In this document: piece by piece, positions 1-64,000 of the stretch
How the letters are laid out: each line of letters begins with the position of its first letter
How positions within the stretch are numbered: position 1 is the stretch's first letter
Assembly: GCF_000315625.1 (NCBI RefSeq)
Contig: NW_005434644.1
Location: 54,775 to 118,774 of the forward strand
Origin: Guillardia theta CCMP2712
Taxonomy: Eukaryota; Protista; Cryptophyta
Reading direction: 5' to 3'
DNA: 64,000 bases
Program-made: the position numbers and the translations under genes
The notes under the pieces: generated by a model
Database searches by the model: none
Seen by the model: the letters and a program-made list of their open reading frames with translations, nothing else
What the model was told of the DNA's origin: nothing

Positions 1-29
1 CCTCCTCCTCCCTCCTCCTCCCTCATCAG

Positions 30-1651
30 GTCAGGAAGTTCGAGCTCGACGTGCAGAAACTTCAGGGTCGAGTGAAGGAGCTAGAGGAGCAGCGAAGCTC
101 TTCCACAGACCTCGCGAGCGAAATGCAGAGCGAGGTGAAATAATCCCCTTCCTCTCCCTCCTCCTCTCCCTCCTCCTCCCTCTCCCTCCTCTCCCTCCTC
201 CTCGGTGTGCTTCCTGCTCTCTTCTCCTCCCATCGTCCCTTTGCATCGTTCCACTCCTCCTCTTCCTGTTTCTTCCTCCACCCAGCTCCCTTCCTCCTTC
301 TTTCTGCCTCCTGTTCTACTTCCTCCTCCTTCCTCCGGTCTCCCTCCTTTCCCTCCCCCTCTTCCTCTCCCTCCCCCTCCTCACTTGCTCCAGATCGCCA
401 AGAGGGATCTTGAGATCGAGTCGTTGAGCAAGCAGCTGGCGATGGAGAAGGAGCAGAGCTACTCGCTCCCTCCTCCTTCCGCATCCAAGAAGCGCTCCCA
501 CGAGGACCTCGACACTACTGGTGCGAACCACCATCACCACCACCACCACCTCCTCCTCCTCCTCCACCACCACCACCACCACCTCCTCCTCCTCTTCCCT
601 GTTACCTCCCTCTGTCTTCCTCTTCTCACACGTTCATAGACTGCCTGCTCTCTCAACTTCGCCTCCCGCGTTCGCAATGTTGAGCTGGGCCCNNNNNNNN
701 NNNNNNNNNNNNNNNNNNNNNNNNNNNNNNNNNNNNNNNNNNNNNNNNNNNNNNNNNNNNNNNNNNNNNNNNNNNNNNNNNNNNNNNNNNNNNNNNNNNN
801 NNNNNNNNNNNNNNNNNNNNNNNNNNNNNNNNNNNNNNNNNNNNNNNNNNNNNNNNNNNNNNNNNNNNNNNNNNNNNNNNNNNNNNNNNNNNNNNNNNNN
901 NNNNNNNNNNNNNNNNNNNNNNNNNNNNNNNNNNNNNNNNNNNNNNNNNNNNNNNNNNNNNNNNNNNNNNNNNNNNNNNNNNNNNNNNNNNNNNNNNNNN
1001 NNNNNNNNNNNNNNNNNNNNNNNNNNNNNNNNNNNNNNNNNNNNNNNNNNNNNNNNNNNNNNNNNNNNNNNNNNNNNNNNNNNNNNNNNNNNNNNNNNNN
1101 NNNNNNNNNNNNNNNNNNNNNNNNNNNNNNNNNNNNNNNNNNNNNNNNNNNNNNNNNNNNNNNNNNNNNNNNNNNNNNNNNNNNNNNNNNNNNNNNNNNN
1201 NNNNNNNNNNNNNNNNNNNNNNNNNNNNNNNNNNNNNNNNNNNNNNNNNNNNNNNNNNNNNNNNNNNNNNNNNNNNNNNNNNNNNNNNNNNNNNNNNNNN
1301 NNNNNNNAGGAGAGTTGAGGGACAGCAATCAGCAGGTGAGAGGGGGCGATGAAGCTAAGGGGGCGAGCGGGAGGAGGAGGACAAAGGGGGAGAGGGAGGA
1401 GGAGGAGGAGGACAAAGGGGGAGGGGGAGGGGGAGGACAAAGGGGGAGAGGGAGGAGGAGGACACAGGGGGGGGAGGAGGAGTTGTGGGAAGCGCTGACG
1501 AGGAGCAGGACGGGAGAACGAGCAGGAGAACACGCGGAGGCCCATGACGGCACCTGCTCGTGCTGGGGGCCTGCGCTTGGCGTCAGGAGCTGCGCGGGTG
1601 ACGAAGCAGACGAACATGCCGACGACAAGCAAGACCGCCAAGAGAGCGTGA
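30..1651 (+). CDS. Partial multi-exon kinesin-14-like / coiled-coil protein (3' part, spans an assembly gap)
   Basis: Coiled-coil exons at ~30-133 (VRKFELDVQKLQGRVKELEEQ) and ~394-519. Exon 640-692 reads TACSLNFASRVRNVELG, the ETxxSLxFAxRV end of a kinesin-14 motor. Last exon ~1510-1651 ends ...TSKTAKRA*. The motor core is not visible and exon phases do not join cleanly. Confidence 0.5.
693..1308. other. Assembly gap (N run); others at ~11673-12216, 29906-30005, 30912-31707, 34136-34235, 39956-40055, 61273-61372
   Basis: Runs of N in the sequence. Confidence 0.99.
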
Positions 1652-1652
1652 G

Positions 1653-1690
<38 letters not shown>

Positions 1691-1854
1691 TGTGCTCCTC
1701 CCTCCTCCTCATCCTGTCCTTTTCCCCTTGCTTTTGTTTCATTCGCTCGCTCATGCCCGCTCAGAGCAGGAGGATGGAAGTGAAAAACTTCATTGTCCAG
1801 CACAAGGAAACACACTCTACCATGAACTAGGAGGAGGAGGAGGAGGAGGAGGGA

Positions 1855-4800
1855 CTATATAGAGACGATCTGCTTGAGGGAGGACCTGAATGACATCCCT
1901 CGCTTGAAGCTTCTCGCTTTCTCCATCGAGCTCCTCGCTGACCCTGTGATATCCGTCTCCACCTCCTTCTCTTCCTCCAAGCTTTGCCCCTTAGGTGACT
2001 TGGTCTCCTTGGTGAAACTCGCTCTCTTCTTCTTCCTCCCCATCGCTGACGGCAGCGGCGTCATCATGGGGCTCGGAACCACTCTCGTTGCCCTCAGCAG
2101 GGACCGAGCTGGGTTCTCCTGCTCAGGTGTGCTGGGGTTGTCATCCTCCGTCCTCGTGTGCTCCCCGTCGTTGGTGTAGGAGTTGCAAGCTGAAGTCGAG
2201 CTGGACTGTTTCTCGCCTTCCTCCCTCAGCGACCCGCTCTGCCCGAAGTCTCCGAGGAAGCGCTGCCTCCCGAGCTCGAAGTTGCCGTTGCCGTTGCCGT
2301 CATGCTCAGCGTTCTTCCCCCACTTTCCCTCCACCGCCACGAGCTCGTTGCCTGTGAAACTCTCCAGCACCTCCCGTGACCTCGTTGAGATGGAGGGGGT
2401 CGGGGCGTGACGCATCGGAGGAGGAGGAAAGGCGGAAGCAGGAGGAGAGGCCAGAGCGGTAGGGGGGAGCGGAGCGAAGGATGCAGGAGGAAGAGCAAGC
2501 GATGCAGGAGCGAGGGAAGCGAAAGCGATAGGAGTAGGGGCGACGGTAGAAGGAGGAGGAGGAGGGAATGAAGGAGGAGGAGGAGGAGGGAATGAAGTAG
2601 GAGGAGGAGGGAATGAAGTAGGGGGGGGAGGAGGGACTGAAGTAGGAGGAGGAGGAGGAAAAGAGCCGCTTCTCCGTAGTGTCGTTTGCTCTGACGCTGA
2701 GCGGAGGAAGGCAAGGCTTTGCACGCTCATAATCGATTGCTTGCTCCTGCCCGATCCCCCGTGCACGTCAAGCGAAAGAGGACGAGCACGAGCAGCTGCG
2801 TCTCCGTTGCCGCGCTCGAGGGTGTGAAGGAGCTTGGCGAACCGTCGCTCCATGTCCTCTCGCAGCTTGTGAACCTCCTGCAGCACCCGATCCTCCTTGT
2901 CTCTCGCGCTCGGGGGACCGTCGGAGGTCCGCGAGTTCTTCTTGACTTCCCGCAGCAGCTCGTGGGTTGAGCACTCGAGGAGCTTGAGCATGAGCATGCT
3001 CGCGCGAAACTCGTTGGATTCGGTCTCCGCCATGGCGTTTGCGAGCTGACGATGCGTGAAGCGCATGAGCTCTCCTGGGGCTGAGGTGAGAAGGCGAGAA
3101 GAAGAGGAACGGAAAGAGAGAGGGATCGAGAGGAGGGTGAGGAGCATCACAACAGGTAGAGAAGAAGGATGCCGATCGCGATGATGGTGGTGTGAGGGAG
3201 GAGGACGAGAAGCAGATGAACAAGGTGATGGCGATGATTAACAAAGCAGAGAGAAGTGCGGAGAAGAAGGAGGAAGTCAACCTTTCATAACGTACTGAAA
3301 CTGATCAGCAGAAAACTCTCCTGCCTCATTGCAGTAACGGCCGTTTGCTGTTATGAGATCGAAATCATCCTGGTTTCCAAGTAAGAACCTTGAGTCTTCC
3401 TCCTCCTTTACTGCCTGTGCCTCCTTGCCTCCTATGCTTTCATTCCTCTTTCTTTCTCTCATCTCCGCATGCTTTCATTCCTCTTTCATTCTCCTATCTC
3501 CCTATGCTTTCATTCCTCTTTCATTCTCTCATCTCCTATGCTTTCATTCCTCTTTCATTCTCCTATCTCCTATGCTTTCATTCCTCTTTCATTCTCCTAT
3601 CTCCTATGCTTTCATTCCTCTTTCATTCTCCCATCTCCTATGCTTTCATTCCTCTTTCATTCTCTCATCTCCTATGCTTTCATTCCTCTTTCATTCTCCC
3701 ATCTCCTATGCTTTCATTCCTCTTTCATTCTCCTATCTCCCTATGCTTTCATTCCTCTTTCATTCTCTCATCTCCTATGCTTTCTCTCATCCAGTCTCCT
3801 CTCTCCTCCCCTCCTCCTGCGACCTTTGTGAGATGGATGGGCTTGGTTGTCGGAATCTTCTTCAGCCCCTTCTGAAACTCTTCGAAGTCAAGACCGCCCG
3901 ACGCGTTTTCGTCTAGTCGCCTGTAGGTATCCCTGCACATTTGATGTTATTCTTTATAAGCCTTGCAACATTACTCTGCTGCTGCCTTGCCCTTCATATG
4001 AAACTCTCACTTTCATACATCTCCCGTTCTTCCACAGGCATTCTCGTCTCATACATTCACATCTCACCAAATCTTTGCTGACAAGTCGTCATTGTCGTTG
4101 AAGTACGCGATAGTAGCAGTGAGAGGATCCAAGACTCCGTTCACCCTGCTAGCCTGCAGTTCTTGCTCCTTCTTCGCCGCCTTCCTCCGCGCACTCTCTT
4201 CCTTCTCTGCCGTCACCGAGGACACAAACTCGTCCAGCAGGACCGCTACGACGATGTTGATCAAGACAATCCCTGCACAGAAGTCCCCGTCACCGATCCC
4301 CTCATCCTCGCTTCATTCTGCATGCCTGCTATGATGACGTAGCTGACGAAAAAGAGCGCGACTGCTACATCCACCGTCCCGTCCTCCTTGAAGAGAGTCC
4401 GAGTGACGGCTGAAGCCCAGCTGTCACCTGTCACTACCTGGAACATCTGGCACGATGCGTCACCGAGGGAATGAGGAGGGGGAGGTGCAGCAGAGGGGGA
4501 GGGAGAAGGGGGAGAGAGGGAAGGGAGAAGGGAGGACGGGGAGGAGCAGGGCAGGGGGAAAGGGAGAAGGGAGGAGGAGTCGAGGATGCTGATCAGAATC
4601 TTAGGAGAACTTACGGTGAACAAAGAGTCGATGAACCTTCCAAAGAAGACCGGGCTTCGGTCATGAAACACGTGCGTGCCCAGGGTAGCCCAGATGCACG
4701 TGACAAGAAGGAGAAGCAAGAAGCTGTTGCCCACGGGAGTGAGAGACGCAGCAAGCGCCTTAATGATTCTGTTGAGAGATTTCACTCTATTGAACAGGCG

Positions 4801-5731
4801 AACAACCTAAAAAGAAGTCAGGACGGAAGCGAGAAGAGATGGTACTTCATACGCGAAAAATTCTGACGAGGCGGAGAAGTTTGAGCTGTGGAAGGGTCTC
4901 AACAGCCTTCGTGAATATTCCCACGAACACGACAAAGGTATCAAAAATATTCCATCTGTCTCTGAAGAAAGGAGCAAAACAGTCTGAGCTTCGTGCAAAC
5001 AGATTGACACAGAGCTCGACTGCAAACAAAAGAGTGAAGGCCCAGTCAGCATAGACGAACGCGTTAGCCCCAACTGTTCCATCAGCTGGAAGATATTGAG
5101 CTTCAAGGACATCCTGAAGCAAATCGTAAGTCTATCTCGCAGCGAGCAACTAGCCAGTCCACAGGTGTCATACCGCCAGGAAGCTTGAAGTGATGATAAA
5201 AGCGACAAGCAGCTGACTCTTGGTCCCCTCGTACGCCCTCAACGTGCGTGCGCGGAAGATTCGGAACTGGCTGTCCCCGTACATCTGAATGAACTCTCTC
5301 TCCACTTGCTGCTTCTTCGCTAGAGCAGAGAGCTCGTCCAACCTCTCGCACCAATCTCTTCCCTCGTCCAGCGACTTGGTCCGATGTATGTATTGCCTGC
5401 CGGAGTTGAAACCTCCCTCCTTGGTCATGATGCAGAATTCAAAGTAGCCGTGCTCATCTGCTTCGAAACCGTTATGAACAATCCCAACGATCTCATGCGT
5501 GGGAATAGAGTCGAGCACAACACTAGTGTCGATGCCGGGGGAAGGGACGTTAGAAAAGCACATGGCGTCTGCCGTGAGCACAACGCGGACTGGCTTCCAG
5601 ACTGTGACGGCGGAGACGATCTTTCTTTCGAGTACACCAGCAAGGACACACTCGTAATCTTCCGGCACCTTGTCTGGTGAAACTCCAGTGAAAACATGAT
5701 GTCCATGGGTTGCGTGCGTCATCCGGACCAT
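1855..5731 (-). CDS. PH domain + single-domain (6TM) voltage-gated cation channel + EF-hand + proline-rich tail
   Basis: N-terminal PH-like segment (LAGVLERK...WKPVRVVLT...YIHRTKSLDEGRDWCERL). S2/S3 FTLLFAVELCVNLF and DRWNIFDTFVV. S4 LKLLRLVRIFRV-VRLFNR. Pore FFGRFIDSLFT-MFQVVTGDSWAS. S6 IVLINIVVAVLLDEF. EF-hand YRRLDENASGGLDFEEFQKGL. Multi-exon; terminal exon lies in ORF 1855-3150. Confidence 0.88.
3430..3790. repeat. Intronic minisatellite, ~34-bp unit CTCCTATGCTTTCATTCCTCTTTCATTCTCCTAT, ~10 copies
   Basis: Tandem copies read directly; lies in the intron between the two EF-hand-like exons. Confidence 0.95.
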
Positions 5732-8387
5732 GGCGATTCGGTTTTGAGGAGCAGATTGCAAGGGGAAACAAGAAGATTCACCACAAGATCGAGATCAGAC
5801 AAATGCCTTGAGCTGAGAACAGAGCATGTCTATAATTCCGATCTGCAAGAGAATTTCAGAATGATGAAGAAGGATGTGAATGAGCTACTGTTTCTAAACG
5901 TTTTACATCCTTCTCCATCACATGATCCAGCCTCGCAGGCACATCTCTTATCATCCCGACTATTCAACTGTTATAGATGAAAGTTGCAGATACAAGAAAC
6001 GTAAGGAATTCAACTCTTTGCACCAGGTGAGCAACATGTTCAACATGTCTGCTGTTCTTTGCATGGAACGCTAATTAAGCGGTAGAAGGCATGTTGTCCC
6101 CTAGCAATCCTTCTTTCACGCATCTTTAGCACTATAATAAATCTTCAGCACTATTATACATCTTTAGCACTTAAAAAACATCCCGAAGCATTTCAGCAGC
6201 TCATCTTTTCGCAGCACACAGTAAATCGACCATCTAGTCCATATCTTGCGTAAACACTTCATCTACCAGACCCGCCTTCACACGAATGACCCAGACAGCC
6301 ATACGAGGCTTCGCCGTCAAACCTGTTCTCCGCCTCTATCTCATCCCTCCTCCTCCTCTCCTTCCTGCCCCCTCTCGTTCTCCGACCATTAGATAGCGAT
6401 CCGCATGGCTGACTACAAAGGAAAGCCAGCAGCAGGAAATTGTCTCAGGGAATGGGGGGTGGAGAGCACTTGGACCGGGTGGGGGGTCCGTGAGGTAAGA
6501 GTGATGGGGTAGGGTAGGGTAGGGTAGGGTAGCGGAGTGGCTATAAAGGTGGGTAGTGGTCTGCGAGTGTTGTGGGGAAGCGGATAATGGGATCGTTCGT
6601 TTGCTCAGCATGTTCAATTAAGTATTTAAAAATCCCTTTAAATAAATAAATATTCAGATAAAATTTGAAACTTGTCGCATAATTAACCAGCGATGTTCCA
6701 GGTCCCGAACCATCCGTGCAAAAGTTGATCCGAGCAACGAAATGTTCACCCTAGGGGGTAGGGTCCTCGGATAAAAAAATATTTGACACACCAATGACCC
6801 CCACCACCACCTTGCACCCTCGACCTTGCAATTGCCTTGCCCTACCCCATTGCAACGTACCCTAAGATTGACGTACCCACCCCCACTTTTACCAACGAGG
6901 AGCTCAGATCCCACCGGGTGTCTCTCCTCTGTGACCAATGCATTCCGATGGGGACCCCCCCCCCCATCAGTGAGTCCTGGCCCGTGAGGGTATCATACCA
7001 CCCGGTACCCACCCCTCGATGTTGCAGTCGGAAGTTTCCATTTCGAGTCAGAGGTACCCCACCCTCTGAAAGACTGAACTGAACCCACCTCCCTTCCCTC
7101 CCTGTGTACCAATGCAAAAATTCCACTAATCAGGACCCCCCCACCCTGCGACTCACCATTACACCCCCTCTTTCTAGGCTCTCCACCCCTTTCCCCAAGT
7201 GGTACTGAAATTGACCGACGGACCGTCAAGTAGGACCCTGCCTCCTCAAGTTCTATCCGCTGCCCCCATCAGCACCGGGTCAACCGGGTACCCTCACCCT
7301 TGCGATGGACCCGTACACCCATAGAGTTATTGAGGTTGACCCCGATACAGCAGCTAGAGGCGCTCATGCGGCTCTTTCAATATGAAACTACATATGCTTT
7401 TCTTGAGGTATACCCCCCTACCTAAAATACTTACACAAGGAGAGGGGTGGGTAAGTTGACAACGAGCTCCAGGGGTGGTTGAAGTATTCAAGTAGCTCTT
7501 TTTAAAACTTTTGAAGTAAAGGAGCTGAGCACTCGGCCAGCTTCAGGTGACCGTTATAACCGTCAACGGCGGCGTCATACGGTTCCCGTCCGTATCTAGC
7601 GGCCTCCCGGGACTCGGTCGGAAGCCGGGCTGCCTGTTGCCGCGGACGCAGCGGGGATCCCTTCCACTGCCGGCGACCAGTCGCGATGATCTTTCAAGCG
7701 GCCGTCCTAAGCGGTCACTGCCGCCGCCGTCACCGGTGCCACGGGGGGCCGGCCCTCACGATCCGATCGGCGATGGGCGATGACATCGCCGGGAAAACTT
7801 GAAAGTGAAAGCCTTCAAGGTGTTCAAGGTACGTCCGACCGTACGGTCTCAGTGGTCGGGCCTCAACTTGAAGTTTCCACTGTTTCTTCCAAAGTCTCGA
7901 AGTTTCAATTGTTTTTTCCCAAAGTCTCAAAGTTTCAATTTTTTTTTTTTCAAAGTCTCAAAGTTTCGCAACTCTTCGGGGCATGAGATGAACAAGGGGG
8001 ACGGGGAGGGGAAGATGAGGAGGAGAGGAGAGGAGAGGAGAGGAGAGGAGAGGAGAGGAGAGAGAAGAAGGGAGGGAGGGGAGGGGAGGGGAGAGAGAAG
8101 AGAAGAAGGGAGGGGAGGGGAGGGGAGGGGAGAGGAGGAGGAGATGAGGTCCGATAAGCTCATGATGGGACCGGATGAATATGATGAGGTGATGGGATAT
8201 CATAGAACATGACAAGAAAAACAGAGGGGAGAAGGTATTGCGCGGGAGGCAGGGGAGGGCAGCTGGTTGAGGATGCAGGGGAGAGAGGGAAATTGTGTAG
8301 CGCAACACAATGATGTTAGTTAGAGGATGAGATGGAGGTTGAAGGAGCCTGCAGACAGTGCTTGTTGCATGCCATGTAGTGATCCAG

Positions 8388-10524
8388 ATGCCGCAGGAGG
8401 GGTCGGCACAGACAGGAAGCGACCAAGTATGTTCTTCTAGCTGCTGTCGATCTAAATGGAAGTCGTCTCCAACGGCCCACCCAATGGTCCCTTGTCCGCA
8501 AAGCTCTCGACAACGGCCAGCAGCGCGCAGGTATGCCCTCGTCGTGCCTCTGTGTGTTAGAGACATGATGGTGATCGCGCAGGCGGGGGTTGGCATCGTA
8601 TTCCAGCCCACTGACGATGGGACGCTGTTCGTGAAGCGCTTTCTCGAGGGATCTCCTGCAGAAAGGTGCGAGGAGAGAGGGCAGGGCAGGGCAGGGCAGG
8701 GGAGAAGAGAGGAGAGCAGAGGAGAGGAGAGAGGGGAGGAGAGAAGAGGGGAGAAGAGAAGAGATGAGAGGGGAGAGAGGGGAGAGGAGAGGAGAGAGGG
8801 GAGGGGATGGGAGGGGGGCGAGGTTTGACCGAAAGGAGCAGGAGCGGTCTCATCCATCCGGGAGACTGCTTATGCGAGGTGAATGGCAAGGATGTTTTCA
8901 GACAGCCCATGGACTACGTCAAGTCGCTGCTGATGGGTGAGGACACGAGACAAGATCGCTCTCAGCTGTGACTGATCCTCCTCCAGGTCCTCCAGGCACG
9001 ACAGTCCGTCTCGGTTTCCACAGGCAAGCTTCCTCCTCCCTTGCCAGGCCCTTGAGACTGACGGGAGCAGGGGCACGGACCCGCGTTCTCCTCTCATTCA
9101 AGTCGCGCTGCATCGCATGTTGCCAGGTGGGAGCGGCGGGGGAGCAGGGGAGAGCTGAGAGCTGAGAGCTGGTGGTGCTGCAGGAGAAGAGCTAGTGGGC
9201 GTCGGCATCATCTTCCGCAGCGATGCGACTGGCTCCCTGTTTGTGCGGCAGCTTCAGGTCTTGTCCAGCCCTGGCCCTCTCGAGCTGACTTCCAGCTGAC
9301 CCCTGGTCCAGACCGGAGGCCCAGCTGAGCTTTCGCGGGAGGTTGACAAGGAGCGGCGAGCTTGTAAAAGTTGACTTTGACGCCTCAGATCGAAGTTGGC
9401 GACTGCATCGTAGAGGTCAACGGAGTCGATGTCTTCCGCAAACCCATCTCAACCTTCACCAAGCTGATCCTGGGTAGAAGTCACCCTGATACTCATACTC
9501 CTGCTCCTTCTCCCTCCCTGATGCTGATACTCCTGCTCCTCCTACCTCCCTGATGCTGATACTCCTGCTCCTCCTCCCTCCCTGATGCTGATACTCCTGC
9601 TCCTTCTCCCTCCCTGATGCTGATACTCCTGCTCCTCCTCCCTCCCTGATGCTGATACTCCTGCTCCTCCTCCCTCCCTGATGCTGATACTCCTGCTCCT
9701 TCTCCCTCCCTGATGCTGATACTCCTGCTCCTCCTCCCTCCCTGATGCTGATACTCCTGCTCCTCCTACCTCCCTGATGCTGATACTCCTGCTCCTCCTA
9801 CCTCCCTGATGCTGATACTCCTGCTCCTCCTACCTCCCTGATGCTGATACTCCTGCTCCTCCTACCTCCCTGATGCTGATACTCCTGCTCCTCCTACCTC
9901 CCTGATGCTGATACTCCTGCTCCTCCTCCCTCCCTGATGCTGATACTCCCTGCTCCTCCCTCTCTCCCTGATGCTCATACTCCTGCTCCTTCTCCCTCCC
10001 TGATGCTGATACTCCTGCTCCTCCTACCTGGCAGTGGCGGTGGTGGCAGTGTTCCTTCTCCTCCGGATCCTCTCCACCAGCATCCCCATACTAGTTTCCT
10101 TGTTCGTCACCTGCCCTCCTCCTCCCACTCTTGTCTTGACGTTGTTTGTTTGTTTTTCTACCCTCCTTCTCCCTCTCTTGTCTTGACGTTGTTTGTTTGT
10201 TTTTCTACCCTCCTTCTCCCTCTCTTGTCTTGACGTTGTTTGTTTGTTTTCTGCCCGCAGGAGCCCCAGGGACTATCGTGACGTTGGGGTTCAAGCGAGG
10301 AGACTCGCTGATGATCAAGAGAGTTTCTCTACGGAGAAGGTGAAGACTCACACCACCACCACCACCTCCTCCTCCTCCTCCTCCTCCTCCTCCTTTGTTC
10401 TTCTCTTCTTCTTCTCTTCTTCTCCTCTTCTTCTTCTCCTCCCCCTCTCATCTTCCTTCCTCCGCTGCCACCTTTCTCTCGTCCTCACAACTTCCTTGAT
10501 GCCCCCTCGTCCCTTGATCATATA

Positions 10525-10580
<56 letters not shown>

Positions 10581-10988
10581 CTCCTGCTCCTGCTGTCCTC
10601 CTCCTCACCTCCTGCTCTGACTGGGCCTAGTCTGCCCCAGGGCTCGCGTAAGAATGCAATGGATCAGGATGAGATAGCAGGTGACGTGGCAGCGAACAGG
10701 AGGAGCGTCCAGCTGACTTTCAGCAGTGGTCCAGGAGACGAACATCAAGCTGAGGCAGGCTGTGGAGGAGGTGAGAAGCTCTGTTTCCTGCCCCCTCATC
10801 TTCCCTTCCTCCCATCCTTTCCCGCTTCTCCGCCCGCTGTCGCCCCCCCTGCTCCTCCTCCTCGCCTCTCCCGATCGCCTCTCATTCTCTCATTTCTTCG
10901 CCTTGTCGTTGACGATCATTCAAGGCCAAGGCAGAGCACGTAAAGCTCAAAACATCTTGAAGGAGAAGCAGGTGAGATGCCCTGCCTA

Positions 10989-11077
<89 letters not shown>

Positions 11078-11224
11078 CCTGCTCCTCCCCTCTCTTCTCC
11101 TCCCCTCTCCCCTCTTGCTCTTGATCCTCCCACTGCACCTTGGACAGTCACCGTCCTCTTACTGCTGTACAGGAGGCCGTCCAACAGCTCCATCGCATGT
11201 ATGAGAGGGGAACGTCAGCCATGG
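8388..11224 (+). CDS. Tandem PDZ-domain protein with C-terminal coiled coil (3' end uncertain)
   Basis: Spliced PDZ1: AGVGIVFQPTDDGTLFVKRFLEGSPAER-SGLIHPGDCLCEVNGKDVFRQPMDYVKSLLM-GPPGTTVRLGFHR. PDZ2: VGVGIIFRSDATGSLFVRQLQ-TGGPAELSRE-IEVGDCIVEVNGVDVFRKPISTFTKLILG-APGTIVTLGFKRG. Confidence 0.85.
9483..10028. repeat. Intronic minisatellite, 32-bp unit CTCCCTGATGCTGATACTCCTGCTCCTCCTAC, ~17 copies
   Basis: Tandem copies visible inside a PDZ2 intron. Confidence 0.95.
10128..10250. repeat. 47-bp tandem repeat (~2.6 copies) in the same intron
   Basis: CTCTTGTCTTGACGTTGTTTGTTTGTTTTTCT recurs at 10128, 10175 and 10222. Confidence 0.9.
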
Positions 11225-12296
11225 GTGAGCGTGAAGAGGGGGAGGTGGGGGAGCAGGCAGAAGGAGGAGGCAGGAGGAGGAGGAGGAGGCAGGAGGGGGA
11301 GGGGGGGGGGGAGGGGGGTGGGGTTTCGTGCTCAAGTTCGTTATCTTGGTCTTTGCTGGTTCCTACTGTTTCCTAACTCTTCCGCCGCTCCTACACCCCC
11401 GGGGTCTTTATATTGCTCCACGACCAGTGCAGCGACTCCTAAGAGATGGGCACTTCATTCTATTCATGCTTATACCATTGACTTTTACAATCCTCGTGTG
11501 AATACCTTTTTCAATTGACCTTCTGATCCGTAGGTACTCGCACGACAAAGATACGCAAGTGCGTTTATTAGAATCTTGCTCATACCCCCACGCGTACGGA
11601 TCCCGTGCGACTCTGCTCCTCAGTGAGCAGGCTGATGGGACTGCTGACTCGCCATCATCACCGCCTCCCTCCNNNNNNNNNNNNNNNNNNNNNNNNNNNN
11701 NNNNNNNNNNNNNNNNNNNNNNNNNNNNNNNNNNNNNNNNNNNNNNNNNNNNNNNNNNNNNNNNNNNNNNNNNNNNNNNNNNNNNNNNNNNNNNNNNNNN
11801 NNNNNNNNNNNNNNNNNNNNNNNNNNNNNNNNNNNNNNNNNNNNNNNNNNNNNNNNNNNNNNNNNNNNNNNNNNNNNNNNNNNNNNNNNNNNNNNNNNNN
11901 NNNNNNNNNNNNNNNNNNNNNNNNNNNNNNNNNNNNNNNNNNNNNNNNNNNNNNNNNNNNNNNNNNNNNNNNNNNNNNNNNNNNNNNNNNNNNNNNNNNN
12001 NNNNNNNNNNNNNNNNNNNNNNNNNNNNNNNNNNNNNNNNNNNNNNNNNNNNNNNNNNNNNNNNNNNNNNNNNNNNNNNNNNNNNNNNNNNNNNNNNNNN
12101 NNNNNNNNNNNNNNNNNNNNNNNNNNNNNNNNNNNNNNNNNNNNNNNNNNNNNNNNNNNNNNNNNNNNNNNNNNNNNNNNNNNNNNNNNNNNNNNNNNNN
12201 NNNNNNNNNNNNNNNNCGACAACTAGAGCTGTACCGAGGATACAGAAGAGGAGGAGGAGGGAAGAGGGAAGAAGAGGAGGCAGGAGGTGAGGGAAC

Positions 12297-12688
12297 ATGG
12301 CAGGCGGCAGGATGAACGAGGAGGTTCAGCGTCTCAAGACCTTCGAGCACTGGCCGCACACTGAGGTAGCTGAGAACCCAGCTGACCTCCTGCTGAGCTC
12401 CTTTACGTTCTTCCTCACAGAGTTCTCATCCTGGCGTGACCCCAATAATCTTAGCGGCGGATGGGTAACTGCTGCTGCTGCTTGTCCTCCTCCTCCTCCT
12501 CCTCCTCCTCCTTGATCTCCTCCTCCTCCTCCTCCTCCTCCTCCTCCTCCTCCTCCTCCTCCTTGATCTTATTCTTCTTCTTGATCTCATTCCACTCGCT
12601 CTCATGGCTCATCCAGGTTTCACTTTTGTCCGACCCCCCAAGACCCCGACACAGTCGTCTGCTTCTTCTGCGACCTGCAGCTGGTCAC

Positions 12689-12750
<62 letters not shown>

Positions 12751-13769
12751 CTGCTGCTGCTGCTGCTGCTCCCTGCTGCTCCCTGCTGCTCTCTACTGCT
12801 GCTGCGCCTCCTCCTCCTCTTGCTGTTGCTCTTGCTTCTTTTGGTCTGCTCCCCCTCTCCCTTGATAGGATCTGGCAGGGTGACTGGGAACGATCGGACG
12901 ACGCAAAGGCTGTGCATCGCAAGTTGTCGCCGAATTGCCCGATGGTAAGGAGAGGAATCAGAGAGAGGAAGGAGCAGAAAAGAATGGTGGAGAAGAGGGG
13001 AGAAGAGAGGAAGGGAGGAAGACGTTGAGGAGGAGAGAAGGGATCGGAGAGATCAGAGTGAGTGAGTCAGGAGGGGAGAGCAGGGAGAGGAGCGCGAATA
13101 GAGGGAAGGAGAATATGAAAGAGAGGATGGAGAGAAGGAGAGAGGAGGAGGAGGAGGAGGAGGAGGAGGAGGAGGATCAGGAGGGAGAACATTGACGAGT
13201 TCGCTCTGAAGGTCCTCGGGCTCCCATGCGGCAACGTGCAGAAAGTCAACAACGCCTGTGAGTCTTTTCAGATTCCCCGCTGCTCTCGCTGACCCTCAAC
13301 CTCTTCCTCCTCGTCTCCTTCCTCGTCCTCGTCCTCGTCCTCGTCCTCCCTGTCCTCCTCTCCTCCCTGTCCTCCCGGTCTCCCTTCTCGTGCAGCGACC
13401 AAGTTAGAGGACGATGCTCCTGCTCATATGCGACTCGAGAACGTTCTCGCGCGCAAGGCGACGCTGCTTCAAGCTGTAACGGTTAGCTAGGAGACCCTCT
13501 GCTCCCCTCCCCTCCCCTTCCCTTCCAGCTGCCTCTCACTTGCTGCAGGCGCTCGAGACTTCCTTGGAAGATGCTCGTCGGCAGATCGTCGATGCCATTC
13601 ATGTGAGTCGCTGGAAGCCTCGAGCCCCTACCCCATCCCTCCCCCAACTCTTCCCCAGCTATTCCCTTGCTGTCCCCCTGCCCCTCACTGCCTAACGCAG
13701 GCCCGCAAGAAGCTGCAGCAGGAGGCCGCAGTCCTCGCCTCGGGCATGAAGACCCGCAAGAACGATTAA
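12297..13769 (+). CDS. Single-BIR-domain protein with C-terminal helix (survivin/IAP-like, ~166 aa)
   Basis: Exons 12297-12365, 12421-12464, 12617-12683, 12879-12944, ~13212-13257 and three more. They splice with GT-AG to MAGGRMNEEVQRLKTFEHWPHTESSHPGVTPIILAADGFHFCPTPQDPDTVVCFFCDLQLGDWERSDDAKAVHRKLSPNCPMVLGLPCGNV...LENVLARKATLLQAVTALETSLEDARRQIVDAIHARKKLQQEAAVLASGMKTRKND*. Contains RLxTFxxWP, LAxxGF and CxxC-x16-H-x6-C. Confidence 0.9.
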
Positions 13770-14049
13770 CTGCAGCTGAGCAACTTGAAACGACTTTATT
13801 ACTTCAAGTGAGTAGCAGCTGAGCATGGCAGATAACCTCTTACTCTCTCTCGCGACCAATCTTCTCATCCTCAAAAAACAAAAACATCTAGACAACTCTC
13901 CTCCTCCCCCTCCTCCTTCTCCCCTCCCGTCCTCTTCCTACGGTACGGAGACGACCGAGGCTGCGCGTTTCCTCCTTCAACCTGTTCGCCTCTCCTTCTC
14001 CGAATCGAAAAATCCGCCAGAGAAAATCCAAGGGGGGACGAGGGCACGC

Positions 14050-14570
14050 TCAGAGAGTAGATCCTGAGGGGATGGGAGAGATGTGATCGAACGAACCCTT
14101 CATCTTCTTGTTGAACGCCTGCCAGTGCCGTCAGTCATTCCTTACTTTGCCATCCCTCATTCAAGTCACTCCACAAGTCAGGCAAGTCAGACATGACTCA
14201 GTTGGATCATGTTATCTTATGTTATGTTATGTCATGTCATGTTAGTCTGTCCGCCCGCCAGTCAATCATCAAGTCAAGTCATCAAGTCAATCATTCAGTC
14301 GTTCAATCAGCGAGTCACTCGGTCCGGGTCACGCAGGTCACCTTGTCGAGCATGTTGCGATGCAGGTGCGACGCCGACGCGGCTCCTCCTCGTCTATTGA
14401 CGCCCACTGAAGGCACATCATGACTTCACTTGTACCCCGCAGACGGCTGAGCGTACCTGACAAGGGACGTATGCTTGCTTGCTTCATCATCGGGCCCACG
14501 TTCATTCCTGGTGCTTGCCCACCGCTCGCGTCTCCATCTGCGTTCTCGCACGAAGGGTCGAGATGATTGA
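14050..14570 (-). CDS. Possible small hypothetical spliced protein
   Basis: Coding-like exon fragments (VGVNRRGGAASASHLHRNMLDK / AFNKKMKGSFDHISPIPSGSTL*) flank an intron; no recognisable domain. Confidence 0.3.
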
Positions 14571-14999
14571 GAGCATCGCCAACCTATTCGCATGTCACTT
14601 GAAGCGACACAGAGGAGAGAGAGGGGAGGGAGCGAGAGAGGGGGGAGGCAGAGGATGAGGGAGGAGGATGAGGGAGGAGGATGAGAAAGAAGGGAGAGCG
14701 GAGAACAAGGAGGATGAGAAAGAAAGTGACCACTGGAGGTGAGTCAGGAGTCGGACGCTTGCGGGGCGAACAAGGAACACTGCAGCCCTTGTTGCGTGCA
14801 GCAAACACAAAATACTAGGCAAAGAAATCAGCTTGCGAGTGCAACCGAGGACGATTCTTACTCTGTTCTTGGGATCTGATTCTAAAACTTGTGTCCTAGT
14901 GATGAGGAAATCCTATAAAAAGATTAGATCAACGATGACTACAAGGCATGTTTGTACCGTAAGGCGTTCCGAAGGTTGCATCGCCCCACAGTGTCCACG

Positions 15000-17748
15000 C
15001 AGCATGTGTTGAGTGATGCCAAGCGACTTAGTGGCTGGAGATGCGTCAGTGCGTGTCTCTGCATACGCCGAGGTCCTTACCGATGGCTTCTCTCAGCACC
15101 TTCACTGCACGAGTCTTCGCCTGAAGTTCAAAACTCAGCCAAGAACCTCGAATTGTGATTTCGGATGCACCTGCTTACGAAGGCGGTCGGCAACAGATGC
15201 ATCTGACAGATCCAACGCTGTAGGATCATACAAAACTGCCATGGGCAACTGCTTTGCCAATACAACAAAAGGGGCAGGAAGCTACAAAAATGTCAGGGGA
15301 AGAATAGTCGGACATCTACGATGGAACCTGGTCCATGTGTGAATTGATGTACTCCCCGACAGCCTTGAAGAAGCTTTAGGACAACAGGGAATAATCACAC
15401 GCGGAGGAAACCTTTGCATCCTCCGAGTTCACAACGAAAACTCTCATCTTCAAATCAATAGTGCATCCTTCCGAGACCTGTCAAGAAAGACAAGAAAGTC
15501 GTTGATTAGCAACAACTACAGTGTTCAACAACATATCGACCTCAACAGACGTGTTCTGCTCCTTGGGAACTTTCCTAACGATCTGAGCTAAGCGTTCTTG
15601 AACCTGAGATGCCGTCAATCAGTCGAGCTTTATCGACATGCCAGCTTCACCTTGGGAGGGGTATCACGGGCCATCTCGCCGTCCGCGATGGCCGTGACGA
15701 ATAAGTTTACAGGGAAATGGGCAGTGAGCCTTCCTTCCCACATGAGGTCCATCTCTTCCTGTGGCTGGGTTTAGGTCTCAGGTCCTCGCCGCAGCAACCC
15801 AGTGAGAATCGTCACCTGCATCGCGCCACCAGGTGTCGAGGGTGCGGAAGTGTCGGGAGACCTCGGAGTGTGGGGGTGATGGAGCGACGGCCACCTAGGG
15901 GATCTCTTATCAGGCTCAGAAAAGGTTCTGCTGTTGAAGAACATGTTTCCCGAGGACGATGGTGGGGTTGGGGTTGCTGAAGAACATCCTGTTTGATGGT
16001 CACATGCTGAACAAGCTGTATACAATGTCGATGGAGATGATCACCTGATGAGTATCCCCTTCCGTTTCCCTTGGGAGAGTGGAGGCTACACATGGTCAGC
16101 TGTATCTACCTCGCATCATGTGATCGCTTCCTCACCTGCCGTTGGCACTCTTCTCATCTTTCACACTCTTGTTCTTCGCAGGCAAGATAATGAATCGCTT
16201 CACTGGATGCCCAGGCACCTGTGAACCGACAGGTCACTTCCTCCATCTGTGCAGCAGACAAAGTTACCAGTGTAGCTCGTTGTTGAACCAAGGGTTCGAT
16301 AATCTTAGCCGGCGCCATGGGGCCACTTCATGGAGAACTCAGGACATAAGTATATATAGACATTCGTGAAACCTGTAGCCTCGAAGCATAGCCGTAGTAA
16401 GGGTGCACGCCTTATCTCCGATGGCCTCCCTAAGCACTTTGACCGCATGCGTCTTGATCTGCATCGACCAGGTCACACTGCTTTGCAAAGCAAATTCGAT
16501 CGGGCTTGCCTGCTTGCGAAGCCGGTCTGCAACACTTGCAAGCGAGGGATCCAAAGAACCTGTCAGGACGTCAATCAAAGCAGTGATAACGATCAAACAA
16601 CGCACTTGAATCATAGCTCACAGCCATCATGAGTTGTTTTGAAAGCACAACGAAGGGAGCAGGGATCTGTCAATTGTCATTTCTCAACCACATGACTGAC
16701 ATTTCAACTTTGAACCTGATTAGTGTGAGTACTGATGTAGTCCCATACTGCCTTTGCCTCCACACTGTTAGCAACAAAGACCTGTGTCGAAAAATCAGTT
16801 TTCCACATTTACGATAGGGAACTCTGCTTCAGGGAAGATGAAAGCATTGAAAAGAAGACAAGTATACGAATGAGCTGGTCAGCTTCCTTACCCTCATCTT
16901 CAAATCAACAGCCCCTTCATTGCAGACTTGGACGACTGTGTTCTGTTCTTTCGAAACCTTCTTGCGAACTTGCTCCAAAACAGCATTCACTTTGGGTGGG
17001 GAGTCACTCAAAATCTTTCCATCAGCAATTGCCGTCACGAACAGATGAACCTGGGGAAAGAATGAGATGCAGTTGATGTTGTCCAACAAAAGAAACATAC
17101 AGGAAACAGTGAGCTCTCTCCAGGTTCGGTCTTGGCCACTGCCATGGGCGGTGCAGAGTCGGCTTCCACAAGATAAGCTTCTGTTTTTCCATCAGGAATC
17201 GCCAGAGTAAGATTCAAGGAGTCTTTTCGATTCTCGATTTTCACTCGGTTGTATCCATTCATCCCAGTGTGAAACATCCCATCCTTGTTCTCATTCCTTG
17301 AAAGCTGGAATGGAATGCTCAGTTCTTTGTCGGGATCATCGTCAGCATCATCGAACAGAGCGTCGTCCACGTCATGCTCCATGTGACTAACGCACATCTC
17401 TCCATGCTTCTCTGCACCAGCAGCTCCCCGACCTTGCAGAGGTCCATTCAGCCCCTGAGACATTCCGAACGGCCAACCAGTGTTAGTATCCAGGTTGGGC
17501 TCCCCGTCTATTGCCACTTGACTGAACTGCAGACAGACCTTGGGTCGTGTCACAGGGCAGGAGATGTTGAGCACATCGCAGTCATCCCCATGATCTGAGT
17601 GTGTCGGAACATGACCTGACGAGCAAACACTGTCCCAGTTCCCCATTGCCTCCATGCTGTCCACTTCCGCACTAAGGCTCGCCCATTCTTGTTCACGAAG
17701 TGGATCCCATGGAGGGTTTGAGTGGTCATCAACGCAAGCATCGCTCAT
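15000..17748 (-). CDS. Hypothetical protein with two copies of an uncharacterised domain (or two tandem paralogous genes)
   Basis: Copy A (~17060-16400) and copy B (~15715-15070) align: VHLFVTAIADGKILSDSPPKV vs VNLFVTAIADGEMARDTPPKV; VRKKVSKEQNT vs IVRKVPKEQNT; VDLKMR vs IDLKMR; IPAPFVVLSKQL vs LPAPFVVLAKQL; ASVADRLRKQ in both; IKTHAVKVLREAIG vs AKTRAVKVLREAIG. Confidence 0.75.
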
Positions 17749-19699
17749 CTTGAAGCGATGCTTGCGGCGTCAGCAATCAATACCAGGCTTGGTGTTACAA
17801 TCTAGGTGAGCCGAGTCAGCAGAAATCAGGTTGTCTCCAAGAGAGGCAGTCTTGCAAAGGGACAAAATTCCACAAGAAACGAGGGGTCGCATACAGATTT
17901 GCATCTCAAAAATTGCATACAAGACAAGACGAAAAAAGAGCAGGGATTTTGAGCGTTACAAGGTAAAACTTACTGTATCTGAAGCTCGACAAAGTAGCAA
18001 TGTAAGCCAGTTCCTCACAAATTGATACTACGAAAGGAAATGGCTGCATAAACATCTTTAGAAAATGAGGTGCAAGTATTCATAATATAAAAATAATGTG
18101 TCAATGATATGATGAATTCCAACACAGATGGCTCTTGAACTCCGATTCAAATAGAATCCTCCCAACTTATTCTCTAAAACAAAACTTTCGACCAAAGGAG
18201 TCGAGTTTTGAACGTTTCACAATGAACCAAATACTTGTCAGACATGAATTCTTCAGGAAAACCGTCAAGCTATGAATTGAGATATCTCACAGCAAATCAT
18301 GGAATAGTAAAGATTTTTTTAAAGCAAAGTGCCCTCTCCTTCAATTTGAACAGCAAACACAGCTCGATCAATCTGAATCAGAATTACAAAATCAACCATT
18401 TTCACACGGCCTGAAACAAACATGCACCGAGCATACGGAGCGGTCGACAAATCTCAAAACAAACATGGAAGGAGATATCGTAATGTCTAAGTCTATATCG
18501 TCCTTCTCTCGCTTCTCTGCATTCCTCCTTCCCTCGTCCTCCTCCTTGTGTTCTCCCGTAGTAACAAGCCATTCTTTTTTTCCCTCACACCCACAGGTGC
18601 TAGGCCCCTATGCGCCACCTATTAATGCTAGGACCAGAGCTACGACCATGTCCCTTCCTACCACCTTGTGCTAGGGGCCCTAGATTCGGTGCTAGGGAGC
18701 ACCTAGGTCGCAAGTTCTATCGAATAGCCCTGTCTTATGAACCAGCGGGCCTAGCGCACTTCCTAGAACAAATGGGCTTATGGGGTCATAGGAAGTAACC
18801 CTCTGATAGGACCAAGGACTCTCCCTGCGTCAGTACCAGGAACTCTCAAAAAGTGATTTAAAATCTAAAACGATATAAAGGTTGAGATTCAGTTGAAGTC
18901 ATCTTGAAAAATTCAAAAGTGAGGCAAGCATTTCAGCCCCCTTTTCAAGGTCATTTGTCACATGCTTTACCGACTACCTATAGCTGTATATCCTTTACCA
19001 TTCTTATTCTTTTCACAAGTATACCCCCATCAGGACAACTCAAGTTTTGTACCCACCCCCACCCATAGTTCGCCCTTCAAATCTCGCAGCTCAATTGAGA
19101 CCCTTTACCATCCACCCCCCATCAGGACTACACTTCCAGCTGGCATACCCCACACTTCATCAAATGCTCATCCCGACCACCTCCGTCTTTTTAACTAATG
19201 CTCTACTTATATTATCCATCCTCTACTCCCTATGTTTCCGTCATGGACCAAACCCCCAGGTGATTGTACAAACTGACCACCTACCCGTACAGACGTCACT
19301 GCTTGACCACCGGTAGTATTAACTATATTTGTAAAGAAGTAAAGATAAATATACTGATCCGTACTTACTCCATCCGTACAGTTTATATATATAATCTATC
19401 TATTTGCTTTTAAAATCACATATATATGTATTTTGTTTTTGTATATGTCTCAGGGTCAAAACCGAATTGATTTTCTTGAGAAAACCAGGCAGTATAGCTT
19501 TCTGCGAACAGTACCATGGCTATACAATATTTAAAAGTAGATTTGTATTGATTTTCCTTGTCAATTATATAGTTTTACCGCTCTATCAGTACCTCAGTAC
19601 AACGGAAAGTATAACCGTGAGAATCTTTTCCAATCACTGAGTGCGACCGGGCCCGGGGCTCGCCGCCGGAGGCCGGATGCGGCCAATCGAGCGAGGAAC

Positions 19700-21592
19700 A
19701 TGCGGGTGTTGGAGCTCTTCAGCGGCATCGGAGGCATGCACGCAGCGATGATGGAGGCAGAGGTGAAGGCAGGAGAGGTAAGTCGAAGCACATGGTGTGA
19801 CTGTTGAAGAGTTGTGGTTGCGACAAACTTTGTCATGGCGTCTGTCTGTAGAGAAGAGATGGTAGTTAGTTGATTTTTGCTGGAACGATCTCACCCTCTG
19901 GAACCCCCCCCCTCCCCCCTCTCCCTATTCTTCAATGTACACACCAAAAAGCCACGTGTGCATGTGATGAACTGAAATTTCTTCCTCGTCTGACTCCATA
20001 ACCAGATCGTGGCGTACGACACTTCTTTGATTTGCAACAAGACTTACGAGCTAAACTTCATCCACTCCCCGGCACCACTCAACAGATGCGCTGTCAGAGC
20101 GAAACTTGTCGAACAGCTGGAAGTAGAAGACTTGGAAGGGTTCGACTTGTGGACTATGTCCCCCCCATGCCAACCATACTCGACAACAAAAGCTGCCAAC
20201 CAGCGTGACGACCTTGACCCGAGGAGTCAAGGGTTGCACGTGAGTTCTAACGATCACATGATTTGACATGGCTGAATGTTACATTCTCAAGCACATCATA
20301 AAGCTTCTGTTGGATGTAAAGAATCCACCAAAGTGGATCTTGCTTGAGAATGTAAAAGGATTTCATGGATCCAAAATGCAGAACAAGTTCCTGGGGGCAA
20401 TAGAACAACGTGGATTCTCGTGGCGACAATTCCTGTTGAATCCGATACAGGTCGGCATACCTAACAACCGTCTCAGGTATGACATGTTACTCCGTGCCAC
20501 GTGCGATGACTGGCATTACAAGGTTTTACCTGCTCTGTGAGAGGAGCGCAAGGTTTTCTGATCGTCAGGGCGATTTGTTCACGGACGTGCCTGAGACCTC
20601 TGACCAGTACGCGCCATCAGCTTTGAGGTCCTTCATGGTTGATAATTTCCTCTACAGGCGTGCAGAGGCAATGAATGGGGAAAGCTCAAAAGGTCGAGAA
20701 AAGTTTCTTTGTTGCTCAGATATTTTTTTTCAACAACTTGTTTGACGGTTTTCTAATGTAGAAGAGCGGAGTGTGCGGAGGCTGAGAGAATTCTTGGACG
20801 AGGAGCTCGGGCCGGTAGTCAGTGTCCTGAGATCCGAGGCCCGATGATGACATTCGACTGCCCAGGACGATCCTCAAGAGCTAGTCACTCCAGCCTCCAT
20901 CCTAGAAAAGCCGTAAGCTCCTCTACCTCCCGCAGCCAGGGTGCGAGGGCTGAGACTGAGCAGGTGGGCCCGGGGCCTCTCTTATGTTGGGCAGCATGAC
21001 ACGACGACTTTCTGCTTCACGGTATCCGACTGAGGGTTGACGCGATGGGAGTGACGCCCGTCCAGGGGTCCTATGGGAAGGTATACCACAAGTCATCGGG
21101 GTCGATGCTATACATGCATGCCGATCATGTACGTTAGTCGTCGGAGAGGTGGAGAAGAGAGAGAAGAGGGATACACGACTGTCTGCCCCTCTCTGCCTTC
21201 TATCTGCCTCTCCTCATGTTCGCTGGTCAGACTGTATGACGCTCTCTCGTCTCTCGGTTCAGGCGCTAGCGGAAGTTGCCCTCGACAAGGAAGACATGAC
21301 CCGCCATATTGGAAGAATCCGTTTATTTTCACCAAGGTGTTACGGGAAAAGTGAGCTTGTTCATAACAACTGAACAAGCTGCATCAGAGAGATTCTGAAT
21401 CTGATGGGCTTTCCAAAGGGCTTCAAGTTTCCAGAAGGTTTGCAACACGGGGAACACTGCCTGTTCCTTCTGACTTTGCTTCAAGGGCTGACACTGCGAC
21501 ACAAGTATAAACTCGTGGGCAACTCAATCAACGTGACGGTGGTTGCACTTCTCTTCAAGTTTTTGATCCCTCCGAGTAAAGACGAGCAGTGA
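19700..21592 (+). CDS. DNMT2: DNMT2-family (tRNA C38) cytosine-5 methyltransferase
   Basis: Motif I MRVLELFSGIGG; motif IV MSPPCQPY followed by QRDDLDPRS; motif VI ILLENVKGF; motif VIII NPIQVGIPNNRLRFY; TRD FCFTGSYG; motifs IX/X RLFSPREILNLMGFP and YKLVGNSINV. No N-terminal regulatory domain. Confidence 0.88.
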
Positions 21593-21601
21593 CTCCCTCC
21601 C

Positions 21602-22591
21602 TCACTTCTGCTCCTGTCTCTGCACAACAGCAGCATCGTAACTCAGCATATGACGGCCCCTGCGATGCGCTTGCTTGTTCTTCAAGTCCCCATGATCGTG
21701 TTCTTTCTGCCTGTGGATTGAGTGCGCGTTGGAAATCTTTTTGTTCAGATGGTTCAACGCCATCTGATGAGTTTGCGCATGTGCTGATACAGCAGGAATG
21801 AGCAAAAGTTGCAAGAAGCGGGATCACTTGTGACTTCAAGATGTTCAATCACCTGAAGAATGCTTGAGATTCTGACTGGCGTCAAGTGCCTTGCCTACCA
21901 ACGCATCTGAGATGTCACGAAGCAAGCAGCATGTGTCTCTCACCTAAGGGCCCCTCAAGGACTTGATAGGAGAAGAAAGTCACGAGCCCGATAGTAAGAG
22001 TCATGCACAGACAGCCTGTCAGCATTTTACTCCTGTGCTGCAGGTTCTGCCGGAAAGGGCTGACCGGCTAAGAAACGAGGGAGAAGCTGTTTCATGTCCA
22101 ACATGTCCACACCATCCCATCTACACACCATCGTCATCTCCCCGTATCATTCAGCAGGGCTCCCTACTTTCTTGGCTCCAGCCCCGTGAACGAAAGAGCC
22201 TGGCAAGCAACAAGGTTGGTCACGGCTCGTCTCATCGCACAGCACAGAGAGGGAGCACCTGTCCTGGTTTCAACCCGTTCTTGTTCTTCCTGGACCTCTT
22301 CTTCTTCACCTGCACTTCTTTCAGCAAGGATCCCAAGGGTTCACCCCACGACGAGCCCACCGCTTCGTCGTCCGTCACTGCCTCCATCTCCTCTGCCACC
22401 TCCTGCACGCTTGTCAGCAAGTGAAATGCGGCATGCAGGACAGCTACATCATGCTCGCCCATCGCGCCATAGTCTCTGGCCATATCCAAGTCTCGGGGAT
22501 CTACGACGTAAGAGAGTAAGTGAACACGTGTCTGACGAGAAGGGAGTAGAAGATGACTCTTCTCGATCGTTCTGCATGAAAGGCCTTGCAA
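21602..22591 (-). CDS. Hypothetical spliced protein
   Basis: Coding-like exons (LTSVQEVAEEMEAVTDDEAVGSSWGEPLGSLLKEVQVKKKRSRKNKNGLKP, with an NLS-like basic stretch) separated by short introns; no domain recognised. Confidence 0.4.
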
Positions 22592-23169
22592 TCAGGCGGC
22601 AACTTCTTTTCATTTTTCATCTACGTGCGCATCACGTTCATGTGCCTGTTGACCATCTATCTGGACACGAGCAATCTTCATTGCAATGTTGCTTGCTGGT
22701 GTGAATCCATCGCACTTGGTTTCCTGACACCACAACCTCTCCTACCACTATGATTTCCTTTTGCACCCCATGTTTGTCTAGGACGCATGAACAAGACTCA
22801 TCACAGTCGTTTCAACCCCCCCTCTCATCTTATGGCCAGCACGATCCTGCGATCTTGCGGTACTTCGCATGTGGCCCCGTCACATGAACCCATACTCTAC
22901 ACATCGGGATCTGGTTTGTCTCCGCTGTGATGGGTTATAATGGGCCAACCCTGCTACCTGGGACTGATCCTCCCCTCTCCCTTAGTATCTCTTTGACATT
23001 TTTCTTCCCTTTCTTCTGACTCCTCCACTTCTCACCCCTTACATATATCTATTCGCTCTATTTCGCTGAGTGTCGCTTCTCTACTCCTTCGGCCCTTTCA
23101 TTCCTTGGGTCTCTTCTCTCCAACTCCTCTCCTCCTCTCCAACTCATCTCATAACGTTCTCTCCTCCTG

Positions 23170-23231
<62 letters not shown>

Positions 23232-23867
23232 CCCTCGACTCCCTGCTGCGCTCGTCTCGTCATCATTTTGCTTCATCCCGGCTTCAATGCTGGTGGGGGG
23301 TACCAGGAATACGGGGTAGGGTATCTTTATTGGGTACAATCATAAAGATTTTGACTCTGAAAATAGGGGTAGGGGTAAACAATGCAGGGGTATCTATGAT
23401 AGGTCCCTGGGTAGTTCTGAAATCGCTGAGGTAGGGGTGGGTCGGCGCGCCAGGGGGCTACGGTATGTGGGCGATGGACGGAACGAGACATGGCGGGGGA
23501 GGAAAAGGAGGAAGGAGAGGGAGAGGAGGATGAAGTATGAGAGGAGAGGAGGATGGAAGAGGGAGATGAACAGAGTGAGAGGAGGAGAGAGTGGGAGTGA
23601 GTTGAAGAATGAAGGAGATGGGAGGGGATGAGGAGGATTTCAGAGAATAGAGGAGGGAGGGACATGGTGATCTGCAGAGAAGATGAAGCTGACCAGGAAA
23701 GATAAGATAGCAGAAGGAAAGATCAGTCTTGCAGGACGCAACTGTGAGATTTAGGAGAGGCAGAGGAGAAGAAAAAACGTAGGCGCTCCCTGCCTGTTGT
23801 CATACCCATCCTCTCCATCTCACCTGATGTGTTTGATTAGGTACAACAGTTCGAACAGTGCGTGGCC

Positions 23868-25880
23868 ATGGCGACTATGAACATGAATATGCACCATCCG
23901 TCCATGATGATGCAGCGAGGAGAGCAAACAAACAGGTGAGCAAGACCTTGCAGCAGTGCAGTTCCTGAGATCTACCAGGACCGTCTTCGTTGGGAACATC
24001 CCGTACACTGCCAGCGAAGATCAGCTCCAGGAAGTGTTTGAGACTGCTGGCCCTGTCCTCGCTTTCAGGTGCCATGGCATGGCTGCTCCTGACGTAACTA
24101 AGTTGGCTGATGCTTGCAGACTCGTCCTCCACCCTGAGACTGGAGCGCCGAAAGGGTTTGGATTCTGCGAGTTCAGAGATGTGGAATCGGCAGAGATTGC
24201 AGTTCGGAACCTCAACAACTATGAGATGAACGGTCGACCACTGCGTGTTGACTTTGCTTCATCGATCTCGGATCAGAAGTGAGCGTTCGCTGTGTTGCCA
24301 ACGATTATCTATATTCCCAGCCGGACCTGACCTTTTGTGTGTCAGTACTGCTGGCCCGAGTTTGGCTCAGCTTGCTGGAAAAGGTTTGAAACCTTCCTCA
24401 TGAAGTCTGCAATGGGATGTGTGTGACTGACTTTGCCGTACAAGATGCGTCGCAAGCTCAGCAACAGAAGATGGTCAGTGTAGAAATGCTCTGAAATATG
24501 TCTAGAGTCGATCAGCGGTAATCTGCAGTTTTCAGGGAGGGATGTTCCAAGGTGGGAAAAAGGATGCAGTTATGAATCAGATCAGCAACATGACTGCAAA
24601 TCAGATGTACGTGGGCTCAAGTTAACGACTAACTGGGACCTGATTGTCTGTTGCAAGGTATGACCTTATAGCCCAGCTGAGAAACATCGTGTCGCAGAAC
24701 CCTACTCAGGTCTGTCATCCCCTCTCTTGACTGTCCTAGATGTGATCGGGTTCTCTTCAGGCTAAAGAACTTTTGACTCAGAATGCGAAACTGTGCTGCG
24801 AGTTCCTCAGGATGCAGGTGAAGGCGCCTGTCCTCGTATCCTCTCCCTCTGATGTCTCATGTAGGAGAGACTTGATATGTTAGGAGGGATTCCTTTGTCC
24901 GCCCCTCCCATCCAGCCTCCTGCCCCGCCATCGCAGCCAGCCAACCCTCCAGTCCCGGTCCTCCTTGCTCGTAATGTGTCACTGAATGGTAACAGAGAGT
25001 TTGTTTGCAACAGACTCCGATGCCTGGAATGGTGCACAATGCAATGAGCGTAGATCCTCGGAGTGCTGGCCGACCAGGCATTCCCCAGCAGCAGCCGATG
25101 CCGCCTGCCCCCTATCCTGTATGCTGCCTGATCTTGAACGGCAGGGGTTGACACGCTTGTGCAGCCCCAGCACTTGAACCAGCCCATGGGCATGCAAGGG
25201 TATCCTCCCCGTCCCAACCAGGTTTGTCCCATCTGCAGTCACTTACTCCCTTTGACTTCAAGTCTTGGTAGCCACACCCTATGGGTTTGCCCGGCCCTGT
25301 GCCCGGGGGAAGGCCGGGCCCTGTCCCTGGTGGAATGCCGGGCCCTGTCCCTGGTGGGATGCCGGGCCCCATCCCTGGTGGGATGCCTGGTCCTTTGCCG
25401 GGCGGGATGCCACCATCGATGCCAAACCAGCACATGCAGAACATGCAGGCGGTGGAGCTCAATCGCTCCTGGTGCTTGTTTCTAACTTCCCTCCAGCAGA
25501 ACATGATGCAACCTCGGGCCCAACCGCCACCATCCGCTCAAGCTCGTCCAGACCTGAAGACGGCAAGACTTAGTCTTGATTGCTGTTTTCTCTCATGGTT
25601 CAGCTAGGTCCTTGCGAGCCTCTCAGAGGGGCAACTGCAGCAGCTGAAGCTGCTGGTACAGCTCCCTCCTCAGGTTCTGTTACCTTCCTTTGCACTTCTG
25701 CTGCCCTTACCCTTGATGGTGTAGAAATTGGATGAGTTGAAGATCTCGGATCAGCAGAAGGTAGAGCACAGCACTGCGTCCCCCATGGCTTGCTGAACCT
25801 CCTTGTAGGCACTCATCAACACGCTCCGAGTTCAGCTTGAGGAGGAAGCAAAGGGCTTGAAGAAGGCGGGAGGGAGATAA
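23868..25880 (+). CDS. CSTF2: Cleavage stimulation factor 64 kDa subunit (CstF-64/Rna15)
   Basis: [13 protein letters not shown]...[41 protein letters not shown]; hinge-like [34 protein letters not shown]; Pro/Gly-rich PGPVPGGM repeats; short C-terminal helix. Confidence 0.88.
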
Positions 25881-26364
25881 CCGTACTGAGTAGAAAGCCG
25901 GTTAGTAGGCAGATTATCAAATGCCGCGCTGCCCATCAGTCTAGTTCCGTGACGGTAGTACCGTCGTTCCGTAGTATCATAGTATGATGATCATCATTGC
26001 ATCCCGGAGTCCGGGGAGTCCGGCCGTCGGATGAGATCGGCTCACAGTGTGGCCGTGACCGTCACTCGACTCTTGCCGCCGATCCGGCCATATTTCTCCT
26101 GGAGTCCCGCGCGGCCCGGGCCGTCCAATGACGGCGCCGGCCCGGGAACTTCTCAGTGAAGTACTAGCTCGGCCTTCAAGTTCGGAGCACCGTGACTGAG
26201 CCCGGCGGCGATGAACATCGATCAGTGCCGGGCGGCCCGGCGGCCCGATGCCGGCGAACTGATGTTGAGTAAAGAGACACTGATGATACTACTGTGATAG
26301 TCGGCTGAGCGTGTAATGCGGCTCGTCACAAGCTCGAGCAGCTGGCGGCTGATGGCGTGAGGGG

Positions 26365-26458
26365 GAAGAAGCTTGAAGCAGGAAGATCAGCCAGCAGCTC
26401 CTGAGCTAGAGAAGAAGCTTGAAGCAGGAAGATCAGCCAGCAGCTCCTGAGCTAGAGA
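26365..26458. repeat. 46-bp direct tandem duplication
   Basis: GAAGAAGCTTGAAGCAGGAAGATCAGCCAGCAGCTCCTGAGCTAGA at 26365 and 26411. Confidence 0.9.
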
Positions 26459-26665
26459 CGCTCTTGCTGCCCTCAGACCCTCAGACCCTTCACCCCCTCC
26501 TCGTCCCTCATCGAGATTTTTATTTCACAGCGCAAGCCTCTGAGATCTTAACTCCTTCTCCTTCTCCTCCTCCTCCTCTATTTCCCCTTCTACATCCTCT
26601 CTTCCTTCGGCTCCTTCTCTGTCTCTTGTTCACACCGTTGTCTTTATCCTTCCCAACATCTCAGC

Positions 26666-28228
26666 ATGAACAACATGCTGTCTTCCAGCCATCCCCTGTC
26701 CCTCCTCTGCCTCCTTGGCATCTTCTGGCAAATACCATCTTCGCACACTCCTCCGCTCCCGTCCCCCCTCCGTGCAGTGCTTCATCTGAAGGGAGGCCAT
26801 CGGCTTCCAGCCCAGCCAAGGAGCAAACTAGGGAAGAGCAGGAGGTTAAGGAGCAAGTTCGATCCAGAGAAGATGTTCGCGCAGATGAAGAACAGGTCGT
26901 TCACAGAGGGTGACCTGCTGATGGAAGAGGACGATGCTCTCTTTCACAACCTGTACTACGGGAACCGGCACAAGGACGAGGTTCTGAAGGACATCAAGGA
27001 GTTTGAGGAGGAACACCCTGAGGTTGTTAGGGAGGAGCGGAACGTGAATCTCGACACGCTTGGGTTGCTCGCGGTGAGGCTTGTGGTTTGCTCAGCCTGT
27101 CAGCGAGGAGAGACGTCAGTTGTTCTAGCATGCATCAGCCAGATACTGTGGGTGTTGGGGAGCTTGTACTTGAGATTTTTTATGTTTGCTTGAGTGGAGT
27201 AGGTTCCCTTTGACGTTTCTGTCTTTCAGGTGGAGAAGTGGAATTATCACATCAAGAGGTACCGGCTTCCGGACTATGACGACGACGATGACGACTCCTC
27301 GACGGCGAGGAGGGAGGCGGAGGAGGCGGAGAAGCGCCTGTACATTGACAATGACGAGACTGAGGAGGATCGGAAGCACAAAAGCCGGGTGTCTCATTTC
27401 TACCTAGCGCAGAGTTATCAGATCGGTTATGCAGTGGATGAGATCAACCATACGAAAGCTTTCCATCACTTCCAAATGTCTGCCATGATGGACCTCCCTG
27501 AAGCCATGACGTGCCTTGGGACCTGCTTCCTTCATGGCTACGGGACAGACAAGGACGTGGCAGAGGCTGTGCGGTGGTACAGCAAGGCAGCAGAGGCTGG
27601 TTGCTCGGAGGGGATGTACAACCTTGCGCTGTGCCTGCAGGACGGGGTTGGAGTGCAGGAGAGCATAGGGATGGCGATACAGTGGATGAATCAGTCAGCA
27701 GCTGACGAGCATGTCGACGCGATGTACGTGATGGCCATGTACCACATGCAGGGAGCAGGCGCGATTGAAAAAAACGAGGAGCTGGCAAATGAAATGCTGA
27801 CCAAGATCGTCGATCGGTTCGATCATCCTGCTTCTCAACTGAGGTAAGCTCGCTGAGGGCCGAGGATTGAAGAGGAGGAGGAGGAGGAGGAGGAGGAGGA
27901 GGAGGAGGAGGGAGGGAGGGAAGAGGAGGCAGGCGAAAGCAGAGTAGAAAGGGTATCAACGAGAACGAGGAAAGGAGAGGGAGAGCAAGGAGGAGGTTAA
28001 ACGGAGCACGAGTGGTGGGGGGCAGGGATGAGGAGTGAAAGAGGAAGGTGGCAGCAGAAGCTGACGTCTTGTTTCAGCCTTGCCAAGAGCTTCTTGCTGG
28101 GACGTGGCACGGAAAGAGACGAGACGATGGCGGTCAAGCTTGCTAAGTTTGCCGCGGGGGAGGAGGAGGCGGAGAAGCTGATAAGCTCGTGGGAGAAAGA
28201 ACGGAGGGTTCTTGCTGAAGGACTGTAA
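26666..28228 (+). CDS. SEL1-like repeat protein with N-terminal hydrophobic leader
   Basis: AMTCLGTCFLHGYGTDKDVAEAVRWYSKAAEAG, GMYNLALCLQDGVGVQESIGMAIQWMNQSA, AMYVMAMYHMQGAG, LAKSFLLGRGTERDETMAVKL. Three exons. Confidence 0.88.
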
Positions 28229-28366
28229 AGTACTGAGCAGAGCAAGAATTGCGATGAGGAGGAGGACTGAGAGGTGAGGGAAAGGGGGAAAGTGGAATGC
28301 AATCTAGAAAAGGAGGACACTGAAGGGAGGAGGAGGGAGGGAGGAGAACGTTCAGGTTGGCACCGT

Positions 28367-29085
28367 CTATCTTCCACCTATTATCCTCATGAAATCAGGA
28401 ACTTCTCTTAACTTGGCCGCGTCTTCCAGCCTCCAGGTGACCTTGACGGGACGAGTCTGCGAGGAGGGAACGTGGAGCTCCTGGATCCGCAGCCGCCCGA
28501 GGAAGACGTAGGGCTGATTCTTGAACCTCGCAAAGAGCAGTGTAGGAGGGATATCGTTCGCGTCCTCTTCCCCTCCTCCCTCCTCCCCTTGCTCTCCTGC
28601 TGGCTCCTCCCCTCCTCCCTCCTCCGCTTCTTGCTCCTCCCCTCCCCCTGCTGCGTGCTCGTGCCATCCGTCCTCTCCTCCTTCAGCTTTCATTTGTCGT
28701 TCCCACTCGAGGATCGTTTTCCGAAGGATGGGGGAGGAGGAGCAGAACTTGATGCTGGCGTACCACGACACCGTCTCCCCGTCTGCTGAGAAGTCGTTGT
28801 TGTACCTGCTCTCCATTCATCCCCTCGTCTTGTACCTCCTCGTCCTCGTCCTCCCTCCTCGTCTCCTCCTCGTCCTCGTTCTCGTTCTCCCTCCTCGTCC
28901 TCCTCTTCCTCGTTCTCCCTCCTCGTCCTCGTCCTCGTCTCTCCCTCCCCTCTGCATGTACAACCGTGCACCTCCTGCCTCCCTCGCCTCCCCCCTGACC
29001 TTCCATGTCCGATGTTGATCAGCAGCACCAGCGCATTTGGCCACTCCAGACAACCTGAGCTATGACGCTCGGAGCAGAGGAAACT

Positions 29086-29119
<34 letters not shown>

Positions 29120-30472
29120 GGAGGAGGAGGAGGAGGAGGAGGAGGAGGAGGAGGAGGAGGAGGAGGAGGAGGAGGAGAAGTCAGATGGTTTGACGGAAAT
29201 GGGCAGGGAGGGCTTACTTGACGTCTGCCTCAGGCCCAGCAAGCTCTCGGATCTGTCATGAAATAAGAAAAGAGAGGGAGAGAAGGAAGGAAAGAGTGGG
29301 AGAGGGAGAGAAGGAGGAGGGAAAACGAGGATCCATGGATTGACTGAAGAGTTGAAAGGAGAGGAGGCGGCTAGAAAAGGAAGGAAGGAAGGAAGGTAAG
29401 TAGGCAGGTGGGTAGATAGAAAGGTAGCTAGGGAGGGAGGTCTCCTACCACCACTGACTTTCCCTTCCCCGCCAGTCTCCTCCCCAAGAGATTCTTCTCG
29501 TCAAACTCCACGAGGTTACAAACTCCTCTGTTCCTCTCCCTCCTCTCTCCTCGCTTGTGACCATCTCCTCTTCCTATCAGCCCTGCTACGCTCATGCCAC
29601 CCTCCTGCTCCTCCTCCCTCCTCCTCTCTCTCTTCTTTTGCTTTCCCTTCCCGCTCTTCTTTGACGACAACCATAGTCTCCTTGCCCGCTCTGCGATCTC
29701 CGGCCCGAGCACGCGGTAGAGCAGGACGAGACACTGCGCGTCTGTAGCGGCGTATCGAATCTGAAGGACAGGAGAGAAGGATTAGGCGCGGGGGAGGAAG
29801 AGTAAAGAAGGAGTAAAGGATGGTGGAGAAGAGAAAAACGGAGGAGGAGGAGGAGGAGGAGGAGGAGGAGGAGGAGGAGGAGGAGGAGGAGGAGGAGGAG
29901 GAGAANNNNNNNNNNNNNNNNNNNNNNNNNNNNNNNNNNNNNNNNNNNNNNNNNNNNNNNNNNNNNNNNNNNNNNNNNNNNNNNNNNNNNNNNNNNNNNN
30001 NNNNNTAGAGTTTGAGTGTGGGTGGAGGGGGGAGGTGCTGATGGTGGTGGTAGTGGTGGTGGTGGAGGAGGAGGAGGAGGTGGTGGTGGTGGTGGTGATT
30101 CAAGCTTCACCTGCATTTCCTTTGACAGCGGATGTCCCAGCAGGCTCTTACAGGCTGCGCTCAGCCCGAAGTTCTGCCTGCTCAACCTCCCTGACGCCAT
30201 CACCATGTGCTAGGAGGAGAGCGTGAGAACCTAACATCGCTTCTTCCCCTCAGTCCTCCCCCTCCCCTCCCCTCCTGTCCCTCTCCTGCTCCCTGGCTCT
30301 TCCTCCTCCTCTGCTGCAGCTGCTCCACCTTGATGTCGACGAACGCATGATGGTCGTCGACGAGCCGCTGAAGTTGCTGGAGGAAGAGGAGGCGAGGAAA
30401 ACTTGACAGCAGCATCTTCATGTCCATCTCGAAGCTGAACCCCAGCTGAACTCCAGCAAGTCACCACCACCA

Positions 30473-30559
<87 letters not shown>

Positions 30560-33533
30560 CTTCTCTCCCTGTCCTCGCTGATGCTCTGATTGAGCATGAC
30601 AGTTGCTCTATCACGAATCGTCTGTTCCTCTCTCCTACCTCCTGCTCTTTCCCTTCCCTCCTTCTCACACCTTGAGAATATCTTCTCGCAACAGGAATGG
30701 TCCTAGAATCTCCTCCAGCGTCCTCGTCGCCTCTTCCTCCTCCTCCTCTCCCCACCGCTGGAACCAGCTCTGCCGCAAGCGATCATGTGAGGAGCACGTG
30801 GAGGAAGTGAGAAGGAATAAAAGTGAGGAGGGAGGAAGGAGGAAGGAGGAGCGGGAGGGGTTCTTTCATTTAAAGAAGAGAGTGGATGGGGAGAGAAGAA
30901 AGAGGGAGGAANNNNNNNNNNNNNNNNNNNNNNNNNNNNNNNNNNNNNNNNNNNNNNNNNNNNNNNNNNNNNNNNNNNNNNNNNNNNNNNNNNNNNNNNN
31001 NNNNNNNNNNNNNNNNNNNNNNNNNNNNNNNNNNNNNNNNNNNNNNNNNNNNNNNNNNNNNNNNNNNNNNNNNNNNNNNNNNNNNNNNNNNNNNNNNNNN
31101 NNNNNNNNNNNNNNNNNNNNNNNNNNNNNNNNNNNNNNNNNNNNNNNNNNNNNNNNNNNNNNNNNNNNNNNNNNNNNNNNNNNNNNNNNNNNNNNNNNNN
31201 NNNNNNNNNNNNNNNNNNNNNNNNNNNNNNNNNNNNNNNNNNNNNNNNNNNNNNNNNNNNNNNNNNNNNNNNNNNNNNNNNNNNNNNNNNNNNNNNNNNN
31301 NNNNNNNNNNNNNNNNNNNNNNNNNNNNNNNNNNNNNNNNNNNNNNNNNNNNNNNNNNNNNNNNNNNNNNNNNNNNNNNNNNNNNNNNNNNNNNNNNNNN
31401 NNNNNNNNNNNNNNNNNNNNNNNNNNNNNNNNNNNNNNNNNNNNNNNNNNNNNNNNNNNNNNNNNNNNNNNNNNNNNNNNNNNNNNNNNNNNNNNNNNNN
31501 NNNNNNNNNNNNNNNNNNNNNNNNNNNNNNNNNNNNNNNNNNNNNNNNNNNNNNNNNNNNNNNNNNNNNNNNNNNNNNNNNNNNNNNNNNNNNNNNNNNN
31601 NNNNNNNNNNNNNNNNNNNNNNNNNNNNNNNNNNNNNNNNNNNNNNNNNNNNNNNNNNNNNNNNNNNNNNNNNNNNNNNNNNNNNNNNNNNNNNNNNNNN
31701 NNNNNNNTCCTGCGGGAAAGATCAAAAGACGAGAGGAGGAGACGCAGAGGAAGAGAAAAGGGAGAAGAGGATGGAAAGAGAAAGGAGTAAGAGGAGGAGG
31801 AAGAACGAGAGGAAATCAGGAAGAGAACGCACTTCGATATCAGACAGTGAAGGTTGCAGGAGGGTGACATTGTGAACTATGAAGTCGATAGTCGAATCCC
31901 TCGCCCTCTGCCTCACCAAGTCAGGACAGGAGAAACTCTTAACTCTCTCCTCTCCTCTGCTCTCCTCTTCATCTCCTCCCCTCTCCCTCTCCCTCTCCTC
32001 CCCTCTCTTCTTCGCACCTCAACTCTCCCTGCCTGCTGCTTCAAAACTCCTCCGACCCGGACCTGTAGGAAACGCTCAGCAGCACATCACAACCTCCTTT
32101 GCTCTCACCATGGAGCCGGTTCTGATTGCCTTGAAAAGTTTTCCCGCCTACTCTTACCGTCAGTCTTGCCCCTCCTCCTCCTCCTCCTCCTCCTGCCCCT
32201 GCTCCTGCCCCTGCTCCTGCCCTTGCCCCTTCCTCCTCCTGCCCCTCCTCTCAACCTCCTCGTCGCCGATGTTTGCCGTCAGCGTCTTGCCAAAGATGAG
32301 CTGCAGAGAGAAGGTCGTCGTCTCCTCCTCCTCCTGCCTCCAGCACCAGCTCCTCCTCCTCCTGATCGACCGGTGCAGACTCCTCGACGACACCAGCCGC
32401 GCTACCTCCTGCCGCATGTCCCGGTGGACGGCAAACCCGAACAGCAGTCGCCGCCCGATCTTGTTAGCAGAGATGAGGCAGAAATCTCCAGTGAGGAATG
32501 TGGAAGGGAGCGTCTCAGGATCTACATCCTTCCATTCCGAGGTGATTTCATACACCTTGTCCGAGCCCGTCTCCTCCCCTGCCTCCTCTTCGTCTCGCTC
32601 CCGCTCCTCCTCCCCGCCGCCTTCCTCCTCCTCCCCTCCCTCCAGCACTTGCCGCACCTTTGTCTTCCCTCCCGTGACTGAGGTGTGGAAACGAGAGTAA
32701 GGAAGGAGGGGCCCCTCCCTCCTCCCCTCCTCCTTCACTCTCCCCACATCCGCTACGACGGCTCCTGTGACGGCCAGCAGGTCCTCCACCTTGATCGACA
32801 GCTCCAGCTCCATTCTCCCGCACCCAACGAACACTCGAGGAGTTCGCAGCACCTCCTCGTCCACGATAGTGAGCATGCTTCTTCTGTGAGCAAAGGGAGG
32901 TATCATTCCTATCCTGTACCCGGTCCACTCCTCCGCGTCCTCCGACGGCGCAAGCTTGACAGAGGCAGCACGGTCCGCTATGGCCATGCTCTCACCCCGC
33001 TCCCTCAGCCTGTCTCTCTTCTGCTTCAGGCACTGACTGAGTTTCTTGATGCTGACTTTCTTGTTCCCGGAGAGCACAACGAGGACAGGATGGTTTCCTA
33101 CCACAAAGACAAGAGACTTGACAACGACGCTACTGTTCACTCCCAGAAGTACCGCCGTGCTCTCCGCGTTCACTTCCTCCTCCTCTCCCCTCTCGACTGC
33201 CACGATTGTGTACTCTACATCCCTGCTCTTGAGGAACCTCTCAACATCACCGACTTCCAAACTATCTTGTTTGCACATGCTGTCTTGGCTCTCTTGCTGA
33301 TCGTTCAAAGTCGAGGTCTCCCATCCTCGCTCGACAGCTTCCGACATCGTCAACGACGACAACACGTTCGATCTTGCCGTCACCGCAACCCTCGGTGCAG
33401 CTCTCAACAGATTTCGAGCCTTCAGCCTGCTCCCAGACTGGAAACTTCTACACCCACTGAGACAGAACGTGTTCCCAGTGTTGATGCTTGCAACAAGTAT
33501 AAGAGCCGCTCTGAAGATACTGAAGGGACTCAT
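28367..33533 (-). CDS. Multidomain YbaK/ProX deacylase + OB-like fold + DEDDy 3'-5' exonuclease + DUF3427-like protein with bipartite leader
   Basis: Signal peptide MSPFSIFRAALILVASINTGNT then F and a basic transit-like segment. YbaK: VVKSLVF...GYRIGMIPPFAH...VFVGCG. OB-like: KIGRRLLFGFAV...LQLIFGKTL. Exonuclease: FLLREDILK-LGFSFEMDMKML, FVDIK, GLSAACKSLLGHPLSKEMQV, IRYAATDAQCL. C-terminal: GCLEWPNALVLLINI...RYNNDFSADGETVSWYAS...LLFARFKNQPYVFLGRL. Two gaps interrupt the model. Confidence 0.72.
30474..30557. repeat. (CTG)n microsatellite in an intron; another at ~12690-12750
   Basis: Direct read. Confidence 0.95.
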
Positions 33534-34683
33534 CGAATGTCCTCAAACTTGTTACACTGATGGGCATCTCATCATTCTTGCTCCCTGAGGCGAGGTCTTG
33601 TCGTGATGATTTCAGTCAGTATCACTGTTCCCATTCAAGCTATATGCCCGCCTGCAATCCTATCAGATTTCCTCGTCCTTGTTCCCGTCCTCGCTCTTCT
33701 CATCCTGAACATCCTGCTCACCATTGTTCCCTCCCTCCTCCCTCCTCCCTCCTCTTTCCTCTCCTCTCCTCTCCTCTCCTCTCTCTCCTCCCTCCTCCCT
33801 CCTCTATCCTGCCCTTCGCTTCCTATCTCTCTCTCCGGTACCTTGGAGAGCAAGAGTCAAACAACAATACTGTCAACAGCCTTCCTGGACCTTCCAATGG
33901 CACAAGTGGGAAAGGCAGTCAGAGTTCTTCACGATTTAAGAAGATCAATTCCTTGGAGACGCCTGCAAAGGTCTGCTTGCAATCATTCCGACATACATGA
34001 TGCAACCTGAAAAACATTCAGGCGATGATTATTCCAGATCACAACGTGTTCATTGAAGCAGAGCTTGGATTGCATGTTCATAATCTAGTGGGTGCAAGGT
34101 GATGATCGATTCTTGAAAGCTTTTATTTTTCATTCNNNNNNNNNNNNNNNNNNNNNNNNNNNNNNNNNNNNNNNNNNNNNNNNNNNNNNNNNNNNNNNNN
34201 NNNNNNNNNNNNNNNNNNNNNNNNNNNNNNNNNNNTGCAGTCGTGTTGTTGACTCAACAGCTCGCTCCATTCAGCGCTCTGTCCATCCATGCTTGATAAG
34301 GTAGAGAGAAAGGGTCATGTGGGACAGGCAGGGGTGATAAGATATAATCAGGGGTGGGGGTGATCGAGGGAGAGTGTGTCCCGATGTTCGGTCTTCTCGC
34401 ACATGTTGATGGGAGGGGAGTAGGGAGGAAGACGAAGACAAGAAGGAGAGGAGGGAGGAGGAGGACAGAGGGAGCAGAGGAGGATGCATGGAGGAAGGGA
34501 GGGAGGGAGGGAGGGAGGGAGGGGAGGAGGCGCCATGAAGAAGATGATTCACTCGGTGAACTCATGAAGATTTTACAAGACACATTAGGCGTTCGACAAC
34601 AACACCCTTAACGACATTCTTCGCTCTCTGTTCCCGAGTTGAGCATGTCAGGAGCAAGACTATCATGACATCTTGACAACGTG

Positions 34684-39605
<4,922 letters not shown>

Positions 39606-40055
39606 TGAGGTTTATAGGAAGAGAAATGGAGGGAAGGGAATGGGTTGGGGGGGGGGGGGGGGGGGGGAAAAAAAAAATGAAAAACACGGCCCTGGCAATT
39701 AATGCCCAGGAACCATCTGATATTATAAGATTAAATGTCCACCCCCCTCGGCCCCGGTCTCTTGCACCCCATTCTTTTTTTTTCTACGGTCCATGTAAAC
39801 GGCTGTATGGATGTAGCTCTCTCGGTCTACAACCGTAAACCTGTATGACCATGCCAAATCATCGTCCTAGTCTTTTCTTGTATCTGTGGACGTATAGCTA
39901 TTAAGCTGTCATCAATCCTCGTACCCGTCGATAAAAATCCAGTCCATTCACGCGANNNNNNNNNNNNNNNNNNNNNNNNNNNNNNNNNNNNNNNNNNNNN
40001 NNNNNNNNNNNNNNNNNNNNNNNNNNNNNNNNNNNNNNNNNNNNNNNNNNNNNNN

Positions 40056-40700
40056 CAAATGAAGCATGCGTAGAAGAAGAGCGAGTTCTTTCAGCGCTGA
40101 AAATGATTCCAGGGTTCGAATCCTTTCCACGTCTGTCTTTACATCCCCTTCGCTTGTTTGAATGTACGCCAGGCGAAATTGCCGCAAGTTTGTTGGCTTC
40201 TTTGCGCTGTTACAAAAGGCTTCTGCCATTTCGACTAGCACTCTCAACTTTGAGTCGTCTTCTTGCGATAGAATGTCCTCCCAGACCTGATCCAGCTCGG
40301 CCTGGTGCTTCACTGCAGACTTGCGGGAGCAAGTCCTGAGGTACTCACGGATTGCCATCAGGACAAGGAAGAAGAGCAGGGCGACCAGTCTGACGTATGC
40401 TCCGCTTGATCTCAGCGCAACCTGCATCCCAAACAGAATCGCCGATGACACCGCCCCAAGCTCCAACACCAGGCACTCGTGAATCATCAGAGGGCAAGGG
40501 AAGAGCAGCAGGATCTGGAGCAAACAGACTCAGAAGAAGGAGAGGAAGAGACGAGAAGAACCGTGAGGCTCTCGATCAGCGGAGGAGGAGGAGGAGGAGG
40601 AGGAGGAGGAGGAGGAGGAGGAGGAGGAGGAGGAGGAGAGGAGATTTTACCATAACTGTTCATGGTCAATATGATAGAAGGGCAGTATAGTTTGCACATT
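40056..40700 (-). CDS. Hypothetical multi-pass membrane protein, N-terminal part (runs into a gap)
   Basis: ORF 39948-40523 has 2-3 hydrophobic helices followed by a soluble segment. Confidence 0.5.
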
Positions 40701-40876
40701 CATCATCTTTCATCCTGATTTTCTCAACCTCTAAATCCGGATTTGTTCACATTTCCTCTCTCTCTCCTCTCTTCACAACCTCCAAGAATTTGCCAAACAC
40801 CTTGTTCCTTCTTTGCTTCACTCCAGTGCTCTCTGACTTGTACTCTTCAGTTCTCAGATGCACTGATTCCCCAGCC

Positions 40877-43800
40877 ATGACTAGCCCTCCGTCTGACCGC
40901 TGGCAGCGATCGCCGCTGAGCGACTCTCCCCTCTCCTCCCCCCGCGAGGATGAAACCACAGGTAACCTGAGAAAGGAAAGGATCAAGTACAGGAGGTCTA
41001 AACCTCCGAGGAACCATGCGCTGAGGAAAGATGGTGAAGGAGAGGACGGAGCTGAAGCGCAGAGACCAGGAGCTGAGGATCCCAGAGCAAGAGAGTCGCT
41101 GCAGGAGGCGCAGCCAGTCCCCGAGCACGAGTCTCCTGCTCCCCGCAGCAGCACTGGAGTCCTGGCGCTCAACCTGACTGCCATCCGACCTGAGCATCGA
41201 GCCGTCACTCTCAACAGCCGCGAGTCCCTCGGGAGCCCTCGGGAGCCGCAGCAGGAGGGGCAACCGCGTCCTCCTAAGACTCCCCGCACTGAGCATACGA
41301 GCAGCAGGCAGGAGCGGGAGGGCGAAGGCACAGGACCCGGGGAGAGCAGGTTGTCAGGGATGCAGGAGAGGAGTCGGGCAAGCAGGAGGAGTCAACTGAC
41401 GTTGACACCAAGGAGCGTCGACACGCCCCGCTCGGGGATCTCCTTCGAAGCTGGATGGAACCTGGAGAAGTGGAAGGCGGAGGCGCTTTGGCTGCGGGAG
41501 CAGGTGGAAATGCTGGAGGAGAAAGCAAGGGGGGAGGGAGGAGAAGCGAGCGAGCGGGAGGAAATGCAGAAGCTTCGGCGCGAACTTGCGGAAAGCCAGC
41601 AGAAGATGGCGGAGGCAAGCAAGAGGATCTTGAGCTACGAGCGACAGGCAGCGTCTTGGCAGGCAGAGAAAGTCACGCTGCAGCAGGATGTGGTCGGGTG
41701 GAAGCAGGCGATCAGCAGCCTGAACATGGAGGCGAAGGCAGAGATCCTCTCGCTGCAGGAGAAGATCGCGAGGGAGAAGGTCGAGAACGCGCGGCTGACG
41801 CGAGAGCTCCGAGCGATGCAGGCCAACGGCAACAGCCGAGCTGGCGACAAACAGGTACCCAACAGCGCGAAGAGAGTAGCCAAGGACGAGGACGAGGACG
41901 AGGACGAGGAGGTTGGTCAGCTGACCCGCTCCCTTGCAAACGTCCTGAAGCTGCCGGTGGTGACGAAAGTTGTTAAGGGTCTGAAGGGCAGGAAGCAGGA
42001 GGAGGAAGATGAGGAGGGGGAGGAGGAAGGACGGCAGGGGAGGAAAAGCCCCATGAGCGAACTGAGGAGGACGGTATCCGAAGTCTCCTCGGCGATGCTT
42101 CAGGTTTCCGCCGCGTCGGAGAGAAGTGACTCTCTGCAGCAGAAGGTCTTGAAGTCAGTGGATGAGCTGGAGGAGAAACTCGCCCTCTCCGAGTCTCATT
42201 GCTCCCAGCTGCAGTCCCAGCTGCAGGCCACACTGACAACCCTCGAGAGCTCACGGTCGTACGAGGGGGTGATGGAGAGGAAGCTGCTGGAGGAGGAGCG
42301 GGAGAAGGAGAGGATGAAGGAGGCGATGGCGGCGCTAGAGGAGGAGGTGAAAGAGTCGAAGAGAATCTTTGAGCAAGTGAGCGCAGAGCACGGGACGAGC
42401 ATCAGGCTGCTGGAGGAGAAGCAGAAGGAGGAGCTGAGGGCGGCGATCGAGAAGGAGAGGAGAGCATGCGAGCTGGCGATCAGTTCATTGCGAGCCGAGC
42501 ACGGCAAGGCGCTGATGATGGCGACCTACAGCCTGCAGGAGAAGGACGCGCTTCTGCGAGGGAGGGAGGAGGAGATGGCGAGATCGCACCATGAGGAGAT
42601 CCAGAGCCTGAAGAGGACGGAGGAGGAGGAGAGGAGGAGGATGGAGAAGGAGCATAAGGCTGAGCTTGAGGAGAGGGAGGAGCGCGTGCGGGAGCTGCTC
42701 CTGCTGCACCAGGAGGAGCTTACGAGGGTGCAGGCAGAACACGACGAGCGTACAGAGGCTCTTCAACGGAGGCTCCGAGCATCCGCCGAGCACTCGCAGA
42801 GAGTGGACGCAGATCTCAGCAGGTCTGAAGCTGAGAGGAAAGAGGTGAGAAATAGTTTGCGGGGTCCTCGCCAGCCCACCCTCCCCTTCTCCACCTCCTA
42901 TGACCTTGTCTGACGGGTGGTTTGCAGCTTGGCGACGCGCTGATGAGCTCCAGCTCGGCACTGCGGGCCCTGGCTGACGAGTCGGAGAGGAGGAAGGAGT
43001 TGGAGGCGGAGCTGGAGGAGAGCAGGAGGATGTGCGAGGAGTGGAAGAGACTGCTGGAGGAGAAGTCGGCAGTGTGCGAGCAGGTCAGTCAGATGGAGGA
43101 GAAGGCTACGCAGAGCCTCGGGATCCTCCGCTCTCAGTGGGACGAGAGTGCGAGGAGGAGGGAGGAGGAGGCTGAGAAGGTGGAGGAGCTGGAGCAGGAG
43201 GCGGCCTCCATGGCGCTGCTTCTGACATCGCTGAAGTCTCATGTCGACTCGCTGGTTCTGAAGGCGCAGGAGGAGAAGAAGTCGTGGGGGAGAGAGAGGA
43301 GGAGCGCGGAGGAGGAGAGGATGGAGAGGGAGGAGGAGACGAGAGTGCTGGAAGGGAGGCTAAGGGAAGCCAGGCGTCACGGACAGGAGGCGGAGGAGCG
43401 GGTCAAGGAGCTCAAGGAGGAAAAGGAGGAGCTGAAGCTGCGCTTGACCGAGAAGGAGAGCAGGATTCGCTCGCTGCAGCAAGTGATCCTGAGCCACGAG
43501 CAGCAGCATGAAGAGAGAGTGCGGGAGCTGCAGACGACCAGGAGGGAACTCAACGAGTCACATGATGGGCTGAGGGGTGCGGAGATGGCGAACAAGATCC
43601 TGCAAGGAGCTGCAGACGCGCTCCAGCAGAAGCTGCGGGTGGTGGAGGAGCGGCAGTGGGAGGAAGGGAGGAGGAGCGTGGAGGCGGCCAGGGAGCTAGC
43701 GGGAGTGAACGCCTCCCTGGCACGAGCTTGCTCCATGCTTGCTATGAGTGAGGAGATGATGAGGCGGCTGTGCGGGGGGATGGAGGAGCTTTCGTCTCGG

Positions 43801-44586
43801 CACATCTTCTTCATGCAGGAAGCAGCCGCGCGGCATATCGCACTGAGGGAAGAGGTCAAGAGGGAGGAGGAGGAGAGGCAGAGGAGCCGTCGGCGGGAGG
43901 AGGAGCTCGCGGAGAAGCTGCGGATAGAGGAGGAGAGGACGAGGGCAACACAGGACAAACTACGGAGGCTACAGAAGGAAGCGGAGGGAAGGGAGAGGGA
44001 ATGGATGACAGAGCTGCATGCCATGAGGGAAGAGATCGCAAGCAAGGAGGAAGAGCTGCGGGCGATGGAGGAGGAGGTGGTTGAACTCAAGGCCGGAAAG
44101 CTGGAAGGAGAGCGAGAGAGGATGACGTTGCGCAAGCTCTTACAGGAGTACGCGGCAGGACGGGAGGAGCTCGAGGAGGAGGTGGAGAGGAAGAAAGCGC
44201 ACGCGGAGGTGCTCCTACACCTGAGCAGGAGGAACCAGCCAAGCACGAGCGGCGGGAGGATGGAAAGAAGCATCGGCAGGGCGCTGGTGCAGGCGGGGAA
44301 GGAGAAGGAGAAGTTGGACCCCTCTCGCAGCTCTCGCTCCAGCCTCTCCACCCCCGAGACGAGGAGGAGCTTGACGGCCGAGTCCCCGTTCGGGAGGAGG
44401 GGGCAGGAGCAGCGAGGGGAGAGGAAGAGGGAGCATGGAGAACTACACAGGAGGAGCACCGAGGGCGCGAAGAGGAGGGAGGAGGGAGGAGAGGAGAAGA
44501 GCGAGAGGAGGGTAGAGCTCGAGACGCTCCTCAACTTCGCCAGAGGCGTCGAGGCCCTGCAGCACCTTGCGAACTTGAAGGAATGA
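40877..44586 (+). CDS. Large coiled-coil protein (~1200 aa, two long exons)
   Basis: E/R/K/L-rich heptad ORFs 40790-42913 and 42922-44586 joined by a short intron (~42845-42928); disordered Ser/Pro N-terminus. Confidence 0.85.
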
Positions 44587-44758
44587 AGGATGCCTCCTCG
44601 TACTATGATCCTCCTCCTCACCCCCTGCCTCCTCGCCCCCCCTTCTCGTCCTCCTCCCTCCCCTCCACTCGTCCTCCTCCCCCCCTGCAACTCCTACAGT
44701 TCTGTGCTGCGGTACTTGAAGATGTACTACCGAGCTTCAGTCCTCCTCCCTCCCCCCA

Positions 44759-47318
44759 TCATCGCAGACTCAACAGCATGACGCTAGGCTCCTGCAGGAT
44801 CTCCTTGAACCGGTTGGAGAACCGGGCGATGCTCGCTCCGGCGAGGATGCGATGATCTGCCGCCCAGCTGATGCGGATGATCTGAATCGAAACCAGGTGA
44901 GAGGTAAGGAGGAAGGCGGGAGCTGAGGAGGCCAAAGTGGAAGCAGAGGAGGGAGAGTACAGAATGGAAGGGACGGAAGGAGGAAGAGGAGGACGGGAGA
45001 GAGGGGGAGTGGGTCTGGGGTATTCACCGTCCTCTCCTTCAAAGTTCCATCTTTGATGTAGGGCTGCTTCTCTATCTTTCCGATGGCTAACAAGCACCAG
45101 TGAGTTCACATTTTCATCGTCGTCGTCCTCCTCCTCCTCCTCCTCCTCCTCTTTGTCCTCCTCCTCCTCCTCCTCTTTGTCCTCCTCCTCCTTTCTGTCC
45201 TCATTCTCCTCCTCCTCCAATTGCACTTCCTCGTTCTCATCGTTCTCTCCTCCTCGTTCCCCTCCTCCTCTCCCTCTCACCTCCTATCACAGCTTCCCCC
45301 GGATTGAGGATGGGTGAAGTGTACGTCCCTCCGATAGTGCCGATGTTGCTCAAGGTGATGGTTCCTCCCGAGATGTCTTCTTTGCTCAGCTTGTTGGCCC
45401 TTGCCTGCTCAACACAATTACAGAGGACATGTGCGAGGCTGGAAGGATGTGGATGTCGAATAGTTGATATCGACAAACATGTCAGGAAAGGGAGTTGGGA
45501 GGACAACGACGGTCTGGCACGTCATCAACAGTATGCAACAGATGCGGGAGCACCAGGTTTGTCAGTCTTGCAAGCTCTTCGGCGATCTGTGAGAATGTGC
45601 AATCCTGTCAGGAAGAATATAGAGGGAAGAACGCATGATCTTACCTGAACGATGGAAAGCTCTTGTACATTCTTGATGTTGGGAACAACCTGCACCATCT
45701 CCTCACAACCTCGTTTTGCTCGCATGCAGAACGCTCTACCAATCCTGACGGGGAGTCGACTGCGATGCCAACATTGTGACGTTTTCTGTGGATGATGTTG
45801 TTGAGGTCTGCTGAAAGACTTGAGTTGATCTGCAATCATACTCATCTCAATCTTCTCGTCAGATCGTTCTAGGTAAGACCTCGGGAAACTCCAGCAGCGC
45901 TTGAGAGAGAGATTTGATCAGGAACGGCATGTATGTCAGCTTGACTCCGTTCAGACTTTTCTGCTCGGAGAAAGAACAAAATCAGAGGACTACCAAGTTG
46001 CACATCTAGATCAACAGCTGTCTTTCAACATGTCAGAGATGCAATCATCGCACAGCACACATCTGAGCCAAGAGCCAAGTGACCTCTCTTGCCAAGAGCG
46101 CTTTGAGCTCCACCAAACGATCTATCTCATAATCCTCGCTGAATCCGAAGTGAGGGATGGAGGACTGAGCCTGTTGATCACCACCGTGAGAGACAACATC
46201 CATCGCCGTGGCGCAAGCCAAGAGGCTTCCGCAGCATCAGGGCATGCCGACGTACTTGCATCGTCTTGATCATGGCGCGAGTGTACCCTCGGATCGGAAT
46301 ATGCACATCCTCCAAAGAGCGAGTTTCCGCCGCCTGGACGGCAGACATCCATCAGTCAACCCGCCCGGCTCCTTCGTTCGCGCTGGTTACCTTGCTAGCA
46401 GACTGCACCTCCTCCCGCTGGTCGGGCTCTGACTTGTGCTGATCGGCTTGCAGGGCGAGAGTCTGAGAGGGCACCTCCTCGAGGACGGGTGACTTGCCCA
46501 CATACCTTAACAAATCCTCCTGCATCGACGCTCCTCTCTCAGAACATGAAGGAGGAGCAGACGAAGAGGAAGAGAGCTGGGGAGAGCAAGCTCAGCATGC
46601 TACCTTCATGATCCTGCCTCCTCGTCCTGACCCCTGCACACTCTTCAGGTCGATTCCGTTGGTCTTCGCGATCGCCCGGACGGCTGGAGTAGCCAGCGGC
46701 TTCAGTGGAGCACCCGATGGGTCTGAGTCGCGGGGAGAGGAGGGATCATGGGACGCCACTGCAGGCGCCCCTTCCTCTCCTGCTGCTGAAGTCTCGATCG
46801 CTTCTGCATCGTCCTCGTCCACCGAAAGGCCCCCAGATCCTTTTTGTCGAATGTCCAGCAAAGGTTTGCCGACATGCGCTACATCGCCTACCTTGTAGTG
46901 CAGCTTCGCGATGACACCGTCGTACCTGCTCGGGATCTCCACCGTCGCCTTGTCACTTTGAACTTCACAGACTGGATCGAACGCCTTGACCTCGTCGCCG
47001 ACCTTCACAAACCATTGAAGAACCTCCGCCTCTGAGATGGAAGGATTTCAGTCCAACACACGCTCCCTTCACTTCAACTGCTAACACTCTACCTGTTATG
47101 CCTTCCCCGATGTCTGCAAGTTTGAATGGGACGATCTTTCCCGTGGACTGCGTTTGATTTGCAAACCCCCTCAACCCCCCACGCTTCATTGCAAAGTTCA
47201 AGCTTCTAGTGCGAGCCTTTACACCTCGGTGTGCGAACGAATGTAGCTTGGCGGTGTTGCCTGCCATCATAAGTCCATTTCTAATCACACTGTACAAGGA
47301 AAGTCGGTGTCTGAGCAT
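44759..47318 (-). CDS. DBT: Branched-chain 2-oxoacid dehydrogenase E2 (dihydrolipoamide transacylase), mitochondrial
   Basis: Basic presequence; lipoyl domain FKLADIGEGI...CEVQSDKATVEIPSRYDG; E3-binding LATPAVRAIAK...GSGRGGRIMK; catalytic GGTITLSNIGTIGGTYTSPIL and SWAADHR. Confidence 0.93.
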
Positions 47319-47948
47319 AATCTAATTCTTCAAGTCTTCGTCCTCTGGAATTGATCAAGCAGGTTTTGGATTCGTTTCCTGTCAACAGCAGCAAGTCAGC
47401 CATAAACCAAACAACATTTCTCTCTCTCATCTGTTTTTGATTTGTCCTTTGTCGCATCTTTTCTGTTCTACTGATCCTCCAAGACAATACATTCGTTCTT
47501 TCATTGACCCTTTTCTTTCCCCGTGCTTTACTTTTCGTTGCTAACTTCGTGGTCAGGTTTGGATATCTCTCCCTCCCTCCAATCATGCTTCCCTCTGCAC
47601 TCGCTGACATTCGTCTATCTTCATGCTCTATCCTCTATGCTCCATCCTCTATCCTCTATCCTCTGTGCTCGTCTCCTTGCTCCTCTCTGTTTCATCTCCC
47701 CTGTCCATTGTTCCGATCAGTTTTCTTTGTTGCATGTTGCGGCCGACACCTGACCCCTACCCCAACAAGAAACATCCCCACCCTGTCTCCTTCCACATGT
47801 TCATTATACACTTATTTTTTCTTTGAAATTTCAAATATTATACACAAACAGTATGTTGATTTTTTTAAAATTAGTGTAAAATTGATCAGTACCCCTGCAA
47901 TTATGGCTACTACCCCTCGATCTAGCCTCCCGCAACAAACTGACTGAC

Positions 47949-47982
47949 GTACTGATTTTTAACTTAACTTTGAGTAAAGACC
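47949..47982 (-). repeat. Inverted-repeat motif GTCTTTACTCAAAGTTAAGTTAA(A)ATCAGTAC, copy 1 (reverse orientation)
   Basis: Reverse complement of the copies at 48161-48184 (continuing at 57323) and 57841-57871. Confidence 0.85.
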
Positions 47983-48184
47983 GTACTTTTGCCGCGCCAA
48001 CTCAGTTCCGTTGCGCGGCCCGCCGGGCAGCAGTGACTGGGGCCCGTCGGCCGGGCGGCCGGGCGGCGCGCCGGCGAGCAGCGGCCGGGCCGCCATCCGA
48101 TCACGTAGGGTCGTCCGAAGTTGGTTTACAGAAGAGTTTTGTGACTCTGTAATACAGTCAGGTCTTTACTCAAAGTTAAGTTAA

Positions 48185-48674
48185 TGTAAGAACTCAGGTT
48201 CTGACAAACCTCTCAGAAGTTCTTTCAGACGCGATAAGTTCAAGGGATGCGTCTAATCAGGTTGTGAACCATGTGAAGCCTGCAGGTCCAAGCTAGTGGG
48301 CTGGAGCTTAGTCTGTGACTTAGAAGATCCGGTTGGTTGGAGCCTGGGGAAGCTGAGGCGGCGCCGGAGGAATCAAGAGGCGCCGGCTGTCGAAGAGGCA
48401 GCACTCGTACAGTGGTGGAAGTAAGGCGGTGGTGTGTGAAGGGAAGCTGTTTGGTTGGTCTTGCTGCTACGAGTGTTGGGAATAAAGTGCTGGGGATTGT
48501 TGGGAAGTTGATCTGAGTTATCTGAGGTGTTTGGTTGGCTGTGAAAGTCATTGGTGTCTTCGTGCGCACATCATCTGTGAGTCTTGGTCTTTGGACTTAT
48601 CAGTCAGCTGTTGAGCTGTTCTACTAGTCATTCATCTGTGCACAGACTCTAGGAGTCAGGAATTGATTCCAATA
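48185..48674 (+). repeat. 5' LTR (TGTAAG...CCAATA)
   Basis: Matches 56828-57317 with one mismatch seen (CCATGT vs CCAAGT). Confidence 0.95.
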
Positions 48675-48724
48675 CAAAAAGAAAATTTTCTTTTTGTATC
48701 CACGAACAAAGGAATACAAAAAGA
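48672..48724 (+). promoter_or_regulatory. Perfect 28-bp palindrome at the PBS position, plus an alternative pairing arm
   Basis: 48672-48699 ATACAAAAAGAAAATTTTCTTTTTGTAT is its own reverse complement. GGAATACAAAAAGA at 48711-48724 repeats the left arm. Function is inferred. Confidence 0.7.
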
Positions 48725-48864
48725 CTCTACGATAACATTCCAAGGACAACGAGTTTAAGGGCTCTTGGTCTTTGTGCGTCGAATTGACAACGAGTTTGAA
48801 GGCTCTTTAAGTTATACTGTACGCTGTTACTCATTTTTTTTGGAACGGTATTGGTAACTCCAAG

Positions 48865-51800
48865 TTGACGATCATGAGCATGAGCATGCCAGATCTGCAA
48901 GAGGAGTTGAAACGAAGCCATGGTGATGTTCAGGTCGACAAGCTGAAGCATGGGAAGGTTACCTCCAAGGAAAAACTCGAGGACCTGTTCCTTCCTTTCT
49001 CAGGTGCCATGAGTCGTTTTCGTCCGAATCTTGGGGCTTGTTTCTTAAAACTGTTGGACTTGTTTCCGATTGACGAGACTGGATCGTTTGTTGGAGAATT
49101 TCATGAAATGTGGGAGTCGTCTCCAGAAGGTCTAGAAAAATTCTCTTCGCTGGAGTGGAAGATTCAGGTCACGGCGTTGTTTCTGCATGCTGGGTACATT
49201 TGGAAGAATGGGAAGAAATTCAAGGATGCTCTTGAGAAGTTTAAGAAGTTGCGAGGAAAATTCGAGGAGGCAATCGCAGCCAGCGAGGATGTGAATGATG
49301 GTGCTTCAGAGGATGGAGAGATGGGTAATCCACTCGATACATCTGTGGTTTTCTCTCCACACAAGTACCAAATATCACCGAGGTTGTTCAGATCCTCAGC
49401 TGATCGACAGGAGGTGGAAGTCTTATTTGAGGATATTGCTGAGGTACTTGTCAGCACGAACAGTTATTTTCGAGTTAAGCTAAAGGATGATTTCGACATA
49501 GAGTGGCAGATGTCAGGAGGAGGCAACTATCCTTTGGCATTCTTCAAAACTTTGGCACTGGTACGCTGGAATGTAAAGCAACGAAGTGGAGCTGAGCTTA
49601 TCGAGCTTACTGAGGACGAAGGGAGAGATCAGCTCAGAGCGCTAGCGAAACAGCCACTTGAGTCTGAAGAAGCCTTCTGGAGGAACGTGGACAAAATCAA
49701 GCTACTGTTTAAGAATCTCAAGGATAGTATTCAAGGTGTTGTGGGGGCACACCAAAGGATGGGGCCGTTAGAGATCCAGATCGCTGAACTCTTGCATGCC
49801 AGGTGTAAAGAATCGACTTGTGAATCGTTGCAGTCATTGGCATTGAATAGAGAATTGCGAAATTGGAAGAAGAGTAATATGAGACCAGAAAAGATTTCTC
49901 TCGACGAAATATTCCACTGGGGGCGCATCTTAAAAACTAGAAGCAAGACGACTACGACCGTGACGCCCGCGATGGATGCGAAGGGAGACGTGTCAGTGGT
50001 GAATATCACTGTGGCAAGTGAACCGTTGGTACCGAATGAACCGCAGGCTGTCGGAGAAGTTGCAGTGGGCAAGAAGAGATCCTCGGGGTCAGGCGAAAAC
50101 AGTGGTCAAGCGGATTCGGGAGAGAATTCTCACGTCGATCCCAAATGGTATGGTAATTACCCAGTTCGTGGGAGTATACCTCCATCATATCCTCAAGGTA
50201 TCATGTTTCCCAGCCAAGACCCGTTTTTCAATTTCTATGCTCAAGGTCAACCCTCTATGTATCCATTTCCTATCCAAGGTCCGGTCGGGAACGTCCCAAC
50301 GTTTTACCAGGCTTCTGGTCAAGCTCCTTCAGGACCTGGTAGGACGGGACAAGATCAGGCGGCGTTTGACCCTAGCTCATACCGTGGTGGTTTCCCTGGC
50401 CGCGGAGGCGAGGGGGACGGCGGACCTAACCATACGGGTTACCGTGGCAGGGGAAGGAGGAATCAGGATGGGTACCATAATGGAGGGAGAGGAAGTTTTA
50501 AAGGAGGCTATGGAAGAGGTCAGGGTGGACAGAAAGGACATGGAGGCAAAGGTTGGAAGGGTGGTCGAGGTCATGGAAATTTCAATCACAACCACAACTA
50601 CAATAACAACAACTACAATCAAAATAATGGCAACTACAAAAATCAGCGGTTTAACCCTCGAGGGGTTGAAAGTGAACAACCGTCATCTGTCTTGCAGAAT
50701 TTGTTGTCAGGGGGAGTTGTGGACGCTGAAACCACGCGCAAGATGGGGGAAGCGTTGATTCAGGCAGCTCAACGCATGGCAGCGAATGCTTCTTCAAGTT
50801 CACACAGTCACCAGCAGAAGGCTGACGCAGACGGCCAGCGGAATGAGTCAGAAAAGAAATCTTCTGTTCCTGCAAATCCATTTGAACGCTCATCGGCCCA
50901 GAATGCAACGGAATCTGCATCACAGGCTAATCGAAGGCAAGGAGCGTGGAAAGCAAATTTCACATTTGGTCTCGACTCCACGTCTACCATCGAGGAATTG
51001 CAGGAAATTGCATTGCAGGTAAAGGAGAAAGAAGGAGCTGGAGGCCATACGTTCTTGCTGGACTCTGGTGCTAATATCTCCATGGTCAAGGAAGAGTCTA
51101 TGTTGTTTGATGTCCAAGCTGGACCTGAATTTCAGGTGCTTACCGCTGGAGGTACTGTCGTCTGTGATAAGGTTGGAAAATTACGACTGCAACTGGTTTG
51201 TCCAACAACTAACACATGTCTGGACGAGATTATTGTCAACGTTCGCGTATGCCCGCTTGTCCCGATATCGTTGCTTAGCTTGGATGATGTTCTTGGGACT
51301 GACTACCACATGTTATCACGGGGCTCCAGGAGTGCCCTAAAGTCTTACATTTGCTCAGAAGATGGTGCATTGAAAATCGATGTATTCCAACGAGATAGGT
51401 TGTACTTTTTGCAGACGGTTTTCATGGGAGATGGGAAGATTAGTGTGGCGTGCAACAGTACAACCTCTTGCGCTGGTACGAGCAATGGTGATAATTACAG
51501 TGGGGGTCCATCAAGTTTAGTGACTCTCAAGCCAGAGGAGAACATGTGTGAGCAGTCCCGATTGTCAGCTGCGACAGAATCGGCCATCTGGCACCTTCGG
51601 CTCGGACATCTGGAAGCAAAGATTCAAAAATTACTAGCCGATTCGGTGAAGTATGTCACGTACGACAGGCGCCTAAAGAAATCTCCTTGTCACACCTGTA
51701 GAATAGCAAAGTTCGTCTCACGGCCGATCCATCGACAGTCGGATTTCCGACAGGAGCGGGCATCAGAGGTCAATCAAGTCTGGCATATGGATTTGAAAGA

Positions 51801-54800
51801 CGTAATTGTACAATCCGAGCCTGGTGGTTATAGATATTTCTTGATCATTGTGGACGTCTTTTCGGGATTTGTGCGAGTAAGACCTATGCGCACGAAAAGT
51901 CAGACGACTGCTATCCTCAAGGAAATACTGTTACAAGAGGATCGTGACAGCTCTCGTCCTAAGGTACAGAAGATTGTATCTGACAACGGTTCAGAATTCA
52001 GCTCTGTGGAGCTGGAGAGCTTTTTCGTTGATCATGGGATACGACATGACAAAATTCCAGAGTACTCTCAGGTCTACAATGCGTTCGCTGAACGTGGAAT
52101 CAGAAGCGTAATGTCCATTCATCGGACGTTACTACGTCAGAGCGGAGTACCCCGGAGCAAATGGGAATATTCCGTACAGCAGGCAGTTTTACTGTACAAC
52201 ATTCTGCCTAGTGGACGAAATCTAGGGTATTCCTCACCATACTTGATATATACAACAGAGCAGTTTGACTATCGCAAGCTCAAGGTTTTTGGGTGCAGCA
52301 CCTTCTTCAAGAATGAACTACGCACGTCAAAGGTGGATGATCCAGCAATTCATGGTTTAAATCTGGGAAACGCGTGCGCTTTCTCTGGATATAAGGTGGG
52401 GTATTTGGTTTGGGATATCGAGCATGATAGAATCGTCCATACGAATAATCTTACGTTTGACGAGATGTATTTTCCATTACGTTGCCGACGTTTTCAGGCA
52501 TCTAATGTGGAGGATGAATTGTTGAAGGAACTAGTACCTTGTGCACCAGTGGCATCTGACGACGACGAAGACTCCTCGGAAAATGCGAGTGAAACAGAAT
52601 TGCAAATTCCTGAGGAAGTTGCAACGTCTGGCAGGAAGCGACACTGTCAGGGAGGCTCTGGTCCTGACGCAAGTGAAGTTTCCGCGAGCAAGCGCCTCCA
52701 ATTGGAATTTCCACCTTCCTCGGTCCAAGGCCTAACATCTGGAGATCAACGGGAGGATACAGGAGAGCATCGGTTGAGGGATGATACCGAATATGTGCCT
52801 GACGGTGCAATGTCTCCAGTTCCTCCAGCAGGCAGAAGAACACGGAGGGATTTCAAGGCGGAGCGAGGGGTCTTGGAAAGCAAATATGTCAATCGAGATG
52901 TCGAAGTTCTTGTAAATGGTCAAGTAGAGCAAGGCAAAATTTTGCAGATGGTTTTCAAGGAGGGAAAGTTTCTCGCGCGGATTGTTTTCCCAACTCTCGA
53001 CAATTACTGGGTGTTACGGTCTGTCACTGATCCTGACATCAAGTTTTTGGAACAAACCGAACAGAAGGCAATGGTGGTGCTTACAAGTGGGGAGACAATA
53101 TCAGAGGTCTGCATGTTAGCAGATTATTACTCGTGCAGCTTTCCACCGAACGTCTTTGGTGATATGACCGACCATACCAAGGTTTTTAAACCCTGTCTTG
53201 ATCGTGCAGCGGATGAGATCAAGGATGTTGTCGAAGCTACAGTTGGGGGTTCGCCTGAAGTGGTTGTACTTTCCCAGCACAAGAAATTTCCACAGTATCT
53301 GCAAGTTACACATATTGTGCAGGGGTCGACTGAATCTGAAGAGATCTTGTATGTTTGGGACAGGGGGGAAGACAGGACAAGCCTTCAGCCAGCATCCCAG
53401 CGTTTTGTTCCAGTATGGAGGGATGAGATGTACAAAACTCGTTTACAGCATGTCGATCCTGTGTCATCTGCCCCACAGGTCAGTGCTAATGTGGACCCTA
53501 CTTTCAGGGATACGCGTCTTCTTGTGGCGAATCTAGCGTTGGTCTCTCCCGTATGGGACGCGGTGGAGCTGGCGTCTGACCTGTTATCTCTGATGTCTTC
53601 CGACCGTGACAATCCAGCTGCAATGCCTGAGAATCAGGCAGATTACGCGATGACAGCGGCTTGCGATGCAGGAGATGTGGAGAACGAAAGTAGTTTTGAC
53701 AAGTTACCAGATCCCAAGACAAGGTCAGAGATGTTACGTCGCCCGGATCGGCATCTTTGGGAGCAGGCTGAAAAGGAGGAAATTGCGAAGATCGAAAGTC
53801 GTGGGGTCTGGGAAGTTGTTACGCGTGATCAGAAAAACAGGGAGTCAAATCATTCTGTACTTGCTCGCGCCTTGTGGGTGTATGCTTCAAAACGAGACTT
53901 GAAGGGCAAGATCTTGAAACGAAAGGGGCGGCTAGTTATCATGGGCAACTTACTTCCTTCATCTGAAGAATTGTTTGCACCGACTACATCGTTGGACAAT
54001 ATCCGGCTCTTGCTGAGCATCGCGGCAGGCAACCGTTGGAGAATCACATTCAGGGATATCTCTGCTGCTTTCTTGTATGGTGACTTGGAGGTTCCTGTGT
54101 ATTTGATTCCTCCAGATATCATGAGTCTTCCTCCTGAGTGCCTCCTCAAAGTCTTGAAGTCGCTCTATGGACTTCGCATTGCACCAAGGAGATGGTATCT
54201 TAAGTTCACGCAGGTGTTGAAGACGGTGGGAGCAAGTGGGATAGGACATGATGAGATCATCTACCGATACTCCAACTGTGCGGGGGACGTCTTGCTTCTG
54301 ACTGTCTTCGTGGATGACTTACTCATTGTCTCTCAAACTGAAGCAGTTAAGATTGAGTTTCTTGAGAAGCTCAACACAGTATTCGACTTTTCGGGGAGTG
54401 AGGCAACAGGTACCTTCTTGGGCATTAAAATAGAACAGAATGACGATCAGGGTCGGATAACTTTGTCACAACAGCATTTCATTGAAAAGATTGTTGAACG
54501 CTTTGAAATCGTTGCCAGAGGTGTCAAAACGGTATTACCTGGTCACTATCTCAAGACTTATCACTTGGAGGGTAAGTTGTTGAACAAGAAGGAAGTCCGC
54601 ACTTATCAGAGTCTTCTGGGGTCCATTCTCTACGTGGCAAATTGTACGCGGGTTGATATCGCATTCGCGACGAGCGTCCTTAGTCGCTTTGCTCGGGCTC
54701 CTAGGCAGTGCGATATGGATGCCTTAATTCATCTTCTACAGTACCTTTACACTACTCGGGAGGTTCAGATCGTATACCATTGTCACGGAGTATCTTACCA

Positions 54801-55305
54801 CCAGGAGTGTTTTGTCAATGAGATGATTGCATTCAGTGATGCTGGTTGGGGTACCGAGATTATTACGAGACGGAGTCAAAGCGGATATGGAATCGTTCTG
54901 AATGGTGGGGTAGTCGTCTTCGGTTCAAAAATGCAGAAGGTTGTTGCCCTGAGTTCTTCAGAAGCTGAAATTTATGCTGCCACCACCTGCGCGAAACTAG
55001 TCAAGCTTTATAGAAATCTCTTGGGTCAGATGGGATTTACGCAGACTCGTCCTACTCTCTTGCTAATCGACAATGAACCATGTCTGAGGCTTTTGTGGGA
55101 CAAGCGAAGTTATAGTCGACTCAAACACATTGATATTCGAACGAAGTATGCTGTTGATTTGGTAGAAAAGGACGAGCTCTATCCAGAAAAGATTCATACT
55201 TCTTATCAGCCTGGTGATTTGCTGACGAAAGTTCTGCCTTTGAATCGGTGGAGGCTCCTTGGTGAATTTCTCTTCGGAGACCCCTTACCGGATATGCTGC
55301 TCTGA
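48865..55305 (+). CDS. Copia Gag-Pol polyprotein (2146 aa, uninterrupted; first ATG ~48874)
   Basis: Protease FLLDSGAN; integrase HHCC (WHLRLGH...CHTC) and DDE (WHMDL, SDNGSEF, AERGIRS); RT DISAAFLYG, KSLYGLRIAPRRW, FVDD; RNase H FSDAGWG...SSSEAEIYA...DN...KHIDIR. Confidence 0.97.
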   Translation: MTIMSMSMPDLQEELKRSHGDVQVDKLKHGKVTSKEKLEDLFLPFSGAMSRFRPNLGACFLKLLDLFPIDETGSFVGEFHEMWESSPEGLEKFSSLEWKIQVTALFLHAGYIWKNGKKFKDALEKFKKLRGKFEEAIAASEDVNDGASEDGEMGNPLDTSVVFSPHKYQISPRLFRSSADRQEVEVLFEDIAEVLVSTNSYFRVKLKDDFDIEWQMSGGGNYPLAFFKTLALVRWNVKQRSGAELIELTEDEGRDQLRALAKQPLESEEAFWRNVDKIKLLFKNLKDSIQGVVGAHQRMGPLEIQIAELLHARCKESTCESLQSLALNRELRNWKKSNMRPEKISLDEIFHWGRILKTRSKTTTTVTPAMDAKGDVSVVNITVASEPLVPNEPQAVGEVAVGKKRSSGSGENSGQADSGENSHVDPKWYGNYPVRGSIPPSYPQGIMFPSQDPFFNFYAQGQPSMYPFPIQGPVGNVPTFYQASGQAPSGPGRTGQDQAAFDPSSYRGGFPGRGGEGDGGPNHTGYRGRGRRNQDGYHNGGRGSFKGGYGRGQGGQKGHGGKGWKGGRGHGNFNHNHNYNNNNYNQNNGNYKNQRFNPRGVESEQPSSVLQNLLSGGVVDAETTRKMGEALIQAAQRMAANASSSSHSHQQKADADGQRNESEKKSSVPANPFERSSAQNATESASQANRRQGAWKANFTFGLDSTSTIEELQEIALQVKEKEGAGGHTFLLDSGANISMVKEESMLFDVQAGPEFQVLTAGGTVVCDKVGKLRLQLVCPTTNTCLDEIIVNVRVCPLVPISLLSLDDVLGTDYHMLSRGSRSALKSYICSEDGALKIDVFQRDRLYFLQTVFMGDGKISVACNSTTSCAGTSNGDNYSGGPSSLVTLKPEENMCEQSRLSAATESAIWHLRLGHLEAKIQKLLADSVKYVTYDRRLKKSPCHTCRIAKFVSRPIHRQSDFRQERASEVNQVWHMDLKDVIVQSEPGGYRYFLIIVDVFSGFVRVRPMRTKSQTTAILKEILLQEDRDSSRPKVQKIVSDNGSEFSSVELESFFVDHGIRHDKIPEYSQVYNAFAERGIRSVMSIHRTLLRQSGVPRSKWEYSVQQAVLLYNILPSGRNLGYSSPYLIYTTEQFDYRKLKVFGCSTFFKNELRTSKVDDPAIHGLNLGNACAFSGYKVGYLVWDIEHDRIVHTNNLTFDEMYFPLRCRRFQASNVEDELLKELVPCAPVASDDDEDSSENASETELQIPEEVATSGRKRHCQGGSGPDASEVSASKRLQLEFPPSSVQGLTSGDQREDTGEHRLRDDTEYVPDGAMSPVPPAGRRTRRDFKAERGVLESKYVNRDVEVLVNGQVEQGKILQMVFKEGKFLARIVFPTLDNYWVLRSVTDPDIKFLEQTEQKAMVVLTSGETISEVCMLADYYSCSFPPNVFGDMTDHTKVFKPCLDRAADEIKDVVEATVGGSPEVVVLSQHKKFPQYLQVTHIVQGSTESEEILYVWDRGEDRTSLQPASQRFVPVWRDEMYKTRLQHVDPVSSAPQVSANVDPTFRDTRLLVANLALVSPVWDAVELASDLLSLMSSDRDNPAAMPENQADYAMTAACDAGDVENESSFDKLPDPKTRSEMLRRPDRHLWEQAEKEEIAKIESRGVWEVVTRDQKNRESNHSVLARALWVYASKRDLKGKILKRKGRLVIMGNLLPSSEELFAPTTSLDNIRLLLSIAAGNRWRITFRDISAAFLYGDLEVPVYLIPPDIMSLPPECLLKVLKSLYGLRIAPRRWYLKFTQVLKTVGASGIGHDEIIYRYSNCAGDVLLLTVFVDDLLIVSQTEAVKIEFLEKLNTVFDFSGSEATGTFLGIKIEQNDDQGRITLSQQHFIEKIVERFEIVARGVKTVLPGHYLKTYHLEGKLLNKKEVRTYQSLLGSILYVANCTRVDIAFATSVLSRFARAPRQCDMDALIHLLQYLYTTREVQIVYHCHGVSYHQECFVNEMIAFSDAGWGTEIITRRSQSGYGIVLNGGVVVFGSKMQKVVALSSSEAEIYAATTCAKLVKLYRNLLGQMGFTQTRPTLLLIDNEPCLRLLWDKRSYSRLKHIDIRTKYAVDLVEKDELYPEKIHTSYQPGDLLTKVLPLNRWRLLGEFLFGDPLPDMLL

Positions 55306-56817
55306 GGATGCTCGCCTGTCATGCTCTCTGCGCTTCTGTCAGGGACAGTGCTACTCTGTTCCCATGCCGTCAGTCGCCAAAGTTGTATGCCCCGTGTGTG
55401 ATTGACGGTGATCCGAGCTCCAGTCTCCGACAAGGAGATTCAACCGATCCTGCTGCGGTGGCTTCCAGGCTTTATCTTCCGTCTTTTCTCCGATTCAGGG
55501 AGGGTGTCTCGGACCCTTGCCACCGAGTCCGTGTCGCTCGAGAATTGTCAGTCTTCCGTCTTCTATCCGATTCAGGGAGGGTGTCTCGGGTGATGTCACC
55601 GAGGAGACTCTCATGGAGAACGTGAAGGAATCGGATGAATCGGAAGGAGGATAAAGACAGACACGTCTTCCTCAAGCCTGTGGCTAGCTGCAACCAAGAC
55701 ATCTGTTCTAGGTTAGTATCTTAGAAACTCGCTCATCCTGATCTATGGAACCCATGACGGTAGTGAACGATGAAATTGAATGGCCAAAAAAAAAAAAAAT
55801 GAAAATTGAGAAAGAAATGACGGATGAGTCGAGATCGATAAGTCATGTGGTTGAAATGAAAGCGCTGACGTCAAAAATGATTGTGCCTTGGCAAAACAAT
55901 GATCCCCGGGGTAGATAGGATAGAAAGGGCCCATAGATTAGAAACGAGAAAATTGTGTTCAAAACAATCAGAGATCAATCAATGCATTGCAAGAATTCTG
56001 AACCTGATCTCTGGAGCTTGATTGGAATTCTAAATTCTTGGCATCATCAATGGGTGGAGATGTCTTCATTGCTCAATGCGCAAGCTTCAGAGAGGTCACA
56101 TGATGACCAATCCCATCATGAGGATCAGGTTGAAGAGGAGGAGGAGCTGTCTGACTTGAAAGATGCAGATGTGTTCAGGACTTAGTCTTGAACTGACACT
56201 GCAGGCAGCTGGGAAGAGTTTATGATGGAAGGTGAGGAGGAGCACAGGTGCATGCGGACAGCGCAGGCGGATGAGGAGCGTCTCTGTGGCATGCGGATGG
56301 TACAAGCTGAGGAACCCGTGTGCACGAGCCTCAGGATGCGCTAGAGGAGGACAGCGCAGGTGCTGCAGGAGTGCTGCTGAAGCGCAAGCGCTGGAGGAGC
56401 AGCGCAGGCCCTACGATGGTGGGGAGAAGCCGCAGCGGTGCACTGTTGGCGGGGTGCGACTGCACTGCATCCGCAGCGCAAGCGGAGGAGGAGCGCAGGT
56501 GTCACAGGAGGAGAAACGCAGGTGCACCAGGGTGCACACTTGAAGCGAAGGAGGAGCGCAGGAGGCATGCAAGATGGGGGATGAGCCTGTGCAGAACGGT
56601 TGATGGAGTGGTAGCAGCAAGATGACCTTGGAGAGGAGAGCAGCATGGAAGTCAGCTTGGGAAAGATGTTGATGGTCAGGTGATGGGAGCAGCTGACAAC
56701 GCTGCAAGAAGCTAGAGCGAGCGTTGGAAAGGAGGACATCGCAGGGGACAGCTGCTTAGCTGTCAAGCAGATGATTTTGACAAGCTGAGAAGGTTGCAGC
56801 CTTCTGACTTGCTTCCC

Positions 56818-56827
56818 AAAGGGAGGG
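56818..56827 (+). other. Polypurine tract AAAGGGAGGG
   Basis: Immediately 5' of the 3' LTR. Confidence 0.85.
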
Positions 56828-57317
56828 TGTAAGAACTCAGGTTCTGACAAACCTCTCAGAAGTTCTTTCAGACGCGATAAGTTCAAGGGATGCGTCTAAT
56901 CAGGTTGTGAACCAAGTGAAGCCTGCAGGTCCAAGCTAGTGGGCTGGAGCTTAGTCTGTGACTTAGAAGATCCGGTTGGTTGGAGCCTGGGGAAGCTGAG
57001 GCGGCGCCGGAGGAATCAAGAGGCGCCGGCTGTCGAAGAGGCAGCACTCGTACAGTGGTGGAAGTAAGGCGGTGGTGTGTGAAGGGAAGCTGTTTGGTTG
57101 GTCTTGCTGCTACGAGTGTTGGGAATAAAGTGCTGGGGATTGTTGGGAAGTTGATCTGAGTTATCTGAGGTGTTTGGTTGGCTGTGAAAGTCATTGGTGT
57201 CTTCGTGCGCACATCATCTGTGAGTCTTGGTCTTTGGACTTATCAGTCAGCTGTTGAGCTGTTCTACTAGTCATTCATCTGTGCACAGACTCTAGGAGTC
57301 AGGAATTGATTCCAATA
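56828..57317 (+). repeat. 3' LTR
   Basis: Near-identical to 48185-48674. Confidence 0.95.
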
Positions 57318-57840
57318 GTTAAAATCACTGACTCAGTATCGGAGGACAATCAGGAGAGTCAAGGAGGCTTGACCCTGACACTGTCGCACAGGCCAAACGG
57401 CGAGAAGAGAAAGACAGCGAGAACCAAACCCAATCCTGCCGACTGCTGCCCCCCACTGCCAGACGGTGCGCACTGGACAAACAGTCACCGGGTGTGACCC
57501 CGGCGTTTGAGTTTTGTGCGAGCATGTTCAGTCAGTGCCAAGTTCGGAGCCGGGCCCCGCAGTGACGGTGCCATGATCATCCGACATGATAGCCCGTCCC
57601 GGCCGGCCCGGAGTCGGGCCCGGCGGCCCCGAGCCGACTCGCATTGAATGCCCCGGTGCCGCAGGCAGGATCAGATCGGACCATCATGGGCCGAGCGGCA
57701 CTCAGTTGACTTGCCAGTTGAACTGGCGGGCCGGACTCGGGAGCCTCGGGGGCACTGGCAGGCTGCGTGTCGGACTCGGGCGCGGCGGGAGTCGGAACTC
57801 GGAACTTAAACTTCGGACAGTGACTCGGAAGTTCGCAAGA

Positions 57841-57871
57841 GTCTTTACTCAAAGTTAAGTTAAATCAGTAC
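57841..57871 (+). repeat. Inverted-repeat motif, copy 3 (GTCTTTACTCAAAGTTAAGTTAAATCAGTAC)
   Basis: Direct read; complementary to 47949-47982. Confidence 0.85.
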
Positions 57872-58072
57872 GAGGCCCTCACAATCAGGCCATACGTCAT
57901 CCGATCTTGTCATCTTCAACCGTAATAAAACCTCGCTCAATTTTAAAGTCCTTCATCACCCCTATTTCTCTAGGCACAAAGGGGGGTATATACATTTTTT
58001 TTTAAAAGTGACTTTTGCTGGGACATGAATATAAGGGGACAAGAGTCTTGTCTTATTATTACCCACTACGGA

Positions 58073-58178
58073 CCCTAACCGTACCCTACCCTACCCTAAT
58101 CCTACCCTAACCTTACCCTATCATTCCCTATCATTCCTATCATACACTACCCTACCCTACCCTACCCTACCCTACCCT
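58073..58178. repeat. Degenerate (CCCTA)n / (TAGGG)n telomere-like repeat; related tracts at ~6505-6531 and ~23312-23376
   Basis: CCCTACCCTACCCTAATCCTACCCTAACCTTACCCTA read directly. Confidence 0.8.
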
Positions 58179-59157
58179 GGAGTCCACTGGCATTTTATAG
58201 AGCACCCTTCATCTTCGAAATGAGTGAAATTCCATGAGGGCAAAACTACACACCCCATGCCCCACCCACCCCTACCTCCTTCTCTCCTACAAACCCACCC
58301 TGCCCACCCCCATCACCCCTCTCAAATAAAAGGACATTTTACAAGAGACCCTACCGGGATCTTTCTGGAGTCCAGTTCGAAACAGAGGGGGGTAGGGTAC
58401 GGTAAAACTTCTAATAAAATTAACGATAGTACGGAGGTGGGGTGTGTTAATCAGGAAAATGGGGGGTGAGGGTTCCCAAGAGGCCGTACAGGCTGTTCTA
58501 AAAATGAGCCAGTTTTAACTTAAAAAGGTTTTAATCCTTGCAAGTTTTTAGTTAATGAGCTCCATGGCGGAGCGCCGGTGGAATGCAACTTGATAGAGGG
58601 AGGGGAGGGAGGGGAGGGAGGGGAGGGAGGGGAGGAGGAGGTTGTTACAGATGGGGCTCGACAAGAATTTTGACTGAGTGCAGGAGAGCTGGTGAGGTAG
58701 CAGGTTATAGTGGTAGGGAAAGAGGCAGGGTAAGCAAAGCGGTTGATATCACTATAGAACAGAATTTAACCGCAGGAAGCGTAACGCGGGGAGCGGTAGG
58801 CGTTGAAGGGAAGGTGGATTGGATAGTGAGGAGATAAGATCACATACATGTGGCACACAGCTGGAGATGAAGTTAGGCCTAGAGGGGTCTTACTGTATGT
58901 AGGAACGATGTTGGGAACACACCTTAGTTGATATCGAGTTTACTTCCTCTGGGTTGCCAGTGACCCCGCATAGATTGAATTTGAGAACACACGCTGTGAC
59001 ATTTGAGAGTTTTGGTACCACTCCACTTGAGGAAGGCACTGACCTAGCCATGCATCATTGACACTTCGTCCTGGTTGATATCAACTGACAATCTTGCACC
59101 AGGTGCTTTAACCTGAACTTGCATGGCCATCGTTTCCTGATCACCCTGTGCTCAACA

Positions 59158-60652
59158 ATGTCACTGCCATTTTCTGTTCATTACTTTGACTCGGCTGTCG
59201 AGCCATCCAGTCCATCTCCTCCGAACCTTTACGCCTCCAAGAGCGACAAGGTAGAAGGCAAGTCCTGTAGCAGGTGCAGGAGCCACAAGATCAAGTGCGA
59301 TCGCTACCGGCCGTGTGGGAAGTGCCTGAGGGTGGGCGCCGCATCGGACTGCGATGCGATCCGAGACATGACGACCTGTCTTATCTGCAAGCGAGCGAAG
59401 CTCAAGTGTGACCGGCAGCGACCTTGTGCCTCCTGCATCCGTCGGGGGAAGGAGAAGCACTGCATCAACAGCGACGGCTTCCAGGCGCTAGTTGAGCAGA
59501 CACAGCAAGCAAGCATGATCGATCGCCCGCTGCCCTTGAGCCTGTCGATGATCATCAAAGATATGCCCCTGCCCGACCGAGACGCCAAGACAGGCTTGTT
59601 CGGTCCGTTCATCATGCGCGTCTCTCGTTCGGGGTACAAGCCCACAGTCATGCAGTACATGTTGAACTCGATGGGGACAGAGCTGCGGTCGGTCTTGCAC
59701 GACATCTTGGAGGCGGTGTTGCTGCTGCAAGGGTCGCAGACCTCAAAGAGACTTGACAGAGTCTGCTTCCAGGACTTCCAGCCGATACAGCCAGTCTTGA
59801 ACATGGAGGACAAGGACGATAGCGTGAACATCTGCGATGCCTTGAGCCTGGATAGATGTCGAGACGCGGTCGGGTGCTGGAAGGTCTTCTGGGCACCAGG
59901 AGCGAACGACCGCGAGCAGATTCAGATGAATGCTGCGTTGGGAAAGCTGATGAATCGAAACCCGGAGGAGCTGCTGGCGCGAGCGGGGTCGAGCGAGTGG
60001 GACTTCCCGTCCTCGGACATCGAGTTTCTCTGCCTTATCTTGGACGACATCTTAGGAGCGATGGACGACAAAATTTTCCGCTATCACAGGCTATGCAGGA
60101 AATCGAGGACGGGGCAGCTGGAAGAGTCGTTCCTAGTGCGGGTCCTGTCCACGAAGGAGAGGGACTTGACCGGCAAGGTCGTGTCCACAACCAACGTGGT
60201 GGAGGTGATCAGTCCTGAGGAGTGGGACAGGATACACGCTGATCCGAAGCGCCGGTACTGCTGCTGCTGCTCCCCTCCCTCGCCTCGCACTTGCTGCCCA
60301 ACCTCTCCCTGGCTCCGCTACTTTGACTTGCGATCTCAGGAAAATCTACATCCAACTCCGCGAGTTTCTCGACAACGAGGTTCCAACGGGGGAGGAGCTA
60401 CTGAGCGAGCACATTCGTGATCAGGTTCGTCTTGCTTTGAGTACCTCCTTGCTCCTCAAATGTACATGCCAGCTCTTCTCGGAGCACTTCGCAGCTCTGA
60501 ATCAGTCCTCTGAGGGGCAGCTGAAGCTTGCAAGGGTTGCGGAGTTCTTAAGGCAACGCTTCCAGCAAATCATCTCGCTGGCCAGCATGAAGAAGCAGGC
60601 GATGTTGGCCCATGGCCGAGCGATTGCTGCACAGCAGGCGAGCAGAGCATGA
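59158..60652 (+). CDS. Transcription factor with two tandem Zn(II)2Cys6 binuclear clusters
   Basis: CSRCRSHKIKCDRYRPCGKCLRVGAASDC and CLICKRAKLKCDRQRPCASCIRRGKEKHC (CX2CX6CX5CX2CX8C). C-terminal exons continue to 60652. Confidence 0.9.
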
Positions 60653-60871
60653 AGGTGAGGAGAGGGAAGAAGGTTTGATCTGAGAAGTGAGTATATCAAT
60701 TGAAGTTTTTGTGAATTTTGACCCATGAGCGTCTGGTTAGTCCATCAGCCACGCATGCGGTGGTTGTCCCTGCCCTCCTGACAGCATAACTTCACATGTG
60801 ATCACCGCCAGCGCGCCACACTCCTCCCCCCTCCCCCCCGTCCGGATCATTCCCCTCCTGTTCCTCCTTCT

Positions 60872-61037
<166 letters not shown>

Positions 61038-62071
61038 ACTCTCTATTTCCCGCTTCCTCCTCCTCCTCCTGCTCATTCTCATTCTCACCGCGAGCATTTG
61101 ACAACACGTGTTGCGCTGCCAGCTTCACACTGAACGAGGTTCGAGGGTCTGCAATTTTGGCCTGGAGTAAGGAAGATGAGATGGAGATTGGCAGAGAAAG
61201 AGAAGATGAGAAGAGAACGAGAGGGACAAGGAGGAGAAGCAGAGAGGGCGAGAGAGAGGGAGAGGGAGGGGGNNNNNNNNNNNNNNNNNNNNNNNNNNNN
61301 NNNNNNNNNNNNNNNNNNNNNNNNNNNNNNNNNNNNNNNNNNNNNNNNNNNNNNNNNNNNNNNNNNNNNNNNGGTATCGAGGTCGGGGGAGAGGGGGTTG
61401 GGAAGGAGTTTACATTGAGGGGCGTGATATCGACTGCTGCTTCATTGATAGCAAGTCGTGACATGAACCTGGGCAGACTTTGAGCCAGACAAGCAAAAGA
61501 AAACCAAATGAGAAGCAGATGGAAGAGGAAAGGATCGAAATGGAAAAACAATCGAGTACAAAATGAGATTGAAGAGGCAACTTGGTTGCGATACTTGAAA
61601 TGCAGATGTCGTCAGAGCATGACAAAGAGCAGAAGCAGGAGCATAGCAATAGAAGCAGGAGCAGGAGCAGGAGCAGGAGGAGCAGGAGGAGCAGGAGGAG
61701 CAGGAGGAGGAGAAACAGAGAGGAAGATCAGCACGAACCTGCATGCCAGAAGCTGGATGAAGGCGTCCGGCCGGGAGAGAAAGGGAAAAGTAGCCTCCAC
61801 CAGCCTCCTAGGCCAACAAGAGAGACGAGGAGGAGGTCAGAGAGAAAAGAAGAGGAGAAACCGAAGGATCTCGGAGGATCTCGGAGGATCTTGGAGGATC
61901 TTGAAGGATGGAAGCGGATCAATAAGAAAGAGGAGAGGATGCTGGAAGGATGTTGAGTGAACAAGGGATGGTGGTGGTTGATGTGATGCCGTTGGTACAT
62001 GAGCAGAAGCAGAAGTAGGAGCTGGAGCTGGAGCTGGAGCTGGAGCTGGAGCTGGAGCTGGAGCTGGAGCT

Positions 62072-62135
<64 letters not shown>

Positions 62136-62145
62136 AAGAAGCAGC

Positions 62146-62183
<38 letters not shown>

Positions 62184-62189
62184 AAGAAG

Positions 62190-62225
<36 letters not shown>

Positions 62226-62639
62226 GAGGAGAAGCTCTCACGGGTCATCTCTCTTCAGCTCGCCTCGCTCTGCCCTCAGACTGCATGTCAAAGTCACTCT
62301 TGCTCGTGTCTCTGCTGGGCTCTTCCACACCTCAGCTTTCTCAGCTCGTCCTTGAGCTGAGAGTCATTGAGCTGCTCCCACCCTCTGATCTCCCCCAGCA
62401 GCTTCTCCTGCTCAAAGTTTTCCTGCTCCACTCGCCAAGCCATCCTGCATTTGCAGCTTTCAGCGGCTTTGCCGGCAACCCCGCCCAATACCTCCTCTCC
62501 CTCCTCCTCTCCCTCCTCCTCTCCCTCCTCCTCTCCCTCCTCCTCTCCCTCCTCCTCTCCCTCCTCCTCGCCTCTTTCTCATGCTCTCATCCTCTCCTAT
62601 TCTGCGCCACCTGTCCACTCTTGTCTCGTTGAGCCTCCG

Positions 62640-63975
62640 CCCGCCTGATGAGGACGAGGAGCCGAAGAGTGAGAAGTCAACGAGCGCAAGGCAGTCGCCG
62701 AGCTGGGAACAGCAGACAGCTGGGCAGCAGCTGCAGGCTCGGAATGGCGGCGAGGGACGACAGGACCCTGTCAAAGTCGAGTTGACAAAGAAGTTCAGCT
62801 GACAAGTCTGCTGGTCGAGTATCAGCTGGACTTTGACCCGATCTCCCTGTCCGAACTGCTTCCCCGTGTCCACCAAGATCTGATCCCCTGACTGAGAGAG
62901 GAGGAGAGGAACAAGAGAGGTGAAGAGGAGAAGAGGGAGGGGAAGCAAGGGGACAACGGGAGGCGAACGAGAGAGGAAGGGATGGCAATAGTCATCAACT
63001 CGATTACTGTGATTATCATGATCTCACCCGGATCATCCCTGTGTGTGAGATGTACCTAACGTTTGAACATGTCACTCAACAGCAAGCATGCATAAATGTA
63101 CTGAATCACCGCAACAGTTGAAAACATTCCCTTCTTCCCAAATGCTTTCTACATTGCGAAACCCGATCCCCGCCCACCCCGCCCCCGCTTCAACCAACCT
63201 CTACTCATTCCCTCTCGTGCCTTCGCCTCTCCACTCATCATCCTTTCTGTCCTCCATGCCAGGCACTTTCACCTTCTCAGGAGAGCAGAGAATGTCAACT
63301 CACCATGTCCGATTGCGAAGCGTATGCGACAACCAGCAGGCGTTGAGATTCAGATCAGCATCCATCATTCCAATAAAAGCACCGCCATGATCCTTCTCAT
63401 TACTATTAGCAAAGCACACCAACACAACATGTGAGGTGGAGACAACTGGCACAGATTATATGTGAAGCAAATCGCCTACAACCTTACCAGACAACAGAAC
63501 AGACGAGAAACAACAGCAGACACCCAGCTCAGAGATTGGAAGGTAGACCGTGAATCATCTCACCTGGATCACAAGAAATTCCCACATGTGACTCCCCGTC
63601 TCCAGTCCTGCGCCTGCTGTCATCGGAGCAGGCAACCAGCGACGGGCTACCGCCATCGACCATGGCGGCGGCGAACTCATTCTTGGTGTTGACAAGTAAG
63701 TTGTTCCTGACATGAATGCTCTTGGACCACTTCCTCCAAGTACAAGCTTCTCCTGCTCGCCCCGACCCCACAGGAGGATGCGTAGTAGCCGCTGCTTCGT
63801 CCTCCACGCAGCAGACGCGCTCCACCCAATGCTCAGAAGTCACCCACATCTGAGAGACTTGGAGGAGGCAACACAACACTTGGCTCGTCACTCTCTCGCA
63901 GATTTCATCCACCATCGAGTCCCATCTCGACCGTGAGGCTGCCTCATCCTTCTCTAGCTCCACTGACCTCACCAC
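62640..63975 (-). CDS. Probable F-box + SPRY-like protein (partial, spliced)
   Basis: F-box-like MVDEICERVTSQVLCCLLQVSQMW; SPRY-like beta segments GAFIGMMD, AGWAGIGF and FGQGDRVKVQLILDQQTCQLNFFVN. Confidence 0.45.
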
Positions 63976-64000
63976 CTCTCCCGCACTCCCTCCACCGCTG

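What the first reader, a model, noticed from the sequence alone, without database searches (positions are those of the whole stretch)
28367..33533. Plastid-targeted YbaK-OB-3'5' exonuclease-DUF3427-like fusion: candidate tRNA quality-control or decay machine
Seen: one minus-strand exon chain carries a signal peptide + Phe + basic transit-like leader, a YbaK/ProX trans-editing domain (conserved K in VVKSL, GxIPPF loop) and an OB-like fold. It then has a Mut-7/EXD3/RNase D-type DEDDy exonuclease (GF-x-F-x-x-D, YAAxDA) and a C-terminal Y-x-N-x-F...W...LF-x-R...Y-x-FLG domain resembling DUF3427 (SRA/PUA-like). Known: YbaK-family domains deacylate mischarged tRNA, and RNase D-type enzymes trim unacylated tRNA 3' ends. 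Inference: a single protein that recognises (possibly modified) tRNA, removes the amino acid and then degrades or trims the 3' end in a complex plastid. I know of no characterised protein with this architecture.
Basis: partly seen in the sequence, partly recalled or inferred. Interest (0 to 1): 0.75.

Follow-up and report, generated by a model that had tools for sequence, protein, structure and literature searches.

The report
Algal YbaK-OB-exonuclease-SRA fusion enzyme
One expressed gene of the alga Guillardia theta joins a tRNA-editing domain, a strand-binding OB fold, an RNA-trimming exonuclease and a modified-base reader in a likely plastid-targeted protein; green algae have the same uncharacterised combination, and its predicted role in tRNA 3'-end quality control is untested.

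Summary
Spliced contigs from three studies, one of them continuous from 33649 to beyond 28100, and a transcriptome protein (P0004) show one minus-strand gene. It has at least 13 exons with AG/GT borders and encodes 979 codons from ATG 33533 to TAG 28369-28367.

Both assembly gaps hide coding sequence. Gap 30912-31707 hides 93 codons, including the ExoI motif (D538, E540). Gap 29906-30005 hides 13 codons.

The domains are:
- A YbaK/INS editing domain (Pfam 2e-18, Lys139 kept).
- An OB fold, by structure search on a homologue's model.
- A Mut-7/Nibbler-type DEDDy exonuclease with all motifs.
- A C-terminal SRA/DUF3427-like fold, nearest to the SauUSI recognition domain (Z 8.7), with no Pfam sequence match.

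The leader looks like a cryptophyte plastid signal, with Phe23 conserved in Hanusia. The public Guillardia model (394 aa) is truncated.

The full architecture recurs in Parachlorella and in about 45 metagenome-derived proteins. Pleodorina has all but the last domain in its model. A haptophyte protein fuses YbaK with a Mut-7 exonuclease in a different order. I found no paper on either fusion.

The architecture is near certain. The mechanism, deacylation followed by 3' trimming of plastid aminoacyl-tRNA, is inferred at about 45%. A DNA-directed role is the main rival. Another reading of this stretch is on the scan's record.

The parts
33534..33649 (-). Minimum 5' UTR. An in-frame stop lies just upstream of the ATG.
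   Evidence: X1 record 1 starts at 33649. The open frame begins at 33542 and the ATG is at 33533.
32256..33533 (-). Exon 1 (aa 1-426): leader, YbaK domain, acidic linker and the first half of the OB fold.
   Evidence: Continuous ORF with a GT donor at 32255. It is 100% identical to P0001 over aa 1-389 and to P0004 over aa 373-426.
33348..33533 (-). Bipartite plastid-type leader (aa 1-62): a hydrophobic signal peptide, Phe23 at the predicted +1 position, then a basic Ser/Thr-rich stretch with no acidic residues.
   Evidence: Composition count and gap-free correspondence with the Hanusia phi leader, where F23 is conserved. The rule for an aromatic residue at +1 is cited from PMC5443833. No targeting predictor was run.
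32733..33248 (-). YbaK/INS-type aminoacyl-tRNA editing domain (about aa 96-267). K139 lies in VVKSL at 33119-33117, and the GMIPPF loop at 32909-32892.
   Evidence: Pfam PF04073 at E 2.2e-18, 66.9 bits against a cut-off of 25.5. NCBIfam YbaK_EbsC at 82 bits, below its cut-off of 153. The best solved relatives are 1wdv (9.4e-14) and 2cx5, with Lys and the loop aligned.
31833..32501 (-). OB fold (about aa 345-479), split over the end of exon 1 and exons 2 (32147-32109), 3 (32062-32018) and 4 (31907-31833).
   Evidence: The family alignment A3 has an invariant QLIxG..L motif. The AF2 model of the Parachlorella homologue matches the LysRS N-terminal OB fold (Foldseek E 4e-4, prob 1.0) and SSB/PriB/AsnRS (Z 7-8). 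The exon joints appear in X1, X2 and X4.
30912..31707 (-). Assembly gap hiding 279 nt of coding sequence (aa 480-572): the start of the exonuclease domain, including ExoI IGIDAEW (D538, E540).
   Evidence: The contigs carry about 276 letters between 31832 and 30771. P0004 residues 108-200 fill the stretch without a stop and match nowhere else in the assembly.
30111..30769 (-). Exons 5 (30769-30671), 6 (30445-30329) and 7 (30209-30111): the exonuclease core with ExoII (LGFSFEMD, D613).
   Evidence: Joints in three runs, AG/GT borders, and Pfam PF01612 on P0004 at E 2.4e-15.
29906..30005 (-). Assembly gap hiding a 39-nt exon (aa 678-690, VSNWNLRPLADEQ).
   Evidence: The residues come from P0004.
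29449..29760 (-). Exon 8: ExoIII (YAATDA, Y693/D697) followed by a charged low-complexity linker.
   Evidence: There is one K/E difference from P0004.
29218..29252 (-). A 35-nt exon (IRELAGPEADV plus a split codon) that the read layout missed because of repeat masking.
   Evidence: Found by translating the window against P0004, with AG/GT borders.
28367..29083 (-). Exons 9 (29083-29000) and 10 (28805-28367, ending in TAG): an SRA/DUF3427-like domain (about aa 806-979) with an acidic low-complexity insert. Family-invariant residues include Y835, N837, F839, W848, R927, Y933, G937, R938 and D962.
   Evidence: Alignment A2. AF2 model with pLDDT 76. VIA-align: SauUSI 810-953 at Z 8.7, rmsd 3.5, 106 aligned, then AspBHI, ScoMcrA SRA, MspJI, LpnPI and SUVH5. 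Foldseek returns the same set. Atlas: 25 of 30 hits by features are DUF3427, and by shape TM is 0.56/0.70.
28100..28366 (-). 3' UTR. It overlaps the 3' end of the convergent Sel1-repeat gene.
   Evidence: X1 record 1 runs through 28100 and a further 1281 nt. Sel1 Pfam hit on 27230-27844 (+).

Best explanation
This is one nuclear gene of Guillardia theta that encodes a 979-residue protein. The public model, GUITHDRAFT_107601, is truncated at 394 aa.

The protein carries a cryptophyte bipartite plastid leader, then four domains:
- a YbaK/INS-superfamily aminoacyl-tRNA deacylase domain;
- an OB fold of the single-strand/anticodon-binding type;
- a Mut-7/Nibbler-type DEDDy 3'-5' exonuclease with all catalytic residues;
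- an SRA/DUF3427-like domain of the kind that reads a flipped-out base.

Shown here: the gene structure, its expression as one spliced mRNA, the domain identities, the intact catalytic motifs, and conservation of the architecture in green algae.

Inferred mechanism: in the plastid, the enzyme works on RNA 3' ends that carry an amino acid, most likely aminoacyl-tRNA. The OB fold and the SRA-like domain hold the RNA, the latter perhaps by flipping out a base that may be modified. The YbaK domain hydrolyses the aminoacyl ester that would otherwise block a 3' exonuclease. The Mut-7-type nuclease then trims or degrades from the freed 3' end. That would be a deacylation-coupled quality-control or turnover step for tRNA 3' ends.

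The stated confidence of 0.45 is for the inferred mechanism. The one-gene, four-domain architecture I put at about 0.95.
For: One gene:
- A single 4604-nt spliced contig spans all exons, and the same joints appear in two further studies.
- P0004 gives a continuous ORF from aa 373 to 979.
- All exon borders are AG/GT and the frame closes at 979 codons.

Domains:
- tRNA_edit at 2.2e-18, with the Lys and the GxxPP loop aligned to solved YbaK-family proteins.
- PF01612 at 2.4e-15. The best solved relatives are the Mut-7 homologue entries 7jw6 and 7jw2 (4.7e-14), ahead of EXD2 and WRN. D538/E540, D613 and Y693/D697 are present.
- OB fold.
- SRA/DUF3427-like fold.

Conservation:
- The same four-domain order occurs in Parachlorella kessleri.
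- It also occurs in about 45 metagenome-derived proteins of 985-1121 aa.
- The Pleodorina starrii model has the first three domains.
- The cryptophyte Hanusia phi has a partial ORF.

Functional coupling: a second, differently ordered fusion of a Mut-7 exonuclease, a YbaK domain and Mut7-C exists in the haptophyte Diacronema lutheri. The two fusions in different orders suggest the two domain types work on a common substrate.

Chemistry (established knowledge, not tested here): YbaK-family domains hydrolyse the aminoacyl ester on the 3'-terminal ribose of tRNA, and Mut-7/Nibbler enzymes trim RNA 3' ends.

Targeting: the signal peptide, a conserved Phe at +1 and a basic leader free of acidic residues fit the cryptophyte rule for stromal import (PMC5443833).
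Against: - No substrate or activity was tested.
- Every characterised relative of the C-terminal fold reads modified bases in DNA: SauUSI, MspJI, AspBHI, ScoMcrA, SUVH and UHRF1.
- DEDDy domains of this clade also include DNA exonucleases such as EXD2 and WRN.
- The OB fold matches SSB and PriB as well as it matches synthetase anticodon-binding domains.
- The YbaK domain scores below NCBIfam's YbaK equivalog cut-off (82 against 153 bits), so its amino-acid or tRNA specificity is unknown.
- The YbaK-like domain of the haptophyte fusion seems to lack the catalytic Lys. This is by my inspection and no alignment was run.
- Plastid targeting was judged by eye, with no predictor and no localisation data.
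- The OB model was built on a homologue, not on the Guillardia sequence.
Confidence: 0.45

Rival explanations
1. A DNA-directed enzyme. The SRA/DUF3427-like domain reads methylated or otherwise modified cytosine in organellar DNA, or possibly in viral DNA. The OB fold binds single-stranded DNA, and the DEDDy domain resects DNA 3' ends. This would be a eukaryotic, exonuclease-based counterpart of modification-dependent restriction or of plastid-DNA turnover. The YbaK domain would be repurposed as a binding or regulatory module.
For: - All nearest solved folds of the C-terminal domain are modified-DNA readers, and DUF3427 is the SauUSI 5mC/5hmC recognition domain.
- SSB and PriB are the top OB matches by VIA-align.
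- WRN and EXD2 are among the exonuclease's relatives.
Against: - YbaK chemistry has no known DNA substrate, yet its Lys and loop are conserved across the family.
- The closest exonuclease relatives are the Mut-7 homologue entries, by nine orders of magnitude in E-value over EXD2 and WRN.
- The haptophyte fusion adds Mut7-C, which Pfam calls an RNase domain.
- There is no Pfam DUF3427 match, so the ligand may have changed.
Confidence: 0.2
2. An RNA 3'-end trimming enzyme for substrates that are not aminoacylated, such as plastid rRNA, mRNA or small-RNA maturation or decay. The YbaK domain would serve only as a 3'-end or nucleotide-binding module with no deacylase role.
For: - The exonuclease is of the Mut-7 type.
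- The YbaK domain scores below the equivalog cut-off.
- The catalytic Lys is apparently missing in the Diacronema fusion (by inspection).
Against: - Lys139 and the GxxPP loop are kept in all aligned members of this family that cover the domain.
- Such conservation is unexpected for a purely structural module.
Confidence: 0.15
3. An artefact: two or more neighbouring genes merged by read-through transcription or by chimeric contig assembly across the gaps.
For: - The public gene model stops at 394 aa.
- P0004 was called from an internal Met.
- The runs are only guessed to be RNA, and the one run on record as RNA (X19) gave 2 reads.
- X1's contig also runs into the convergent neighbour.
Against: - The contigs lack all introns at canonical borders, so they derive from spliced RNA.
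- The frame stays open for 979 codons with no stop.
- P0004 starts inside exon 1 in the same frame as the YbaK ORF.
- Gene models from independent green-algal genomes and metagenomes have the same order in one protein.
Confidence: 0.03

Closest known systems
Free-standing YbaK/ProXp trans-editing deacylases (INS superfamily; solved examples 1wdv APE2540, 2cx5 TTHA1699, 2dxa/1dbu YbaK)
   Same: The domain is of the same family (Pfam PF04073). The conserved Lys and the GxxPP substrate loop align.
   Different: Those are single-domain proteins of about 150-160 aa. Here the domain is the N-terminal module of a 979-aa protein. It scores below the YbaK_EbsC equivalog cut-off, so its specificity is unknown.
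Mut-7 / Nibbler / EXD3 3'-5' exoribonucleases (PDB 7jw6, 7jw2)
   Same: They are the closest solved relatives of the exonuclease domain (E 4.7e-14). The domain has DEDDy motifs including D-x-E-W and YAAxDA.
   Different: There is no Mut7-C domain here. The domain is flanked instead by YbaK, OB and SRA-like modules. Known members act on small RNAs in the cytoplasm or nucleus, not in plastids.
SauUSI target-recognition domain (DUF3427, SRA fold) and the SRA domains of MspJI, AspBHI, LpnPI, ScoMcrA, SUVH5/6 and UHRF1
   Same: It is the best structural match of the C-terminal domain (Z 8.7 over SauUSI 810-953). The family-invariant aromatic, Asn and Asp residues lie in the same order as the SauUSI pocket residues.
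   Different: - No sequence-level match to PF11907, PF18491 or PF26348.
- Fused to an exonuclease rather than to an endonuclease, helicase or methyltransferase.
- Eukaryotic and probably organellar.
- Ligand unknown.
Diacronema lutheri Mut-7-type protein with an inserted YbaK-like domain (KAG8468512.1 cluster; P0201, P0217)
   Same: It also combines PF01612 and PF04073 in one protein of a plastid-bearing alga.
   Different: The order is exonuclease, YbaK, Mut7-C. It has no OB or SRA-like domain, and the YbaK Lys appears to be replaced. It is uncharacterised.
RNase D / RNase T-type tRNA 3'-end exonucleases
   Same: They are DEDD-superfamily enzymes that trim uncharged tRNA 3' ends (established knowledge). 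There is a weak NCBIfam rnd hit at E 0.035.
   Different: They have no HRDC domains here and are much more distant than Mut-7. None carries a deacylase.

Membership tests
YbaK/INS aminoacyl-tRNA editing domain (Pfam PF04073) | Profile match above the gathering score | tested here: met
   66.9 bits against a cut-off of 25.5, E 2.2e-18.
YbaK/INS aminoacyl-tRNA editing domain (Pfam PF04073) | Conserved catalytic Lys and the Gly/Pro substrate-binding loop | tested here: met
   K139 in VVKSL and GYRIGMIPPF align with the same elements of 1wdv and 2cx5. Both are conserved in the family alignment.
Bona fide YbaK (Cys-tRNA(Pro) deacylase, NCBIfam TIGR00011 equivalog) | Score above the equivalog cut-off | tested here: not met
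   82 bits against 153.25. The green-algal homologues and the nearest stand-alone relatives are also below it.
YbaK/INS aminoacyl-tRNA editing domain (Pfam PF04073) | Deacylase activity on a mischarged tRNA | not testable with these tools
   This needs a biochemical assay.
DEDDy 3'-5' exonuclease (Pfam PF01612), Mut-7/Nibbler subgroup | Profile match above the gathering score | tested here: met
   P0004 scores 57.2 bits against 23.6, E 2.4e-15. The separate exons alone do not reach significance.
DEDDy 3'-5' exonuclease (Pfam PF01612), Mut-7/Nibbler subgroup | ExoI D-x-E, ExoII D and ExoIII Y-x3-D catalytic residues | tested here: met
   D538/E540 are seen only in the transcript-derived protein because they are hidden in the gap. 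D613 and Y693/D697 are visible in the window.
DEDDy 3'-5' exonuclease (Pfam PF01612), Mut-7/Nibbler subgroup | Closest solved relatives are Mut-7 homologues | tested here: met
   7jw6 at 4.7e-14 and 7jw2 at 1.8e-9, against EXD2 at 1e-5 and WRN at 1.6e-5.
Mut-7 proper (exonuclease plus Mut7-C) | C-terminal Mut7-C (PF01927) domain | tested here: not met
   No PF01927 hit in P0004 or in the green-algal homologues. It is present only in the haptophyte fusion.
OB fold, nucleic-acid-binding (PF01336-like) | Profile match | tested here: not met
   There is only a sub-threshold hit in homologue P0096 (14.8 bits against 27) and none in the Guillardia pieces.
OB fold, nucleic-acid-binding (PF01336-like) | Five-stranded OB barrel by structure comparison | tested here: met
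   The model of the Parachlorella homologue, with the Guillardia part in the alignment, matches the LysRS N-domain at E 4e-4, prob 1.0. All 50 top VIA rows are OB folds with Z up to 8.1. The Guillardia sequence itself was not modelled.
DUF3427 (Pfam PF11907) / SRA domains | Profile match to PF11907, PF18491 or PF26348 | tested here: not met
   No hit at E <= 10 for any of 14 family members. No PF11907 hit in the genome. No hit of the family profile against PDB sequences.
DUF3427 (Pfam PF11907) / SRA domains | SRA-type fold | tested here: met
   - VIA-align: SauUSI TRD at Z 8.7, rmsd 3.5, 106 aa, followed by seven further SRA-type readers.
- Foldseek: SauUSI at prob 0.99, with weak E-values of 7e-3 to 0.1.
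- Atlas by shape: DUF3427 clusters at TM 0.56/0.70.
- Atlas by features: 25 of 30 hits are DUF3427.
DUF3427 (Pfam PF11907) / SRA domains | Pocket that accepts a flipped modified cytosine | tested here: inconclusive
   The family-invariant Y835, N837, F839, W848 and D962 could correspond to SauUSI Y831, F841, W868 and D858. No residue-level superposition was available.
Cryptophyte bipartite plastid (stroma) targeting signal | Signal peptide, aromatic residue at +1 of the transit peptide, and a basic hydroxylated transit-like region | tested here: inconclusive
   The pattern is seen by inspection, and F23 is conserved in Hanusia phi. The rule comes from PMC5443833. No predictor and no localisation data were available.

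The most novel reading that the evidence does not exclude
An organellar enzyme family of green algae and cryptophytes that couples hydrolysis of the aminoacyl ester to 3'-5' trimming of the same RNA. It would be gated by an SRA/DUF3427-type reader that has been re-used for RNA, flipping out a tRNA base that may be modified. That would be the first deacylase-exonuclease decay machine for charged tRNA, and the first SRA-class reader shown to act on RNA.
Probability: 0.3. Interest if true: 0.85.

Novelty: new variant of a known kind. Interest (0 to 1): 0.66.

Why it matters
Trans-editing deacylases and tRNA 3'-end exonucleases have been studied as separate enzymes. A conserved fusion of the two, together with two nucleic-acid readers, predicts a pathway in which a charged RNA, perhaps mischarged or damaged, is deacylated and then trimmed by one polypeptide. 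That is directly testable with recombinant protein and with knock-outs in tractable green algae.

It would also place an SRA/DUF3427-class domain in a eukaryotic organelle, next to an exonuclease. So far that class is known as a modified-DNA sensor of bacterial restriction enzymes and chromatin proteins. This is of interest whichever substrate, RNA or DNA, turns out to be correct.

Practically, the public Guillardia theta model (XP_005833378.1, 394 aa) is truncated by two assembly gaps and should be replaced by a 979-aa model.

Tried and rejected
- Pfam on single exons finds only the YbaK domain. The exonuclease exons are too short on their own.
- Pfam at E <= 10 on 14 C-terminal domains, a family profile against PDB sequences, and PF11907 against the whole genome all gave no sequence-level link to DUF3427 or SRA.
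- The OB-region profile against PDB sequences gave only chance hits to eS17.
- A scan of bacterial and archaeal genomes with the C-terminal alignment found no relative.
- The search for homologous proteins with P0004 found only cryptophyte fragments and plant Mut-7-like exonucleases. No further full-length members turned up outside green algae.
- The raw-read RNA run X19 gave only 2 reads, so it says nothing on strand or transcript ends.
- RNase D membership was considered and rejected: the hit is only E 0.035 and Mut-7 is far closer.
- Steps left out: I did not type or join the spliced exons into one protein for any search or fold. Stored proteins P0001 and P0004 were used instead. Because no stored protein covers the whole Guillardia OB region, that fold was modelled on the Parachlorella homologue.
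- No hhalign comparison with a DUF3427 alignment was made, because no DUF3427 sequences were on hand by reference.

Full report
**Organism and locus.**
- Earlier notes of this scan name the genome as Guillardia theta. I verified this: exon 1 is 100% identical to XP_005833378.1 / EKX46398.1, [quoted passage not shown]. That is a 394-aa model (P0001).
- The window is contig C30:54775-118774 of an 87-Mb assembly.
- The scan holds another reading of this same stretch (s1-432869).

**Is it one gene? (the gap test)**
- I laid the contigs of three runs from different studies, plus one raw-read RNA run, on 28100-33800.
- X1 record 1 (4604 nt) lies on the minus strand from 33649 to 28100 in one piece and skips every intron. 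X2 and X4 contigs show the same joints.
- The skipped parts have CT..AC ends on the + strand, which is GT..AG on the gene's strand. The contigs therefore derive from spliced RNA, although the runs are only guessed to be RNA.
- Across gap 30912-31707 the contigs carry about 276 letters that are absent from the assembly. Across gap 29906-30005 they carry 33.
- A whole-library search with exon 1 returned P0004, a 607-aa ORF from an MMETSP transcriptome. It starts inside exon 1 at aa 373, in the same frame, and matches every downstream exon of the window with a single K/E difference.
- After refining the borders to AG/GT, the model has 11 visible exons, plus coding sequence hidden in each of the two gaps:
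  - E1 33533-32256
  - E2 32147-32109
  - E3 32062-32018
  - E4 31907-31833
  - [279 nt hidden]
  - E5 30769-30671
  - E6 30445-30329
  - E7 30209-30111
  - [39 nt hidden]
  - E8 29760-29449
  - a 35-nt exon at 29252-29218
  - E9 29083-29000
  - E10 28805-28367
- That gives 979 codons plus TAG.
- P0004 residues 108-198 match nowhere else in the assembly, and the gene is single-copy.
- Both gaps therefore interrupt coding sequence. The letters on either side are in the same gene and in frame once the hidden exons are counted.
- The raw-read run X19 gave only 2 reads and adds nothing.

**Domains.**

*Leader.*
- Residues 1-22 are hydrophobic and Phe23 follows.
- Residues 24-62 have 0 acidic, 7 basic and 9 Ser/Thr residues.
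- The Hanusia phi orthologue (P0003, 59% identity) lines up without gaps by eye and keeps the Phe at position 23.
- In cryptophytes an aromatic residue at +1 of the transit-like part is needed for import into the stroma (PMC5443833).
- This was judged by inspection only.

*YbaK/INS editing domain (about aa 96-267).*
- Pfam tRNA_edit matches at 2.2e-18.
- The best solved relatives are 1wdv and 2cx5, then E. coli and H. influenzae YbaK. Lys139 and the GYRIGMIPPF loop align with them.
- The domain is below NCBIfam's YbaK equivalog cut-off, as are its green-algal orthologues and the nearest stand-alone relatives. It belongs to the superfamily, but its specificity cannot be named.

*OB fold (about aa 345-479).*
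I therefore modelled the Parachlorella homologue with a 13-sequence family alignment that includes the Guillardia part.
- Foldseek gives the N-terminal anticodon-binding OB domain of LysRS (E 4e-4, prob 1.0), along with SSBs and AsnRS.
- VIA-align gives only OB folds among its 50 rows, including PriB, SSB, editosome OB, AsnRS and PolC, with Z 6.4-8.1.

*Exonuclease (about aa 490-720).*
- PF01612 matches P0004 at 2.4e-15.
- ExoI (IGIDAEW, D538/E540) lies in the hidden 93 residues.
- ExoII (D613) and ExoIII (Y693, D697) are visible in the window.
- The closest solved relatives are the "Exonuclease mut-7 homolog" entries 7jw6 and 7jw2 (4.7e-14, 1.8e-9). NrnC, EXD2 and WRN follow at about 1e-5 to 1e-6.
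- There is no Mut7-C domain.

*C-terminal domain (about aa 806-979).*
- No Pfam or NCBIfam hit was found, even at E <= 10 across 14 family members. There was also no profile hit in PDB sequences and no PF11907 hit in the genome.
- The family alignment has invariant residues in the motifs RYxNxF, SW, LFxR, YVxxGRL and LxD.
- An AF2 model (pLDDT 76, with the acidic insert disordered) finds the same fold class by three routes:
  - VIA-align against 48,161 chains: SauUSI residues 810-953 (Z 8.7, rmsd 3.5, 106 aa), then AspBHI, the ScoMcrA SRA domain, MspJI, LpnPI, SUVH5, KRYPTONITE and SUVH6.
  - Foldseek: the same set (SauUSI prob 0.99, E-values weak at 7e-3 to 0.1).
  - ESM Atlas by shape: DUF3427 clusters at TM 0.56/0.70. 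By language-model features, 25 of 30 hits are DUF3427.
- SauUSI 806-953 is an SRA fold that flips 5mC or 5hmC into a pocket lined by Y831, F841, I842 and W868, with D858 (PMC7913695). DUF3427 is the name of that domain (PMC6765204).
- The fold call is therefore supported, but family membership by sequence is not.

**Relatives.**
- The same order, YbaK - OB - exonuclease - C-terminal domain, is found in Parachlorella kessleri GAB4817431.1 (P0133). It is also found in about 45 metagenome-derived proteins of 985-1121 aa.
- Those metagenome proteins were not assigned to an organism here. My guess from their composition is prasinophyte-like green algae. Their only names are automatic, such as "prolyl-tRNA editing enzyme YbaK/EbsC".
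- The Pleodorina starrii model (P0124) has the first three domains, and its model ends after the exonuclease.
- Hanusia phi has a partial ORF with retained introns.
- A brown-alga protein (Choristocarpus, P0030) has only YbaK and OB, on a short contig.
- A different fusion, exonuclease - YbaK-like - Mut7-C, exists in the haptophyte Diacronema lutheri.
- Land-plant hits are plain Mut-7-like exonucleases.
- Every named carrier of a YbaK-exonuclease fusion is a plastid-bearing alga.

**Mechanism.**
- Shown: one mRNA, four domains, intact catalytic motifs, and conservation of the architecture.
- Inferred from established knowledge:
  - YbaK-family domains hydrolyse the aminoacyl ester on the terminal ribose of tRNA.
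  - Mut-7/Nibbler enzymes trim RNA 3' ends.
  - An aminoacyl group blocks 3' exonucleases.
- The reading that uses all four domains most simply is deacylation followed by 3' trimming of an aminoacylated RNA, most likely plastid tRNA. The OB and SRA-like domains would act as RNA holders or selectors.
- The second, independently arranged YbaK and Mut-7 fusion in a haptophyte supports a shared substrate.
- Against it: every characterised SRA/DUF3427 domain reads modified DNA, and both the OB fold and the DEDDy domain are compatible with DNA. I give the tRNA mechanism about 0.45, a DNA-directed role about 0.2, RNA trimming without deacylation about 0.15, and an assembly or read-through artefact about 0.03.

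**Novelty.**
- Full-text searches for DUF3427, for YbaK with exonuclease and chloroplast, and for trans-editing YbaK fusions in algae found no description of this architecture.
- All four domain types are known, and uncharacterised homologues sit in public databases. I therefore rate this a new variant of a known kind.
- It also yields a corrected gene model for Guillardia.

That step was left out, as described above.

Noticed in passing
window 27230-28228 (+): A convergent neighbour gene encodes Sel1 repeats (Pfam E 4.8e-27). The X1 contig runs from the fusion gene's 3' UTR a further 1281 nt into this gene, so the two 3' ends probably overlap or were merged by an unstranded assembly.
   Followed up: partly
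window 29464-29466 (-), aa 790: The genome encodes Lys where the MMETSP transcriptome protein P0004 has Glu. It is the only difference over 607 residues. It may be a strain or allele difference, or an error.
   Followed up: no
window 28820-29230, 29820-30110, 30460-30560 and 32160-32260: The introns and linkers of this gene are full of long trinucleotide runs, (GAG/CTC)n and (CAG)n. Both assembly gaps sit next to such runs, which probably caused them.
   Followed up: no
P0201 / P0217 (Diacronema lutheri KAG8468512.1 cluster): A haptophyte Mut-7-type protein carries a YbaK-like domain between the exonuclease and Mut7-C. This is a second, differently ordered fusion of the same two domain types. 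Its YbaK Lys seems to be replaced. The 3077-aa NCBI model probably merges several genes.
   Followed up: partly
P0002 (ENA contig, 94% identical) and P0003 (Hanusia phi): Both related cryptophyte ORFs run into retained intron sequence after exon 1. Public protein sets for this gene are therefore truncated in several cryptophytes, not only in Guillardia.
   Followed up: no
window 34681-35790 (+): The upstream neighbour is a 370-aa ORF with a signal-peptide-like start and no Pfam match at E <= 0.001.
   Followed up: no
ESM Atlas row 2: A diatom-only cluster of about 310-aa hypothetical proteins (265 members) shares the SRA/DUF3427-like fold of the C-terminal domain (TM 0.56 by query). Other algae of the red plastid lineage may therefore carry the domain in another context.
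   Followed up: no

Follow-up and report, generated by a model that had tools for sequence, protein, structure and literature searches.

In the retroviral scheme of reverse transcription the minus strand is copied from the primer site through U5 and R. Drosophila copia and yeast Ty5, which like the element described below belong to the Copia superfamily and lack a TGG site, are primed by a half-tRNA, their site being complementary to the anticodon arm of tRNA-iMet. For an LTR element to start reverse transcription without any tRNA, one mechanism is known, that of Tf1. Self-priming of this type is ascribed to Tf1, Tf2, Maggy, Skippy, Cft-1 and Boty (Lin and Levin, 1997, as relayed by PMC5445492 and PMC6934838). 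According to these accounts Tf1 uses its own RNA, cleaved by an element enzyme, in place of a tRNA, much as we propose below for the present element; in Tf1, however, it is the 5'-most 11 nt of the transcript that anneal to the primer-binding site, whereas here the complement lies immediately downstream. Moreover, Tf1 is a Ty3/gypsy element with a non-palindromic site, while the present element is a Copia element with a palindromic one.

Fungal GalEa elements, also of the Copia type, have no primer-binding site and carry instead a 'Conserved Hairpin Site' (Donnart et al., 2017, BMC Genomics 18:410, PMC5445492). Its first part, CHSeq1, is CTGATCAGT or CTAATTAGT and is palindromic when the final A of the LTR is included; its second part, CHSeq2, is ACAGATCAG and lies 2–41 bp downstream of CHSeq1 (PMC5445492). 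The authors found that the hairpin site fits no known model and proposed that it replaces the primer-binding site (PMC5445492); it has been without an explanation since 2017. A later mention of the hairpin site comes from work on bivalve TRIMs, whose inner domain holds inverted repeats of 9 bp with one mismatch and which lack a conventional primer-binding site (PMC6934838). These are non-autonomous miniature animal elements, and a long palindrome at the LTR boundary is not reported for them.

Self-complementary leader sequences also drive genome dimerisation in retroviruses and Ty1 (discussed in PMC5445492; see also PMC6844567). The retroviral DIS and the Ty1 PAL resemble the leader described here, as its predicted pairings have it, in that they are self-complementary, can pair two genomic RNAs and allow alternative leader conformations, but their palindrome sits in a hairpin loop beside a tRNA site, whereas here the palindrome occupies the primer site.

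Here we analyze a Copia element of a cryptophyte alga, Guillardia theta, that carries a long palindrome at the end of its 5' LTR. The original prediction for this locus held that its priming mode would be undescribed; in that respect it was preceded by the GalEa hairpin-site elements of 2017 (PMC5445492).

Anatomy and recent activity of the element

The window (the whole 64-kb stretch of DNA that was analyzed, C30:54775-118774, to which all coordinates refer) contains an element with the following features, all on the + strand:

48180–48184, +: left copy of the target-site duplication, GTTAA, repeated at 57318–57322
48185–57317, +: intact Ty1/copia element, 9.1 kb, defined by LTRs, target duplication and domains
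48185–48674, +: 5' LTR, 490 bp, TGTAAG...CCAATA (TG...TA ends), from alignment with the 3' LTR
48481–48506, +: AATAAA signal (48481–48486) and poly(A) addition at about 48506, from RNA reads
48652–48670, +: predicted hairpin (7 bp) in the last part of U5, immediately 5' of the palindrome, from the minimum-energy fold
48672–48685, +: left palindrome arm, made up of the final 3 LTR bases and CAAAAAGAAAA, at the expected position of the primer-binding site
48686–48699, +: right arm of the palindrome, TTTTCTTTTTGTAT, candidate primer and the only complement to the left arm that was found
48711–48724, +: third segment, GGAATACAAAAAGA, repeating the U5/left-arm junction; counterpart of the fungal CHSeq2
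48865–55305, +: single gag-pol open frame, 2146 aa, first ATG at 48874
56818–56827, +: polypurine tract AAAGGGAGGG, abutting the 3' LTR
56828–57317, +: 3' LTR, 490 bp
57318–57322, +: right copy of the target-site duplication, GTTAA

The LTRs, the 5-bp duplication, the polypurine tract and the domain order PR-IN-RT-RNase H make this a Ty1/copia element, in line with its earlier assignment. Specifically, the polyprotein of this family, which we call family A, runs from the protease (LDSGA at about aa 733) through the integrase (HHCC motif at aa 910–945, rve match at aa 967–1065) to the reverse transcriptase (RVT_2 match with an E-value of 5.5e-35 at aa 1669–1884, FVDD) and RNase H. When aligned, the two LTRs of the window element show a single mismatch in 490 positions. 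The LTR terminus ...CCAATA is backed by perfect 5-bp duplications in seven matched LTR pairs, the window element's own among them, and in three solo LTRs, and ...agggaggg precedes each 3' LTR of the family.

Compared with the usual Copia polyprotein, this one has about 700 aa more. Its gag part has a long low-complexity stretch rich in G, R, N and Y (region of aa 400–700) and no zinc knuckle, and the roughly 400 aa between integrase and reverse transcriptase (aa 1230–1660) are without a Pfam match. A Pfam search of aa 1–720 and 1230–1660 returned no domain and hence no extra nuclease candidate; in the polyprotein as a whole, the domain search recognized no nuclease other than RNase H. About 1.5 kb from the stop codon to the polypurine tract (55306–56817) hold no convincing open frame, and a metagenome relative (contig L051) has a long 3' untranslated region too. 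Trinucleotide arrays lie downstream of the element at 60837–61049 and 61962–62249 (ATC/GTC, then GAG/CAG, with 6-nt and 12-nt periods).

Family A comprises about 12 copies plus solo LTRs in the genome, and its LTR pairs differ at 0–3 of 490 positions. Its LTRs are also transcribed, as follows from sense reads over the LTR that bear poly(A): in the raw RNA-seq run X22, six reads have a poly(A) stretch that begins after 48506, 20 nt past the AATAAA, which places the R/U5 border there and makes U5 approximately 48507–48674. Sense-strand coverage is confined to 48191–48518, as expected of a 3'-biased library; the leader has no reads, so this run has no bearing on cleavage. Young as well as transcribed, the element was thus rightly described as recently active. 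A contig break at 48699 (run X9) was considered as an RNA cut and rejected, since a C/T polymorphism at 48700 explains it.

For three pairs of loci (L005/L018, L007/L017 and L003/L026) the 5' and 3' LTRs with matching duplications sit on different contigs and the LTRs on the same contig mismatch, which suggests either that the assembly was joined across the repeat or that copies have recombined. Insertions of the family often adjoin very GC-rich repeats of the CCGGGCC or GGCCGGGC type (window positions 48000–48110; L018, L020, L021, L024, L027, L029 and L030), which suggests a target preference or a common repeat landscape.

A palindrome across the LTR boundary

The last 3 bases of the 5' LTR and the next 25 internal bases, ATACAAAAAGAAAA followed directly by TTTTCTTTTTGTAT, form a perfect 28-nt palindrome at 48672–48699. 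The original prediction had read this palindrome from the sequence, and the LTR limit that it spans is now fixed by the target duplications. It is followed by CC (48700–48701), a 9-nt spacer and the third segment. No other palindrome with arms of at least 9 nt occurs in the 64-kb window, and in 148 kb of other loci the palindromes with arms of at least 10 nt are the leaders of the sister families described below plus three unrelated GC-rich ones. The palindrome is exact in 12 genomic copies, while one further copy has two changes.

In that copy (L011, G000:C137:137065-140469), which has identical LTRs and reads ...GAAATTTTTTTTTTTG, one change lies at the center and the other turns a G:C pair into G:U. 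The variant may have arisen through a mistake of the reverse transcriptase at the primer site.

Two mutually exclusive stems had been proposed for the leader, and the predicted folds contain both. With RNAfold the palindrome hairpin is the minimum-energy structure (z = −3.9; none of 200 shuffles was as good). If the left arm is blocked, the right arm plus CC is predicted to pair instead with 48711–48724, giving 13 bp with one bulged A. The two are nearly isoenergetic by prediction, at −12.0 kcal/mol for the alternative stem versus −13.8 kcal/mol for the hairpin. Two leaders are predicted to be more stable by about 11 kcal/mol as a dimer than as separate monomers.

Sister families keep both stems with different letters

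A protein search of the genome with the reverse transcriptase region found two sister families, and their LTRs and target duplications were defined on representatives:

Family B: RT identity to family A 63%; LTR end ...GATTA, then CAAAGAGAAAATTTTCTCTTTG, then T; duplication CTCCC
Family C: RT identity to family A 47–50%; LTR end ...CAACA, then TATTCTAAAA-A-TTTTAGAATA, then T; target duplications ATAAA, TAGAC and GTCCC in three copies

In both families the palindrome begins with the final A of the LTR and closes with the T. It has 24 nt in family B, where the left arm holds CAAAGAGAAAA, and 23 nt in family C, whose letters are unrelated to those of family A. The counterpart in family A is ATA at the LTR end, C...G, and a closing TAT; in all three families the LTR end is fixed by target duplications.

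From A to B there is one compensated double change (A:T to G:C on both arms) and from A to C there are six, with zero broken pairs in either comparison; because all three families come from one genome and copies of the same family share about 95% identity or more, these amount to few independent comparisons. Pairs were counted by a script from the center outward, MAFFT having set family C one column out of register. The central AAAATTTT is the sole part of the palindrome common to A, B and C.

The second stem is maintained as well. Downstream of the palindrome, each family carries a complement to its right arm in which the family's own junction of U5 and left arm recurs (exact complement of 11, 10 and 9 nt in A, B and C, respectively). 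Matches as good were reached by 15 (A), 0 (B) and 60 (C) of 20000 shuffles each of the downstream sequence. The loop to this segment measures 9 nt in A, about 60 nt in B and 8 nt in C. The alternative stem is the predicted minimum-energy pairing in B and C, and the core of its helix, with the bulged A in family A, has no mismatch in B and C. In all three, the predicted helix has a bulge or loop within about 3 nt of the palindrome end, a feature that deserves little weight. The compensatory changes that the original prediction proposed to look for are therefore present in both stems.

In two family C copies (G000:C84:302538 and C85:347526) the pattern match lies on the strand opposite to the element, which implies that the unpaired center base is T and not A, with intact arms.

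A relative from outside the genome is the metagenome contig L051, whose polyprotein is 92% identical to that of family A; its palindrome is unchanged and its third segment is present twice. As had been expected of active relatives, families B and C and this contig are all palindromic, and neither sister family has a TGG site. Could the palindrome be due to chance or to an assembly artefact? Twelve copies on different contigs carry it, it recurs in the independent metagenome contig and in contigs of other sequencing runs, and two sister families have versions of their own, so that the probability of this explanation is negligible.

The joint changes in the two arms bear on another possibility, that the palindrome acts as double-stranded DNA, being a symmetric site for a dimeric protein such as a transcription factor, a silencing factor or the integrase. 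Symmetric DNA sites, too, change both halves jointly, and the palindrome lies in the transcribed leader, near the promoter-bearing LTR. Between A and C, however, the sequence is almost wholly replaced and the symmetry alone kept; the conserved third segment fits RNA pairing and not a DNA site, and the exact register with the LTR end would be left unexplained. We regard a DNA site as very improbable.

Candidate primers other than the element's own RNA

Neither a TGG site nor an anticodon-arm site of the GGTTATGAG type follows the 5' LTR in family A, and for all three families the post-LTR sequence led us to reject a primer site for a tRNA 3' end or anticodon arm, as had been claimed for the window element. 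The other early claim, that the LTR lacks a Tf1-type segment, holds equally: in A, B and C the 30 nt that follow the LTR have no complement of at least 8 nt within it. This rules out Tf1-type priming on the strength of a scan of the whole LTR for complements.

The general scheme also constrains where a primer can bind. The 3' LTR receives a copy of the stretch from R to the primer site, and it ends in ...ATA, so synthesis starts at the LTR boundary. It follows by logic that a primer site farther downstream is excluded, and we infer that the primer must pair with the left arm.

A search of the 87-Mb assembly (669 contigs) for the right-arm 14-mer returned the 12 element copies and nothing else, with matches on both strands owing to its palindromic sequence, and thus no nuclear gene offers a long complement. 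This search was made with a 14-mer in the nuclear assembly; complements of 10–11 nt and the RNAs of organelles and nucleomorph fall outside it. The 13-mer of family C has a few extra genomic matches, near the count for the control pattern. In line with the expectation that the host has no matching RNA, no 14-nt complement outside the element copies is present in the nuclear assembly. Of 1940 tRNA candidates 63 were scored, and none of these overlaps a pattern match.

More distant families of the same genome have sites of their own. Families D and E, at about 30% RT identity, carry GGTTATGAGCCTCG directly after the LTR. This matches a candidate anticodon-arm 17-mer, CGAGG-CTCATAA-CCTCG, in which a perfect stem of 5 bp closes a 7-nt loop containing CAT and which is present at four genomic places (none for the control), and so D and E appear to prime with the anticodon arm of tRNA-Met. 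A Copia element of Morchella has GGTTATGAGCCC at the primer site, of the same tRNA-Met anticodon-arm type. The site used by copia and Ty5 is thus represented in D/E and in the Morchella element and is absent from A, B and C. Two other family E copies have GGTTATAAAAGCCTCG in place of GGTTATGAGCCTCG, and at one locus (L047/L037, G000:C4:1217000-1240000) a family C element with the duplication ATAAA is nested in a family E 3' LTR.

Searches of 5.8 and 15 billion proteins indicate a small clade, consisting of A, B, C, their environmental relatives and one more lineage (P0127, 40% identity), seen as a protein. The relatives of family C from the metagenome and representative searches (L052 and L055) are on contigs that begin inside gag, without the leader. 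Outside the clade the closest proteins reach no more than 35% identity, and the nearest of these with DNA, a 35%-identity relative from another genome, has TGGTAGCG... after its LTR. Since this relative and the distant families have sites of their own, the palindrome is best seen as a derived replacement of the tRNA site in one clade.

Unusual primers elsewhere in Copia, such as those of D/E and Morchella, lend some plausibility to the idea that some host RNA primes on the left arm without using the 3' end of a tRNA, with small RNAs, fragments of tRNAs and RNAs of the organelles or the nucleomorph as candidates, and that the palindromy serves some other purpose. The complement searches used 14 nt (13 nt in family C), and tRNA scoring covered 63 of 1940 candidates, which leaves room for such a primer. 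On the other hand, the left arms of A/B and of C are unrelated and would need different host RNAs, yet all are palindromic, and the complement to the 14-mer of family A was found solely in element copies. The primer would also have to contain an 11-nt run of U and C, which to our knowledge is not expected in cytosolic tRNAs. A host RNA primer is therefore quite unlikely.

Comparison with the fungal hairpin site

Set beside GalEa by its design and its protein motifs, the palindromic leader is, as far as sequence comparison can tell, a variant of the hairpin-site design. Both groups belong to Copia, duplicate 5 bp of target sequence, have a single open frame and lack a site complementary to a tRNA. 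In both, a palindrome directly after the 5' LTR takes in the LTR's final A, as it does here in A, B and C, and a complementary segment downstream is a near copy of that A plus the palindrome start, with a small irregularity.

The differences are also clear. The GalEa palindrome has 10 nt (the final A plus CTGATCAGT or CTAATTAGT) and is nearly invariant, whereas those described here have 23–28 nt, can fold by themselves, vary between families and bear no resemblance to CHSeq1 in their letters. The interval to the downstream segment is 2–41 nt in GalEa; families A (9 nt) and C (8 nt) fall within this range, but family B (about 60 nt) lies beyond it. GalEa has a strictly conserved A/A mismatch with CHSeq2, which is absent here, where family A has a bulged A. 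At the protein level GalEa shows QTDD, CQPEA, KSRLVI and a C2C4C4H gag motif, in contrast to the generic Copia motifs FVDD, TRVDI and KGRLVI, without a zinc knuckle, in the present families. GalEa elements are about 6 kb long and fungal; the present one has 9.1 kb and a polyprotein that is much larger, with 2146 aa, and comes from a cryptophyte alga. Finally, the LTRs of families A and B are TG...TA and not the canonical TG...CA, which is found in family C.

A model for self-priming

The sole complement to the left arm that was found is the element's own right arm, which favors self-priming. Our preferred explanation is therefore that the palindrome is a primer-binding site of the 'conserved hairpin site' type which complements itself and needs no tRNA, and on which the RNA of the element primes its own reverse transcription, and we would put the probability of this reading, drawn from sequence and predicted folds, at roughly one half.

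The steps could be as follows. An endonuclease would cut the RNA at or close to the palindrome's 3' end and so give the right arm a 3'-OH. The right arm would pair with a left arm, either of the same RNA (fold-back) or of a second, co-packaged genomic RNA (a palindrome-to-palindrome duplex), and the primer would be extended through U5 and R. The third segment would compete for the right arm, and the alternative hairpin could either mask the primer or present the cut site. The original prediction had likewise envisaged a primer from a fold-back or an intermolecular duplex, with cleavage at the LTR boundary, and an alternative stem that could switch the RNA between translation and dimerisation or priming; all of these are proposals. 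Strong-stop DNA would then start opposite 48671–48674 and be joined to ...UUUUCUUUUUG(UAU) of the element's own leader. HIV-1 RNase H is known to leave a ribo-A; with the final A of the LTR inside the palindrome, one may speculate that the last primer nucleotide pairs with this A and is kept or copied.

The same structures can be read differently, as a signal for dimerisation, packaging or translation control, with priming achieved in some other way, for example by de novo initiation or by a protein primer at the hairpin base. Self-complementary leaders drive dimerisation in retroviruses and Ty1, the predicted dimer of leaders is favored, and the central AAAATTTT is common to all three families, all of which fits such a role. 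However, in retroviruses and Ty1 the dimerisation site is additional to a primer-binding site, and none is left here; nor does a dimerisation signal need to abut or overlap the exact point of initiation, as the palindrome does in A, B and C. We know of no LTR element with protein or de novo priming. On balance we find this reading unlikely, though less so than the host RNA and DNA-site explanations.

Within the self-priming reading, a cut 3' of the right arm would sever the genome, so that a second, intact RNA would presumably be needed as template. On theoretical grounds we set aside a cis fold-back in which the cut RNA is also the sole template: minus-strand synthesis would stop short of the palindrome, which could then not be regenerated. 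The downstream copy as a rescue of the second jump in cis was rejected too, since it works only by deleting the right arm. The fungal palindromes, with their 10 nt, are unable to fold back, which argues that a pure cis hairpin is not the general mechanism. Together with the predicted gain of about 11 kcal/mol on dimer formation, this makes trans priming at least as likely as cis fold-back.

A possible scheme, which we advance tentatively and with some doubt, is self-priming in trans that depends on a dimer: the leaders of two RNAs would pair, one RNA would be cut at the 3' edge of its palindrome, and its 5' fragment would prime on the partner, with the alternative stem marking the site. Such a scheme could also explain the fungal GalEa hairpin site.

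Implications

The hairpin-site design exists beyond fungi. Pipelines for LTR annotation that demand a tRNA site will misjudge such elements. Here the elements are young, intact and transcribed in an alga that can be cultured, so that the question of priming becomes testable. GalEa sequences are almost invariant, and structure is therefore inseparable from sequence there; the three families described here keep the architecture while swapping the letters, which argues for selection on self-complementarity at the LTR boundary. If trans self-priming is correct, this mode would have arisen in the cryptophyte Copia clade, and its likeness to GalEa would be due either to convergence or to old common descent.
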